DNA of 64,000 nt, taken from assembly GCA_965153455.1 (NCBI GenBank), contig OZ234494.1:6014001-6078000 (forward strand). The letters are read 5' to 3'. Below the pieces are notes generated by a model. It saw only the letters and a program-made list of their open reading frames with translations. It made no database searches and was not told the origin of the DNA. Made by a program: the position numbers and the translations under genes. The DNA is from Sphagnum compactum (taxonomy: Eukaryota). Positions within the stretch are counted from its first letter, which is position 1, and every line of letters starts with the position of its first letter. Positions 1 to 64,000 of this stretch are shown here, in pieces.

Positions 1-2337
1 GTTGGACACCTGAACTACATGAGCGCTTTATCGACGCTGTCACTCAATTGGGTGGACCTGATCGTGAGTTTCCCTTCTATCAATTGTACCTTTTATTGTG
101 CTCTTTAGTATTTGGTAGCCTTTTTCTCAGAGACTGGCAACTGCTTGTATTTTAGTGTCTACGAAAGTGGAGATGCCATTAGGCTATGGGCTTGACCAAA
201 GATGGCTACCAAACAATAGTCAATTTTTGGAATGTTTGAGCCATTGGATCAGTTACATTTGATGGTCCAGGTTTTTGGTCTAAAACCCAGGGGAGGGTAG
301 ATGCTAAGTCAATTTTTGGAACATTTGAGCTGTTGGTTCAGTTCCATCTGATGGTCCATGTATTTGGCATAAAACTAGGGGTAGGTAGGTGTGAGTTGTA
401 AGAAGGATGCTGAATAAGGCAGTCACTATGTCTGGCAGCTCTTTTTGCAGCACTGCCACCACCAAATTCATACAATTTTTTCTTCCACCATTGTTTGACC
501 TAACATTTCTGCTTCTCTGTGCCAATGGCAGGTGCGACTCCAAAAGGTGTACTGAAGGTCATGGGTGTGCAAGGTCTTACAATTTACCATGTAAAGAGTC
601 ACTTGCAAGTAAGTTAAAAAAAACTCTATAGAATTACCCTACCATGCTGCAAAAGGCATGCTGTAAAATGGGTCAGGAAATGGGTTTCTTTTTTAATTAT
701 GTAGACCACATTCTTGTTTCAATGGATAGTATGTCTGGAGGATGTTCCTCTGTTTGAGGGCCTAGGAACAGGGCAGGAGTCGAAGTTCTTTGTGCCTGAA
801 AACAGAGGAATGCCCTCTGGACTGGCCTTTCTCTATGTAAAACATTGACCCAATTTGAAAGGAACCTGCTAGGAGGATGACCTTACAGATTCATAAGCTC
901 CCAGCCTGCTTAAAAGTTCTTCTGTGCAAGGAAGTGCCTGCAAATATGAAGAGAAATTTTGGTCAATGTTTTACATACAAGCAACAGGGTATATTGGTAA
1001 CAGAATGATTGGTTTCTTTTTCTTGTACCACATTTAATCAACCTTCACAAAAATGTAGACAAAGCTCATGCTTCTGTAACCAAATCACAAAAAAATTGGT
1101 CTACAATGTGAGCGATGGATGTTGAAGCTTTTGACTGTATTTCATGTTTCTTTTTGCACACTGCAGAAGTACCGGTTGGCAAAGTATATTCCTGACTCTT
1201 TATCAGATGGTACATTACTCTTCTTTCCTGCACTGTCATGGAAACGCTCTTCCCTACATCCCCCACCAACCTTAACCAGAGAAACTGAGTTCTATCAGTA
1301 AAATTCAGAATGGGTTGCGAGTATTACTAGTAATTGATAAGATTGTGATTTAATGAATTAACACTTGAAACATCACTCCATGTCATCACACCTCAATCCT
1401 TTCTTTTGCAGGAAAATATGGTTTTTCTTTCTGCTAAAAGAAAGCTCAATTTGAGTGAGAAAACTTGGTGATAATTGTGTTCATTTATCTTTATGATACA
1501 TGTCGAAATTTGGCGATTGATGACTGGTGTGCATAATAGGTGGTGCAGGAGGCATTTCTGACAAGAAGAACCCAGCAGACATGTTTCCATCTCTGGAACC
1601 AACATCGTGAGTTTTGGCTTCTGTACCTTAAACTTTGTGTGTGATAAGATACTAAGATCTATGATATACACATATATTATAAATCTCTTGCATCTACATT
1701 CATGGGTCTGCCTTCTATGAATTGTCTCCTTGCCAGTTGTCTATTTCGTAGAGATCAGCACCGAAAGGCAATGTTGTGTTGCAAATCTTATCAGGGGTAT
1801 TCAAATTACGGAGGCGTTGCGTATGCAAATGGAAGTGCAGAAGCGTCTGCATGAGCAGCTTGAGGTACAATGTGTCTTTTTGATGCTCTAGTTTGTGGCT
1901 TTAGACCAGAGGCTAACTGCCAGCCTTCAGACCTTCGCAACAGAGGGACAAAAAGAGTTAATGGAATGAAAGTATGTTACATTTATAGGCTATAGGTGAT
2001 TCCTTTTGAGGTCAGAAACAAACTGAATATCAGCTCTCGGATATAGGTCCAACGCAATTTGCAACTACGCATTGAGGCTCAGGGGAAGTACTTACAGCAG
2101 ATTATTGAAGAGCAGCAGAAGCTCAATGCCCTCAATAGTACACCTATAGCCAGTGATACTGATGAAGCTGCGGCCCCAGGTTTTAAGCCACCACTTGCTG
2201 AGACGGTTGATAAGGTGGAAATCAAGGTGCCACCTGATATAACAACTGAGGCCCCTGGTCCATCTGGTAGTCTGGTACCAACTGAAGCTTCTGGACTCAA
2301 CTCACAGACCCCACAATCTGAGTATGCTAAAAGTTAG
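1..2337 (+). CDS. PHR1-like (PHL) MYB-CC / GARP transcription factor, 5'-partial. Exons 1-63, 532-608, 1167-1209, 1540-1606, 1795-1864, 2047-2337
   Basis: Spliced translation gives [56 protein letters not shown] (SHLQKY-class Myb domain) and [45 protein letters not shown] (LHEQLE coiled coil). All introns are GT-AG with matching phases. The start codon lies upstream of the window. Confidence 0.95.
218..381. repeat. Tandem duplication (~89-bp period, 2 diverged copies) in PHL intron 1
   Basis: agtcaatttttggaatgtttgagccattggatcagttacatttgatggtccag (from 218) recurs as agtcaatttttggaacatttgagctgttggttcagttccatctgatggtccatg (from 307). Confidence 0.8.
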
Positions 2338-4003
2338 TATGAAGGTGCCATAACATTCACACATCTATCTGTGCCAGGTGGTTTGCCACTCCAGCCAGTA
2401 ACAATCAAAACTCAACTAGAAGATGTAGTAGGTGAATCAGTTGAGGGACAGGAATCATCTGAGACAGCTCAGGCTGCCATTCAATTTTGTTTACTGGTTC
2501 AGGGACATGGAGGTGGATCATTGCAACCAAATTACTCAAGTCTCCCTCAAGAAACTAGCTTTTAATCTCCCCAGGATGAAGGTTCTCATCATCAAAATGC
2601 TGAGTCCGCAGAGTTACTCCAAGGGCAACCTCCAAAGATTTTACACTGTACAAAACAATGACCATAAAAACCTTGTCCTCTTACAAATGCAAGGTCCTTG
2701 GAGTCAGGCTCCTTCAAGTTAAGCACTATCGGTTAGGATGTAATGCAAATGAACATCTGACATGGTGGAAAGAGTGGCTGCACACAACTAGGTGTCAGAA
2801 GGGTGTTACATGCAATGGTTAATCCTCTTAAAACTTTTGGATTTGGAAGTTTTCCTCCAATTGGATCATCATCTTGCACTTTTGGCTCTATAATGCCTTT
2901 TTGCTGCTCTTAAGGAGCACAGACAAAGTCATACGTTGCTATGAACTAGATTTGCACTTGCAAAAGATTTTGACATTTTCCACCTTGATGTGTCCTTAGC
3001 ATAACCTAAAGTAAGAGTCATCTGCTCAGGTAACAGAACTAATTTGCAGAAGATCCAGCAGCTTCAACTCAAAAGCTCAATTTGAAACCTAGATTCTTCA
3101 GTTGAACAACTGCTGAGTTACACCATAGCAAGTTGAGTACCATGGCATTAAGGATATTTTTTGTTCACACCAATAATATAAGATAGTAAAAAAGAGGGTA
3201 GGGAAACAACTTTTACAACTGCAGTGAGCAAGGCTCATGGAAAAACCCAATGGTTGTTGGCATGGGTGTAACCAGGAGATGCTTGTATGTCCAGTTGTAA
3301 ACATTTAGGTCAAAATTTGTCATAGGCTATTTGATTGAAGGCAATCTTATTTTATAATATAACGTATAACAACACACCAAAACTTCACTTCCCATCTTTT
3401 GTACGTGTAAAACAAACATCACTTGGTGTTAGCTAAATCATCACATTCATAACAAATATTTGTGTTTTCCAAGTCACAATCATAAACCCTAGGACTTATG
3501 AATAGGGCTAGCAAACCCACCAAAAACCCCATACATTATTTCAATTGTGCACCCAAAAGACAATTTTGTTGAGAAGAGATGATCTACTGTAAAAACACAC
3601 GAATATCTGTCACTGCTCTTGAACAAGTCTAGTGACCCCTGCAAAAGTCTTAACCCTAATAACACAAAACACTCCTATTCTTCTTTTGGTACAATACACC
3701 AATACTTAGTAATCATCACCCAAATCACAATTCTCTTCAATATTATTCATTCCTTGCCATGATCATAATACTAGCAAGGATTAGAAGCAGATTTCATTAC
3801 ATCATCCCAAAATCTACTGGTACATATTTGTATACAGCAAAAAAACCATCAAAGACAGGATTTTGGTGGGGTGCATCCATCCCCACCCTTGCTCAGTGAC
3901 GACCATTTGCAAAGCAAATAATGTTCTCAAAGCAAAACAAGATGATCCTACCTTGAGAGAGGGCTGTTGCAAGCCAGACAGGTAGTTTTGGACTTTTGTG
4001 GAT

Positions 4004-4724
4004 TCATGAGGTGAGGTTGAGCTGCGATCGTTTGGCTGCATACCGCCATGCATCTGCCTCCAATTTTTGCTTCTCTCTCCTCAGGGATGCTAATAAATCC
4101 TCCATCAATGCTGTGAAGCAAAATCAAGTTCCTCAGTCAATAATTATATGTGCATCCATCCCTTTGGGATATTGAAACTGGTTTGTGGCTGACATGAAGA
4201 ATGATGTCTTGGATGCTTGAGAAGGAAACAGAAAGAAAACGAAACACACAATGTGTTGGATGCTGGAGAAGAAAAACCACAGGAAGAAACAATATCTGTT
4301 CGATATATATTTCTCAAGAAGAAGAAGAACGACAACGACAACAAAAAAAATTCCTCATAAGAAACATAATGTGTTGGATGCTCGGGAAGGAAGAAACACA
4401 AATTTGTCTTGGATGCTTGAGAAGAAGAAAAAACAAACAAGGAACAAGGAAGGTCTTAGATGCTCAAGAAGGAACACAAGAAATGTGTGGGAACAAATGC
4501 GTGCGTGCGTGCGAGCTCGCTCGCGCACCTTGCTCAGTCTCGGCCTTGCGATCCAGAGTGAAGGTTAGATCTTCGGCCAAGCGATCCAGGAGCGCACAGT
4601 CATCCTGAGGTGCCATAGCTGCTGCTGCTGCTGCAGCAGCAGCAGCAGCAGCAGACGTTGAAGCAGCAGATGAGGATGTCCCCGCGCGCATAGGCGACGG
4701 CAGCATCGAAGAAGCCCCCTGCAT
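4004..4724 (-). CDS. SAMBA: SAMBA-like APC/C-associated small protein, 100 aa. Exons 4724-4529 and 4110-4004
   Basis: A phase-1 GT-AG intron (CAAG|GTGCGC ... TTCACAG|CA) joins MQGASSMLPSPMRAGTSSSAASTS(A)nMAPQDDCALLDRLAEDLTFTLDRKAETEQ to ALMEDLLASLRREKQKLEADAWRYAAKRSQLNLTS*. The size, low-complexity N-terminus and C-terminal R-K..DL..L....LE.D.W....RS..L.S pattern match angiosperm SAMBA as I recall it. Confidence 0.8.
4200..4490. repeat. Imperfect minisatellite in the SAMBA intron
   Basis: About 5 copies of a unit resembling tgt(c)ttggatgct(t/c)gagaag(g)aagaaacaca. Confidence 0.7.
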
Positions 4725-5638
4725 GCCGCTCCTTCCTTGTCGTCCCTTCTTCTTCTTCTTCTTCTTCCAAATCCCACTACTGTTGTGTCGTGGTGACTCT
4801 CTCCAGGGCGGCGAACTTCGCCCTGGACCGGCAAATGGTTCGAGCGGTGGGGCCGGGGCGGGCGCGCGGGCGGGCGGGCGGATGGAAGAAGTTTCTTGTG
4901 CGGGTGACGATGTGATGCAATTGGGGTGGATGGAAAGCTCTCACGTTGGTTTCTCGTGTCGTGCAGATGGATCGGCGGAGATGAAAGAAAGCAGGGTGAC
5001 GACGCACGCAATCCATGGCTGTCGACGGAGTTCGTTGGCAACGGACGAGAATGGGCCAGGAAACGTAGCCGGAAGTCGAGTCACACTGCCAGGGAAGGAA
5101 GGAAGGAAGGAAGGAAACGAAACGAAACGAAACGAAACGAAACGAAAGGGAAGGGAAGCGAAGAAAGAAGAGGAGTTTCGGAAGATGCGCCTGCCGCACA
5201 GAGGGGGAGAGAGAGCGAGAGAGGTAGGTCCGCCGACGACGAGGAGGCGCGACACGAGGAGGTGGCTCGCTCGCTCGTTCGTTCGCTTTTCTGGTGCGGA
5301 GCAGACTAAAGAATAGGTGGCAATCTGATTGCCGTTTGCTTGTTCGCTCGCTGTGCGCAACAACACACGGTGCGAGAGGAGGGCGGATTTTTTTGTGGTA
5401 GTCAGCAGATTGTAGTAGAGCAAGTGCCGCGGCCTTTTGTGTTTTGTATTTCTTGCTGCTAGCTACGTATATTGCTCAGCTGCGCTGCACTCCCGCCTGC
5501 CCGCATTTTGTTGCGTAGGTAGGTGGGTAGGGTTTGGCAAGTTTCTTTCTCTGAAGCAGCAGCAATAATCTTGGGTCTGTCTGTCGAGCGTTAGCACTGG
5601 AGATTTGTGCACCAGTCAACCAGCCAGCCAGCGAGGAA
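4725..5638. promoter_or_regulatory. Shared divergent promoter / 5' UTR region between SAMBA-like and RING-H2 genes
   Basis: The two ATGs are ~915 bp apart, head-to-head. The region is GC-rich with (GAAAC)n, (GGAA)n and GGGC repeats. TSSs are not determined. Confidence 0.55.
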
Positions 5639-8600
5639 ATGAAGGCTTCCACCGGGAAAGAGGGTAGTGGTGGACCTGTGGAAGTGGAACTGCCGTTGAA
5701 GGGATTTCTGCCTCGACGCGGAGGAGGAGGAGGAGGACCTGCCGCTGCATCGAGGCAGAACAACCGGGGAATGGAGGTGGGAAACAAGTATGACGCTGCT
5801 GGTGGTGCTGGTCATCATCATCATCATGCGATGGAGGAGGAGAGAGTTCCAGCAGCAGCAGCGGACAAGGGAAAGCTTTCTGTAAGTACAAACCCCACTC
5901 GTCTCTCTTTGTCGGGGCGTCAGATCGAGCAAAGTTCCCGTCGCCTTTACCATGGTAAAGCTGGCGTCGACCTCGATTCCAACAACGGTGTGGCCGCTGC
6001 GCAAACAAGCTCTATTGTGATGATGGACGCTGAAGAAGGAAGAAGAAGAAGCAGGAAGAAAGCTTGGTTGCACAGCACACATGGTAAGAACCCTTTGATG
6101 CTTTTTTGCATGCACAGTTGTAAGTCTCTCCATCTATGTATGTCTGGATCTCAGAGGATATGGCAACCCTGATTAGGAAGAATGCCAAGGAAATTGTGGT
6201 CTCTCAGATTCAATTCTTGGAGGTCCTGGTGATTCGGGAGCTTTAAATTAGAACTGAAGAAGAAGAGGTGCTCTTCTTCTTCTTCAGGACTTGTGCTACT
6301 TTCTGATTCTTTGCTCAATGATGATGTCGTCCGATTGTTGCATCTCACCTTTCTATGCTGCTTTTGTGCAAACCAGATGCAGATTTGGAGTTTGGATTAG
6401 CAAGTGGCTCAAGCAATGTGCCGGCAGCTGTGGTAACCGAACAGGAAGGTGAAGAAGGTGAAAGGCCTGTGACCATGGATCAGGGAGAGATTCGGCCTCC
6501 TGGGAACTCTTCAGAAGCAGCTGGAGCAGAGATTGTCCAAAAGGTTGGGATGGGTCTTCGGTTGTATACAGGGAAAGAGAGAGCACAGTCACATGACAGC
6601 AGTGATAGCGGTGATGATTCAGGAAGGCAGAGAACTAGGTCTTGGATTCCTGGTTCAGACAAACAAAAGTTTGCCCATCCAGCTTCATCAATAGACAGAG
6701 AGAACATATATGGAAACTCTTATGTCAGCAGGCTTGGCAAGGAGTCGAGTGTTGCTGGTAGCAGCTCTGCAGTCGAGTATCAGTTACCAGAAGAGAATGG
6801 AACAGAGATTGAGAAGTGTGAAACACCTCGCACTCGACTGTTACTGCCGTCACTTAATAATAGCAGGATATCTGGACAGAGTGGTGTCTTGCTTGCAGAG
6901 CAGCAGCATATCAGACATGATGCAGTAGCTTCTTCAGGAGATGTCTCTGGTTTTCCAGTTGATGATAAGAAACTCCACAGTTTGAGAGAAAAGAAAAAGA
7001 GGAAACAAGTTGAAATGCACGTTGCAGTGGGTGACCCTCAAGGGCCCCTCATTCACCAGCCTCAAGCTGTAGCAGCTGGCTCAGAGGAAGAGATTTTGCA
7101 GCCAGCGGTTGGTTTGACAAGTTTGACATTGAACAATGCTTGGAGTCGTCCATTGGAGCATGCTACCAGTGTTGATAAGACTGGAGACATGGGCCGAAGG
7201 AAGCGGCTTAAAGAGCATGCTGGAGATCTTTCCCTTTCTAATGCAGCAAGTGCTATGCAGGAGGTGGTGGATTTGTCTTCACCATCTCCTGACACTCATG
7301 GAATACAAAGGTATGAGTACTTACATGGATTATATCAGAAGCAATTGAGTTGCTCACCAGCTCCTTTGTATGCCGCCTCAGGCAAACAGTATTTCCATTC
7401 CTTTTGTGTCTTCCCTGAACATGCATATGTATGACTGACACTGTTGTTCAACCTGCTCATTAATTCTGTTTTGTGGTCTGGTTTTCTCTTCGGGGTGGGG
7501 TTTCCTCTTTTTCATGGTTGCTGACACTGTCTGGTTTTTGCATCAGATCTGAAATATCCCAGTTCCTTATTACATGCTTGTATCCAAATTCTTTTCAGGT
7601 TGCCTTAAATTTTAAGTATTGAGAAATTCTCATGAAGATGATATTTATGGATTCTGAAAACCAAGAGTAGAAGTGGGTTTTGTGGGTTGAATGTTGAATC
7701 TTGTTGCCACTCCAGTAGAAAGAGAATGGATAAGTATTGTTTATTCTTTCTTTATAACCTTGAAGGTAAGTCAAGTAGTGAGAAGTTGCCCAGAGTTCAT
7801 AAACCTACTCCTATGTTATGGAGAAAAGGTCTGAAGTCTTCAGGTCCTTTAATGCTGCTTACAAGGTTAAAGCAAAATGTGACCCTTGTCTTCTTTTGTG
7901 TTGCTTGGAAGTTCCATAAAATCCCCATGAAGCTGAAATGCATAAATGGGGTCAGTTCCTCTTCTCCCAGAAGTTTTGAAGTGATTAAGCTCCTTCTATA
8001 AAGCTATCCTGCTGGTGGTCAATCACCTTTGGGTTGCAGGAAGGTTTTCCCTCACATAACATAAGTTGGGTTATCTAAAACTCCCTGGGGGGCAGTTGAA
8101 AGTTCTCGGATCTCTCAAGGTCTAATGCTGACAGATCTTCTCCCCTTCTGTTGCAGTCCTTTGATTTCTCAACCTCTCCTCTTTCTTTGTTTGGCTGGCA
8201 CACCACTCTTGTCCTCTATGTTAGTCATTGGATGCTCCAAACTGTGCCCAGGAAGATGGCATTCTGTTATATGCTTGTGATCAGTCCACACTTGATTCAA
8301 TAATATGCTTATAAAGAAGAATGTCTTGTATCTGGCATGTTGGTAGGTTCTGCATTGTCCAAGATCTTCAGATAACTGTGACAATTGCATTCAAGGGAGT
8401 CATTTTTCAGATATTCAGGGCCAATTCTGATCAAGGAAGTGGTTTGTTGGTTACTGGGCACAGTGGACATGCAAGACTTCTGCATAACAAACCAGAGGGG
8501 AGGGTAACATCTCCTGAACATGCTCTTAATGGATATCAAACAGAGGGATCTGAGGAACTACTCATGGGTGGACACAGTACCAGGTCTGCCAGGACTAGTG

Positions 8601-11600
8601 TTCCAAGAAATCCAAGATTATGGTATGGCTCCAGCTCACAGGCTCTGGGTTCATCAGCAATGGCACAGTACAGTAATAGTAATAAACTTGGACACTTTGC
8701 AGGCTTGTTCATTCAAGGCAGTGATGTGCCGAATTCTTCTTCAGGGGTCTTTTCTGGAAGAGAGCTTCATCTGGGCTCAGGAAGGGAGGTATCTCAAGAT
8801 GTGATAGATCTTGCTAGTGATGATGGCAGGAGCCAGCTAGAGATGTCGTCTTCATTTCCACATGACCACAGTGGAGAGTCAGGGCCTTCACAACATTCTG
8901 GAGTCTCTGTTCCAAGGAGATCTAATCAGCGTCACCTCTATGGATATGCCCAACGGGCCAGGAGCAGGGTTAATCCTCAGGAACCAATTGACTTGGAAGA
9001 AGACTATCCACTTCGGAATGACATTAGTCAGAGTATCCCATGGGATGGGAATTCAGTACAAGCTCTTGCAGAGCCGTACACTCTACGGAGCAATCAGAGA
9101 GTAAACACCGGTGCTTCAAGAAATAGTAGCTCATTGGAGCCGGAAGACTCAAATGATCTGCCAGTGCAAGAAGATGGTTCTCAATCAGGTAGGAATTGGT
9201 TTTTGACTACAGCCTCAGGTCTTGGGTTCTCAGAGTTATGGAGAGGTTTGTGTAGGCAGGTGGGATCTGTGAGGGGGGAAGAGAGTGGGGACCTGGAACT
9301 GGCCTGGTCCATGGAGCTGGATGACCCAAACCCAACTATGGTAGATTCTTGTACACCTGAGACCAGGATTGCCTTGGATGATGATGATGCAGATACTGAA
9401 AGATCACGCCAGTTGGCTGAAGATGAAAGGCTAGCTCGAGAGCTGCAGGACTCCTTTGTGTCTGAAGCAGTAGTAGCAGATCAAACACCGGTACGCATTG
9501 CATTTATTCAGGTTGTAGATGGAAAGATAGGACTTGGGGGGTTTAACTGTTGCTTGGCCAGCGTATTCTTGGATGCTTAAATGTTTGTGTTCTGTGTTGA
9601 ATTTATAGTGTAACAGCCCAAGTACTCTAAGTAATGGATGTAGAAGCTCCAAGCATGCTGCTTTTGCTGTGGTTTGACTGGATGAGAGTGATTTTTCTAT
9701 GCTTGAATAGAATAGCTGTTAGATCAGAGACTCAGAAGCAGGATGCATGATGATTGGGATTCTGTGTTGGTGGGGTCATTAGGATGATGAGGTTTTGGCA
9801 AGAATGTTGCAAGAGGAAGAGAATCTGCATGGGCGAAGACTTCCGATCATGTACCCTGGTGCTTCTGAGATGCAGGTTAGTTGGTATTGTTTTATTTTTA
9901 CAGTGTATTTATGGCATGTTTGTTGGTGTGACATGAACATCTGGAGGTTTCCCACTTGCCAGAAATTCCATTTTGAGCATTGTGACCACTCTATCCCATT
10001 GCTTGTTTTTAGGTTGCTAGGTCCATATAAATTATTTGAATGCACTAAAAGTGACTTATGTATATATCCTGTGTAGGAATTCTTGGCAGAAATGGGGAAT
10101 CAAAGGGAAGCACGAAGGGCTTGGCGAACTGGATTGACACAGGCCCAAACCGAACAGTCAGATTTCTCTGCATCAACCTCCAGGGTAGCACGCTTGCCTG
10201 TATATGGCCGCAGTGCTGCACTATCCCGCACAAGAAGTTTGTATCCTGCATTTTCAGCTTCAATAAATGTAGAGCAAACAAGGGCTCAATTAGCCATGGC
10301 CCTGGAAATGGTATACTTATTTCTCCTGTGTTCCGCTCTACCATATGGCTTTTTTGCTGCTTTACTTGGGAACCTTCTTTCCATTTTGTTCTGTTTTAGA
10401 GGTGCCTGGCCCTGAATTTTACAGAACTGTGTATAATAGGCTGGAATCATGAGTGCCTGTGACAAATGTTTCTGTCAATCCAGCTTGTTATAAATGACAT
10501 GTTTCATATAGTGTTTGAACAGTTCTTGTTAATTTGCATAGTGTTATACTGGTGTGAATACAGAGGTATGCAGCATTGGACGCTTTCCAGCAGCAACTCC
10601 CTGTAGGTTTACAGCTCGCACATCTTGACAGAGATTTTAATGAGTATGTCAGCTTATTCTCACCTATTCATGACCCTTGTTGCTCAGTCATGGATCCATC
10701 ATGAATGTCTCATAGTATTTCTGAAAAATTGCATTGGTACTCAGTCTGCATGGTCCTCTTGAAGGTGATATTTTGTGAGACACTTGTAAGGTTATGATTC
10801 ATTCTTGCGGTGTATATTATTGGTATGCTGGAACTGACATAGTGCTTACCTTTGAAGTGTTATTGTGGAGTTTTCTTTGCAATCTCATAGAAAGACTTGG
10901 ACACTTCAGGTGGAAATATTTGCATATAAAGTATTTGGCAAGAGTTGTGCTCAGTTTGAAATATTTGCACTGAATTTTTTTAAGATTGGTACCACAGTGG
11001 GCCTTTTCCAGTCGGGGCAATGACCTTCCATTGTGATTTTGTGTTTCATCATGTGGGCAATTTGACGTTGACACTTTATGGTTGTCTTTACTGTTGCATC
11101 ACAGAAATGATTACGAAATGTTGCTGGCATTAGACACAGACAATGATGCACACCGTGGTGCATCTCAAGAGAGCATAGGGTTATTGCCAGTCACAACAAT
11201 TGCAGTATGCATCTCCCCTATTCCTGTTGTTGTTGCACCCTGGGTTGGATAACTTTCCACTTGGTGTTCTTTGAAGATTTCTTATAATCTGCATTTCCTT
11301 GACATAATTCTAATTGCCAATTGCTGCTTATCAACTATGCTAGGGTTGTAAGTGCTCTTGGTTTAGATGGATTATCTGTACGGATTGTTGCACTAAAGTT
11401 GTGTTTGCATGACTTGACACAGCCCACAGATGTGTGTGATGAGAGCTGTTCCATATGTCTGGAAGTACCAGCAGCTGGAGATGTGGTTCGCCGCCTGCCA
11501 TGCATGCATGCTTTCCATAAGCAGGTTTCTCTGAGATGCTTCTACTTCACCAGATTGGGGGACTCAGTTTTACTGATATTGTACTAAGCAGTTACAAATT

Positions 11601-11931
11601 GGGTTGTGTGTTTTTTTTTTTTGAATTTTGTAAGAAGACAGATGCCTGTTGTAGGAACACCACAGACAATTTGTCACAGCTTAAAAGTTTGGGTTTTAGA
11701 TAATTTTAGCTGATTAGCAGGGTTGGATTTGTTTTGGATTTTGATTAGAGATTCCCAATGACTGTACTATAAATATTGGTAGAAATTATGTCACATTCAA
11801 ATGAAGGTTGTGGATGTTTAGCTGATTAGCAAGGTTGGATTCTTACTTTCATTGTGGTGGGTGTGGGACAGTGTATAGACAAGTGGTTGCATCATCAGGC
11901 TGTCTGCCCTGTTTGCAAGGCCCACATCTGA
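5639..11931 (+). CDS. Large RING-H2 E3 ubiquitin ligase, ~1039 aa, with C-terminal DRDF..DYE.LLALD + RING (AT1G04790-like from memory). Exons 5639-6083, 6377-7310, 8419-9490, 9783-9875, 10077-10310, 10564-10643, 11105-11204, 11423-11524, 11872-11931
   Basis: All junctions are GT-AG and in phase; the CDS totals 3120 nt. The C-terminus reads [32 protein letters not shown]...[45 protein letters not shown], a canonical C3H2C3 RING. The 5' exons and start are less certain than the 3' exons; an alternative exon-2 acceptor exists at 6383. Confidence 0.9.
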
Positions 11932-13929
11932 AGCTGTTATGGTGACATATCTTAATTCAAGTACCCAGCTAGGCTGAGGCACGTGCAGACTTGTATGAAG
12001 TTAGTTGCTAAAGTATTACCTTCTTGGAAGCAAGTCAGCAGAACAGCATGTACTTACAGAGCAAGTTGTAAGCGTGGCTTGTGGGGAATGTGGGGGGAAT
12101 TACCTCATTTGCGAGGTGTGGACTTTTCCATAAGGGTTTGGACAATGGGAGCATGCCAGCATAGTTGAAGGACAACTATCTCAGGCTGACTGGTGGTGAA
12201 TGCACACAACGGAGATCAGTACTGACAGTTTCGGTAGTTTGGTTGTCCTGAGAGTGCTCCTGGTCAGATTTTTGTGAGGTGAGGATGTTGAATATACTGT
12301 GTTGACCCTCTCAATGAGAGTGTTGCAAATTTCCAAGAAGCTGAAATCTGTTTTCCAGACTCTGGATAATCATTCTTAATGGAGAATGGTGTGTGCCTTT
12401 CAAGGTAGAGAACTCACAGGCAGTTGTTTTTCTCAACTCCTAGACTGTCCAGAGTCCTCCACAAGGAAGGTGTATTGGCAAGATGTACACAATTGAGGAG
12501 CTGTTGTAGTGATGGTGTCTATCCTGCTAGTGTTGTTCATGGATATGTTTGACCAAATTTAACCATGAAATTGTAGAGTTGATCACCACTGTCTTGATAC
12601 TCTTTGATAATATCTGTATTATCAGGGGAGGTCTTTTCCCCAATTGAAAGTAGCTTTACTGGCCAAGAAACAATACAGTTCATGGAAGAAGGGCAAGTTT
12701 CAGAAAACCCTTTTGGCATAATTCTGACATGGTCTTTCTATGTACTAATCTGTGAAAGCTTGCTTACTTCCTTGGGTCACTGGAAATGTCCTTGGATCTG
12801 AATTCCTGCAGATCCTCACCTATAATTGGTGAATTTTATATTGTAGACCGTGACTGAGGCTTTGGCCTTGTGTCCTCTGCAATATTCTAGTCTCTTGTTT
12901 GGGCATTCTGTTCTTGTACTGATATTCAAGTTGCCCACAATGCATCCAGTAGTACTTCATGTACCACCACCCATCTGGTCAGGCATACAAGACATTGATA
13001 TGATGGCCAAGTTGAACAGAGGAGAAGAGCAGACCACTACAGAGGAGTGGGGAGGGTGCTATTTGCAGGCTGCGCTTGGAGTGCAGACCTGAGTAAACCT
13101 TGGCCATGTTGAAGAGAAGAGTGTTACAGACCAGGACAGACAGAAGGGGACAATGGCAAAGCATCTGGAGGAAAGATGTGGTGCACAAACTGTGCTTCTG
13201 AATGTGCCAATCCCACACAATAAGGTGCATGAATCAGCCCAATGCCCAAATTTTGTTGGCTCTGCCCCTCACAGGGAGAGACTATGGAAATGGTGGCTAC
13301 TTCATTTGGTCCGTCTGACACATTGTTCAAGTTATTAAATTTCTAAAATAATTATGAATAATTCTCAAAATTGAACATAAAATATGAGGAAGACAATTTG
13401 ATAAGAGGAGGGGTAAGATGGGATTTTGAGAGTTTTGATTGTGTTTTTTCCAATGTTGGACAATTTTAAAATTAAGGATAGATAAATCTCAAAAAATCGG
13501 GGAATTTGTGGTTGTGAAAAAATTCAAAGATTTGTTTAAATTGATTTTTTCTCCTTTCCATTTAATAATCCATACATTCACAATTTAGATCCTTTATTTG
13601 AATCTTATTATCATTATATTTTAATAACCTAATATCATTGCATAATCTATTCATCCCATCCACCTCAAAACCCCATTTTTTTTTCAAAAGAAAAAAAAAG
13701 ACCTTCATTGGTTCTATGGAAAACATATAAAACAAAATTTTAATGCCCAAATTTAATTTAGAATATTGCCATGGGTAGGAACAAATGAGACCACAAGTTC
13801 AAGTTCACTAAATTTTTTTGGAAAAACCCTTAAAATTCCTAAAAACAAAGTTGAAAATCCTTGAACTCCATCAAAACAAATCTTAAAACCCCCAAATTTT
13901 AAAACAATGCCCCAACATTATTTCCCCCA

Positions 13930-14900
13930 TGTCAAGACCAAAATGACAAGAAAAAAATTGAAGATTCCGAAATTTCAAAATACGAAATAGAAAACTTTCA
14001 AAATTCATATGAAGAAAGACACATACCTTGTTTCCTCGCTCGCTTGTGAAAACTTCACACAAAAAATTTGAAGAACCCCAAAATGACAAGAAGAAATTGA
14101 AAACTTTGCAACTTCAAATTATCAAAACAAAAGACCTTCGAAGTTTCCAAAAGAAAATCAATACCCTATTTCCCCCCTTGTGAAACTTCACAAGAAAAAA
14201 TTAAAGACCCCCAAAATGACAAGAGAAAAATACAAAAACAAAAACCTTTCAAAGTTCACATGAAGAAGAAAGGCACATACCTCATTTCCTCACTTGTGAA
14301 ACTTCACACAAAAACATTTGAAGGCCCCCAAACTGACAAGAAGAAAATTCAAAATTACAAAAATTCAAAATACGAAAACAAAAAACTTTCAAAGTTCACA
14401 AGAAGAAAGGCAAATACCCCCCTCTCCCCCCTTGCGAAACTTCACAAATTTTTTTTTTGAAGACTCACAAAATGACAAGAAGAAAAATTGAAAATTACGG
14501 AACTTCAAAATAGTAAAACAAAAAACTCTCAAAATCCACAAGAGCAAACCACCCCCCCCAACCCCCCCTTTACATGAAAAAAGGAAATGAGAACCCCCAA
14601 AATGACAAGAAGAAAATTAAAGATCTCAAACTTTAAAAAAACAAAAATCCCCCAAAGTTCACAAAATGAATTTTTTTTTTGAAAACAAAGATCACAGTAA
14701 AAACCAATGGTTAGAACCATCACAAGGAAGACAAAAGGAAAGGTTAAAATGAAATTCAAAAACCCCATCCCCCCCCCCCCCCCCTCTGAAAAATAAAATG
14801 AAGACCCCCAAAATGAGAAGAAAATAATTGAAAACTCCCCAACTTCAAAAAAAACAAAACTAAAAATTGGGCATGTTCACAAGATCAAACCCTAAGACCC
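13930..14900. repeat. Degenerate tandem array (~120-140-bp unit, ~7 copies)
   Basis: Recurring gaagacccccaaaatgacaagaagaaaattgaa...ttcaaaatacgaaaacaaaaactttcaaagttcaca...cttgtgaaacttcaca. Confidence 0.85.
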
Positions 14901-17229
14901 CCAAACTTAACATTAAAAAAAAAACCCCCAAACTACCCAAAGTTGAAAAAATAAAATTAAAGACCCATTAATTGCCCAAAGTTTACGAAAACTTGAAGAA
15001 AACAAAATGGAGGACTCCAAATTTGATTAAAAAAATTTAAAGAACATCAAGCTCACTTTTTTTTTAAATTTAATTTAAAAAACCCTAAGTTCATTAAACA
15101 AAATTGTGAAGATTTAATGGAATAAAATATAAATAAATACACAATAATGTACTTGAAATAAAGTGGTTCATTAGTATACATTGAGAGAGCTTAAAAAGGA
15201 GCAAAAGTGAGGGTGTGGGTTCAAATCTCCAATGGGGGCTCATTTCAAATGACTTTTTTTTTCACCACTAATGGGGGATCACTTCAAGTGACATTTTATT
15301 TTTTTTCACTCCCAAGGGTTTTATTTCTTCACTTTTCTAGTCCATAGGTTTTGACTTTTCCCCCTTTCTAGTTGTTAGGGTCATCATTTAAGGTTTTTTG
15401 TTATTATGGCCGCCTAAGATTTTATAGGGTTTTATAGGGTGAATGCATAAGGTTCTTTTCATCGAATTGTATTTCGATCTACAATAATTAAGTAACTTTT
15501 GGTTGGAAATTATGACCCATTGAAAGATAATGGGTCTGAAATAAGGTTCATTCAATCTCTTTACAAACACATCTCTATGTTTTCAGTCTTGTTATGCTCA
15601 AGTAAAGTTCTTGTTTTGAAATCGTTAGACTTTGATTTGGTAAGGTCCAAATGGCAAAAAGAAATGAACATCTAGTTCTTCTAGTGGAAGACATTGATCA
15701 TATAGTTCACAATGTTGTTTTTGAATGTTTGGTTTTGAATGTTTATGGCAACTTATCAATTTCATCTACATCTCTTTCTAAATTTGTGGCTTTTTCATAT
15801 CTTCATGTAGATGTCACTGATATTGTGGGTACCACCACAACCACCATCAGCATTAGAGGAGGTTTGATCAAAACACATGTTAAGTTCATGAAAAAGGTTG
15901 TTTTTTACAACTAGAAAACTTCTCTATGAAGGCTAAAACAGATTATGACAAAGGAGATTCTGATTGGACGATTGAAATTTTACAGCCACAAAAATGACAA
16001 TCGTCCAACATTTGATCCTCTTGTGAAGTTGCATTTTTTGCCAAAAGACACAATTCATAGCTTTTCCTGTCGCATGCCCCAGCCCTTTGCTACAACCACC
16101 ATTGTTTTTGTTATTATTGGAATGCGTGGTGAGATTAATAGCAAGTTTGAACTACTGGTTGCTAACGGGAGCAATTTAAAAAACATTCAAATTGTAAGTT
16201 TTTGAAAATCAAGTTTTTAAAGAAACATTGTTTTTGGTTTCTTCCAACTTGAACTTATGTTGCATTTGTTTGGTTGTAAGTGAGTTTTGTTACTTCATTT
16301 CATGTTGAGTTCCACAATTTGATAAAACAATTTCAGAAAGGAATACCTACATTTTGCATCATGAAAAATATTGTTTATAGCAGGGCAATGTGTATATGCT
16401 CACCATCGTTTCATCCATCATTGTCCCAATGCTACCAACTTCATTGCAAAAAACATTGAAAGAGGTGTTCAATTTCCATATCAAACCTAATTATGCCATA
16501 ACCCGCAAGGTTAGTCTCATTTTATTCTCTTTCATTGTACTTTAATATGTTAGAATTGATTTATTTTAATTTGTTACAATTTGTTTACATTCTGATCTAA
16601 TTTGATCTAAAATATTCAACTTTTTGATCTAAGATATTCAACTTTTTGATCTAAGATATTCGACTTTCTGATTTAACATACTCAACTTTCTAACACCTGA
16701 TTTTTTAAATTAGGTTGATGGGTGTTTGATGGTCACAAATCCTTCTATTCTGCCCTATAAATGAGTTTGCTCCAAATGCAAACTTAGTGATATTTACCGA
16801 CATCCCTTTAACAAGTTGTATTTCTACAATTTGTGTAAAGTTGCTGCACCCATGTCAAAACTCCTTGGTTTTTTCCCTTTTTCAAGCTCCAATAAAAGAT
16901 TTTTATGGCAAATTATTTTAATGAAAGAGTGTCTATGATTGAGTTCTTTGGAAATTTGAATGTTTTTGGTACTTTCCACTTGAGTCCAATTGGGGAACTT
17001 GTTGGATACAATGAGAAATTCCAACCTCAAGAAGTTGTAGAGGTTGTTAGAGAAATTGTTGGAGATTCTTCTTGTGCTTGAATTTTTGGGATTTTGCTTT
17101 CATCGAGATATTTTGTATTTTGTATGTAGTTCATTGTTTTTGTATGTAGATAGGTCTTTACTACATATTGTAAGGCCACACCTTTAAAGTTTCAATATGA
17201 TCATATTTTTTCCTTATTGCTGATTTAAA

Positions 17230-20060
17230 TAGTAAAAAATTAGGACTTAACATTCCTTTTGATAAATTAGAACCCAAACATGTTGTAGATCTTATACGAT
17301 GTGATCCTATTACACGTGCATGATATTATGATCATCGTATGAGATATTTTCATACATTGTGTATGAAAGTAATTCCATTTTGGGGCATTTATTAGATTTT
17401 TTCTTTATTATAGAATTTCAAAGTTGTGAAAATCAACATGACCATGGACTTTGATGGGTTGCAAATGCACCAATTTATGGTTTGGATTCAAACAATGTAA
17501 TTGAAAACTTTGTGGACAAATGTATATCATGTGATAATAATAAATTAGCACCCAATCTTCGTGAAGCTCAAACACATCGTCACAAAAAAACTTGTAGGAA
17601 GAAAAATCAAAGCCATTTGTTGATTTAATTTTCCTCCTATGGGAAAAACACAAATTCTTGAACCATTCCCAATGGAGTTTTTAACCCCTTCAAAAAGGGT
17701 TCATTTAGATGGAATTAACAAAAAAAAATTTGAGGAACTTAATAAAATTGATTTACAAACAACATTTATGTCATTTAACGCATTATTAAAATTACTTTCT
17801 ATAGATAAAAAGACATACATAAATGTATTATGAGTAAAAATTTTAAAACCAACAAATTTTTTACAAAGATTATGTAAAGACATACGAACAAATCCCTTTG
17901 GTATTCATGTTGGAAATCTTTGGCAAGCAAACACAGATGTTCAATTCTTACTTGACCCTTATGGTGTTGTTAGTTATTGCACATTTTATTTAACAAAAAT
18001 AGATAAAACAATGACAAAAGAGTTGAAAAATATTTTTATTAGTTGTAATGAAAACAAAATTAAAGCACATACTCACATTCGAAAGATGGGAAATGTTTTG
18101 TAATGTTCAACAAATGTTAACACAACTAGCTATGTATATTGTGTTGTCTATACCATTATACCATGCATCTAAAACATTTAAATTCATTAACACATCCCCA
18201 TTACAAGAACATGCATTTGTATTGAAAAATGTTGCATCATTAAAAACATGGCATATATTAGAAAAGTAGCATTTAACATTGATGGAACTACAATTCATTC
18301 AAGTCTTTCTATACCATTTAATTGTAAAGATTTACCATCATTAAGTTTAGATTAATTAGATAATTTAATTAAAAAATATGACCAATTACAATTAATAGTA
18401 CTAGATGAAATTTCATTAATAGGGAAATAACATTAAAATTTATTGATATTTGATTAAGATCAATCAAACGTATTCACACCAAATTCTTTGGAAATCTTGA
18501 TGTAATTATCACTAGGGACTTTTATCAAATTTAGCTAGTTTGTGATGTAGGTGTTTTCAAAATTAATGCAATTAACATTGATAGTTTAATTCCAAATTTT
18601 GGATGGAAAAAATTAAATGTTATGAATTGAAACAAGTCATGCGCCAAAGTGATGAATAATTCATTAACATCTTAAACCAATTTTGAACTGCTACACAATT
18701 GCAATCAAATGTGGATACCATTAATATTGAATTTTTTCGTACACTGCCAAATGATCCAAAATTTCCATATTTATTTTACATGAATACAACAAATCAAAAA
18801 CATAATGAATCAACTTTCCTTTGAAATGAAGGGGGTGTATTCATATTGCGTGCACAAGATAGACATCATGATACATGTCCTCAATCATTTCAATTACAAA
18901 ATGATGCAAACTTCACAGCAGGACTACACTTAGAAGTTCAAATAAAGAAAAATATGTTGGTTGAACTTTGTGTTGGAAATTATGCAACACATGATGGTTT
19001 TGTAAATGGTGCAGATGGAATATTTCAAGGATCAACTAAAGTATTCAATTCACAAGAAGTCATATGGATATTATTTAATAATCCCAAATGTGGTCAACTC
19101 ACAAGAGTAAAGAATGTATGAACATGAATACATTCTACATGGACACCAATAGAACCCATATCCAAAGATATTCAAATGGGTTCAAATTCTTCTTACATTG
19201 TAACAAGAACACAATTTCCCATTCAATTGTCTACAACATGCACTATACATTGAGCACAAGGATTAACATTTGATTATTTAACATATGATTAATGTTTATA
19301 AACATGGTTTGAAATATATAGCACTTTCTCATGTTGGAAAAAAAGAATTTTTTTACCTTTACAACCTTTGTGGATGAATTTTTTTCAAATTGATCGAAGT
19401 GTTGCCATGGAGATGTGTCGTTTGCAAACCATTGCACGATGGGATGTACTTGTCCCCAAACCACATACATTTTGTGATTCACATGTACTAATTTATTTTC
19501 TCAATACTAAATCATTGCTTTTACATAAAAATTATGTTTTTTCAGATTACAATCTCAAAACAATTCACACATTGTGAATCAATGAAACACATTTCAACAC
19601 ATTAATGTTTAATAATACATCTTTGAACATTGATACAAGAACACGTTCAATGATTGGTGTAAATGGTCGAAATGGTGCAGTGATTATATATGACAATTTC
19701 ACAACCTTAGCATCACATGAAACTTTTACATCTTTAGGGGTTGAATATATTGCAGCAATATTCAATGCAAATACAAGAAAGGTTATTCGTATAATATCAA
19801 TTCACCTTCAAAAGTTTTTGGATCTAATGCCAATTTCTTGTCCCACCATAATAATTGGCAATTTCAATATTAACATGTTTGATCAAAACTCAACACAACC
19901 AAATGAACTCCAAAGTTTTATGGACCAATGGAACTTCAATTTTAAGAAATTACAACAGTTTATGGATCCCATATTGATCACATATGGACAAATGCACCTA
20001 CTCAACAATGCATGTCGTGAATTGTTGAAGCTAGACTGACCATAAACCAATATATTTTGC
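17230..20060 (+). mobile_element. Degenerate Helitron/Helentron: Rep (HUH) + PIF1-like helicase + APE-type endonuclease
   Basis: Rep: IIEFQSCENQHDHGL*WVANAP, QTHRHKKTCRKK..C.FNFP, WQANTDVQFLLDPYGVVSYCTFYLTK (17400-18000). Helicase: LIVLDEISLIG, FFGNLDVIITRDFYQ, ELKQVMRQSD, GFVNGADG, RTQFPIQL..CTIH*AQGLT, YIALSHV (18390-19340). APE-like: FLNTKSL, NETHF, IIIGNFNINM, IDHIW (19490-20000). Many stops and frameshifts; element ends not resolved. Confidence 0.85.
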
Positions 20061-21862
20061 ATTCAAACTCCCAAATTACATCCCACAATACCATCACATA
20101 GGTAAAAAACAAATTTTCTCTAAAAGATATTGACAATAATAATAAGACAAAAAGAATTATGAAAGGATAATGACCTACATATCGCACTTCATATAACACT
20201 TGCAATAATATTCTCGAATGTTAGGGCAGAGACATTACACAATTAACAACTTGTTATTTTTGCCACGTGGTTTGCTAGAGTGTCACAAAAACATGTATTT
20301 TGTTTTACCCAAAGGAACAGGTAGGTATGTATTTGCCATCTTTTCCCACCATAGGAAGAAGTGTAAACATTTGGGAAACATGATAATTCTGAAACTTCGG
20401 AAACTCTTTACAACTTATGAAACTCGAAGCATGTTTCTTACAATTTGAGTTCTCATTTGAACAAGTGTACTGAGTTGTATTCCATTCTGGTACTTGTGCA
20501 CACAGAAATACCATCCAGAAATTTGTTTCATAGGGTGAAACCTCTCCTCAGCTCCGGCTCTTTTGGCAAACTTGATATACAAAAAGGTACAACACAAAGG
20601 TCAAGTATATAGGTGGAGAGAATTGTAGCCCTAATTTATGACCCTAATTTTTGGTTTAAGCACATTTCTAAGAGTCAGAGTTATCACAAAACCTAACAAA
20701 TGAAAAGTATGAAGACTTTTGCAATAACATCAGGTTTACACTGGGGTTAGGAGTATGTAGTATTTGTACATGTAGAGGTGTATTGCTTGGGGGTGGGGGT
20801 ATGTGTTGATTATTTATTATACATGTATTGGTTAAGTATACTTCAAATTGGGTCGAACTGCCGTGACCCATTGGACCTTGAGTTGGACCTTGCATTGGAC
20901 TCTAGCTTGCATCTTGGTTGTCATGAGCTCTCCTTTGTAGCTCTTTCTTTTTGGGTGTGAACCGATCGCTTTTCCCTCCAAAGTTGTGTCATGTATGTAT
21001 GTAGGTTTAGCCTCAATTTGCCACTTTTTGGTCTTGGACCCTCATCTAAAGGCCATCATCATGGGTTCAATTTATGGCTCTCCTCCACTAGGATTAATCT
21101 AGTTCATTGAACCTTGGACCCTCGTCTAAAGTGGCACTTTGTAGCCATATTTTTTAAGGCACGAAAAATATTAATGAACTTGGAGGTACCTTCACCTTCT
21201 CGAGTTGAGGCTTCATTGTTTTCATTTTCTAAAGTGGGAAATGTTTAATTTGAACCTTTTTGAGCCTTGAGGTGGTGATTTTTGCTCTTAGGATAGGCGA
21301 TTTAGCAATGTTTAGAAGCAACCAAAAACATGGTTTGGGGCTTTTTTTTTTTTTTTTTTCCTTAAAACCATGGTACCAGTTTTACTTGCTGGTTTGCCCA
21401 AAGCCCCAAGTTCAAACCAACAACAGTTTTTTCTTTAATAAAATAAAATAAAATAAAATAAGAAATGTTCCACGAAGTTTCCCAAAAATAGAAACTCATC
21501 AATTACTCAATTCACACTTAGTGAACATTCCTCAAGAATGTGTGGGAAAACCAAATGAAAACCAATTTTGTTGGAGATTAAGTTCCCTTGAGCCAATCGG
21601 TAGAAATCGGAGCAAATTTGATTGGCTAATTTTTAAAAAAATTGGTGAAGCTTTCTGGAGGTGATTTTCTTTTGGCTGTTTTTCTTGGCTAAATTGGGTG
21701 AGTAGACAAGGGATCTAGTCTTGTTAAACCCTAATAACCTATATCCTTTTCTTAATAATTAATTAAAAATTGGGTGAAGCTGAAATTTTTTGGGTTAATT
21801 ATCAATTTATTTCAGCTAAGTTTTGGGTGTGCAAACAAGACATGCCATAGTAAAGCAAGGGG

Positions 21863-21898
<36 letters not shown>

Positions 21899-22522
21899 TA
21901 GGGAGGGAAAGAATTTGTTGGGTGTCAGGCAAATGAACTGATATTTGAATGTTTCTAGGGTAAAGCAAAATATCTCTGAGCTGCAGCAGCATGTGCAACA
22001 GAGCACCTATTCTCTTTGTATGTCCCCTAATAGTAATGTATTTTATTGCACTTGTCAGAGTTTAGTATGGCCCTCTTCCAAAAATGCCATTCTTGTGGAG
22101 GGAGGGAGGGAGGCAGGGAGGGAGCCTGGAGGCAGGGAAGGAAGGAAGGAAGGAGGGGGGTAAATTGTAAATGTAAACAAAATTCCTGACTATTGTTTGT
22201 TTGTAGTGTAACTAGGGGGCAAATAGGTGAAGAAGGTTCATTTTGAAGTGGGTGCAGAAATATTTATTTAATTAATTAATTAGTGGTCCTTTTTTTTTCA
22301 TTTTTCTTTCCTGTCTTTAAGATATATAGATCATAAGCAGAGAGTTTGAATGAAGAGAGAATTTTACATTGCTTATTAGAGGCTGATCAACTGACTAATT
22401 GATATAATCCATAGGTTTAGAAGAGAGAGAGAAACTGAAAAAATGGATTATAATTTTTTTATAAAATTCTTCAAATCCACCTGTTGTCCAAATTCTATGA
22501 TTTTCATTTTTTGATATATGAT

Positions 22523-23068
22523 TGTTAATGCTACAATTTGGCAGGTGGTAATTTTTATTTCTCATAAATAAATTATCTACCTCTATATCACTACTAGGTT
22601 TTTGTCCTACTCCATTAGAATGAGTACCATGTAAACATTCTAACTAGAACAACATTCAATTCATTTTAAATCTAGAGATACATTCAAATGATTCCACATA
22701 TAATATTCAAGCACCAAAGAGAGAACATCTTTTATATCTCCATAAACCATAAAGCTCTACAATGTTTTGCTCCCTTCCTTTCTCTTATAATTCCCTTGCT
22801 TCCTCTCTCTTAGTAGAACAACAATACCATACTCATAATAAGCATTTGAACCTCTTGCAAGTCAATTGAAATGTCCTTTCATACTTCCCACAAAACGATT
22901 ATAAGTGTCTAAATGTTTAGCAAATCAACTACATTGTGTTGACATAGCAATCTGCTGCCATACCGATTTGCTTATTCTATCATACCAATTTGTTTACTTT
23001 GTCATCTCAACTTGTCTATATCTAGTGACTTGTCCATATGTTTATTGTTCTATCTCCATTTCCTAACA
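22523..23068 (-). repeat. 3' LTR of the gypsy element
   Basis: tgttaatg...tcctaaca, followed by ttattcccttctt, which is a polypurine tract on the minus strand (23069-23081). Confidence 0.9.
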
Positions 23069-26000
23069 TTATTCCCTTCTTAACTGTTGTAGTGTCCCCA
23101 CATAGTAGCTAAGCTCCTAGACCTGGCTAGGATGTCCACTATTCTTAGTATAAAACACCATTTGAGTAGGAGTAAGATAGTTGTCTATCTCACTATCAAA
23201 AGATTATGCTCCATCCTTTGTTGTTGCAATTTGCTCACCCCTCACACATTGATTAATTCGATTAGGCTTCACCAAGTGAGGAAGACGTTGTTGGTAGTGC
23301 GCAATCTTGCCAATGTGTGGCTACTTTGTGAATTTATCCACCAAATGTTGAGTGCATTGTATGGTTGCTGGCAAGTACAATGCGTCCTAACCCATATGTG
23401 CATATGCTACTTGAAACTTTGTAAACTCATAGCTTACCCTCCATGAGATTGCTTCCATCGCACAATCCCCCAAGTCGGCGAGGCAAACGAGTTTTGGTAG
23501 TGATCCATTAGTTGCTTCCATTGCTTAGGGTCAACATGAACTCAACTTACCACATGATATGGGATAGTCTCCATTCTCGTCATGGCAAAGGTCGGTCTGC
23601 TGGAGACAACAATCTAATGTCGGTGGTAATACTCCTGATAGGCATACTTTAACCTACATTAGTACCTTAAAGCATAGAGCCCCAAACAACCCACTTCGAA
23701 CTTTAACATTCCATATCCTCTTGGCTGATGGTACTAACTGTAACAACATATTATGATGTAAACTAAAAATTGTCTCCATTCCAAATCCTCTACAATCCAC
23801 ATTGCTAGGAATTGCTTCTCAATGATGTGGCCTCCTAGTACTAGCAATGCTACCCCTACTCTCAAACAAATCTAAAAATGATGTAGCATACAGTATGTTT
23901 CTAGATTTGGTAGCAATGGCAAAACATCTCTAACTTTAACATCATATGTACCATATCGCTCTTGGAATACGGCTTGACACTTGCCTTTTCTACCAAGGTT
24001 GGATGTTTGACTCTAAGAGCAAGAACTCCATAAATCATCTTCCTCATTCTGGTTTCTACCCACTCCCCATCCATGCTAGTAGCTTGATCCTTGTTTTTCA
24101 CCTTTGTTTTTTTGCTTTGACTTTGCATGTAGGATCTACTACCTCTTGTTTCTTTATCAACTTCCCAATAGGCGTTGTTTCATCCTCCTCCTCTTTTGAC
24201 AAAGAAACTTGTTTTGCCTCTTTCTAAGTTGCTTCCTCACTGACCACCTCTTCTTCCTCTTTATCTTCCAACTGCTAGATACGTTCATGAGCAACATCGA
24301 TAACATTTGTATACTTTCTTGTTTGCTCGAAGTGCCACCTCTTGAACTTTGTTCTGGCTTCGTTTAAGAGTTCACCCATTTCTATCGGAAGTTGTTCGAT
24401 AAGTTCATCATACAATGTTGCCTTGGTTTTATTTTCAATTTCCACACTTTTCCAATCATTAGCGGTTTGCAAGGTAAATAACTATACTTTGTTTTGCGCC
24501 ACTTATAACTCCTTCCATAACATCTTCTCCTTTGCCACTATAATCTTCTGATCCTTGTGATGATTTTCATGAGCATTCTCCACAGCTGCTTGAATTCACT
24601 AAGTACTTAATTCCTCTTCTTGCTGGTGTAGAACCTCTTCCATTCCCTTCAACTCTTCATACATGTTGAGTTGTTCATTTCTGAGTGTTTTAATTTCCTT
24701 ATTTCTAAAGTCGATTTTTACATCAAACTTTGTAATAATTTCTTAGCAGTGTTTCAATCCCTCCTTCTTCTGTTTCTGTAGCTTCCTTCACCTCTAGTTG
24801 CTTCAAAACTAGTTTCTTTTGGGTGTGTGACTTCATGGGTTGCTGGTGTAGTTATTTGATCTTCTTCTCTATTTCTTTCAACAACCTTTCATGGTTCGAC
24901 TTGTCTTGTGTTGGCTGAGTTTCAAGATGGATGTTCCTTTACTATACCCCTACCAAAACTTCACTCGTCTCCTTTTTCTCATTCTCCAAAGTAGTAACTC
25001 TTGCCTTCAGCTAACACATTTCTTCTTTTGAAATGTTTTGGCTTTCTTCATAAAATGTTTTCTCCACTTGGTTTGCCAATTGCTTCTGCATTTCCTCCAA
25101 TTGGTTTGCCATCCTCTCATTTTCCTTTTGCAACTCTTGAACTTCCCCATTCTTTTTCTTGATCCTCTATGCCAACATCTCTAATTGCTAAGTCATGGCA
25201 TCCAAATCTCCATTGGTGGATGCACCACTCTCCATCACCACCAACTGCTTTGCCATATCATTAACAACTTATTGCCATTGCTGATCCATCACTACTAATG
25301 TTCATGTATGCAGTTCTTCTTCCATTTGCTGCACTTATCCTTCTTGTTGGCTTTTCCTTATCAGTTCATCTTTTTAAAATTACTTTAACAACTCCTTTTC
25401 CAATTATTAATGAAATGGTTTTTTTACTACAATGATATCCACCTCATCATCTTCTAGGTATTGAGATATGTGATCCTCTTCTAGAATAATCACCTCCTCA
25501 CTAATGACCTCATGTACTTTCTCCTTCTCCATATTCGTATCTATTAGAACATTTGGCATACCTTCTTTTTCTAACCAATTGTGTTTCTACTTATTCTACA
25601 ATGGGGACTAAGGGTTTTGCCACTACTTCACTAGGTATTTGAACATGCTTCCCTCTAATCCCACTCAAAATGCTTGAAGCTTTAGTAACCTCACTAGGAT
25701 TCCCCTTTTACACTAGAGATACCCCTATGATCTCCTTACCTGTGGTTATAACCGGTTTGCTCTTCTTCTTCTTCTTCTCAGTAGCATTTTTGCATTAACA
25801 TCCACAACCATCTTCTCCTTCTTGTTTTGGATTTTTTTCCTGGTCCCAATAGATTCTTCTTTTTTTGACTTCCACTGCTTCAAGTAATGATGACCAATAA
25901 TGGTCAGAGTTAATCCAGCTAAGGTATTTCCAATTTTTCTTGCTTTGCACTGAATTGCAATGATCTCATTTTGTGACTTCTATGAAAACCAAATAGCCCA

Positions 26001-27699
26001 GCTCACTTCCTCCTTCTCTGCTAGCAACATCATTGAAATCAAAGCACATGGAGCAAACTTGTTTCCTTTTATGAAAGACATAATCTCTGTTAATGATTCC
26101 AGTCTAGCTACCTTCCGCTTCCCATTTGCTTTGGAATTAGATAACTTGAGTGTGGTATGTAATGCTCATGCTCATTTCTAATGAAATAAGTTACAACAAT
26201 TGGGTTGTAACTTTCCCTTCCAATTGGTACAATCCCTTTTCATGATAAGCCAAAAATCCTTGCCACTCCTTCTCCAACGTCGATTTGTCTTCCCTTCAGC
26301 TTGACATACTGATTGGAATGGTTATAATTGCTGATTATTTCTTTCACTATTGGTTCATCAACCAGAGTCTAGTCTAACTTCCTGATCTTGACAAGCCCTA
26401 CTTTCTTTGCCAAATCTACTTTTTCCTCCATCAGAGTCCAAATGCTACAGTTTGTACAACCCAAGAAATTTATTTTTCCTAACTCTTCTGGAATTGGCAA
26501 TTTCTCTAACTCTCTGATTATGCGTTACTTTGAAGCACCGCCCCCACTACTCTCTTCCATCTCATGCTTCATCTTACCCACTACTAACTTCTATTCTTTA
26601 TACATGTTGAACTTCCGATTCCAAAAGACTGTAATGTAGTTTTGTAAGGCAACTCCCAAGGTTCTTTATAAATTCCAACAAAAAACTAGTCGAGCCCTAG
26701 AAGAATCACTTCCTTCTCTAGTTGCTCTTGCTTCTAGAAATTGTAAGGAACAAACCTCTCTTCTTGCTTTGCCTTTGTGTATTCCTAGACTTACAGCAAA
26801 CTTGATTCCAGAACATAATCACAATCATCGCACTCCTCTTCCTAGAAGATTTTAAATGTTCCCTTTTCGATAGGCATCTCCACTTGACGCAATTTCTCCT
26901 AACGCTCCTTCACGCTCAAATGGGGATGACTAAAACTCCATACGTCCTCAAAGTCAAAACTCTCAGGCGTTGTCACTCTAAGACTACTGTCTTCCTCACT
27001 TCTAATTTCTTCCTCTTTAATCTTTCTTACTCTTTGGTCTGGTGGTTTATATAAAGTTCTTTGCTTATCTAGGGCTACAAACTAAAAAGCATGTCGTTTT
27101 TATACGTATTCTTTTGCAAATTTCTCTCCATTAAACTTCTTAATGTATGGCTTGAACCGAAAATCTTCTAGCACTCCTTGCTTTGCAGTTACTATTCTGT
27201 TATGAATTTCTCTTTCACACACTTCTCTTGCTTTCACATTCCACTCAATAATCCGTTCATTATTTCTTTTTGAGTAGTCCTGCCACATGTGGTATTTGTG
27301 CTTAATGGCTTTCAATTTGGCTAACTCCTGAAGACATAGTAGTTGTTCTAACGGCCATACATGACACAACTCATTCACGGGCATGTTGAACATATCATGC
27401 GCCATGTCCTTCACACAAGCTAGTCTAGGTTGTAGACCAACTTTTCTATTTTTAATTAGCTCCTTTTTTATTTACATAAGTTCTTGGGTATAATGGTATT
27501 GTTGTCTTTTTCTCTCCTTTATAATTGAATTTTCTTGATCTTTTATTTAAAAACATTCTTGTTATGCCACTTCTTGAATCTTCTTCTTCAATCCATTCAA
27601 TATCATTTTCATTAAATGTTCCTATCAGTTTTTGGTCAATCCAAGGTAAATACTTTGGTTTGGTATGCAAGTTAGGTGGAAAATTAGGTTTATTTTTCT

Positions 27700-30600
27700 T
27701 CTTCTACCTATTTTAAACTTTTCCATTAATTCCTATATCAACTGTAACGATTTCTATTATTACATTGGTTGATGGTTTGTTATGGTAGACTTTTAATTTA
27801 TTAATATTTGCTCTTTCTAACCCCTCATCATTTATGGTTGACAATTCCACAATGTTGTTATCAAACATTTTTTGTATTTTAAAAGGACCCTTCCAAGGTA
27901 ATGTAAATTTACCCTCCTCAACTTGTGTGGCTTGAGGCATCCAAAGTATAAACTCTCCTTCTTAAAAACTTTTCATCTCTCCTTTTTCATCCCGATGTTC
28001 TTTGCGCAATAACTTAATGTGGTTAATATTTCCTCCAGCTTGCCAACAAGTTTCATCTAGTCTAAATAAATCTTCCATCTTTACTTTGATAGCTTTGTCT
28101 AGTTTTTCATGTGATAAATCGTGAACTTTTTTAGGTGGGACTACAAATTTTGTCGGCATAATTGGTTGAGTGCCATAAACCAACTCGAAGGGTGTATATT
28201 GAGTTGTCACTTTATAAGCTATATGATATTACCCATAAAGTAGTGACTAACATTACATCCCAATCCATCCAATTTGCATTTCCCAGTTTGGCTAATATTT
28301 TACCCAATGTTTTGTTAATCGATTTGGCTTTGCCCGTTCCCTTGTGGATAGTAAGTTGTCGACTTATGATGTGAAATCATAATTTTTTTCACAAATATTT
28401 CAATAGTTTTATTAATGAAATGACTGCCTTGGTCACTTATAAGATGGGTCAGCCAAAGTGAATAATAATTTGCTCATAAATAAATTTAGTGTTGCTTTTA
28501 GCCGTATTATCCCGAAGTGCTTTTGCTTCTACCCATTTAGTAGTATAGTCAGTTGCTACTATGATATATTGATTTCCAGTATATCTTGCTACCGATTTGA
28601 TTGGTCTTATAAAATTAAGACCCCATTTCATGAAGGTTCAAAGGCCATAACTAGTTTGAATGACGTTTTACCACTTTGCCATATAGGCTCTAAACATTGG
28701 CAAATGTCACAGCTTTGATAGAACTCAATAACATCTTTATGCATATGGGCCACCGATAACTTGGCGATAACATTTTTTAAGAATAATATTTGTGCAAAAA
28801 TGCTCGCCAGCTAGCCTTTCATGGAAATCTTCCAATATTTTAGACGCCTCTTTGGAAATAAGCATTATCATAAGACACCATCCGGTACTAACTTATATAG
28901 TTGTTTGTCATATAATGTGTAAGGTTTAGCCTTTATGACTATTTGACTTCTTTCCTTTTTAGATACATCATTGTCAAAATATCCTTTCTTCAAATATTCT
29001 ATGATTGGGCCATACCAATCAACTTGCACATAAAATATATGAACATTAGGTAATTGATCATTTCTTACTACTTCCAGTTCCCCATGACTAATTCTAAACA
29101 AGTGATCTGGTAAGAAATGAGCTTGACCCAATTTGTAAACAATTTTAAAATAAAATTCTTATAATACCAAAAGCCATTTGGCAATTTGACCTATTATTGT
29201 CGATTTTTTCACCAAATATAATAATGTTTGATGATCTACAAAGAAAATAAAGCTAATTCGTAATAAATAATGTCTGAATTTCTTCATAACATATATCATT
29301 GCTAAAGCTTCTTGTTCAGTTGTTGTGTAATTTTTTTTTGCATTATTCATAAGTATGCTTCCATAGTATATTGGTCTACCAATGGTATTATTTGGGTTTT
29401 GACCTAACATAACCCCTAGTGCAAAATTTGATGAACCGACATGCACATGAAATTTGATTTTCCAGTTTGGTACCATTAACAATGGCAAACAAGTCATAGA
29501 TGTTTTCATCCACTCCTAAGATTTATTACAAGCTTCAGTCCATTCGAATCCTTCATCTTTCTTTAATGGTTTGCACATGGGTGCCGCTTTGTTGGCAAAG
29601 TTTTGGAAATAACACCAATAAAAACCAGTTGTTCCTAAAAATATTTTTATTTCTGTCACATTAACTGGTACTGGCATTGTAATGATTGTAGTAAGTTTTT
29701 TGGGATCCACTAATAATCCATCACTATAAACAATTTGTCCAAATAAAACACCCGAATTAGCATAGAATGCACATTTTTCAGGGTTAAGACTTATCCCATT
29801 TTGTCTACATTCTTTTAAACAATTTTGTAATTGACTTAAGTGGTCCTTTTTATTTCCATATACACTAAAATCATCCAAGAATACTTGCATAAACTTAAAT
29901 ATTCCTTAAAGGCTTTGGTCATCACTTTTTGAAAAATGGCATGAACATTACATAACCCAAATGGCATAACATTATATGCATATGCACCCCATTCTAAAAT
30001 TAAGTTTGTCTTTTCTTTATCTTTTTTTGCCATTTTCACTTAGTTGTAGCTGCTATAATCATCCATAAATGAGTACATCTCATGTCTAGCCACTGAGTCA
30101 AGAATTGAATCCAATAAAGGTAATGGAAATGGATCCTTCTTGGTTTGGGCATTTAATTTTCGATAATCCACACATATATGCAATTTGCCATTTTTCTTTG
30201 GCACAATTACTAGAGGGGATAACCATTAAGTGGTTTCTATAGGATATATAAATCCAATGTCTAGTAATTTATCAAGATCTTCTCTAACTCTTAATGCATA
30301 ATTTGGATTCATTATGTATGGATTCTTTATAGCTCCATGCAAAAACATCTATGTACTCCATTAACACCTTTTTAATTTGTGTTTGAAATACACTTCGTAG
30401 TATGGCATTTATTAATACTTCTTTAGGTTATTTTTTGCTTCCCAAGGTGAGTTTAATTAGTTGTACATTCTTCAGTTGTCATTGTTTAACCATCAATCTT
30501 TTTATTTTTAACAGTGATGTTGGCAACTTTGTTTATTATTAAAGCTTCTCATAGTTGATGCTCATAAAAATACTCTGGATAATCAACTTTGTTTTTTCGT

Positions 30601-33250
30601 TGTACATACCAAAGTCTGTTTCTTTTTAAGAAATATAGCTCTTTTGGGTTACTTTTCCTATAGGCCATAATTCTAGTACTGCATTATAAAATTGCACCTC
30701 TTCTCATTTTGATAGTCCTTCTTCCCAATCGAATTCATCATTTAAATTCTTTGGATGTAATGATGAATTAACATTAATTCGTTTTATTATACTTAACGTC
30801 ATAATTCATTCTCCTGAAATAATAGTGAGAGTACTATCACCCCAATTGTGATGAGTTTTAACCAATTTTAGCCATGGTCGTCCCAATAACATGGAATAAG
30901 CTTCCACTCCAATTTCCATATTCAACATAGTCAATGAAATTTTAATCACAACCTGCCAAGTTGATTTTCAAGTTCCTAATCAAACCAATTGGCTCCACCT
31001 TTCATTAGTCAACCATTCGCACCACAAATGGCCGCTTGAGGTCTTTTCGATTTGAGTTTCTTTTTCAAACTCTCTGAGATAATGTTCACACTGGAGCCAC
31101 CATCTAGTAACACATCCCTTCAAACTTTCCCACTCGAACTTGAACAACTGGCATAGTTTCATCAAAATCTTCAACTTTTGCTGTTACTTTGCAAACGTCT
31201 GCAACATGATCTTCTTTCATTTCGATTAAGGACTTTTCCACCATTCCCTGTAACTGAGGACAAATTCTCATCAATTGTCCCAACTTCACTTCCAATTTCA
31301 AATTCATAATTACTTTTGTAGCTTTTGCTACTAAGTTCATATTAACTCCATACCCCTTCGGTGTCTCAACCCTTTCATTTTGGTTTGCCACTACACTCTG
31401 TGTAGTCCTTTTGTCTTGGTTCTTTAGATAAGTCGATTTGTCCTTGTTTAGATTGTTATCAACTCCCTGTGACTCACTTGCCTTCATCAAATTGACCTTT
31501 CCTGTCGACTTGTCACTTCCACTCATAATATGTTTCCTTCTTGTCATATCAACTTTTCCTGTTGATGTGTCCACTTTGGTTGGTATGCCAGTTCCTGCTA
31601 GCTTGGCATATAGATTGGTCAATTCAACTGATCCCATGTGACCATTTGGTAAATCGACTTCTTTTGTTGTTCCTAATGGCACTTCTCCGTTCAGCCTTCT
31701 TGTTTGAATAAACAACTTGGTTGATTCCAAGTTGGCAAATAACACTTCTACTTCAATGGGTTTATGTTCAAACTTCTAAATTTTTTGTAATCCCTTGACT
31801 ACATCTGAATGAACCTTCTTGTTTTTCTCCCATTTGGTTCGTTGACCCCTTGTAGGATTGACTTTATTTTTGGAGGCTCTTCTATTGGCATACTTGCCCT
31901 CTAACCTCGTGCGGTCACACACACATCAACAACCGACTAGTCCCATTCGACCATGGCCACTACAACAAAAAGTGTCCTTGTACGCCAAATAATTTCATTA
32001 GATTTTGAATGAATTCACTGGTTATAGTGAACGAGACCTAGTTGGGACATAATGAGTTCACTAGTCTAGTGAACAAGGACTAATGAACTACACCCACATT
32101 TTGTAGTAGTGAACATTAATTCCAACTTTCGGTTTGGAATTCTTCTCTTGCTCTTCCATTACTTTCTTCCACACATGACAATCAACTCTTACATGTCCTT
32201 CTTTTCAACAAAAAAAACACCTCGTTCCAATCTGTCGAAATCTATTATTTTGATTATAACCACGGTTATATTAATTATTTTGATTCTTTTGACCATTGCT
32301 TCACCAATTCTAACCATTTGGTCTTGAATTATATTGTTGATTTCCAAATTGATTATTTGGTGTGTTATACTCCTATAATTGTTTTTGCTTTTGCACAACT
32401 GGTGCTTCTGCTTGTACCACATGCACTGGAACAATTTCCGTCAAAGGACATCTTCTAAACACTACTTTGCTAGCACATTGATTAATATTATGATCATTCT
32501 GTTTGCATATATGGCAAAATTTGTTCAATAATTTACATTCTTTTGTAAGGTGTCCTTCATTATAGCAATTTTGATAATACACACTTATTCTAATAGTTTT
32601 AGAATAATCTTTTGTTTTTTTTTTCTTTGGTCTCCGTTTTTCTTCTTCATCAAAATCTTTTAATTCTTCACTGTTAGAGTTTTGACAATATCTCGTTATA
32701 CTTTTCTTTCTTATTGGCATCTCTTCTTCTATCATAATTGTCAATTCTACTACTTCCGCCAAAGTTTTTCGTGACATACTTATAATGGCCATTTTAACAT
32801 TGGTTCTCAATCCTTCTCTAAAGAATTCTCTTAAATAAATCATGTGGTCATTGTGGAATAATCGCACAAAATCGCAAAAATCTATTGTAATAATCTTTTA
32901 CATATTCATATTTCTTCTATTTTATATATTTTAAAACTATAACTGTTTGCCCTTCACTGCAAATTGCATTAAATTGACTGATGAAAACATGTACTTCACC
33001 CCATGTTGTTGCTAGATGGGCCGTCTCATACCTGGCAAACCAATCTGTAGCTCTCCTTTTAAGAAAATTTGGAAAGTATTGTAGTTTGTGATCATTTGTA
33101 TCTTCTCCATTAGTCACACATAATTTAGTTAATTGTCACATATGTATAACAAGATCATCATTGTCATGATACTTTGGTAGTTGAATGTGCAAAACATTAG
33201 TAGGTACAATGACCATGACTGGATTCACATTCATCACCATTGTAACAGTT
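27700..33250 (-). pseudogene. Disrupted gag-pol of the gypsy element
   Basis: Fragmentary ORFs 32373-32867, 31104-31745, 29516-29890, 29159-29509, 28868-29131, 28449-28631, 27962-28210 and 27713-27940 carry gag/RT/RH/IN motifs separated by stops and frameshifts. Confidence 0.9.
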
Positions 33251-34819
33251 ATTGGTTGTTGAGTTGACAAAGTTTTTATATTAGCCAAATTAGGAATTAG
33301 AGTTGTTCCAAATAATTTCTTTCAAGTGGTTGGTCATTACTTCCATCGTGGTTCAAAGTTCTTACTGATTTTTCATTAATTTGTTTTCTTGGTATTCGAG
33401 GCCACCCTTTTTCTATCATCTAGTTGATTGTTCCTAATGCGTTAACAATATTTTTTGGTGTATTCAATAACAATGTATTCAATTTTTCAGTTGGTTCTTG
33501 ATATTCATGATCAATGTTTGGTCAGCCTATTTGTGTAGATTGTTGAATTCCATCACTTGTCAATCCGTTTACTCCTTCAGCATCAATTTGAGCCACTGTA
33601 ATTTTCGCTTCTTCTATAGGTTGAAGTACTTGATATGTTATTGGTGAATTAAAGATCACACCAAGACCCATCCATCTATTATGTGTAATAGATTGTTGGG
33701 CTGCAATAGCAGCCACTTTAGTTTCCTTTCGATTCTCTTTTCTCTAGTCTTTCAATCTATTGTTCTCTTCTCTTTCTCTATTTCTATTCGACATAAGCTC
33801 CAAACAAAAATTCTTGTTTCTATTCTATAACCACTTCTACTATTATTCCCAATTGTTAATCCCATATAATTCTAAAATCATGATTGTAGACCAAAATTCT
33901 TTTGATTCAATTATTTCAAATATGTATTCTTCATTCCCTCTTGTTCTCATGACATATTTAGAACTTGTAGATGTAGGTGCCCAAAGCATATCACTTGGTA
34001 TCCATTTTTTTATTAATGCTTTAATGTTGGGTCTATTAAATTATCTTTTGTCCAAGAATTGAATTGAATGATGCGTTGCAAATTTTTTTTTATAGGAATT
34101 AATGTGATTATGCATACAATTACTAGTAACCATTTTCTATGTTTTGTCAATTCTGTAGCATCAATAATCAATGACCTATGTTGTATACACCACACCTTAG
34201 TTCCGCCATGTATTTTCTTAATAATTAATTTTTGTATGTTTTCTGATAACATTTTAAATTTCTCTTTAAAATTACCCCATTCAACCACGTCTAATGCATT
34301 CCTTGGTGTATGTAAATAATACTAAATATTCCACCCATAATTACAGTTTATTCTCAATCTTTGTTTAGTTTCTTCTATAGTTATAATCTCTTTCATCCAT
34401 TCATTTTCTCTTTCAATAAGAATCATAATCTACCATTTTTCGTAATGTTTTTCATACATCTTATTATAATAATCCAAAAGTAACATTGATTTTGCCATGT
34501 CTTGTTCATAATAAGTGAATAAATTTGGAAAAATAATACTTGTTTAACCCCCAAAACAATCATTTTATTCACTCTACTATGTTTTCTTTAAATTCTACAA
34601 GCACCTAGAAAATATGTGTATCCACAAGGTAATATCCTATAAAGAACATGTATTAAGCAAAATCCCAAATCAATTTCATCAATTTCCACTTTCCTTTCTT
34701 CAAATTTTATTAACTTATTTGTAATGTGGAAAGATCTCACATGAATTTGGAAAAATACATCTTGAAATCCTCTAATTTCTCTAGCAACAAATTGAATTAT
34801 CCCCAACATGGTTGCCAAT

Positions 34820-35362
34820 TGTTAGTGATATAATTTGACAAATGGTAATTTTGATTTTCCATGAATAAATTATCTACCTCTATATCACTACTAAGTCCTT
34901 GTCCTACTCCATTAAAATGAGTACCATGTAAACACCTTAATTAGAACAATATTCAATTCATTCTAAATCTAGAGATACATTCAAATGATTCCACATACAA
35001 TACTCAAGCACCAAGAAAGAACATCTTTTATATCTCCATAAACCATGAAGCTCTACAATATTTTGCTCCCTTCCTCTCTTTCATAATTCCTTTGCTTCCT
35101 TTCTCTCATAACATAATAGCAATAACATATTCACAATAAGCATTCAAACGCTCTACAAGTTAGTCAAAATATTCTTTTATACTTCCCACAAACAGTTATA
35201 ACTGCCTAACTATTTGGCAAATCAACTTGTCACAAATCGACTACACTATGTTGACATAACAATTTACTCTCATATTGATTTGCCTATACTCTTATAACGA
35301 TTTGCTTACTCTATCATCTTGACTTGTCTATATGCTTATTGTTCTATCGCCATTTCCTAACA
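34820..35362 (-). repeat. 5' LTR of the gypsy element
   Basis: tgttagtg...tcctaaca aligns with 22523-23068. The adjacent minus-strand TGGCAACCATGTTGGGG (34801-34817) looks like a PBS. Confidence 0.9.
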
Positions 35363-36410
35363 ATGATTTTATTTCCATGTTATATCATATTTTTACCAGT
35401 TGATAGTTTTATCCCTATGATTGGAGGGAGGTTCATTAAGGGATGGTAGTACACAAATACAGAACCTGATTTTTATTTTTTTTGAGGGGAATTGTTAACA
35501 AAATCTGGGTAATTATATGTAGGCTCTCTCCTTCATAAACCACCCAAAAACTCAACAATACATTGGTTAGTTTTGTCATTAAATAATCCTCAAAATAGTG
35601 AAAAATGGATGATTTTGTGAAAAATATGAAGTTGGCATGTTGAGAAAATCCTCATAAATTAGCATCAACATAGGCTGTTACACACTCTGAAGAATGTCAC
35701 TTACTCATAATGACAATATCATAGTCAATCATGGAAATTTTAATAATTTCAAAAAAATAAAATTTCAAAAAAATAATTCTTTGAATGAAAATAATTATTC
35801 GGTTTGGTCAATGTGAAAACTGACCATAAGTAAGCTGCTACTAGGTACTACTACTACTACTACTACTACTACTATGACACATGACAACTATCTACCCATC
35901 AAATAAGAGAAAGGGTGGAACAAAAGAAAACCAATTCCAAACAGAATTGGTAAGTGAAACCCATTTGGGGAAAATACCATTTCAGGGAAGATGTTTGCCA
36001 ACAACAGCAAGATCAACAACAACAACAACAGGAGGCAGAAAAACCCTCTGAAGAAGAAGAGAAACTGCAAATGAGGCAAACTAGAGAGTTGAGAATATTG
36101 AGTGGGTGATTGGTTTTGTTGCTGCTCCTTGTGTGTAAATAAAAACATGATGATGCTCTTTTAGAGTAGACTTCTCAGGCTGTTAACAGGCAAAGTGCAA
36201 GTTTCTAAAGGAGACAATGTCTGTCTGTGAATCAGCTATAAATTTAGAGATATATATATATGTAGGGGAGCTTGACCACTCATGTAGCAAAAGTACTTAC
36301 TATCCAATTATACCCAAATTCTATAGTAATGAAGGAGCCCCAAGTTTGGGAAGGCTCCCAAAAAGGCCAAAAGACCAATTGAACCTAATGAACTGACAAA
36401 AGCAAAAACC

Positions 36411-36645
36411 CCCAATAACACAAAATTTGCACCCATAATTAAACCAAAAATAGACTCGAGCAAGCTCAATTCCAGTTTGATTAATTTATTTCCCGTGCAC
36501 ACAAACTTTGGCGAGGAAGGGCTTTTTCAAGTAATAATCCCCACCCATAACACAAAATTTGCACCCAAAATTAAACCAAAAATAGACTCGAGAAAGCTCA
36601 ATTCTAATTTGATTAATTTCCCATGCACACAACTTTGGCAAGGAA
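36411..36645. repeat. Tandem duplication (~133-bp period)
   Basis: ataacacaaaatttgcaccc..aattaaaccaaaaatagactcgag..aagctcaattc..gattaattt..gcacacaaactttggc occurs twice. Confidence 0.85.
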
Positions 36646-39600
36646 AGGTTTTTTTTTTTTTTTTTCCTTTGTCATTTTTAGGTAAGAGGACGGGGCTACA
36701 ACATCTCTTTAAGCTCTCCCAAAGGCAACAAAGGGACATCGTTTCTATGGATTCCAACTTTCTTTATGGATGCCGACTTTCTTTTATGTGTTTTGGTATA
36801 CCACTTGGACAATGTTAACTTGACAAATTCTAGTTTTCTGCTGTCATTCTAAAGTCAAGTTTTGTTGGCACTGGCTCTTAAGCCCAGCAGAAGAGACTAT
36901 GATGTAATAAATTTTGTATTTTCAGTTTGGTCCCACACTTTTGAGGAAGGTTCAGCAGGTGTGTTTTATTATTGTGAAATGTGAGTTCGTTCTTTCTTTC
37001 TTTCTTTCTTTCATTCCTTCCTTCTTTTGGGAAACTTACTTCATCGAAACATTTCTTTGGTTTTTCTTCTTTGAATTTTGTAAAAAAAACTGTAGTCTGG
37101 TTTGAACTTGCTACAAATTGCAATAGACTTCAGGAGGGAGGAGGCCCCCCAACCTTGTTGTGTGTTTTTGTTGAAACCCATTGCATGAAAGTTAGTAACT
37201 TTTGTGTCAACAAAAAATTCATGAGATTTAAACACTTGTCCCAACTCCCAAGTTTGAGAGAACTAAGAATTGGATATTGAATAGTGTCCTGTGCTTGTGG
37301 TGCAAGTGGCATGTGGGTGGTGAGCATGTTACATTTTTCCACCTTGCCATTTGGTTGTGGGGCAATTGAACCCACTTCGTCCAAAAAAGTACCACCGTAG
37401 CCTAGGATTGGCATGAAAGCTTGGGGACCCTATTGTATGGTTTGGTTCTCAACCCATCATTCGTGTGCAAGTGGTTGCAAACCATTGCTCTAGTGTTTGT
37501 TGTATCTTATTAATTTTTTGTCAATTCTACTATACCCATGTATCATTGGTTGTATGCACCGGGACTTTTGGGTGTGCGATACATGCAACCTTGCAAGGTG
37601 GATCCAAACCCCCTTGCTTTGTGCTCTTCAACCGAATTTTGTTTTTGTTTTCTTGCAGCCATAAAAAGAGGCAAACAACAAAGAAGAAAAAGGGCAAAAA
37701 AAGATCCATATTTCCTTTCTCACATTGGTTCCTAGACTTGGGGCTTTCTTACACAGCGCTAAAACCATGCTCTTGTCCTACTCACTCGGGGTTTACACGT
37801 GTTGGCAAGTATATGAGTAGTAGTTAAATGTGGGGACTGGTTTTGATGTGTTGGTTCGACTTGTAAACAGTTGGTGAAAAAAGCATTCTTTGCAAGCATC
37901 TCAAACTTTCATGGGGTTGTAAGTTTTGCCCCCATCCCCTCCCCCCAATCAAAATCTCTCCTTTGTACAAGTCAAATATCTCCTTTGTATGACTTAGTTG
38001 TTGTCGTTTGTTTGTAGTGTGCCAAAGTTTTCACATTCAAAAGAGGTTTCAGACACCCCCAACAAGAACAAGAAGACAACAAAAGCCTGTCAACACGTGT
38101 CTAGGCAAACAACAAAGAAGGGGTGTGTCACACTGTGTTGGCCTTGCCATTTACATTCAAAAGTATCTTAAGGCAAAAGATGAGTGTTGAAAACTCAAAT
38201 ATTTCACCATGCAAAAATTATAATCTTCAAAAAATCCTCTAAAAGAAACCAAAATGATTTCTTTTTAAATTTTGAAATTATTAAATTTTCCATCATCTAC
38301 TATTATATTGTGATATGAGTAATGAAATTATTCAGAGTGTAGCCTTTGATGTAATTATGATGATTTTCAACATGTCTGTCAACTTCATATTTTCACAAAA
38401 TTTCATTTCCTTGTTTTGGAAGGTATTGGAAGAAAGCTATCCCCCCAAACAGACTGAAAGCTCATTTTGTTACATACGGAAACTTTAGCATGTCATTCAT
38501 CCTTCTTCCATAGTGGAACTTGAGCATTCAGGTGTGGTTTTAGTACCTTGGTAGAAAGTTCAATCCTATTGCACTTCAGTGGCTATTCCCCCCTCCCCCA
38601 CCCCAAAGAATTTAGCCAAAGTTGGCTATAAACAAGATATGAAAGTTTTTAAAAAAAATTAAAAGCATCTATCTATCTATGCTCAAATAAGTATGGGATA
38701 CTTATTCATGTTTCTATTAATAAGGGGGGGGGGGTGTGCCCACAATTTTAAAATTAAATTAATATTTTTTTCAGAAGGAGCTATTTGATTGGCCCATCAC
38801 CATTATTTTTGGAACATGGGCCACTGCCCAACATAGAAGCCTCAATATGCTTCCCTTCCCAAAATAGAAGCATGCTTTGTGTTGCCCCTCCCGCTCACTC
38901 CCGCCCTTTACACAACTTCTATATACATGGAAGTTGAACCATGGCCAAAACAATATGGGATAAAAAACATCTATGAGGTGCTATTGAGAACATCTAATGG
39001 AATGCATTGGAACACTATTGGGACATCTTGGGAACCTGGTGAGTACACATTGGGAACAGACCAAAAAAACAAAACATGAGAGAATTGGTGTTTGTGACTA
39101 CCATGCTTCTATGGACTCACCAATCATCATCTAATGTTCAATGTTGAGTTTGTTCATTGGGGTAAGGAAAGCTTCAATTGGGGAGTTACGAGGAGAGGAG
39201 AGGAGAGGAGAGGCTCATCACATCACACAAGAGAATTGGGGAATAGGACTTGAGGTCTCACTTTTGCCACTCATTCATTACACACAACACCTAGGGACCA
39301 CACCCACAAGAAAGTGCACTCAAGCTTTCTTTCTTTCTTTCTTTCTTTCTTTCATTGGGAAGCAAAAGTAACTCTAATCAATCCTTGATGCCCAAATGCG
39401 TGAGACACTTGGAGACATATGAGAAAATGTGGGGTATTGGGGTCGTGCATCATATTCATCTGTATACGTGTATACATTGTAGAAAGAAAGAAACACAAAA
39501 GCCCATATCGTCCATACTTTATGCTAACTTCCTCACTTGTTTCCACTATACCCGAACCTCTCAAGATTGCCGCGTGCCCTCTTTGCTGGTACTCCTCTTC

Positions 39601-40558
39601 ACATGTTTTGTGCCCTTTTTCTTTTGGTTTCCCCATGTGTAGTACAAGGAAAGAAGTGGGCTACTACTACCTATGGGTGTTTTTCCTCTCTTTTTGTTCT
39701 TTTGTGAAGTAAGAGCATCCCTTGCTCCACCCACACCCTTTATATTTTAGACTCTACTAACATTTATCGCATCCAATATGTAGTGTTAATTGTGTTTTCC
39801 GATCCTCATCCACAACCCTAAACCCTAAAGTGAGAGACACTATGCAAATGGCTCCACCTGGGCCAATCAAAAGTAGTTATTTTTCTTTTATGGACCTTTT
39901 TGGGAGATCGCTATACATTGTGCATATTCACAAGTTCAAACTCAAATTCACACAAAAATTTTAAAGGTTTTTTTTCATCCAAAGTGTTGTGTAGGGCCCT
40001 TACACTGGCAAGGTTGCACAAGGAGATGCCGAAGGTCAGAGTGGGCTTCTTACAATGTTATATGCAAAAAAAAAAAAAAAAAAAAAGTTTTTGGTCACAC
40101 GTGCTTAGTGGATGCTATGACCCATGTGAAGCAAACAACATGATGTTTGTAAAGTTTGGACTCAACCTACACAACCAAGCCAATCCTTGTGACATGAAAA
40201 ACACCTCATTTCATGACACTTTTGTGAAGGACACGTGGCTTGTAGGTAACCTTGCATGGTTCACCGCCATCACGAAGCATTGTCATTACTTATTAGATAT
40301 ACATTCAACAAGTGTTGTATCGACACCTGGTCAATGGGGGGCTACTATTGGCTTAATAGACAATAGAGACCGGCACAACACCCTTTGTCACTAGTTGGTT
40401 TGAATGATGGCAAAAAAGAAAAAAAAAACCATCTAACTTAGCCACAAATTTTTAAATAACAATCCAAGTAGTTCTATTTTTTTGCAGACAAATCCACACA
40501 AACAAACTTCAAACACAATGTGAAAAAGAATTGCAGTTGTATTATATACATGAGATTG

Positions 40559-40592
<34 letters not shown>

Positions 40593-40920
40593 GTGAGCTT
40601 TACTTTGAAGTCTTCCCAACTGAAGAAGCAGCAATATGGTAATGTTGAACATGTTCAATTGACTAGGACAAAAAGTACCCTACATTTTGTTTCTGATGAG
40701 TCTATGTATTCTATATATGTTTTGGATTCTTAAGATCGACCTTTGGTATCCACCATATCCATGGATAGCTCCAATCTTGAGTGTAGAATGCTCACCTTTT
40801 CTGTCTCTTTCTATATCTAGTCTTCTCAATCAAGAATGGACATGTGCCCATATATTGTAGTGGACACTCATGTGTTTTTTCTTCTGCAGGCAACTTAGGA
40901 TTGTTCAAACTTATTAGAGA

Positions 40921-41296
40921 GAGCATCCCCACCAGTACCTTCTTATAGTATGTGACCCTGCAAAAGTATTTCTCACATCCCAGTTTAGTTATTTACTTTT
41001 TGGCAACCCCACCCATAAAACTGACACTAGGACAGCAAATAGGTGGGAACCACTAATAGCAAACCACCTGGACCAATCATCATGTTTGGCCAATCAAAAA
41101 CAGAACAGGGAGCAGCAGTCAGTCAGATCATATTTATTACACTCTTCTCTAGCAGATGCACAGGGTTTGCTTGCTTCGCCTCTCACCAGCGTCAGCAAAG
41201 TGAGCACCTGTGCATGAGCTAAACCGGCATGTTTTGACTTTTCTTCATCTGAATTTACTGTGCAGGGTCGCATACTCAGCACTGGTGGGGTTGCTC
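40921..41296. mobile_element. MITE with terminal inverted repeats, PIF/Harbinger (Tourist)-like
   Basis: The left end gagcatccccaccagt..agtatgtgaccctgca is the near reverse complement of the right end tgcagggtcgcatactcagcactggtggggttgctc. GAGCA termini are typical of Harbinger-type elements. There is no coding capacity and no clear TSD. Confidence 0.7.
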
Positions 41297-42349
41297 GTAG
41301 AGCATCTCCACCCCACACCGGCAAACAACCCTTTTCATTAAATCTTGCAGGGGGATAGTGCTGCAGGTCCTCCTGATGCGCTCCTATATTAATTAATGGT
41401 CCATTTTGCAGTGGTCATTTTAACCCCTTTAAAAACTTTTTTCTACTATGAATTTGGACAGTAGTGACTATTACTCGTCCAGATGTAAAGACATAAATGG
41501 TCTTTGAGTGTTTAAAGGGACCAAGCTGGTATGTTTAAAAAAACAAGTTGATACCAGACCAACGACCAAACCTGCCTTTCAAATTTTCTTTGTCTGGACC
41601 AGTGTTGGCCGGTTATTTGGATTTTGGCAATAACCGACCAGGTTTTTTAGGGTTGTCATAAAGAGTTTTAAATATTTAGACCCGTCAGTTATCAACATTA
41701 ATGTCCAAATAATACTCTTGGTTATGAATGTGCTCGGTTATTTTTGGAGTGATGAATGACAACTAGTTATGCATGCAGGTTGGTTCTCAAATACCTGATT
41801 GAGAACCATCAGCAATAATGCCAGTTATATAAATTTTTAACTGTTTAAAAAAATAAATTTCCTGTTATTCTAATTTCTATCATAAATTTTTTTAGGTTTT
41901 TAGGATTGATATCCTACTTGGATGACAATCGGGCCATCTGGGTAGGTTATTAAAATTTGAAAACCCAATACTAAACAGGTAGGTTAATTTACCGAGTTTC
42001 AAAGCAATCAATATAATACCATGGTGATAGGTTATCGATACTTGGGCCTGGACCTGGCAAATTACCTGAGCCAAGAAGCAAATACTTTTCCATGGGCTGC
42101 TTTTCAATGTAAATTTGCACGGTGGTGGTTTGTTTATGGGATAATATCAAGAAAAAAAAAATAAAAATTGATGGCCAGAACCATCACAAGGGAGACAAAA
42201 AGGGAAGGCCAAATAAAGGCCTAAAGATGAACAGCTCGAAGAACCAAAAAAAGGGAGAGAGTTAGTCCTTCTCGTGGTAGGAAGCTATCTCACCCACAAC
42301 CCCTCTAATGTCACTTGCATGCAAATTGTGAGATCTAATAATAATGGAA

Positions 42350-44330
42350 GGTACAGAACACACATCACTCGCCAACACAATCTTCCTCTTTATAGTAAAG
42401 GTTAAAGCATGCTGAATGGCAATCTTCCTCTTTATAGTAAAGGTTAAAGCATGCTGAATGGCAATATTAACATGTTTCCTAAAAAATTGAATTTAAAAAG
42501 ATAAGGATAAATGACCTTTTGATCGTCTATCGTGGAAAAAACAAGCACAATCCCTGATAAAATGATCCATATCATGCTTAGGTGCACCGTGCACCTCCAT
42601 GGCCATCGGAATAAAATGGTGCCCCTCATGAAGCCCTCTATATTTGCGAATTTTAGCAATGGTGCTAAGTTCATCAGTTGCCCCTGTTGATTGAATAATG
42701 ACACTGAAAGCCACCGTCTCCCATGTCGGGTCAATAACCACCACATTAGCAACGAATACCTAGTCCTTTCGGGTCATGTAAAGATCAATTCGTAATGAAA
42801 CTCCTAAAATAAAGGTGTACCATTGCTCTTTCCATACAGCGTGCCCATTTTCTTGAGCAAGAACATACATGACATCTTGGATGGCATCATGTGTAGTTAT
42901 CCACTGACCTCTAAATGGGCAACAAACTAAATGCATGCTAGATGTGTCCAACCCATGTTCACATTTACACGTGAAAAGACTAAATGTCGAAGGTTGAATC
43001 AAATCAAGACGAGAATGCAACGCTGAGACGAAAGTAAAGTGTTTGATGTGAAACGAACAAATAGATGGCCTAACAACCAACCATAGCCCTGCCCCCTTGC
43101 ACGAACAAGAACGAATGTGGGCTCTAGATGCTGAGGAAATGCAGTCATATTCCAAGATAGACCTAAAGAATGTGTCATGGTGGAAGTCCATCAAAGATGC
43201 CTACAGATTTGGGGCGCTGATAACTATCAAACTTTCAAAGGAAAGGTGCATATCCCTAGCTTCAGGAGGAAGGCCATCTTGCACTACATGTAAGCAAGAT
43301 TGAAGCAAATGTGGGCCCCCCTTCAACCTAAGAAATGTATTTTTTCAAAACAGGTCTATTGAAAATATGAAACCTTGAGCACAAATATGGAGCCACTAAA
43401 ACCCAATTCCCAAAAAAAACAGATGTGGCACAATCCTCCATAAAGAGAAGGCCTATACCACCAGAGGATATCGGTAATTGAGCCTAACACCTAGTTAAAG
43501 GGCCCTAAAAGATTCCCACGATCGTGGACCCATAATGTCCCCACATATTTACATAACTTTCTCGTCAAAACCTACCAGGAAGTATTGTCTGTGTGAAATA
43601 AGAAAATCGACGAACTACAAATGAAGACAAAATGCCCAAAGCAACATGTGTGTCTCCTAGGAGGAAAAGATCATCAATATGCACCACATCTTGAAATAAA
43701 GCCTCATCCAAAAAATGAGTGGCAAAGTCTTGAAAACCCACTAATACACTAAAAAATGCGTAAGCCATTTATGACCAAAGTGCAGCCTTGAAGAATCTCT
43801 ATGCCTCAAGAGATCCCTGATGGACTACAAAGCTTGCACTTTGATACTTGACCTTAAGCCCAACTAAGGTAATTGGGTTGAAAGGTGGTCAAATGCACGG
43901 GTAATCTCACTCAAAGACCCCATGATGTGGGTATCGTCCGTTAAGGATGGAAAGACACAACTAACGGCCCGCACATGGTTTTAGGACCTCTTAGGGGGTC
44001 ACCTATCTTTTGCCTGAAGATGACTCAATAATGGTGACCCTTCCACATGCCACCCATGTTAATAGTAAAGAGAAGAATGGGCGCCATAAAACAACTTCAT
44101 AAAAAGGACAATGCTCGCCAAAAACCCCCGGCATCACAAAACTCTCTAAAAATAATAGGTCACAAAATGTTATTAAAAACGTTTTCGACGTCAACCTACA
44201 TCATAGCTCAATCAGGGTGTCAGTCAAAGAGGTTTTAGATGCCAAAAAGGATGGCATCACATCTATCAAAGGTCGAAACTCCAAACTAGTGGAAAGATAA
44301 GTGCTCCTAAAACAGACCTAGAGCGTCTTT
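42350..44330 (-). mobile_element. Degenerate 5'-truncated non-LTR retrotransposon, CRE-like (RT + CCHC + restriction-like endonuclease)
   Basis: Minus strand: VDVENVFNNI and CVFPSLTDDTHIMG (RT), RAHIRSCSCKGAGLWLVVRPS, CKCEHGLDTSSMHLVCC..THDAIQD (zinc knuckle), RIDL...VVVIDP and KIRKY..HHFIPMAMEVHGA (REL endonuclease). A 42-bp local tandem duplication lies at ~42378-42465. Confidence 0.8.
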
Positions 44331-47300
44331 CCCTAATCACACCACCAAACTTCTTTCACAATTTACAATTCAATTATAAGGAAAAAAAATGAGGTGAAAT
44401 TTTTATAGTTAATTAATGAGTCCAACCCGAAATGCTAAGAGAGTCCATAGAGTTAAGCTAACCAGTTAGAGTAGTAACCAAAGTCAAGTTAGATTTTGAT
44501 GGAGTGGTACCAACTATGATGAATCTATGACACTTCAAAGTAAAGGAAATGTGAAGTATGGATACGAATTCTAAGTAACTATGGAGTGCAACAACCGATT
44601 GGTATCAATATACTTACTAAACCCTAAGTACGGAAACTATAGTACATATTCCTAAAATAATCCCCGAGCATAACACCCATTCATAGTGTGTACTTGGCAC
44701 AACAACTTGGACCCAGCAAAGACAAATATTTTATTTTTGTTGCAATCCCTCCCTCGTCAAAATGCAAGCAAGCGAGGAGGACGGTTTATGGGAAGTGTCC
44801 CCCCATGATGACCAGAGTCAGATACAGAGTTCCGATCCAAACAGATGTAGGTACCCAAGTACAACCAAGTACTTAATAGGGCTTTTCAAAGAGGGTTTTT
44901 CCCAACACAAATTTTTTGTCTTCACAACGGAGTCATAAGGGGTTTCCAATGGATTGTTCACTCGTGGTTGGTGGGTCACATAATCTCTTAGTATCCATGT
45001 AGGGTTATTATTATCCATGCATCATCATACGGGGTACTTCTATTGTTGGTTATATTAATGGCACCTATTGTTACTTTTATTAATTAAATTGGGGTGCCTT
45101 CCAAATTCCTTTATTTAGTTTTGATTGTTGTTGGGTTGTTGTTGCAATGAACCATTTTGATTGGCCTATATAACACAAGATTTTATTATTATTTGAATTT
45201 TTAAAACTCAAACTTTGGAAGCTCCCCAAGAAAGATAGGGGTTTCTATGTGAAGATGTAGTGGCTCCCTTTTGACACAGCTATATAGGTGAGAAGGCAAG
45301 AACTTTGGGTAAACCATATGGGATAATAGTGTGATGCTATTGAGGACAACCTTTGGGAACATATTTTGGAAATAGATTGGGAATTTGAGGAAGATAGACT
45401 TGACTAATAAGTAGCCCCTTTCCATGAACCTTCAATGTAGAGGTTTAATTGTTTGTGTAATAAGAGGGGCTTTACAAAGTTGGAGAGGATATGTGTGAGT
45501 TGATTGGGAAAAAAAAATGAAAAGCAAAAAAGTCTTGCCAGTTTCATCACTTAAATAAATTTTCAGGGTCTTTTCAAACACCATGCAAATTGAAATTACG
45601 GGTGCACATTTCTAAAGGAGGAGTAAGATGGGAAATGGGGCCAAATCTCTGAAAAAGAGCAGTTGTTTTGGTTGTTGTTGTGTGGTTTTAGGGTTTAAGG
45701 AATGAGCCCACCACCCACACAAGAGCAAAACTACTTGCTCCTTCTTAAATAATAATTATTATGCACACACTACCTAATAATAAGTAAACACTCAAACTAA
45801 CTAATGTGACAATTTACTGTGCAAGTTCAGTTCTAATAAGCCTTTGAGACTTGAAATCACAAAGTGTGAAGAAGAAGTTCATGGGATGAGAGATGCATGT
45901 CAAAAAGAGAGTCAGGGCTTGGAGCATTGCTTTCGCAAGGTTTTCTTTCTGACAATTGCCACAACTGAAGGCAGCAAGCCAGGACAAACTCTCCAAAGTT
46001 GAGCATAGCCTACTTGATGAATATTTCCAAACTAAGCTGAACGAGAGTTGGCCATAAAAAGCCCTAACAACACGGGAATAAAAATCCCATGTCACCAGCA
46101 GACGATGATCTCCACCACTTGCAGCCAAGCAAATCCGATATGGGATTAGATCCTCCGGTGCGTGTGCTCCTCCTGAAGCACACAGTTGAAGGAAAAGAGT
46201 TCAAAATTCCCAAAAAGTTTGTAATACGGGTTATATTATATGAGGTGTATACGGATTAAACATACATACATCATAAGGCAATCGTAGTAGAGGGTATGTT
46301 ATATTTAGTGGCGAGAGAGAGAGACTTTAAGCCTAACAAGTAGGTTAAGGTTCTCTCCTACGTGTAAGACCCCCTCCTCGTCTTTTCTAGGAAGGATATT
46401 CAAAAATACAAGGTGCTCTTCAAATACACTTAGGAAATTTTCCCATCTCCCCACCCACCCACCCTCGTTGGCATGTCAATAGTATGGTGCTAGATTTTTT
46501 GTGCACACTAGATTGGATCCTTGCAAATATGCAGAGTTTAGATTCCCTAGTCCATGTGTCCTATGTTTTGAACCTCTGAGCTCTGCACTCTTGTCATGCC
46601 AATGAGTCAAGATGAGTCCAAGGAAGTTACACAACAAACAACACCACAACATGACAAAGAAGCCCTCATTTAAAGATGAGTTTTAGTTGTGCTTTTCACA
46701 CAAGGATTGTCACCATATTGGTGTTGTTTTATTTTTTCTCAGATTCCTTTGGAGTAAGGAAGGGCCTTTATGTTTTGTCATTCCAATAATTTTCTTTAAA
46801 ATGCAAAAAAAAGGGGATATGGAAAAAGAGCAAGCCGTCTAAAAAAATGGTGAATTTGGGCCATTTTTTTTTCTTCATAAAAATCCTTTTGTACAAATCA
46901 CGGTCCCATTTTTTTGTTTGTTGCTTGCCAAGTGGCAAAATTTTGCCACCTAAAAAAACCACTGCTTCCAGCAGGAAGACAAAAGAGTTAAAGGATTTTA
47001 ATTTTTAGTATGTGAGGTATAGCCAAATTTGGCTAAATCTTCTTATGGATGATCACCAGTTTGGCTTCATTGAAGGGGGAAAAAAAGAAGGAAAAAAAAA
47101 CCTTGTCACATATTATGGAACACAATTCTCATGTATTAAGCAATTGTCAATCAATCTCCCCTCGCTCGCGCCTCCCTAACCAAACTGTGACGAAACAACA
47201 CCAAAACGACATGAGAAAATGACACAAAACAAACGCACACAAATTACTATACTTTGTGGGTCCAGGAAATCCAAGAAACCAAACCCTCCTCCTATCTTGG

Positions 47301-47808
47301 AGAGGGGGGGGTGGGGCTGGGCTGGGCTGGGGGCATTACTACAACATACCACCGAGTACTCAGTTGCTTACGAATGGAACACGCACAAAATGGCAAGCAA
47401 AAAACCGTGAGCAACTTCGCTCAGAAAGGCCTCCAAGAAAAACAAAGTTGGATGATGGAAAGGAAAGGAAAGGAGGCGGCCTTACTACTACTACTACTAC
47501 CCACATGGGACTTATACACGCGTTATCAAAACAGTGGCCCGAGTTCGCCAGCACCACAAAAATATTTGACCGATATTTTTTTCCAGGTCACAAAAAGCCC
47601 TTTTTGACATAGCCTCGTGTAGAAACCCACAAACTCCCCACCCGAAGAAGAAGAAGAAAAAAAAAAAAAAAACCCCCCAAAGCCCCCACAGAAACAAACA
47701 GAGCCAAACTGACCCAAAACAGAAATAGAACAGGACAGGAACAAGAACAGAACATTACAGAATCAGAACAGCCCAGAAATAAGAACAGAAAACATTATGG
47801 AACAGAAC

Positions 47809-47898
47809 ATGGAGAATATGGTTGCAGATATTTTGACCAAAGGACTTTCTATTGACAAGCATGAATATTTTCGACACTTAATGGGTGTGATTAATTAA
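47809..47898 (+). mobile_element. Ty1/copia RNase H C-terminal fragment
   Basis: Translates MENMVADILTKGLSIDKHEYFRHLMGVIN*. ADILTK is the hallmark copia RNase H motif. Confidence 0.8.
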
Positions 47899-49355
47899 TA
47901 GGTCTATTTTATTTTATTTTTATTTTTTTATATGAGGATTTTTGAAAGCTGATATTTTTGGCTTGTGTTGAAACTTGAGTTTAGTTATCAATCAGAGTTA
48001 GAATATTTTGAAGGGATTTTGGTTTCTTTTAAAGGATGGATTTTTATTTGAAGATTATAATATATTTTTGCATGGTGAAACTATATTTGAGTTTCCATTA
48101 AAATTCTTCTTTTTTGCCTTCAGATAGATTTTTTTTCAAGTAAATGGCAAGGTCATAGTGTGACACACCACCCCTTGTTTTGTTTTGCTTCCTTTGTTGA
48201 AAGGCCTCTACTTAACTAGGCTACAAACTACTTACTCACAAAACTACACTTTTTTCTTTCCTTTTCTGTTCTGTTCTGTTCTGTGGGGGGCGGTTTTGGG
48301 GGCGGGGGGAGTGGGTGTTGTGTTTTTTCCGCTGTTTCCCAAGAAAAAGCAAAAAATCTACTTACTTACAGTTTTGGGTGACATGAAAAGTCGGGCTGGT
48401 ACTTACAGACTTCTTGTATACTTTAGTGACAAAGTGGAAGGGAGAAGAAGCAGGCAGCAGCCGCTGGGGAGCGAGGGCTGGCTACCTAGCTAGCTGGGAC
48501 GGAGGAGATGATGATGATGATGATGATGCTGCAGCAGCAAGAGAGAGATTTGAAAAAATGGGATCTGAACGACATAGATATCATAGTACGGTGGAATTCC
48601 TGCAGAGAGCTAGCTGCTGCTGCTGCTGTTGCTAGTGTACGTGATTCTTCTTCTTGTTCACACTCATAGATCTAGCTAGCACAGCTACCTAGCTTAGCTT
48701 GCTAGTTGTAGCAACAACGGATGAGCAGCAGGCGAGCGATCCTAGCAAGCAAACAAGCAAAGGTTAGGTGGTGGATGGAAGACTACTAAATGCGGATGAT
48801 AAGAACAAGAAGACAGAATAAATGAGGAATGAATTCTAGATGGGGAGATGATAAGAAGAAGACGAAGAAGATGATGACAGAATGAATGAGGAATGAATTC
48901 TTACTTAAAGAAGAAAGAATGAGAGGAAGACTGGGAAGGAAGAAAAAAAGTCCCAAAACCCCCCAAGGACTGTGAGGGGTGGACTAGGAGATGGGGAATA
49001 TTCCTTGGTACTGATGATGCAGGAAGCAGGAATGAATGGTATGTATGTATGTATGTATGTATATATGTATTGTATGTACGTAAGTATGTAGTGTATGTAT
49101 GTATGTGATGGGCGAGCCAGCCGGGAGGGGAGGGGAGGAGGGGCGGGCGAGCGAGTTTTGCGGCACTTCAAAGGAGCGATGGCCCCGAGCCCCCCGCGGA
49201 CGCCCCCCTCCGCGGCCGGGCCTCCCAGGTTCCCAGGGAGGCAGGGACGGAGGGACGGAGGGGAGCGAGGGAGTGAGTGTTCCTGATTTGTTGTAAGAAG
49301 AAGAAGAAGAAGAAGAAGAAGGGGGATCTCGTTCCGTCCCATCCGCGGGTAGTGC

Positions 49356-49438
49356 GTCACGTGCGGCCTGATATGTGCTCCTGTTTCTTCAATGCTAGAC
49401 GCGCCGGTACATGCGCCCAGCAGCGGTCCCTTATAAAT
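49356..49438 (+). promoter_or_regulatory. Candidate core promoter of the MADS gene: G-box (CACGTG 49358-49363) and TATA-like TATAAAT (49432-49438)
   Basis: The motifs sit in a GC-rich island followed by ~1.07 kb of microsatellite-rich leader-like sequence up to the ATG. TSS inferred only. Confidence 0.45.
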
Positions 49439-50517
49439 CCTCGTCGCTGCCGAGCGTCACTGATTGCGGAGGAGGAGGAGGAGGAGGAGGAGCAACAAGC
49501 CCAGTAGTAGTTCTGCTACTGCTGCTGTTGCTATTGCTGCTGTTAGTTGTATATACACTTGTTGTTGTTGTTGTTGCTGCTGCTGCTGCTGCGACTCGGC
49601 TACAAAATGTTAATGTTGTTGCGCAAACGGAATTTGAATACGCGCTGTTTATACAGTTACAACAGTTGTCGTCCTCGTCGTTGTTGTTGTTGTTGCTAGA
49701 TTGCTGCTTCTGCTGCTGGTCATTGCTGCACTTGTTGTGGTGGACTTTGCATCAGGGGTTGTGGATGAAGAAGAACATGAGGGAAGAAGTTTGTTGCAGC
49801 CCTGTCGTCGAGTGCAGCAGCACCAGGACTTGGTGCAGGTGTCGTAGTAGGATCACGGGTAGTCGTCGTAGTAGCAGTAGCAGTACTAGTACTAGTAGTA
49901 GTAGTCAACGTAGTAAGCTGCTAGCCGGAGGAAGGGAGATCATCAGCAGGAGGATTGAAGCTGTAGAAGTCAAGCTGCTGCTGCTGCTGCTGCAGGTGAT
50001 GATGATACGCGGCGTTTTGGCTGCCTCCAGCTAGCTAGCTCCCTTTGTTGAAAATCAGCAAGTCGAATGCCTGCTGGAAGAAGAAGAAGAAGATCAAGAA
50101 TGTTTCCAAGAAGGAGATGAAGAGGCGGAGAACTGCAGGTGCGTGGCAGAGATTTGGGGAGACTACTAGAGTAGACTAGAGTAGAATACACTAGAGCTGC
50201 TGCTGCTGCTGGCTTTGCCAGGGTACAGGAAAAGGATCATCAGGTCATCAGGCGGCGACAGCAGCAGCAGTCGATGGTAATTGGGTAGAAAGGCTGAACT
50301 TGAGAGATCACTCGCCTGGGGAAGGAGGAGGAGCAGAAGAAGAAGAAGAAACAGGAGTTTACAGATCCCGTTTTTTTTGCTTTTGTGGGTCGTAGTAGCT
50401 ATCAAGCTAGTACTACTACAACAACAACGAGGAGCCAGCCTGGGCTGCAGCAGCAGCAGCTGCTGCTGGTGGTGGTGGGAGGACGAGCTGGAGGAAGAAA
50501 GAAAGGAGGTGGAGGTT

Positions 50518-52153
50518 ATGGGTCGCGGCAAAATAGAGATAAAGAAGATTGAGAATCCAACCAGCAGGCAAGTGACATTCTCCAAGAGGCGCGGCGGTTT
50601 GTTGAAGAAAGCGCACGAGCTGGCGGTTCTGTGTGATGCAGAGGTGGCTCTCATTGTGTTCTCCAGCACTGGCAAGCTGTTTGAATTCGCCAGCCCAGGC
50701 AGGTAGGAGCTTCTGCAAGCAGGAGAGCAGCCACCAACACCAAAAACACACAGACACAGAGAGAGACAGAGAGACAGAGAGACAGAGAGTCACACACACA
50801 CACAGAGAGACACAGAGAGGCTCTTCCCAACAAGAGCTTGGCTTGTTGATCATTCCCTACTGCTGAAGTCCTGATGATTGTGTTTGGTGAATTTTCCTGA
50901 ATTGCAAACAAAAGGATTTGGTACAATCTATCCTTGCAAAGAAAGATTGGTACCACATCCTATTGTTTGCAAAAAAAAGAGAAAGATTGTACCAAATCCT
51001 TTTTTGTTTGCAAACAAAAAAGAAAGATTGTACCAAATCAAATCCTTTTTTTGCTTGCAAACAAAGAGAAAGATTGTACTGAATCCTTTGCAAATTATGG
51101 TAGTACTAAAATCCTTGTGAAGATTTGTACCAAAATTCTTGCTCAGATTGTCTCCCCAAGTCTTTAGCAGTAAGCCACCTGACCCAGGTTGTAGCAGATG
51201 CTGCTGCACAAGTTTGAGGAAATTTTACATATGGGAAAATTCCATTGATCAAAATGGGGGTCCAGACTTCAGAGAGTTGTGATTTGAGTATCATCTTGTT
51301 GGTGATGCAAAAACCCACAGCAACTTCTCTTTTTCTTTTTTCCTGTGTTTTTTTTAAACTACTGGAAAAATTCTTGCAAGAAGAAGTTGGGCATCAATTT
51401 CTTACAAAAATTCATTTCTAAGATTTAGCTGGCTACAAGGGAGGAAGAATTGTACAAATTACAGTGTGTCTGTTTTTTTTTTCCTCCCGTTTTTTCGGTG
51501 GTTCATTTTGAGTATTGGATGCTTACCAGTTGGACCTTGTCCTTTTTGTCCTCATGTGCTAAATCCTAATTCTGAATTTTCTTTTTCTCCCTTACAATTT
51601 TTTCTCACCTACATTGTTCTTCACATCCCAATCAGTTTGGTAGAAATGCTGAAGCTCCCAATCAGTTGCTAGAATGCTCAAGCTTCGATCAGCATCAGGA
51701 GCAGCCGCTGCTGATTGTGAGAAGCTAGCTGACAACAAATTTGTAAAATGGTTGAAAAAATGGTTCAGAAATTCAGAAATGTGCCCCCTTTTTTTTGGTT
51801 TTAATCGTGGGGGGGGGGGGCTTTGATTTTTTGAGATTTTTGAATCTGTAGTTTGATTATGAGTTTTCCAGATGAGAGAGAGTCTTCTTTACTAATTCAT
51901 TCCTTGGGTGGTGTTTTTTCTTTTCTTTTCTTTTTTTGCCCCTTGGCATTGTCTGTGATTATCAAAATCATCAAGCAGTATGCGAGATATTCTTGACAGA
52001 TACAACAAGTGTCCTGATGGAGTGCAAACAGGCAGCAGCAACAGTGATGTAAGAGTTTTGGGTCCTTCAGCAGCATTCAATTTTTCCTTGCAATTGATAC
52101 ATTTGTTGTTGGTAGGCTTTTTTTCTTTTTTCTTTTCTTTACAAGGCTTGTTT

Positions 52154-52211
<58 letters not shown>

Positions 52212-53677
52212 TTTCCATACTACTTGCATACTCAAATTTGGAATTTGGGGAAGAATTCCAAGTGCTGCTTGTTTTTGTGTGTGTGTGTGTGTGTGTTTTT
52301 TTTCACCCATTGCCATGCTTCTTCCTTTGCAGTTCTTGGGACGTGAAGTTGTTAAATTGAGGCAAGAAGTGGAAAGGCTGCAAAGCACACAGAGGTGCTG
52401 CTCTCTCTCATTCTCTCAATGTATTTTGCATTGTCTGAATAATGATAAATTTTCAAGGGACAAAAACCCATCAAAAACAACTGAACCAAATATTATTATT
52501 ATTATTATTATTATTATTTCTGCATTGCAGGCATATGCTTGGAGAGGATCTTTCAGTGTTAACTGTACCTGACTTGCTGCAACTGGAACAGCAGCTTGAC
52601 ATAGGATCTTCTCGTGTTCAAGCATGGAAGGTAAATGTATGAGGATGCCAGCATTACAAGTGGGGGCAAGGAGTTCCTCTTGAATCCACATTCTGAAACT
52701 CCTTCCCTCCCCCAAGTGCAAAGCAATCCCTAGACTTTCCATTTGTGTTGTTGTCCCCCATAAAACTCTCTTGCTCATTCTGATGCCCACATTTTGTATC
52801 AGAATTTGACCTTTGGTTGGTACCTTGGCACTGCAATTGCATCATCCCCAATGTACTAGGTAGTTCAATGGACCCATTTTCCTCCACTTGGAGAAAGGCA
52901 GCTCATTTATTAATAATTTGGGCTTTTTTTCCTTTTGGTGTGTGATTTTTGTCAATTTACAGAATCAAATCTTGCTTGAAGAAATTGAGGATCTTCGAAG
53001 AAAGGTAACATTTGATATTTTTCCTTAATCCGAATGTGTGCAAAATGGGTTTTTTTTTTTTTTTTTTCTCTAGTACAGAAAAAAAAAGAAAATTTTAATT
53101 TATTTAAAATTTTACATTTGAAAAAAATCAAATTAACTGGCTCAAGCAACTTTTTGGCTGTCTGAAGCTGCTCCATTTTCTTGGTCTGATGAAAGTGGCG
53201 GTGCTGGATCAATGGATCTTCATGTTGCAGGAGCACGAATTGCAGCAGGCAAATGCTGAACTGCTCCAGAAAGTAAAAATATTATATCTGCTGCCACGAC
53301 CCACTGTCCAATTTCAATTGTTACTTTCTTTGTTTGGTGGACTTTGGACTGCAAGTCTTTTGAAGATCAAAGTTGCTGTAAACTTTTTTTCAAAATTCAT
53401 GTTTCTCAACTGAAATATGCAAAACCCATTTTGAGCTTATTCTTACATAAAAAATTTCTTGGATGGTTTTTTTTTTTAGCTTGCTGATGCTAAAGGGATA
53501 GCAGAAGCCGTTGCCAGAGCTGGACCTTCAGCGAGTCAAGGCCAGCAAAACATTCTAGCTAGAGACCCTGGAGGAAGCTCCCTGACTGCACCGACAGTGT
53601 ACCCATCTCACCCAAATCTTCGAGATCCACAGACATCACAAACCTCTTTACATCTAGGGTAGGATTCTGGAACCCAA

Positions 53678-53722
<45 letters not shown>

Positions 53723-54230
53723 AGTCTTGTAATTTATTATGATTTTGTGTGGCATTTTTCTGTTGTTGCTTGTGGCCAAATTTTTTTTTGAGGTTGTGGA
53801 TGTTTGTTTTGGGCACTTGCAAAAGCTGAACTTTGACAAAATTGGGTCACATTTTGTGTCGTTGATGGTGCTAAGGCTGTTCTCTGAGTCATTCCCTCCA
53901 AGCTCAAGCAGAAGGCAGTTGCAAGAAAGTCCAGTTGAGCAAGAAGGTAACAACACTGGTGCAACACTTGAAAACCTCTCTCATTGGATGGTAAAAACTC
54001 ACAAAAATTGTCCGCCATCTCCTGGTAACATACTTTTCTTATTTTTTGCATCTCTAGCATCATGAATGCATTTTGGGAGTATTGTATCTACCCAAAGTAA
54101 AAACAACCAAAATCAACTATCTCAGGAAATAGCACTAGTATTAGTAGTAGCAGCAATGGCAGCAGCAGCAGCAGCAGCAGCGGTATTATTGTGTTGACCA
54201 GAAGCTATTTGTCTTCATATCTGCAGGTGA
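50518..54230 (+). CDS. MIKCc-type MADS-box transcription factor, 227 aa, moss PPM1/PPM2/PpMADS1-like. Exons 50518-50702, 51979-52048, 52333-52394, 52531-52630, 52963-53004, 53231-53272, 53480-53658, 54227-54230
   Basis: M domain [60 protein letters not shown] domain MRDILDRY. K-box exons have the canonical MIKCc lengths 62/100/42/42 nt ([23 protein letters not shown]). The C-terminus is SQTSLHLG*. All introns are GT-AG. Confidence 0.96.
50900..51135. repeat. Minisatellite in MADS intron 1
   Basis: About 6 copies of ttgcaaacaaa(ag)aaagattgtacc(a)aatcct, unit ~35-50 bp. Confidence 0.8.
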
Positions 54231-54265
54231 AACATCTTTGAGATGGGATCATCCACAATACCGAA

Positions 54266-54287
54266 GTCAGAAATAGACTCCATGCAT
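54266..54287 (+). promoter_or_regulatory. Putative miR538 target site in the MADS 3' UTR
   Basis: GTCAGAAATAGACTCCATGCAT compared with the reverse complement of Physcomitrium miR538 as recalled (TCCAGACATAGACTCCATGCAA) shows a 14-nt perfect core, ATAGACTCCATGCA. miR538 is known to target moss MIKCc MADS genes. Confidence 0.75.
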
Positions 54288-57200
54288 TTTCCTTCCTCCA
54301 TGTGTCTGCGCTGGATTGGATTCAGAAACTGAAACCAGATATCTCAGAGTTTTTCATCATTTTTAACTAACTGTTAGGAGACTATTTCTTAGAGAAAGCC
54401 AATTTTTAACAAAATTTCCCCATCCCCTTCCTTCCCTCTCCCCCACACAAAGCAATCCATCATGCAATTACTATTTGCTTTGTGTGTGTCCCACTCTGAT
54501 AACCTCCTCCTCCTCCTCCCATGGGCATTCTTACACATACCTATGCCTGATTTTTTGGCTTCATTTTTGGAAGTCATTTGCAAAACGTGTGGAGTCTCTC
54601 TTGGGATGTCATGCCTCCACTTTCAAGCAAGCTGCCAGCCAGAGGTTCCTCTGCTTGTAAAAACTTCCAAATTTTTTGAGGTGGCCACAGAAAATGCAAT
54701 AAAACTTTTTTATGTCTTTTGAGATTAAGATTCTTAACACAGATGAGTTTGGTGATGCTCTTCTGTTGTTGTAATTGTGTTTGTGCAGTCAGGTGTGGCA
54801 GCATTGTCATTGCTGGCCACACTTTCTCTGAGCCAGGATCGAATTCTTCTACTAAACTTCATACATGTCTTCACAAGCTCGAGTCAATCTCCAGCAGCAG
54901 CAGTAGACAGGGGGACTTACACATAGATCAGACAAAGTTGTTAAAGTCCCTCATTGTGGAGGTCAATGACTACTCAAACTTGGCAAATGTACAACTCCAA
55001 TAAAATGGTTTGCAGATCACGGAGTGAGTGACTGAGTATACATGCACATGAGAAGTTTTGGGCTGTATAAAAGAAAATTTTGAGAAACCACCCATTTCAA
55101 CAGAAACAGTGATCAGATGCAACAATGCCACCAAAGGATCTTCTACAATCTGAAGAAGTTTCACATATTCAGGATCTTTCTGATTCCAGTACTGAAGGAT
55201 AAAAGTTTTTGCATCAGATCCTATTGCACTCATCATCAATAAGGATTGACATTCATTCATTTCCTGCATCATTGGACTCGGCAACAATCCTGGAATTGGA
55301 ATCCTTTTCTATTCACGAATCATTTGGAGTACTAAATTTGAATGGAGTTCACATTTGTAAATTGAAATCCAATTCAATTTATAAACAATTGGATTCAGAT
55401 TCAAGTGAATTGAATTCAAATTCAACTGAAAAGAAATGAGATAAGTTAGAAGTGATTTTGTAGCCTAGAATTAAATTATTTTGACATTTGCCCATTGAAA
55501 TTGATCATCCCAAATGATACTTACATGGAACACTACTCAATCACTATTTACCAAATAATAATTTGTGAGTGAGAAATTGACCTTTTAATGCATCAAAAGT
55601 AGCCATAGAGTGAACGAAATTGGGTATTACTTAATGAAAATTGGGTATTAGTTCACAAGATTTCTAAGATTTTATTTTGATGAGACTTGATTTAATGAAA
55701 AATATGAACCAAAATGAAAGGCATATATAAGGCAATTAATCCAAAATTGGGGGTGAGACTTCTCTAAGGACCAGTGGAGGTGAGAAAACTAGTTTGATCC
55801 CCTTTTTTTTTCATGTGTATTATTTTCATCTTGACTTTTCATTTCATCCTCACTTTTGGAAATTTTCCACTTCCTTTTGTTTGGATACTTTACTAATAAT
55901 TATATTAGGTATTAGTGTAGCATGTGTCATTGGCTGACGTGTGAACTAATTACCAAACTCATTTTTCTTTCCAATTTTTCTATTCAAAATCCAATATCTT
56001 TCACACCTTAAATCAAAAAGAATTCAAATTACCTTAATTAAATCATGTTCATTGAAGGATTTCCAATAATATCAAAAGTGCACCCAAATTCCCCTATAAT
56101 TTTTAGTTTCGATTTAAATGAATTTTTTCAATGAAAAAATTGTTCAATTTTCAATAACTTCTCTCTCCCTAGGTTAAAACATTATGAAACCAACTTGGTG
56201 CACCTCACTCATTGAAGGTTTTCCAAGGGTACTAAGAGCATGGCAAGAGGCACCATAGTTTGGGAAATCTCAATGTCACAAACAAACAAAGACCCTTCCT
56301 TCATAAATAAATGTGACTTAGGTGTTGTCTTGATAGGAGGTGTCATGGAGGTCTAAAATGAGAACAAAGCAAGGACACAAGGGAGAAAAAACAAAGTTCA
56401 ATTAATTGGATCTTGCCAAAGTGTACAATAAAATCAACTTGTTTAGTGTTCAAGATACTAGGTTATCGACAATTAAAGGAACGTATACTAGTCCAATGAG
56501 GTTTTTGCTTGCCAAGAAGTATGGTGCTTTGAAAACCCAATTGCAAGTTACATAATATGACAAAAAATCATGTTTTTAACCTTTGTTTTTCACTCATGTT
56601 CACATTCTTGAAAATAAAAAAATGTTCTACCTATAATAACTTGATTTTTAAAGTGCAAAAAGGTTCATTGAATATTTAATATAGCTTCAAATTAAAAACA
56701 TGCATGTTTGTTTTATCACAACAAAATTGAATCAATTAATCAATTAAAATTAAAATTAATTTATTTTCATAACATTGTCATATACTAAGGCTACAATTGA
56801 TGTTTGATATTAAATAATTCTCAAGTTTGTAGGTGGGAAAAAAAAAATTATGATGTCATGTAACAAGTCAAAATTTTCAAAATTGAATCCTCCATCTTTG
56901 GTGATCACTCTTGTCAATTGGGTTACCACAATATATTCAAAATATAAGAAATACATTTTATATTTATTCCTCGTTACCAAAATTCTAAATATTTATATTG
57001 AAGTTGTTGGACCCATTTGTTGAAAAAAAATCCAACAAAATCTATTAATCGTCAGTTGTAGGTATTATATCAAAACAAATGGTCATATCTAACAAATGTT
57101 TGTGTACATGACTATTTTTGTAAAGATGTATTCCAATGCATGTTTTTTTTTTAACTCAATATATTTTAAAGTCGAAATTTAGGTAAAAAATTTGGTACTG

Positions 57201-58369
57201 TTTGGTAGACATTTTGGTAGGCATTTCCAATAATTTATGACTATTTTTGGTAGGCATTTTCAATAGGTTTTAAAGTATTTTCAATAGATATTTTCTATAA
57301 TTATTTTCCTATAATTAATTTTTGTTAATTATTTTTGTAGCTACTCTAAAATATTAATCAAATTTGTCCTTTAAATAGTTACATAATTAAGTAGTTACAT
57401 ACATGGGCTAGGTATGTTATGTAAGTTATATAGGTAGTTAAGTTAAATTAGGCTAGGAAAGGTACTTTAAGCTAGGTAATTGTTGGGCATTAATTAGCCT
57501 AACCAGTTTTGGTTAAGCCTAGTTAGGCTGACCAATCAATACAAAAAATTTGCAAATATATGATTGGATTTACAATTCATTTTTAGTTGTGATAACCAAA
57601 TGCAATTTGCTACAATGCCTAATCATTTTGGACAAGTCGCATAAAATTCTAGTTGCAAAAACAATGTGTGGCACCTAGTTGCAATGGCAGTCGCATAAAG
57701 ATATGACTTACATGAATTTTTTATCCATCCAAATCAACTTATGTGGCATTGTCATTTTGCAATTGATTTTACAACTCAAAAATGTAATCGCAGTATTTAT
57801 ATTTATTTAAATATTAATCATATATATATGTTATTGTTAATTTTATTAAATTCAACCTATACCATGTTGACACGTGTCATTACATAGGCTAAGTTTTAAA
57901 AGGTAGGCCACCTATTGTGTTTATTTAAGGTCACATAGTAGGCAACCTGGCCTATGTTAACTAGGTAGGTAGGGAATATTCGATCAACATTCTAACGTTG
58001 ATCACAACTCATGTCATTTGTGGGAATTCATTTTTGAACCCCAAAGATAGAAATCAACTCCCTTGCCACCAAACCACCCCACTTATTGTTGCGAAAAAGT
58101 AATTTGCATTATTTTTAACCTATTTCATTTAAAACATTACACAAAACATCATTTTTTGATATATTATTACAATTTTGTCCAAATGATATTAAAGTTTAAA
58201 CTTGATGTTTTTCCAATAATGTACACAAACATTTTTTTTCCTTTTAAAAATATAAATTTATTTGAAAAGGAAAACATTTGAATTCCATTATTCCATACAA
58301 TTTCAATGACCATTTAGTGATAAAAATTAATTCAATCACATGATTTATACTGGATAATATAATATAAAT

Positions 58370-59350
58370 ACATAAATAAATTTCATGTCTTAAACCTTCA
58401 TTTGATTCTAAAAATTATATTATACAATCTTTCTTTTGATATATCATAATTTCACCAATCAAATTTAATTAAAATGTGTGATATATAATTTATGCACATA
58501 TAGTATTTATAAATGAATCATAAATAAATTCTAATAGAAATAAAATAAAAGTTCTTTGATCAACTATATTATTTTTCATATAAAAAAATCTAAATAATCA
58601 AATTTAATTTTTAAATATTAGTTAATGCCATATAATTAATTGATTTTATGGAACTATAAATTCTATTATGTTTACACATATAATATCTTAAGTTTTACTT
58701 AGAATTATGATAAATTTTTATATAAAATAAACTATGTTTTTTCACATGTCAAACATCTATTTGATTTTTAAAAAAATTGTTATACAATTTTGCTTATAAT
58801 AAATCATAATTGTACCAACAAAATGTAATTTAAATGTATGACATTAAATGGGTCATAAATTACTCCTACTACCTATCATATTCAATAAATAAATTACATT
58901 GCTTACCTGATATAGTAATTAATTCAAAAATCACATATATCAACATGATAAAGTATTTATTATTTAACCCATATACATGTGACGTACTTGCTACTTACTA
59001 CCGACTACCTATCCTATTTATTGCCTATTTAATAGATTAATTGCATAACCTACCTAATTAATTATTTACACTTATTACCTAGTCCCTAACCTATTTAATA
59101 TATAAATTACATAGCCTAATTAATGAAATAATTAAAACAATAACATTATCACATATCAACATAATAAAATACTTATTACTTAGCCCACATACATATTGTT
59201 TACTATTTATTACCTTATAATCTACAACTTAATAATTGATTAATTACCTAACCTACCTAATTAATTAATTAATTAATTAAAAAACATTATGACATATCAA
59301 CATGATAAAATACTTAGACTATTTAGCCACATACATATTACCTATTACTT
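58370..59350. repeat. AT-rich degenerate direct repeats
   Basis: 58380-58480 resembles 58740-58840. cacatatcaacat(g/a)ataaa recurs at ~58930, ~59148 and ~59291. Confidence 0.55.
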
Positions 59351-60864
59351 AGCCTTATTTCTACCATTAATTGCCATGGGTCCTTTGAAATTTTCATAAA
59401 CCCACCAAACCCTACTACACATTTAATGGTTAATTCATTAAAGAAAGTTAAGGGAAAACAATGAGACCATTAAATCTAACAATTTCATTGGCCAATTCAT
59501 TTTTTTCACATTTAATTACATGTGCATTTGTGATTAAGATTTATAGCCACAAATCAAGTTGAAAAGATGCCACGTGGTGTCCAATGGCCTTAAGCTTTGA
59601 ACCACCTTCCAAATCACAAAAAGGACAATTACATTTTCATCTATTTTGGGATGCCACTAAAAATGGATGATATAAGTGTGTATTTTTCATTTTCATTTTC
59701 ATCAAAATCGACATTACTCACAAGTATAAGTTGCATATGCAACTACAAACCATTCTATAGTTTATGTGATTACCAGTCATTTTTACTAAGTGCCACGAAA
59801 GACAGTTGTATCTAAAGTCACAAAAATGGTTGATTTGGACAAAAGTTGTAAACACATGGGTTGGAATGGACAAGATTCTTTGTAGTTAATAAAATTTTGG
59901 GGTTTTAATTGGAGGTTCATGAAGTAGGATAATAGGAGGATCTTATCCAGGATGGACTGCTAAGGATGGGTGGCTTGGACATGATAAGGTGGGGAGAGGG
60001 TAAGATCCATGGGCTAGGTTAAAACATGGTTATCTTGTCCTGGCATGGGCCGGATAAACCTCCCGGATAAGAAGGTATGGATATGCCAGCTAAGGCTTCT
60101 AGGAAGGTGCTAAATATTAGGGTTAAGTTAAGACAACAACTTTCTTTCTTCCTATAATTTGTTGACCACCTTCACTTTTTTAAATGATGAATGATGTGTG
60201 AGGTAGTGGGAGGGGAGTGAAGAATGATGATGAATAATGTGAAAGTTGGTGGGATTAGATATATCCTGAGGAGGCAAACACGCAGGAAGAGGTTGTTACA
60301 TCATGAGAAGGTGGGCTGACCAAATATGTCCAACCCAGTAACAAGAGGAATGGGAGGTGGATACATAAGTGGAGGTGTTGGCGGCTTCTCAAGGTGGTTT
60401 TGGTGGGCACTTTACTTTAAAGGCGAAGGTGGGAAAGGTACATGGATCTTGTGTTAGGGCATGGTAGAAAAAGAAGATGAAAAGGTGGAAAAAGGGGTTG
60501 ACTCAAAGAGAAACTATAAATTTGTCCCCTTAGAGTGAGGGTAAAGAAAGATAGGAGGAAGCTTAATTTCAAGGATTTGGAAGAATTAATGTTGTTAGTA
60601 AGGTTGTGAATAGAAGTAAGATAGAAATGAAAAGTTGTTGGTAGATAGGGTAGTGTTATATCAAGCAGGGTAGGAGTTTGGTGGAAAGGAGATCCACACT
60701 AGCGATTAAACAAACACATGTAAAAATTTCTTTTCTTTTTAATGCATGAAGCTTTGTTTTGAGGACCACTAGCTCTAATTGTTGTAGGTTGTGTGTGTGT
60801 GGTCTTGGTTATGAATTGATGGTTTTGGGGTTGTGGTTAATTAGAATAAGAACAAGAGGATAGT

Positions 60865-61250
60865 GTGGGAGTAGGAATGATAGTTGTTGTTTGACTTAGA
60901 CAAGGCAACAGAAAAATAATGATGCCTAGAAAGAAGTATAGAGAAAAAGAATAATCCAAATCCTAACTAGTTGTGATTCATTGGGTTAGGGTTGGGGCTA
61001 GTATAGTAAAAGAAAGAAGATAATGTTGTGAATAGAAAGTGTAGCTATTGTTTGGATCAAACAAGGCAAGGGAAGGGTAATCATATCCAAAAATAAAATA
61101 AAAGTGCAAGTTCGAACTAGTTGTGATTCATTAGGGTTAGGTTGAATATAACAAGGTTAAGAGGTTAGGCCGTGAGTAGAAGGGGGCACTACTGTTTAGA
61201 TTGAACAAGGTAGGAAAAGGATAATTGTATCTAGGAAGAAAGTGCGGGAG
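60865..61250. repeat. Degenerate tandem repeat (~150-bp unit, ~3 copies)
   Basis: aactagttgtgattcatt(a)gggttag(g)gttg and tgttt(g/a)ga..aacaagg motifs recur at ~150-bp spacing. Confidence 0.6.
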
Positions 61251-61439
61251 AGGAAAATTAGTTCATATTGTGACACCCCCTTGGATGTCCTCCATGGGGG
61301 AAAGGGGAATGGCCCAGATTAAAGTTGTTAGGCCAAGCTAATTTAACACTTAATAGTAACTAGGTATTGTAAATGGTGGATGTTTTCTTCGAGGAAGACA
61401 AGACCTCTAGAGATTTTGGTGAATAAGAAGAGCAGAAAT

Positions 61440-63450
61440 AAACAAAAACAAAAAAGGTTGAAGTGCTAAAGACTCTTAAATGAAGACATGCACTTAAAAG
61501 AAAGTTGTTTCAATACTATGATAAACAACAACAATTAGAGTTCGTGTTGGTAACACATGAGATGTTTGGAAATGATGATCTAGACACAAAATGGCACAAT
61601 ATTTGAAGGAGAAAGGAAAGGATGTGGGTTTAATATGCAAAAAAATGACATCTAGAAGGATGCAATATGCATGGAGTTGTTGAATGAAATAGTGTCAACA
61701 ATGTTAATTGGTGAAAAAAATTGGGAATGTGAGGTCAAAAGATGAAGAACTAAAAAGCATATATATTTGTGAACTCTTTCATAAGGTGGCTATGGACATT
61801 GCAGGGCCCTTCTTGAAACACAAAGAGGAAACAAGTATATACTAATGGCTATAGACCATTACTCCAAATGGAGTGAAGCCAAAGCTGTCCCAAACCATGG
61901 GGTGAAGACCGCAGCCAGGTTTCTTGAAGATGAATCATTTGCAAATATGGCATTCCCAAATTCATACTCATTGACAACAGAGGATAATGATTAGTTGAGT
62001 TTGATGCAATGTGTAAGAACTATAGTATTACACATTTGTTTATGATGCCATAGTGGCCACAGTGCAAAGGAATGGTGGAATGGTTAATAAAGATAATCAA
62101 ACATGGGATTACAATTTTATTTGCCACATCTAAACATTTGTATTCTTAGGATGAACAATTGGCTAGGGTTATGTTTGGATACTGATGTGGCATCCAAGCC
62201 AACACTAGATTATCTCCTTTTATGATATTAATTGGGCGTACATTGCACCTTTGAGTTAACAACTATCTACAAGCTTTGACTACTACGGTGGATGATGCTA
62301 TTGATATAACAAGTATTGTAAAATAATTCATCAAGAAGATGAAACTGGTAGCAAGTATCCATGAGAATGTGTTGCTTAAGGTGGAACAAACACAAAAGAA
62401 ATAGAAAAGAGCTTATGCCACGAAAAAAGGAAAACAAACATTTGAAGGATTTGTTTTGAGCATACAATGGTCAAAATGAAGAAGCTAGGGAAGAAGAAAG
62501 TTTTAACATCAAGTTGGGAAGGTCCTTACCAATTTTTTCGGTATGTAGATGGGAATGGCGATTGACGCGCTCCCAAGTCCCTAGTTAGGCCCAAGATGGG
62601 ACTAACTTATTCAAGTTGGGGAAAAGTGAAAGACTCGAGGCACGCTCCCAGCCTTCAACACTAAAAGGGGTAGAGGGGCATGCTAAAGCCTCGGGATGGG
62701 ACTAGGAAGAGTGACAAGTTATTCACTTACTCGAACCTGCATCAAAACCAACCACAAGTTGTTTAGATCACTTTCTGGATCCACCTTGGTGCTAAGACAA
62801 GCCACGGGCAACTCTGGATTCACGAGACTCACCACGGCCCGGACTCGGGGGAAGCCACCACCTTCCCCCATATAGTATTCTCTGCGTTCGCCCGCAGCAC
62901 CCGCATTCGAATGGCTTTTTGTCCCAGGACTCCCAAGGAGGAGTCCCGAAATTGTCCCAGTTTGGACTCCCGGGACTTTGGAAGCTCATAGCTCCCAGCT
63001 CAGACCTCCGATTGAGATGAGTTCTAAAGCAATCTTATAGCTCTCCTCGAGAGCTTTCCAACGGTGTTGTCGCACTCTACCTGCACGCACCAAAATCAGG
63101 TCGATTCTCGACTTTGAGTGGTCGGGAGTCAAACTGGCCCTTCTTTTGCCCATAACTTATGCTGCAGATCTTCAAATGGCCCATGCAAGGCCATTTTGGA
63201 CATCTACTCTTCAAGACCTTTCCAACGATATAAAGAACATTCCAATGCGAGGTGTTTTGACCCCTGCAATCAAGCTCTGAATTTTCGGGAGTCCCGGAGG
63301 ACTCCAAGTCCCACTATTGGGAGTGTGAGTTGCATCCTCACACTTTGCCTCAAAGTGGGGTTGCGACAGCGACATTGATTTTGATGAGGGCAACAAATTA
63401 TGCATCATTCAAAATGCTGATGAACATCAATGGGAACGATCATCCTAATG
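61440..63450 (+). mobile_element. Decayed Ty3/gypsy integrase region, interrupted by a solo LTR
   Basis: FHKVAMDIAGP, GNKYILMAIDHYSKWSEAKAV, CKYGIPKFILIDN, QCKGMVE, LSPFMILIGR, SSWEGPYQF (GPY/F). The relic resumes after the insertion at 63369. Confidence 0.85.
62563..63368 (-). mobile_element. Solo LTR (806 bp)
   Basis: Termini TGACGCG...TTGCGACA (TG..CA). The flanking 5-mers GCGAT and GCGAC form a TSD with one transition. It is much more GC/CpG-rich than its flanks and has no internal domain. Orientation is tentative. Confidence 0.85.
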
Positions 63451-63940
63451 AAATTATGTGTACTTGGGATTAATATTCATAAATTAGACCATGCATCAAA
63501 TTTGAGTTTATGTCTTGTATGATGATTCACTTTTGCAAGTTTAACATCATGTCATTAGTTTAAAAGTGAGGTGTAATTCATTAGCTTAAATCATTATGAG
63601 ACCTTAAAAATGAAACATGTTTATCATATCTTAATCGTTACATGGTCACTATGTATGTAATCACCATGTTTCATTACTAATGAACATAATTTATTATTAA
63701 TTGAAATAATTTGTTATAGTAATTTTTTTAATAATGTTATTTTTAAAAATATTTTAGGTTATTATATTTTAGGTTATTTTAGGCCATTCTACCCTAAGTT
63801 ATTTTAAGTTATTTTATTCTAAATTATACCCTAAAATAGATAACCTAAAATAATTGAAGATGGAAAAGCTTTGGATAACTTAAAATAAAATAACTTAGGG
63901 TGGTTCATAACCTATAATAGCCTAAAGTTTAATAATTTAA

Positions 63941-64000
63941 TGTCATGACCCTCTCCTTAGGCTCATGACCAAGGCAAGGGCATGGAAAGGTGCAGGTTGA
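63941..64000 (+). mobile_element. Probable start of another LTR, cut by the window end
   Basis: Abrupt switch from AT-rich DNA to tgtcatgaccct..., similar to the tgtcgcaacccc terminus of the neighbouring solo LTR. Confidence 0.5.

Follow-up and report, generated by a model that had tools for sequence, protein, structure and literature searches.

A SAMBA gene in the moss Sphagnum compactum and a possible distant relationship to the APC/C subunit APC16

Introduction

Does a small, split gene in a moss genome connect SAMBA, a plant regulator of the APC/C (a ubiquitin ligase of cell division), with APC16, an accessory subunit of the animal complex? The question is raised by a locus in a 64-kb window (the whole stretch of 64,000 nucleotides analyzed here; contig OZ234494.1, positions 6,014,001 to 6,078,000, assembly GCA_965153455.1) of Sphagnum compactum. 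The original prediction, made from the sequence alone, joined two exons of this locus into a SAMBA-like protein whose C-terminus resembles that of human APC16, and proposed that SAMBA is the plant APC16 orthologue. SAMBA is described as a regulator and was still called plant-specific in 2025 (PMC12392944), whereas APC16/ANAPC16 of animals (PDB 4RG6, 4UI9, and 8TAR), a small APC/C accessory protein that binds APC3, is described as a structural subunit. No link between SAMBA and APC16/ANAPC16 was found in the literature searched; subscription papers and supplements lay outside its scope, and an earlier publication is possible.

An expressed two-exon gene

Reading of the minus strand and a computed join of the exons give a two-exon gene at 4724..4004 of the window, with the features listed below; RNA depths are those of a polyA RNA-seq run (X24), calculated with positions 4610-4778 left out as repeat.

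4725..4900, minus strand: 5' UTR and promoter-proximal region; X24 depth 2-5 at 4766-4900
4529..4724, minus strand: coding exon 1, 196 nt; ATG at 4724; residues 1-65 and the first base of codon 66
4617..4652, minus strand: (GCN)12 tract, which specifies 12 consecutive alanines; GCT/GCA arrays at 4618-4654
4530..4592, minus strand: SHR1-type conserved region LLDRLAEDLTFTLDRKAETEQ, residues 45-65, in alignments A2 and A3; the predicted long helix starts here
4111..4528, minus strand: intron, 418 nt, GT..AG, phase 1, GTGCGC...TCACAG, between SHR1 and SHR2
4004..4110, minus strand: coding exon 2, 107 nt including the TGA at 4006..4004; the rest of codon 66 and residues 67-100
4025..4110, minus strand: SHR2-type region ALMEDLLASLRREKQKLEADAWRYAAKRS; invariant Trp codon at 4048..4046; pLDDT 95-98
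3700..4003, minus strand: 3' UTR, at least 300 nt; X24 depth 8-25, first mates all on the plus strand

The joined exons amount to 303 nt (100 codons and a stop), with GC contents for exon 1, intron, and exon 2 of 0.60, 0.40, and 0.49, respectively, and the 100-aa product ends in ...LLASLRREKQKLEADAWRYAAKRSQLNLTS, in agreement with the split gene and product end first proposed. Exon 1 encodes a Ser/Ala-rich N-terminus, which in the homologues begins with MQG..., followed by the SHR1-type stretch. The 4529/4110 junction, for which an RNA-seq check had been suggested, is crossed by 24 raw X24 reads with 20 start points and is also present in one metatranscriptome contig (X13). X24 depth is 23-36 over the exons (27-36 at 4520-4601 for exon 1 and 23-28 for exon 2) and about zero in the intron, and all first mates lie on the plus strand, the orientation that a stranded library would give for RNA from the minus strand. 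That the spliced reading frame is an artefact and 4004..4724 holds no protein-coding gene, a view favored only by the short length and the low-complexity N-terminus, is extremely improbable in the face of the 24 junction reads, the stranded exon coverage, the nearly empty intron, and the conservation of the family from green algae to seed plants. The presence of a real, expressed two-exon gene at 4004..4724 is thus confirmed.

Some variation surrounds this main transcript. One X13 contig contains a minor alternative joint, 4110 to 4437, at a depth of 17.8 versus 62.1 for the main joint; its donor lies 92 nt deeper in the intron, and the resulting product would still end at the in-frame stop of the read-through frame, without the SHR2 of exon 2. 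Loose ends also occur in the 3' UTR, in three X24 reads, immediately ahead of 3952 and adjoining a minus-strand site of the type CAAG|GTAGGA; they may reflect a rare 3' UTR splice. A depth peak at 4315-4355 was rejected as an exon: it has loose ends on both sides and is due to cross-mapping, with the (GAA/CTT)-type stretch there drawing RNA reads from elsewhere. At 4359-4437 and 4200-4300 the intron also contains about two copies of a 35-bp unit and, spotted by eye, further looser copies of the motif ...AGCATCCAA[GC]ACA..., and it holds short microsatellites as well. A (CTT)7 array of the plus strand (4746-4767) sits inside the 5' UTR/promoter-proximal region. Within the coding sequence, the length of the alanine run ranges between about 7 and 12 residues in the near-identical Sphagnum proteins P0001-P0012, and the underlying (GCT/GCA)n tract looks like a polymorphic coding trinucleotide repeat.

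The structure of the gene bears on how it has been recorded in public data. A query with exon 1 retrieved 21 proteins, five of them spliced, 15 reading through the donor into the intron, and one otherwise truncated; the proposed reason why ORF-type calling misses the gene is borne out, since these 15 public gene calls run on into the intron. Among the spliced calls, a 99-aa protein of Sphagnum fallax (P0007, BDL97_02G039700), annotated as a “hypothetical protein,” uses the same junction, as does a 97-aa protein (P0004), and each is identical to our spliced product at 96 aligned positions. Read-through calls from other mosses (P0015, P0017, P0020, and P0021) break at the same intron place, as do P0081 and P0071 (the latter contains the Musa P0046 sequence); on our own reading of these sequences, the intron between SHR1 and SHR2 appears to be conserved. 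One read-through of exon 1 (P0006), a public metagenome gene call, is labeled “glutamate-1-semialdehyde aminotransferase,” a label to which its sequence gives no support.

Elsewhere in the window, a neighbor at 5555-9580 on the plus strand, in divergent orientation, includes open exons as long as 369 and 421 codons, rich in Ser, Gly, and Glu and without a Pfam match; its product is probably a largely disordered protein. An Rfam scan of the 64-kb window and a Pfam scan of 12 of its large ORFs found nothing.

A member of the SAMBA family

Homologues of the product were retrieved from Physcomitrium, Marchantia, Riccia, and Calypogeia, including the moss proteins P0014, P0018, P0019, and P0022 and the liverwort proteins P0023-P0025. 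A profile of nine bryophyte proteins (A2), searched against 1.84 billion representatives, recovered 69 proteins at E<=1e-3, 15 of which reach E<=1e-10. These matches include Salix “PROTEIN SAMBA” (P0047, E 3.6e-9), Magnolia “protein SAMBA” (P0049, E 1.0e-8), and Cryptomeria SAMBA (the P0045 cluster, E 4.5e-10), along with the SAMBAs of Musa/Ensete and Triticum/Hordeum. The same profile finds homologues that do not carry the name in Psilotum, Diphasiastrum, Ginkgo, Ceratopteris, Closterium, Micromonas commoda, and Pterosperma, and two such copies occur in Chara. In the reverse direction, a profile of 21 seed-plant sequences (two of them, P0039 and P0082, unnamed and taken as seed-plant) scores the spliced Sphagnum product at 58.5 bits. 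The SAMBA-like character originally proposed is therefore fully supported by reciprocal profile searches (58.5 bits in one direction, E 1e-8 to 1e-10 in the other), and these matches indicate that the Sphagnum gene, so far labeled “hypothetical” in S. fallax, is a SAMBA orthologue and that the family spans Viridiplantae, to which all of its named members belong. No Pfam model covering the SAMBA family was matched among the 72 family proteins scanned.

With SAMBA (Arabidopsis AT1G32310 and its maize and tomato orthologues) the protein shares a size near 100 aa, an N-terminus of low complexity, and the two SAMBA homology regions, SHR1 (D-R-K-x-E-[TA]) and SHR2 (L..D...L.KE.K.L[DE].D.W.[FY]..PRS...S), which were defined by Eloy et al. 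2012 (as given in PMC12392944 and 10.1101/2021.04.22.440954). Alignments A2 and A3 preserve the order SHR1, low-complexity region, SHR2 within these roughly 100 residues, and the intron apparently occupies the corresponding position in P0071, a read-through call from a monocot. In the 53-sequence alignment A3 (P0007 numbering), W86 is invariant and L74, D84, P91, and R92 are kept in at least 90% of the sequences. The Sphagnum protein differs in having a Lys at P91, a position at which no less than 90% of family members carry the Pro of “PRS,” and in its 12-Ala run; unlike seed-plant SAMBAs, it ends right after ...LTS, without their extra 15-30 residues.

Predicted structure and mode of action

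AF2, run on the 53-sequence alignment, predicts a single helix (residues 41-83 plus 85-89, P0007 numbering, pLDDT 90-98), with low confidence for residues 1-40 (pLDDT about 48) and values below 60 throughout the rest outside the helix. When this single-helix model was compared with the PDB by Foldseek, nothing matched at E<=10, a null result to be expected of a model that consists of one helix. The first approximately 40 residues would thus form a disordered Ser/Ala-rich tail, and residues from about 42 to 90 one long amphipathic helix comprising both SAMBA homology regions.

By analogy with flowering-plant SAMBA, this helix, chiefly SHR2 with its invariant Trp, would dock on the TPR subunit APC3b/CDC27. 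SAMBA is reported to bind APC3b directly, and APC3 binding persists in a maize allele that is devoid of SHR1 and keeps most of SHR2, on which account SHR2 is called pivotal (10.1101/2021.04.22.440954); in tomato, TurboID with SAMBA marks APC3b and APC6, and the protein is counted as part of the complex (PMC12392944). Against docking in the standard SAMBA manner stands the Lys found in Sphagnum at the near-invariant Pro position of the “PRS” tail. Taken jointly, membership in the SAMBA family and docking on APC3 are in our estimate very probable. From its place on the TPR lobe, moss SAMBA might tune the activity of the APC/C towards cyclins, as suggested by the stabilization of CYCA2;3 on SAMBA loss (PMC7943633). 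The samba mutants have larger organs in Arabidopsis and are dwarfed in maize and tomato (10.1101/2021.04.22.440954 and PMC12392944), and with phenotypes so unlike between species the direction of regulation in moss cannot be deduced from them.

A possible relationship to APC16

One reading of the family makes SAMBA, through common descent, the APC16 orthologue of Viridiplantae, with its helix lying along the outer TPR ridges of both APC3 and APC7. To this we give a tentative place, just short of an even chance. The case starts from a common build. Human APC16 has 110 aa, with residues 52-110 ordered (PMC5717348), and a single 40-residue helix that lies on APC3B, APC7A, and APC7B (PMC11473103); SAMBA is predicted to have a helix of about 45 residues, likewise preceded by a disordered N-terminus, so that both would be proteins of about 100-110 aa with one long C-terminal helix, and both bind APC3. 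In both, the helix ends in L-E-x-D-x-W-x-[FY]. The identity noted at the outset between the Sphagnum and human stretches, LEADAWRY and LEADEWRF, holds at 6 of 8 positions, and the human stretch was verified in the search output. The PRS tail and SHR1 of SAMBA are without a shown counterpart in APC16, which speaks against the same reading.

Profile searches of the PDB (177,635 distinct sequences, seven queries) placed human APC16 among the best matches in three of the seven, at E 0.25-7, over 19-20 residues, and below Bicaudal-D. The whole-family profile of 53 sequences gave APC16 constructs at E 0.26 (14.5 bits), 0.34, and 7 (ranks 5, 7, and 12); the algal/short profile of 19 sequences at E 0.25, 0.30, and 0.64 (ranks 4, 5, and 7); and the family profile without P0093 and P0085 (51 sequences) at E 1.3 and 1.7 (ranks 6 and 8). 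That all three profiles return it favors common descent, as does the alignment to the end of the helix, in which the conserved L74, L81, D84, W86, and aromatic 88 face L, L, D, W, and F of APC16, identical or like residues in each case. A null model adds to this: random 58-mers reach 13.4 bits or more in 1 of 200,000 cases at average composition, and in 43 and 11 of 200,000 at charged-helix and family composition, respectively.

The alternative is that SAMBA arose in the green lineage and that its likeness to APC16 reflects chance or convergence of short charged helices that lean on TPRs; it, too, we rate at slightly under one in two. In its favor, APC16 was absent at E<=10 from four of the seven PDB queries, namely, those with the bryophyte-only profile, the seed-plant-only profile, the algal profile without P0093 and P0085, and P0093 alone. 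Bicaudal-D and designed coiled coils outscored APC16 in the same searches, at E 0.01-0.1, and since coiled coils that match by chance do better, the range of E >= 0.25, in which every APC16 match falls, is noise for such profiles; the best match (E 0.25) is accordingly not significant. Against a purely green origin, APC16 recurs as the best-scoring natural protein other than Bicaudal-D in three of the seven queries, the family's most conserved positions in the helix agree with it, and the two proteins share the partner APC3. We also know of no annotated APC16 in plants, so that the slot of this subunit would otherwise stand unfilled there, a point that counts for common descent and against the green-lineage alternative alike.

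The behavior of Bicaudal-D deserves a remark of its own. Its C-terminal coiled coil is the top PDB match for all four of the profiles that include bryophyte or algal members, aligning as ...LRNELKALKEDAATFSSLR against ...LRKEEKLLDADAWKYAAPRS, and it is missing only from the seed-plant-only search. These higher-ranked matches mostly end before the Trp or are without it. Strikingly consistent as the match is, we take it as a chance likeness of charged helices.

Other searches bear on both readings. The Pfam model PF17256 (ANAPC16) matched none of the 72 family proteins (5 + 51 + 16) and neither of the exon peptides at E<=10, in a scan in which HMMER filters remove most matches above about 0.1; this favors an origin in the green lineage over common descent. 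In a language-model atlas, in which scores below 0.9 are leads only, Sphagnum P0007 and Micromonas P0095 share the same four opisthokont clusters, in one of which 17% of the members carry PF17256; it scores 0.85 for P0007 and 0.84 for P0095, with 188 and 183 shared features, and is the first neighbor with any common Pfam family. The recurrence of this cluster for two divergent members speaks for common descent; the scores below 0.9 and the atlas's own consistency check, in which 1 of the 10 best family-bearing neighbors shares ANAPC16 and the family is rated probably wrong, speak against it. A word-based search with the 19 algal/short sequences returned 14 proteins, none of them named APC16.

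Common descent is also weakened by the 19-20-residue span of the similarity and by the degree to which its strongest signal leans on a single marine protein, P0093, which carries EADEW as in human APC16 and on which much of the APC16 score depends. P0093 and P0085 are short marine/metagenome proteins of SAMBA type in which the helix and D.W.[Y] are retained and the typical PRS tail is absent: P0093 stops 7 residues past the Trp, and P0085 has KPRR. A single-protein query for metagenome relatives of P0093 gave 579 pattern matches, none of which was confirmed. As for the Sphagnum protein, it had been put forward as a sequence that bridges the two families, and this part of the proposal is not borne out: no search links SAMBA and APC16 through it, and since APC16 was missed in four of the seven queries, the bryophyte-only one included, the moss sequence itself is no bridge.

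A precedent for an APC16-type subunit whose orthology is undetectable by sequence comes from Saccharomyces cerevisiae, in which Apc9 is the counterpart of APC16 with “no clear sequence similarity” and binds APC3B through a C-terminal three-turn helix in the same way (PMC11473103). Apc9 differs from both SAMBA and APC16 in its 265 aa and three binding segments, and none of the sequence searches run here retrieved it. That subunit counterparts can lose all sequence similarity favors common descent, and with Apc9 accepted on such terms, failure to find a sequence match would leave the orthology of SAMBA undecided. The phyletic record of APC16 is itself narrow in an earlier survey, in which Apc16 was found in two jawed vertebrates only (Eme et al. 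2011, PMC3195147). On the side of a green-lineage origin are the restriction of the named family members to Viridiplantae and the treatment of SAMBA as plant-specific in the literature up to 2025. Of the original proposal, then, SAMBA membership stands on the reciprocal profiles, and orthology with APC16 is suggestive, at close to but below even probability.

Implications

The gene itself is ordinary, a moss version of a plant cell-cycle factor already known. The searches shown here extend the SAMBA family across Viridiplantae down to prasinophyte algae, and with such a reach it predates the land plants.

Should SAMBA and APC16 share a common origin, SAMBA would be a conserved core accessory subunit and not a plant-specific regulator, a view that we hold at a little less than equal likelihood. 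A plant-specific APC/C inhibitor and breeding target, studied for more than 10 years, would then become a conserved structural subunit, and the samba “regulator” phenotypes would be those of an APC/C minus a core accessory subunit. What is known of human APC/C structure could inform the choice of SAMBA mutations, such as those in the Trp and its APC3 pocket. If CDC26, APC13, and APC15 are among the subunits annotated in plants, the plant APC/C would also have counterparts of the small metazoan subunits. SAMBA might thus be the green-lineage APC16, and this small helix subunit of the TPR lobe might be no younger than the ancestor shared by plants and animals, which we regard as nearly, though not quite, an even prospect.

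Follow-up and report, generated by a model that had tools for sequence, protein, structure and literature searches.

A conserved RING-H2 ligase of Sphagnum compactum with plausible SUMO- and ubiquitin-reading motifs

The question raised by this locus is whether a large moss RING-H2 protein, in which SIM-like (SUMO-type) and MIU-like (ubiquitin-type) docking motifs precede a C-terminal RING, can be read as a SUMO-targeted ubiquitin ligase (STUbL). STUbLs are, as a kind, already known in plants, six AT-STUbLs having been described in the sources partly available; the Arabidopsis candidates include the small RNF4-like AtSTUbL1 and AtSTUbL3, the BRCT-RING protein AtSTUbL2 and AtSTUbL6 (AT2G44410), and the available sections of reviews call the roles of plant STUbLs virtually unknown or knowledge of them extremely limited. 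If the proposed reading is true, a large and deeply conserved RING-H2 ligase equipped with both types of docking motif, maybe linking the two tagging systems, would offer a tractable entry to how plants read mixed SUMO-ubiquitin signals; if the motifs bind neither SUMO nor ubiquitin, the protein is one more uncharacterised RING ligase.

The gene lies on the + strand of a 64-kb window of the Sphagnum compactum genome, i.e. the whole stretch of DNA that was analysed, in which a Rfam scan returned 0 matches and no SUMO or ubiquitin gene was found. Raw polyA reads from X24 and contigs from three metatranscriptomes (X1, X2 and X13), together with the reading of open frames, give a spliced and expressed nuclear gene of about 10 exons, whose transcript extends from approximately 5173 to beyond 12400 (table 1; 15 of 28 splice joints are listed), with a read depth of 20.6 across 12007-12400 in the 3′ UTR. 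The joints with raw polyA reads are of the GT..AG type, with 8-15 reads each. The gene begins upstream of the interval from 7264 given in the first-pass annotation, the exon at 6377-7310 being joined to one that ends at 6083. A public model from Sphagnum tenellum (P0001), which fuses the upstream Myb-CC gene to the RING-H2 gene, was rejected, as the reads join 6377 to that same exon; the Myb-CC transcript runs to about 4112. Exon 1 holds an open frame with in-frame ATG codons at 5639, 5771, 5831 and 6020 (ORF analysis), and the start codon in line with the N-termini of the moss orthologues is the ATG at 6475 (MDQGE...), the encoded protein being of roughly 775-956 residues, a range that reflects the uncertainty of the start codon. 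Exon 2 also encodes an NLS-like KKKRK patch, which, from its sequence, would suit a nuclear protein.

Table 1. Features of the RING-H2 gene and of its SIM-like motifs (positions within the window; joints are those to the next exon).
Feature	Position	Strand	Content	Joint and support
Exon 1	5173..6083	+	5′ UTR, possibly N-terminal extension; 5′ end approximate; contigs 5173/5177-6083	6083>6377; 12 raw reads X24, contigs X1, X2, X13
Exon 2	6377..7310	+	KKKRK patch, EVVDLSSPS; X13 contig 6376-7310 stops at donor	
KKKRK patch	6991-7005	+	NLS-like, exon 2	
EVVDLSSPS	7261-7287	+	SIM-like, exon 2	
Exon 3	8464..9188	+	predicted disordered; DVIDLASDD, EPIDLEED and conserved 17-residue island 8471-8521	9188>9393 (GT..AG); 13 raw polyA reads X24, contigs in 3/3 metatranscriptomes (X1, X2, X13)
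DVIDLASDD	8798-8824	+	SIM-like, exon 3	
EPIDLEED	8981-9004	+	SIM-like, exon 3	
Exitron-like segment	9189..9392	+	204 nt, in frame, stop-free; encodes RIALDDDDA, MELDDPNP	
RIALDDDDA	9365-9391	+	SIM-like, in spliced-out 204-nt segment	
Exon 4	9393..9490	+	first MIU-like helix, core 9419-9457, central Ala 9434-9436	9490>9783; 13 reads
Exon 5	9783..9875	+	second MIU-like helix 9783-9821	9875>10077; 8 reads
Exon 6	10077..10310	+	linker, conserved helix AQLAMALEM at its end	10310>10564; 9 reads
Exon 7	10564..10643	+	R, D, F invariant in orthologue alignment A1	10643>11105; 15 reads
Exon 8	11105..11204	+	YEELL-type motif 11106-11135, then stretch matching Arkadia NRGASQGTIE	11204>11423; contigs X1, X2 only (none X13); among joints listed, no X24 raw reads
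Exon 9	11423..11524	+	first half of RING-H2; zf-RING_11, zf-RING_2 matches	11524>11872; 11 reads
Exon 10	11872..11931	+	second half of RING-H2, stop TGA 11929-11931; 3′ UTR past 12400	

Two details of the splicing deserve comment. The acceptor of exon 3 is placed at 8464 by inference, on the basis of an X13 contig with its end at 8462 and of the S. tenellum model, the joint being absent among the 15 listed; an acceptor at 8419 would be frame-compatible, 8464 being favoured by RNA-seq and by the S. tenellum protein. The removal of the 204-nt segment downstream of exon 3 is instead directly observed, and the reads across 9188>9393 imply that RIALDDDDA is removed from most transcripts. A first model of the gene, with the acceptor at 8419 and 9189-9392 retained as an exon, was dropped when RNA-seq showed this interval to be spliced out, and a short intron from 9177, 9189 or 9199 to 9255, 9259 or 9273, conceived to drop the RNWFLTT stretch, is moot given the joint observed (only 9199-9273, of 75 nt, and 9199-9255, of 57 nt, keep the frame, and neither is among the 15 of 28 joints listed). 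As to the joint between exons 8 and 9, the contigs give 11205>11424 (TA..GC), which is shifted by one base from the GT..AG pair.

All six motifs of the first-pass annotation are present on the + strand, none more than 3 nt from where it had placed them, and the RING-H2 C-terminus it had proposed is indeed complete. The eight ligands follow the pattern C-X2-C-X14-C-X-H-X2-H-X2-C-X10-C-X2-C, the conserved RING Trp is present (in IDKWL), and the first half of the domain gives Pfam matches above cut-off to zf-RING_11 (E 1.3e-9) and zf-RING_2 (E 1.3e-6). Ahead of the RING there is a YEELL-type motif, reading YEMLL, and then HRGAS; a YEELL-type motif preceding a RING-H2 is the mark of the CTLs according to the available part of PMC5764321. 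The YEELL-type/HRGAS segment aligns with Arkadia's FEELIHLEERLGNVNRGAS in the hhalign comparison, in which columns 748-833 match Arkadia 903-1004 with a probability of 98.6% and E 5.5e-16 (86 columns, 42% identity). When the family profile is compared with the PDB, ARK2C/RNF165/Arkadia come on top at 1e-18, by a small margin over RLIM and RNF13 at 1e-16; the top matches are all RING-H2 domains of the ARK2C/Arkadia/RLIM/RNF13 type, and no RNF4 or Slx8 chain is found among the best 60 of the 70 matches.

The likeness to Arkadia/RNF111 that had been drawn from a poly-SIM plus C-terminal RING architecture is therefore real as regards the homology of the C-terminus, but this homology is common to the whole CTL class, to which BIG BROTHER and RNF38 also belong (PMC5764321, in the part available), so that by itself it is no sign of SUMO targeting. 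Beyond the 86 C-terminal columns, i.e. upstream of the YEELL motif, hhalign aligns no stretch of the plant protein with Arkadia, including the N-terminal and middle regions that hold the SIM1-3 block and the His-rich part, and the Sphagnum protein is, as far as sequence comparison goes, set apart from the Arkadia orthologues. The type of RING also bears on the possibility that the protein has a role in the SUMO pathway other than that of a STUbL, as a SUMO E3/E4-like enzyme or as an adaptor of SUMO and ubiquitin. A precedent is maize MPEL1, the nearest maize relative of AtSTUbL1, whose loss lowers SUMO conjugates and which SUMOylates MAPK16 (PMC13324008, in the part available). MPEL1, however, falls in the small RNF4-like STUbL1 group (AT5G48655), outside the family of the Sphagnum protein, the RING of which is no SP-RING, being a canonical RING-H2 of the Arkadia type, which binds E2~Ub, and such a role appears improbable.

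Orthologues are found from Klebsormidium to the angiosperms, with Ceratodon, Physcomitrium, Marchantia, Riccia, a fern and a conifer in between; the homologue search gave 136 matches at E ≤ 1e-5, and 244 family representatives were collected at E ≤ 1e-30. In the liverworts one such protein was aligned per species, and Physcomitrium gave three matches, unlike in length. The family is thus one of predicted, so far uncharacterised RING-H2 E3 ligases of the YEELL/CTL class, spread throughout the streptophytes, for which the ESM Atlas returned only clusters named generically as RING-type domain-containing proteins. At1g04790 may be its Arabidopsis orthologue. This gene is absent from the 19 Arabidopsis CTLs in the supplement of PMC5764321 and from the main text, in the parts available, and the full-text literature search gave no mention of it among the matches listed; AT-STUbL4 or AT-STUbL5 may be the Arabidopsis orthologue of the family.

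Outside the RING, no feature of these proteins is better conserved than the MIU-like motifs. Both Sphagnum motifs, with their central Ala, fit the MIU consensus, which Penengo and co-workers reportedly set out in 2006 as acidic-x-x-L-A-x-x-L-Q-x-acidic. The LAxxLQ motifs are near-invariant in the family: all 24 orthologues keep Q, D, E, A, L and Q of the exon 4 motif unchanged, and likewise D435, E436, A439, L442, Q443 and E449; 51 of 105 representatives have the second LAxxLQ, and the median distance from the two helices to the RING that follows is 181 residues. In the AF2 model of the Physcomitrium orthologue (P0004), from which, and not from the Sphagnum protein, the single-helix result derives, residues 425-451 form one helix (block-mean pLDDT 81-94) and residues 459-473 another, and the helix at the end of exon 6 has its counterpart at 564-581. 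In RNF168, replacement of the central Ala by Gly inactivates the MIUs (PMC2699339), and CCDC50 carries tandem ubiquitin-binding MIUs (PMC13059773), as stated in the available parts of the two papers. The Pfam CCDC50_N profile gives weak matches, below cut-off, over the plant tandem in 9 of 24 sequences (best E 0.01; P0004 scores 10 bits where the cut-off is 27), and a phmmer search of the PDB with the two MIU exons returned 0 and 5 matches, none of them relevant.

The strength of this conservation counts in favour of a ubiquitin-binding CTL RING-H2 ligase that is not SUMO-targeted, in which the LAxxLQ helices would serve chain extension or recruitment, as in RNF168/RNF169, and the [VI][VI]D[LV]-SP strings would be docking or phosphorylation sites of another kind. 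Other CTLs, such as BIG BROTHER, are likewise not STUbLs in the available part of PMC5764321.

Among the four SIM-like motifs first proposed in Sphagnum, DVIDLASDD stands as conserved in bryophytes, its counterparts at the same alignment position being EVIDLGGDSPQ in Ceratodon, DVIDLADDLSP in Physcomitrium and [RG]VIDLVSPE in Marchantia and Riccia. The other two of the three exonic motifs, EVVDLSSPS (kept in S. tenellum) and EPIDLEED, are found in Sphagnum only, with no counterpart beyond it in the bryophyte alignment, and may be chance occurrences. The idea of conserved islands in variable sequence therefore applies to both MIU-like motifs and to the VIDL core of mosses and liverworts, and fails for these two. 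The setting is one of disorder, about 420 N-terminal residues of the Physcomitrium orthologue being predicted disordered, with the SIM-like motif in a region of pLDDT <50 (AF2); the N-terminal ~520 residues of the Sphagnum protein have no Pfam match, and the N-terminal parts of the two proteins contain conserved short islands. As for the fourth motif, the 204-nt segment, when translated, aligns collinearly with the coding sequence that immediately precedes MIU1 in Ceratodon and in Physcomitrium (with part of the exon included, E 4e-14 and 8e-14; with the segment by itself, 0.001), and these two mosses have a collinear match to the RIALDDDD stretch as well. Since this homologous SIM-like stretch lies within the segment, the main Sphagnum isoform is without the MIU-proximal motif.

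At the level of the family, 105 representatives contain, ahead of their first LAxxLQ, 112 instances of the core [VI][VI][DE][LIV], against a mean of 11.9 in 300 shuffles (maximum 24), a control that ignores relatedness, so that an inherited motif is counted repeatedly; the reversed core occurs 14 times in the same set. At least one core is present in 80 of the 105, and in 50 of them one lies 8-70 residues before MIU1, where 2.05 would be expected (maximum 6). In a smaller set of 24 sequences, counted with the earlier Sphagnum model (acceptor 8419, 9189-9392 as exon), there are 29 core matches against 2.5 expected and 4 reversed, the Brassicaceae representative in that set having no strict core. 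The excess of SIM-like cores in the family does, on these counts, go beyond chance, a match to the pattern being in itself no proof of a SIM.

These data weigh on the view that the Sphagnum strings are neutral, having arisen in acidic, Ser-rich disorder in a protein of which only the RING, and perhaps the MIU-like helices, are functional. The Sphagnum-only status of EVVDLSSPS and EPIDLEED and the splicing of RIALDDDDA out of most transcripts agree with it, and the chance expectation per sequence, 0.09 per shuffle, is low but above zero. Against this, DVIDLASDD is aligned across bryophytes and the family-wide excess is about tenfold, and complete neutrality would come as a surprise.

For a ligase that binds ubiquitin and is not directed to SUMO, there are arguments on both sides. 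The SIM-like cores differ in number and place across lineages, and in many cases Ser-Pro or Thr-Pro comes after them (flank counts in the 105 representatives), which also fits proline-directed kinase sites. On the other hand, the core with its acidic or Ser flank fits the SIM consensus, and in particular the PIAS-type pattern V-I-D-L-T, and the Solanaceae orthologues read PVIDLTK; furthermore, the preponderance of forward over reversed cores and their fixed place before MIU1 argue for a specific beta-strand ligand, and no result points to a ligand other than SUMO. Such a ligase is a credible alternative, only slightly less probable than SUMO targeting.

In the light of these findings, the Sphagnum protein is described as a conserved RING-H2 E3 in which SIMs and a tandem MIU plausibly make up a reader module, and STUbL function may reasonably be proposed for it, with a probability of roughly 0.4, bearing in mind that in plants an architecture of motifs plus RING is no guarantee of STUbL activity. 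According to this proposal, the [VI][VI]D[LV] cores followed by acidic residues or Ser-Pro would dock SUMO by beta-strand addition, in a type-b-like manner, while the two LAxxLQ helices, as MIUs, would bind the Ile44 patch of ubiquitin, and the RING would ubiquitinate nuclear proteins marked by SUMO or by SUMO and ubiquitin together. The protein would thereby be a STUbL, or else would both read and write hybrid SUMO-ubiquitin chains. The main Sphagnum isoform keeps the distal SIM-like motifs and loses the MIU-adjacent one along with the 204-nt segment. A bolder version, which we consider unlikely and put forward as speculation, is that streptophytes have had, since before land plants, an E3 joining, in a single chain, a SUMO-docking strand, a tandem MIU a few tens of residues further on and an Arkadia-type RING-H2, so as to combine RAP80-like reading with STUbL writing, and that exitron splicing of the 204-nt segment in Sphagnum toggles the MIU-adjacent SUMO reader, giving isoforms that differ in reading specificity.

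The closest known systems include the plant CTLs (BIG BROTHER, MBR1/2, JUL1 and RIE1; PMC5764321, in the part available), which have, as here, a YEELL-type motif by a C-terminal RING-H2, the Pro of LPC before the third ligand and intron-rich genes; they differ from the Sphagnum protein in that its motif reads YEMLL, and the same source, as far as available, describes no SIM or MIU for them. The animal CTL RING-H2 proteins Arkadia/RNF111, a known STUbL, and ARK2C/RNF165 share with it the C-terminal YEELL-type motif, the NRGAS-like stretch and the RING-H2. Arkadia further resembles the plant family in its long disordered N-terminus with SIM-like cores of the VVDL/VIDL type (Arkadia consensus AEVVDLTVDEDE), but its consensus is without the LAxxLQ tandem and the plant family is without the His-rich region; the SIM-like motifs of the two, if real, are probably independent acquisitions.

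The same proposed logic, disordered N-terminal SIMs plus a C-terminal RING, is found in RNF4, Slx5-Slx8, Rfp1,2-Slx8, AT-STUbL1 (AT5G48655) and AT-STUbL3 (AT3G07200), and the available parts of the sources report that plant STUbLs complement S. pombe rfp1/rfp2, differing as to which AT-STUbLs do so. The RNF4/AT-STUbL proteins are, however, small, of another RING type and without MIU-like helices. The RING of RNF4 is dimeric and C3HC4-like.

For the helices, the parallel is with RNF168/RNF169 and CCDC50, which, like the plant family, have LAxxLQ-type single helices with a central Ala, essential in RNF168, and a tandem arrangement, RNF168 differing in its N-terminal RING and histone targets and CCDC50 in having no RING. 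Finally, RAP80 is a SIM-UIM-UIM reader of hybrid SUMO-ubiquitin chains, and a RAP80-like order, with a SIM-like element a few tens of residues before the tandem helices, recurs in about half of the plant family (50 of 105). RAP80 has UIMs in place of MIUs and is without a RING, whereas the plant proteins would couple such a reader to a ligase domain, with the further difference that splicing removes the proximal SIM-like stretch from the main Sphagnum isoform.

All the motif strings quoted in the first-pass annotation, and the RING-H2, are found where it had placed them, in stop-to-stop open reading frames of the + strand from 6325 to 11931. The initial exon model, assembled by hand with GT..AG introns, yields one chain, which includes a KKKRK patch and ends in a complete RING-H2 (C-X2-C-X14-C-X-H-X2-H-X2-C-X10-C-X2-C), the coding sequence of which breaks off at 11524, resumes after an intron at 11872 and is closed by the TGA at 11929-11931. 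Its first half is recognized by Pfam as zf-RING_11 (E 1.3e-9) and zf-RING_2 (E 1.3e-6); the other five exon translations searched gave nothing above the Pfam cut-offs. RNA was mapped on window 1-12400 with a raw polyA RNA-seq run labelled as the same species (X24) and moss/plant metatranscriptome contigs (sets X1, X2 and X13), the junctions considered being 15 listed of 28 joints (table). The gene is expressed and spliced, and the extent first given for it was too small: the transcript begins at about 5173, and the open frame runs on from exon 1, which ends at 6083, into exon 2.

Features of the window with their coordinates and supporting evidence
Feature	Position	Strand	Evidence
Myb-CC (PHR1-like) gene, 3' part	1-2500	+	WTPELHERF... 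from position 3; LHEQLE motif match 2047-2337, Pfam E 1.7e-9; transcript continues to ~4112
Myb-CC spliced junctions	63>532, 608>1167, 1606>1795, 1862>2045	+	
Transcript overlapping the Myb-CC 3' region, divergent from the RING gene start	~2070-4970	-	opposite-orientation reads; junction 4110>4529 (CT..AC, 24 reads)
GC-rich divergent start region	4001-6000		GC 0.53
Read pile-up	4316-4350		69/66 reads at 4316/4350
Read pile-up	8129-8171		34/29 reads at 8129/8171
Read pile-up	10850-10891		32 reads at 10891
RING gene junction, new relative to hand model	6083>6377	+	12 raw reads X24
Conserved island, aligning with seed-plant G(Q/R)KRLVRNGCISPxNIA	8471-8521	+	
RING gene junction removing 204 nt	9188>9393	+	13 raw reads X24; contigs in X1, X2, X13
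RING gene junction	9490>9783	+	13 raw reads X24
RING gene junction	9875>10077	+	8 raw reads X24
RING gene junction	10310>10564	+	9 raw reads X24
RING gene junction	10643>11105	+	15 raw reads X24
RING gene junction	11204>11423	+	among the 15 listed of 28 joints, only X1 and X2 contigs, as 11205>11424 (one base off), and zero X24 raw reads
RING gene junction	11524>11872	+	11 raw reads X24
Degenerate retrotransposon copy, AT-rich stretch	29162-29905	-	ORF fragments; RVT_1 E 6e-6, RT-associated RNase H E 6e-24
MADS-box transcription factor gene, probable first coding exon	50281-50703	+	ORF with MADS-box (SRF-TF) domain, E 3.4e-27

The junction 7310>8464 is absent among the 15 listed of 28 joints. 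Acceptor 8464 is nevertheless preferred over 8419, our first guess, because one X13 contig has an end at 7310 and another at 8462, and because the S. tenellum protein reads ...THGIRSGHARLL at this join; both acceptors preserve the frame. It is uncertain whether translation starts at ATG 6475, where MDQGE matches the moss orthologue N-termini in the alignment and from which the main isoform would count 775 amino acids, or at one of the preceding in-frame ATGs (5639, 5771, 5831 and 6020). In a public S. tenellum model the RING gene is joined to the Myb-CC gene that lies upstream of it (window 1 to ~2500), a fusion that the reads do not bear out. The three pile-ups, stretches of about 35-45 nt with tens of reads that, at one or both ends, continue as unrelated sequence, look like short repeats common with abundant RNAs from elsewhere; Rfam gave no match on the window.

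The existence of a conserved E3 ligase family, to which the protein belongs, is near certain. Searched against 6487 candidates of 626-2000 aa, the large, variable exon 8420-9490 recovered a single protein at E<=0.001, which is 96% identical and is annotated in S. tenellum as 'unnamed protein product'. The window, which is eukaryotic, therefore derives from Sphagnum or a near relative. The last 255 residues of this S. tenellum protein, used as query against 6362 candidates of 546-1740 aa, matched 136 proteins at E<=1e-5, the 120 listed including Ceratodon, Physcomitrium, Marchantia, two Riccia, Adiantum, Araucaria, many angiosperms and Klebsormidium; animal Arkadia/RNF111 rank after the plant relatives, with a match limited to the RING that covers 18% of the query at 51% identity. 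A Tarenaya member as second query led to Brassicaceae orthologues of 588-645 aa, and At1g04790 (634 aa) is presumably the Arabidopsis one. A profile of 24 orthologues retrieved 244 proteins at E<=1e-30 from 1.84 billion representatives, and 41,720 at E<=0.001, i.e. RING fingers in general. The names under which sources list the relatives were all assigned automatically ('RING-type domain-containing protein', 'RLIM', 'SDIR1' and 'RNF6-like').

The strongest feature is the pair of MIU-like LAxxLQ helices, which stand as a conserved island, the check that the annotation had proposed: seven columns of the 24-sequence alignment are invariant (Q431, D435, E436, A439, L442, Q443 and E449 in Physcomitrium numbering), with the consensus RARQxExDExLARxLQE ... 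DExLAxxLQxEE. Of the 105 representatives that look full-length, one LAxxLQ-type match is present in 54, two in 49 and three in two; the helices stand at a median of 181 residues ahead of the RING. AlphaFold2, given the 24-sequence alignment, returned for the Physcomitrium orthologue a mean pLDDT of 51.9, a low value explained by residues 1-411, most of which score under 50. The helices that correspond to the first motif (425-451) and the second (459-473) are confident, as are a helix at 564-581 and the YEELL-RING region. An MIU is one helix that carries a central Ala. In RNF168, replacement of this Ala by Gly is reported to inactivate each MIU (PMC2699339). A phmmer search of the two MIU-like exons against the PDB gave nothing relevant.

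The four SIM-like motifs fare unequally. The predicted disordered N-terminus holds a VIDL-type island conserved across bryophytes: in a bryophyte-only alignment, DVIDLASDD corresponds to EVIDLGGDSPQ in Ceratodon, DVIDLADDLSP in Physcomitrium and [RG]VIDLVSPE in Marchantia and Riccia, while the sequence around it is not alignable. Liverworts carry a second copy, QIIDL[IL][ST]PE, 16 residues upstream of the first. EVVDLSSPS and EPIDLEED, instead, are lineage-specific, both being retained in S. tenellum and having no counterparts in the other bryophytes of this alignment. Two vascular plant members (P0010 and P0014) read N[IV]VDLT[GA]DSPQ, and Solanaceae orthologues PVIDLTKQSGS. A further N-terminal motif, xVVDVPDTPDR, is common to the seed-plant orthologues and absent from the moss.

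When the core [VI][VI][DE][LIV] is counted upstream of the first LAxxLQ, the 24 chosen orthologues give 29 matches (shuffle mean 2.5, maximum 8, 0/500 reaching 29) and the 105 representatives 112 (mean 11.9, maximum 24 in 300), an excess inflated by shared descent, since shuffles preserve composition and not relatedness. Less affected are the ratio to the reversed motif (4 and 14 matches, respectively) and the fixed position of the core. At least one core is present in 18/24 and 80/105 proteins; the larger set is that of the best 150 representatives minus 45, mostly fragments, without LAxxLQ, RING match or 200 upstream residues. In 47 of the 112 matches the core lies 20-59 residues ahead of the first LAxxLQ, and within 8-70 residues before it the strict core occurs in 50/105 proteins against 2.05 expected (maximum 6), and a looser pattern, hydrophobic core plus acidic/Ser/Thr residues, in 76/105 against 19.6 (maximum 31). 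The core is most commonly followed by D at +1 and E or D at +2, next L or T, S or P, as in VIEVDELSPE and PIDVDSLGSP. Across the family, a SIM-like element precedes the MIU tandem.

In Sphagnum, it is this pre-MIU element of the relatives that corresponds to a spliced-out segment. The fourth motif of the annotation, RIALDDDD, is present in the DNA but falls within the 204 nt (9189-9392), read as coding in the annotation, that are removed from most transcripts; a mean read depth of 8.9 in the bin with this segment, compared with 23.6 in the bin before it, which is exon throughout, is consistent with splicing in most transcripts. In the main isoform the 62 residues next to the first MIU-like motif contain no such core. 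The segment behaves like an exitron because it is in frame, free of stop codons and, in translation, collinear with the Ceratodon and Physcomitrium protein just upstream of the first LAxxLQ: an 11-residue stretch aligns with VNLDEPDSPTLV in moss orthologues, and RIALDDDD with TIVLEDDG. With the downstream exon, the matches to Ceratodon and Physcomitrium reach E 4e-14 and 8e-14; 44 residues of the segment alone reach E 0.001. On these alignments, it is former or alternative coding sequence.

The product may be a nuclear protein in which VIDL-type cores would bind SUMO and LAxxLQ helices ubiquitin, so that its complete Arkadia/CTL-type RING-H2 could ubiquitinate SUMO-marked or doubly marked targets, with exitron splicing possibly modulating the reader. 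We give this full STUbL or hybrid-reader reading a probability of about 0.4, and ubiquitin binding by the helices alone would be somewhat likelier. The original observation was real but called for correction: one motif sits in a segment that most transcripts splice out, two are restricted to the lineage, and the gene extends further than stated. STUbL function is a reasonable, testable hypothesis, the key motifs having come through the conservation check proposed in the annotation.

Known plant STUbLs include six AT-STUbLs identified by a SUMO two-hybrid screen, some of which reportedly complement S. pombe rfp1/rfp2 mutants. STUbL1 is AT5G48655, STUbL2 AT1G67180 (DDRM1, a BRCT-RING protein), STUbL3 AT3G07200 and STUbL6 AT2G44410; STUbL4 and STUbL5 could overlap with the RING-H2 family. 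A maize STUbL1 homologue was reported in 2026 as a SUMO ligase instead (PMC13324008), which cautions against inferring function from architecture. In the literature and databases searched, no description was found of a RING-H2 combined with both a SIM-like element and an MIU-like tandem module. The only recurrent non-RING Pfam family is CCDC50_N (9/24 members, best E 0.01, all under cut-off). CCDC50 is reported to bind K63 chains through tandem MIUs (PMC13059773); in the Physcomitrium orthologue (P0004) the weak match, residues 428-472, spans both helices, and the profile positions that it covers may be those of the CCDC50 MIUs. Compared with a nine-Arkadia profile, the plant family profile gave one match (probability 98.6%, E 5.5e-16, 86 columns), from the plant YEELL-type 10-residue stretch, FEELIHLEERLG in Arkadia, via HRGAS/NRGAS to the RING end, and nothing aligned upstream of these C-terminal columns. 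Among solved structures, the RINGs of ARK2C/RNF165 and Arkadia score best (~1e-18), followed by an Arabidopsis RMR (AT5G66160), RLIM and RNF13 (1e-17 to 5e-16). At1g04790 is not among the 19 Arabidopsis CTLs in the supplement of PMC5764321. The likeness to Arkadia is real but class-wide, because YEELL plus RING-H2 is the signature of the whole CTL class, reported to include BIG BROTHER, RNF38/44, RNF165 and the STUbL RNF111 (Jimenez-Lopez et al. 2018, PMC5764321); in the strict sense, the Sphagnum protein stands outside both the RNF4 and the Arkadia families.
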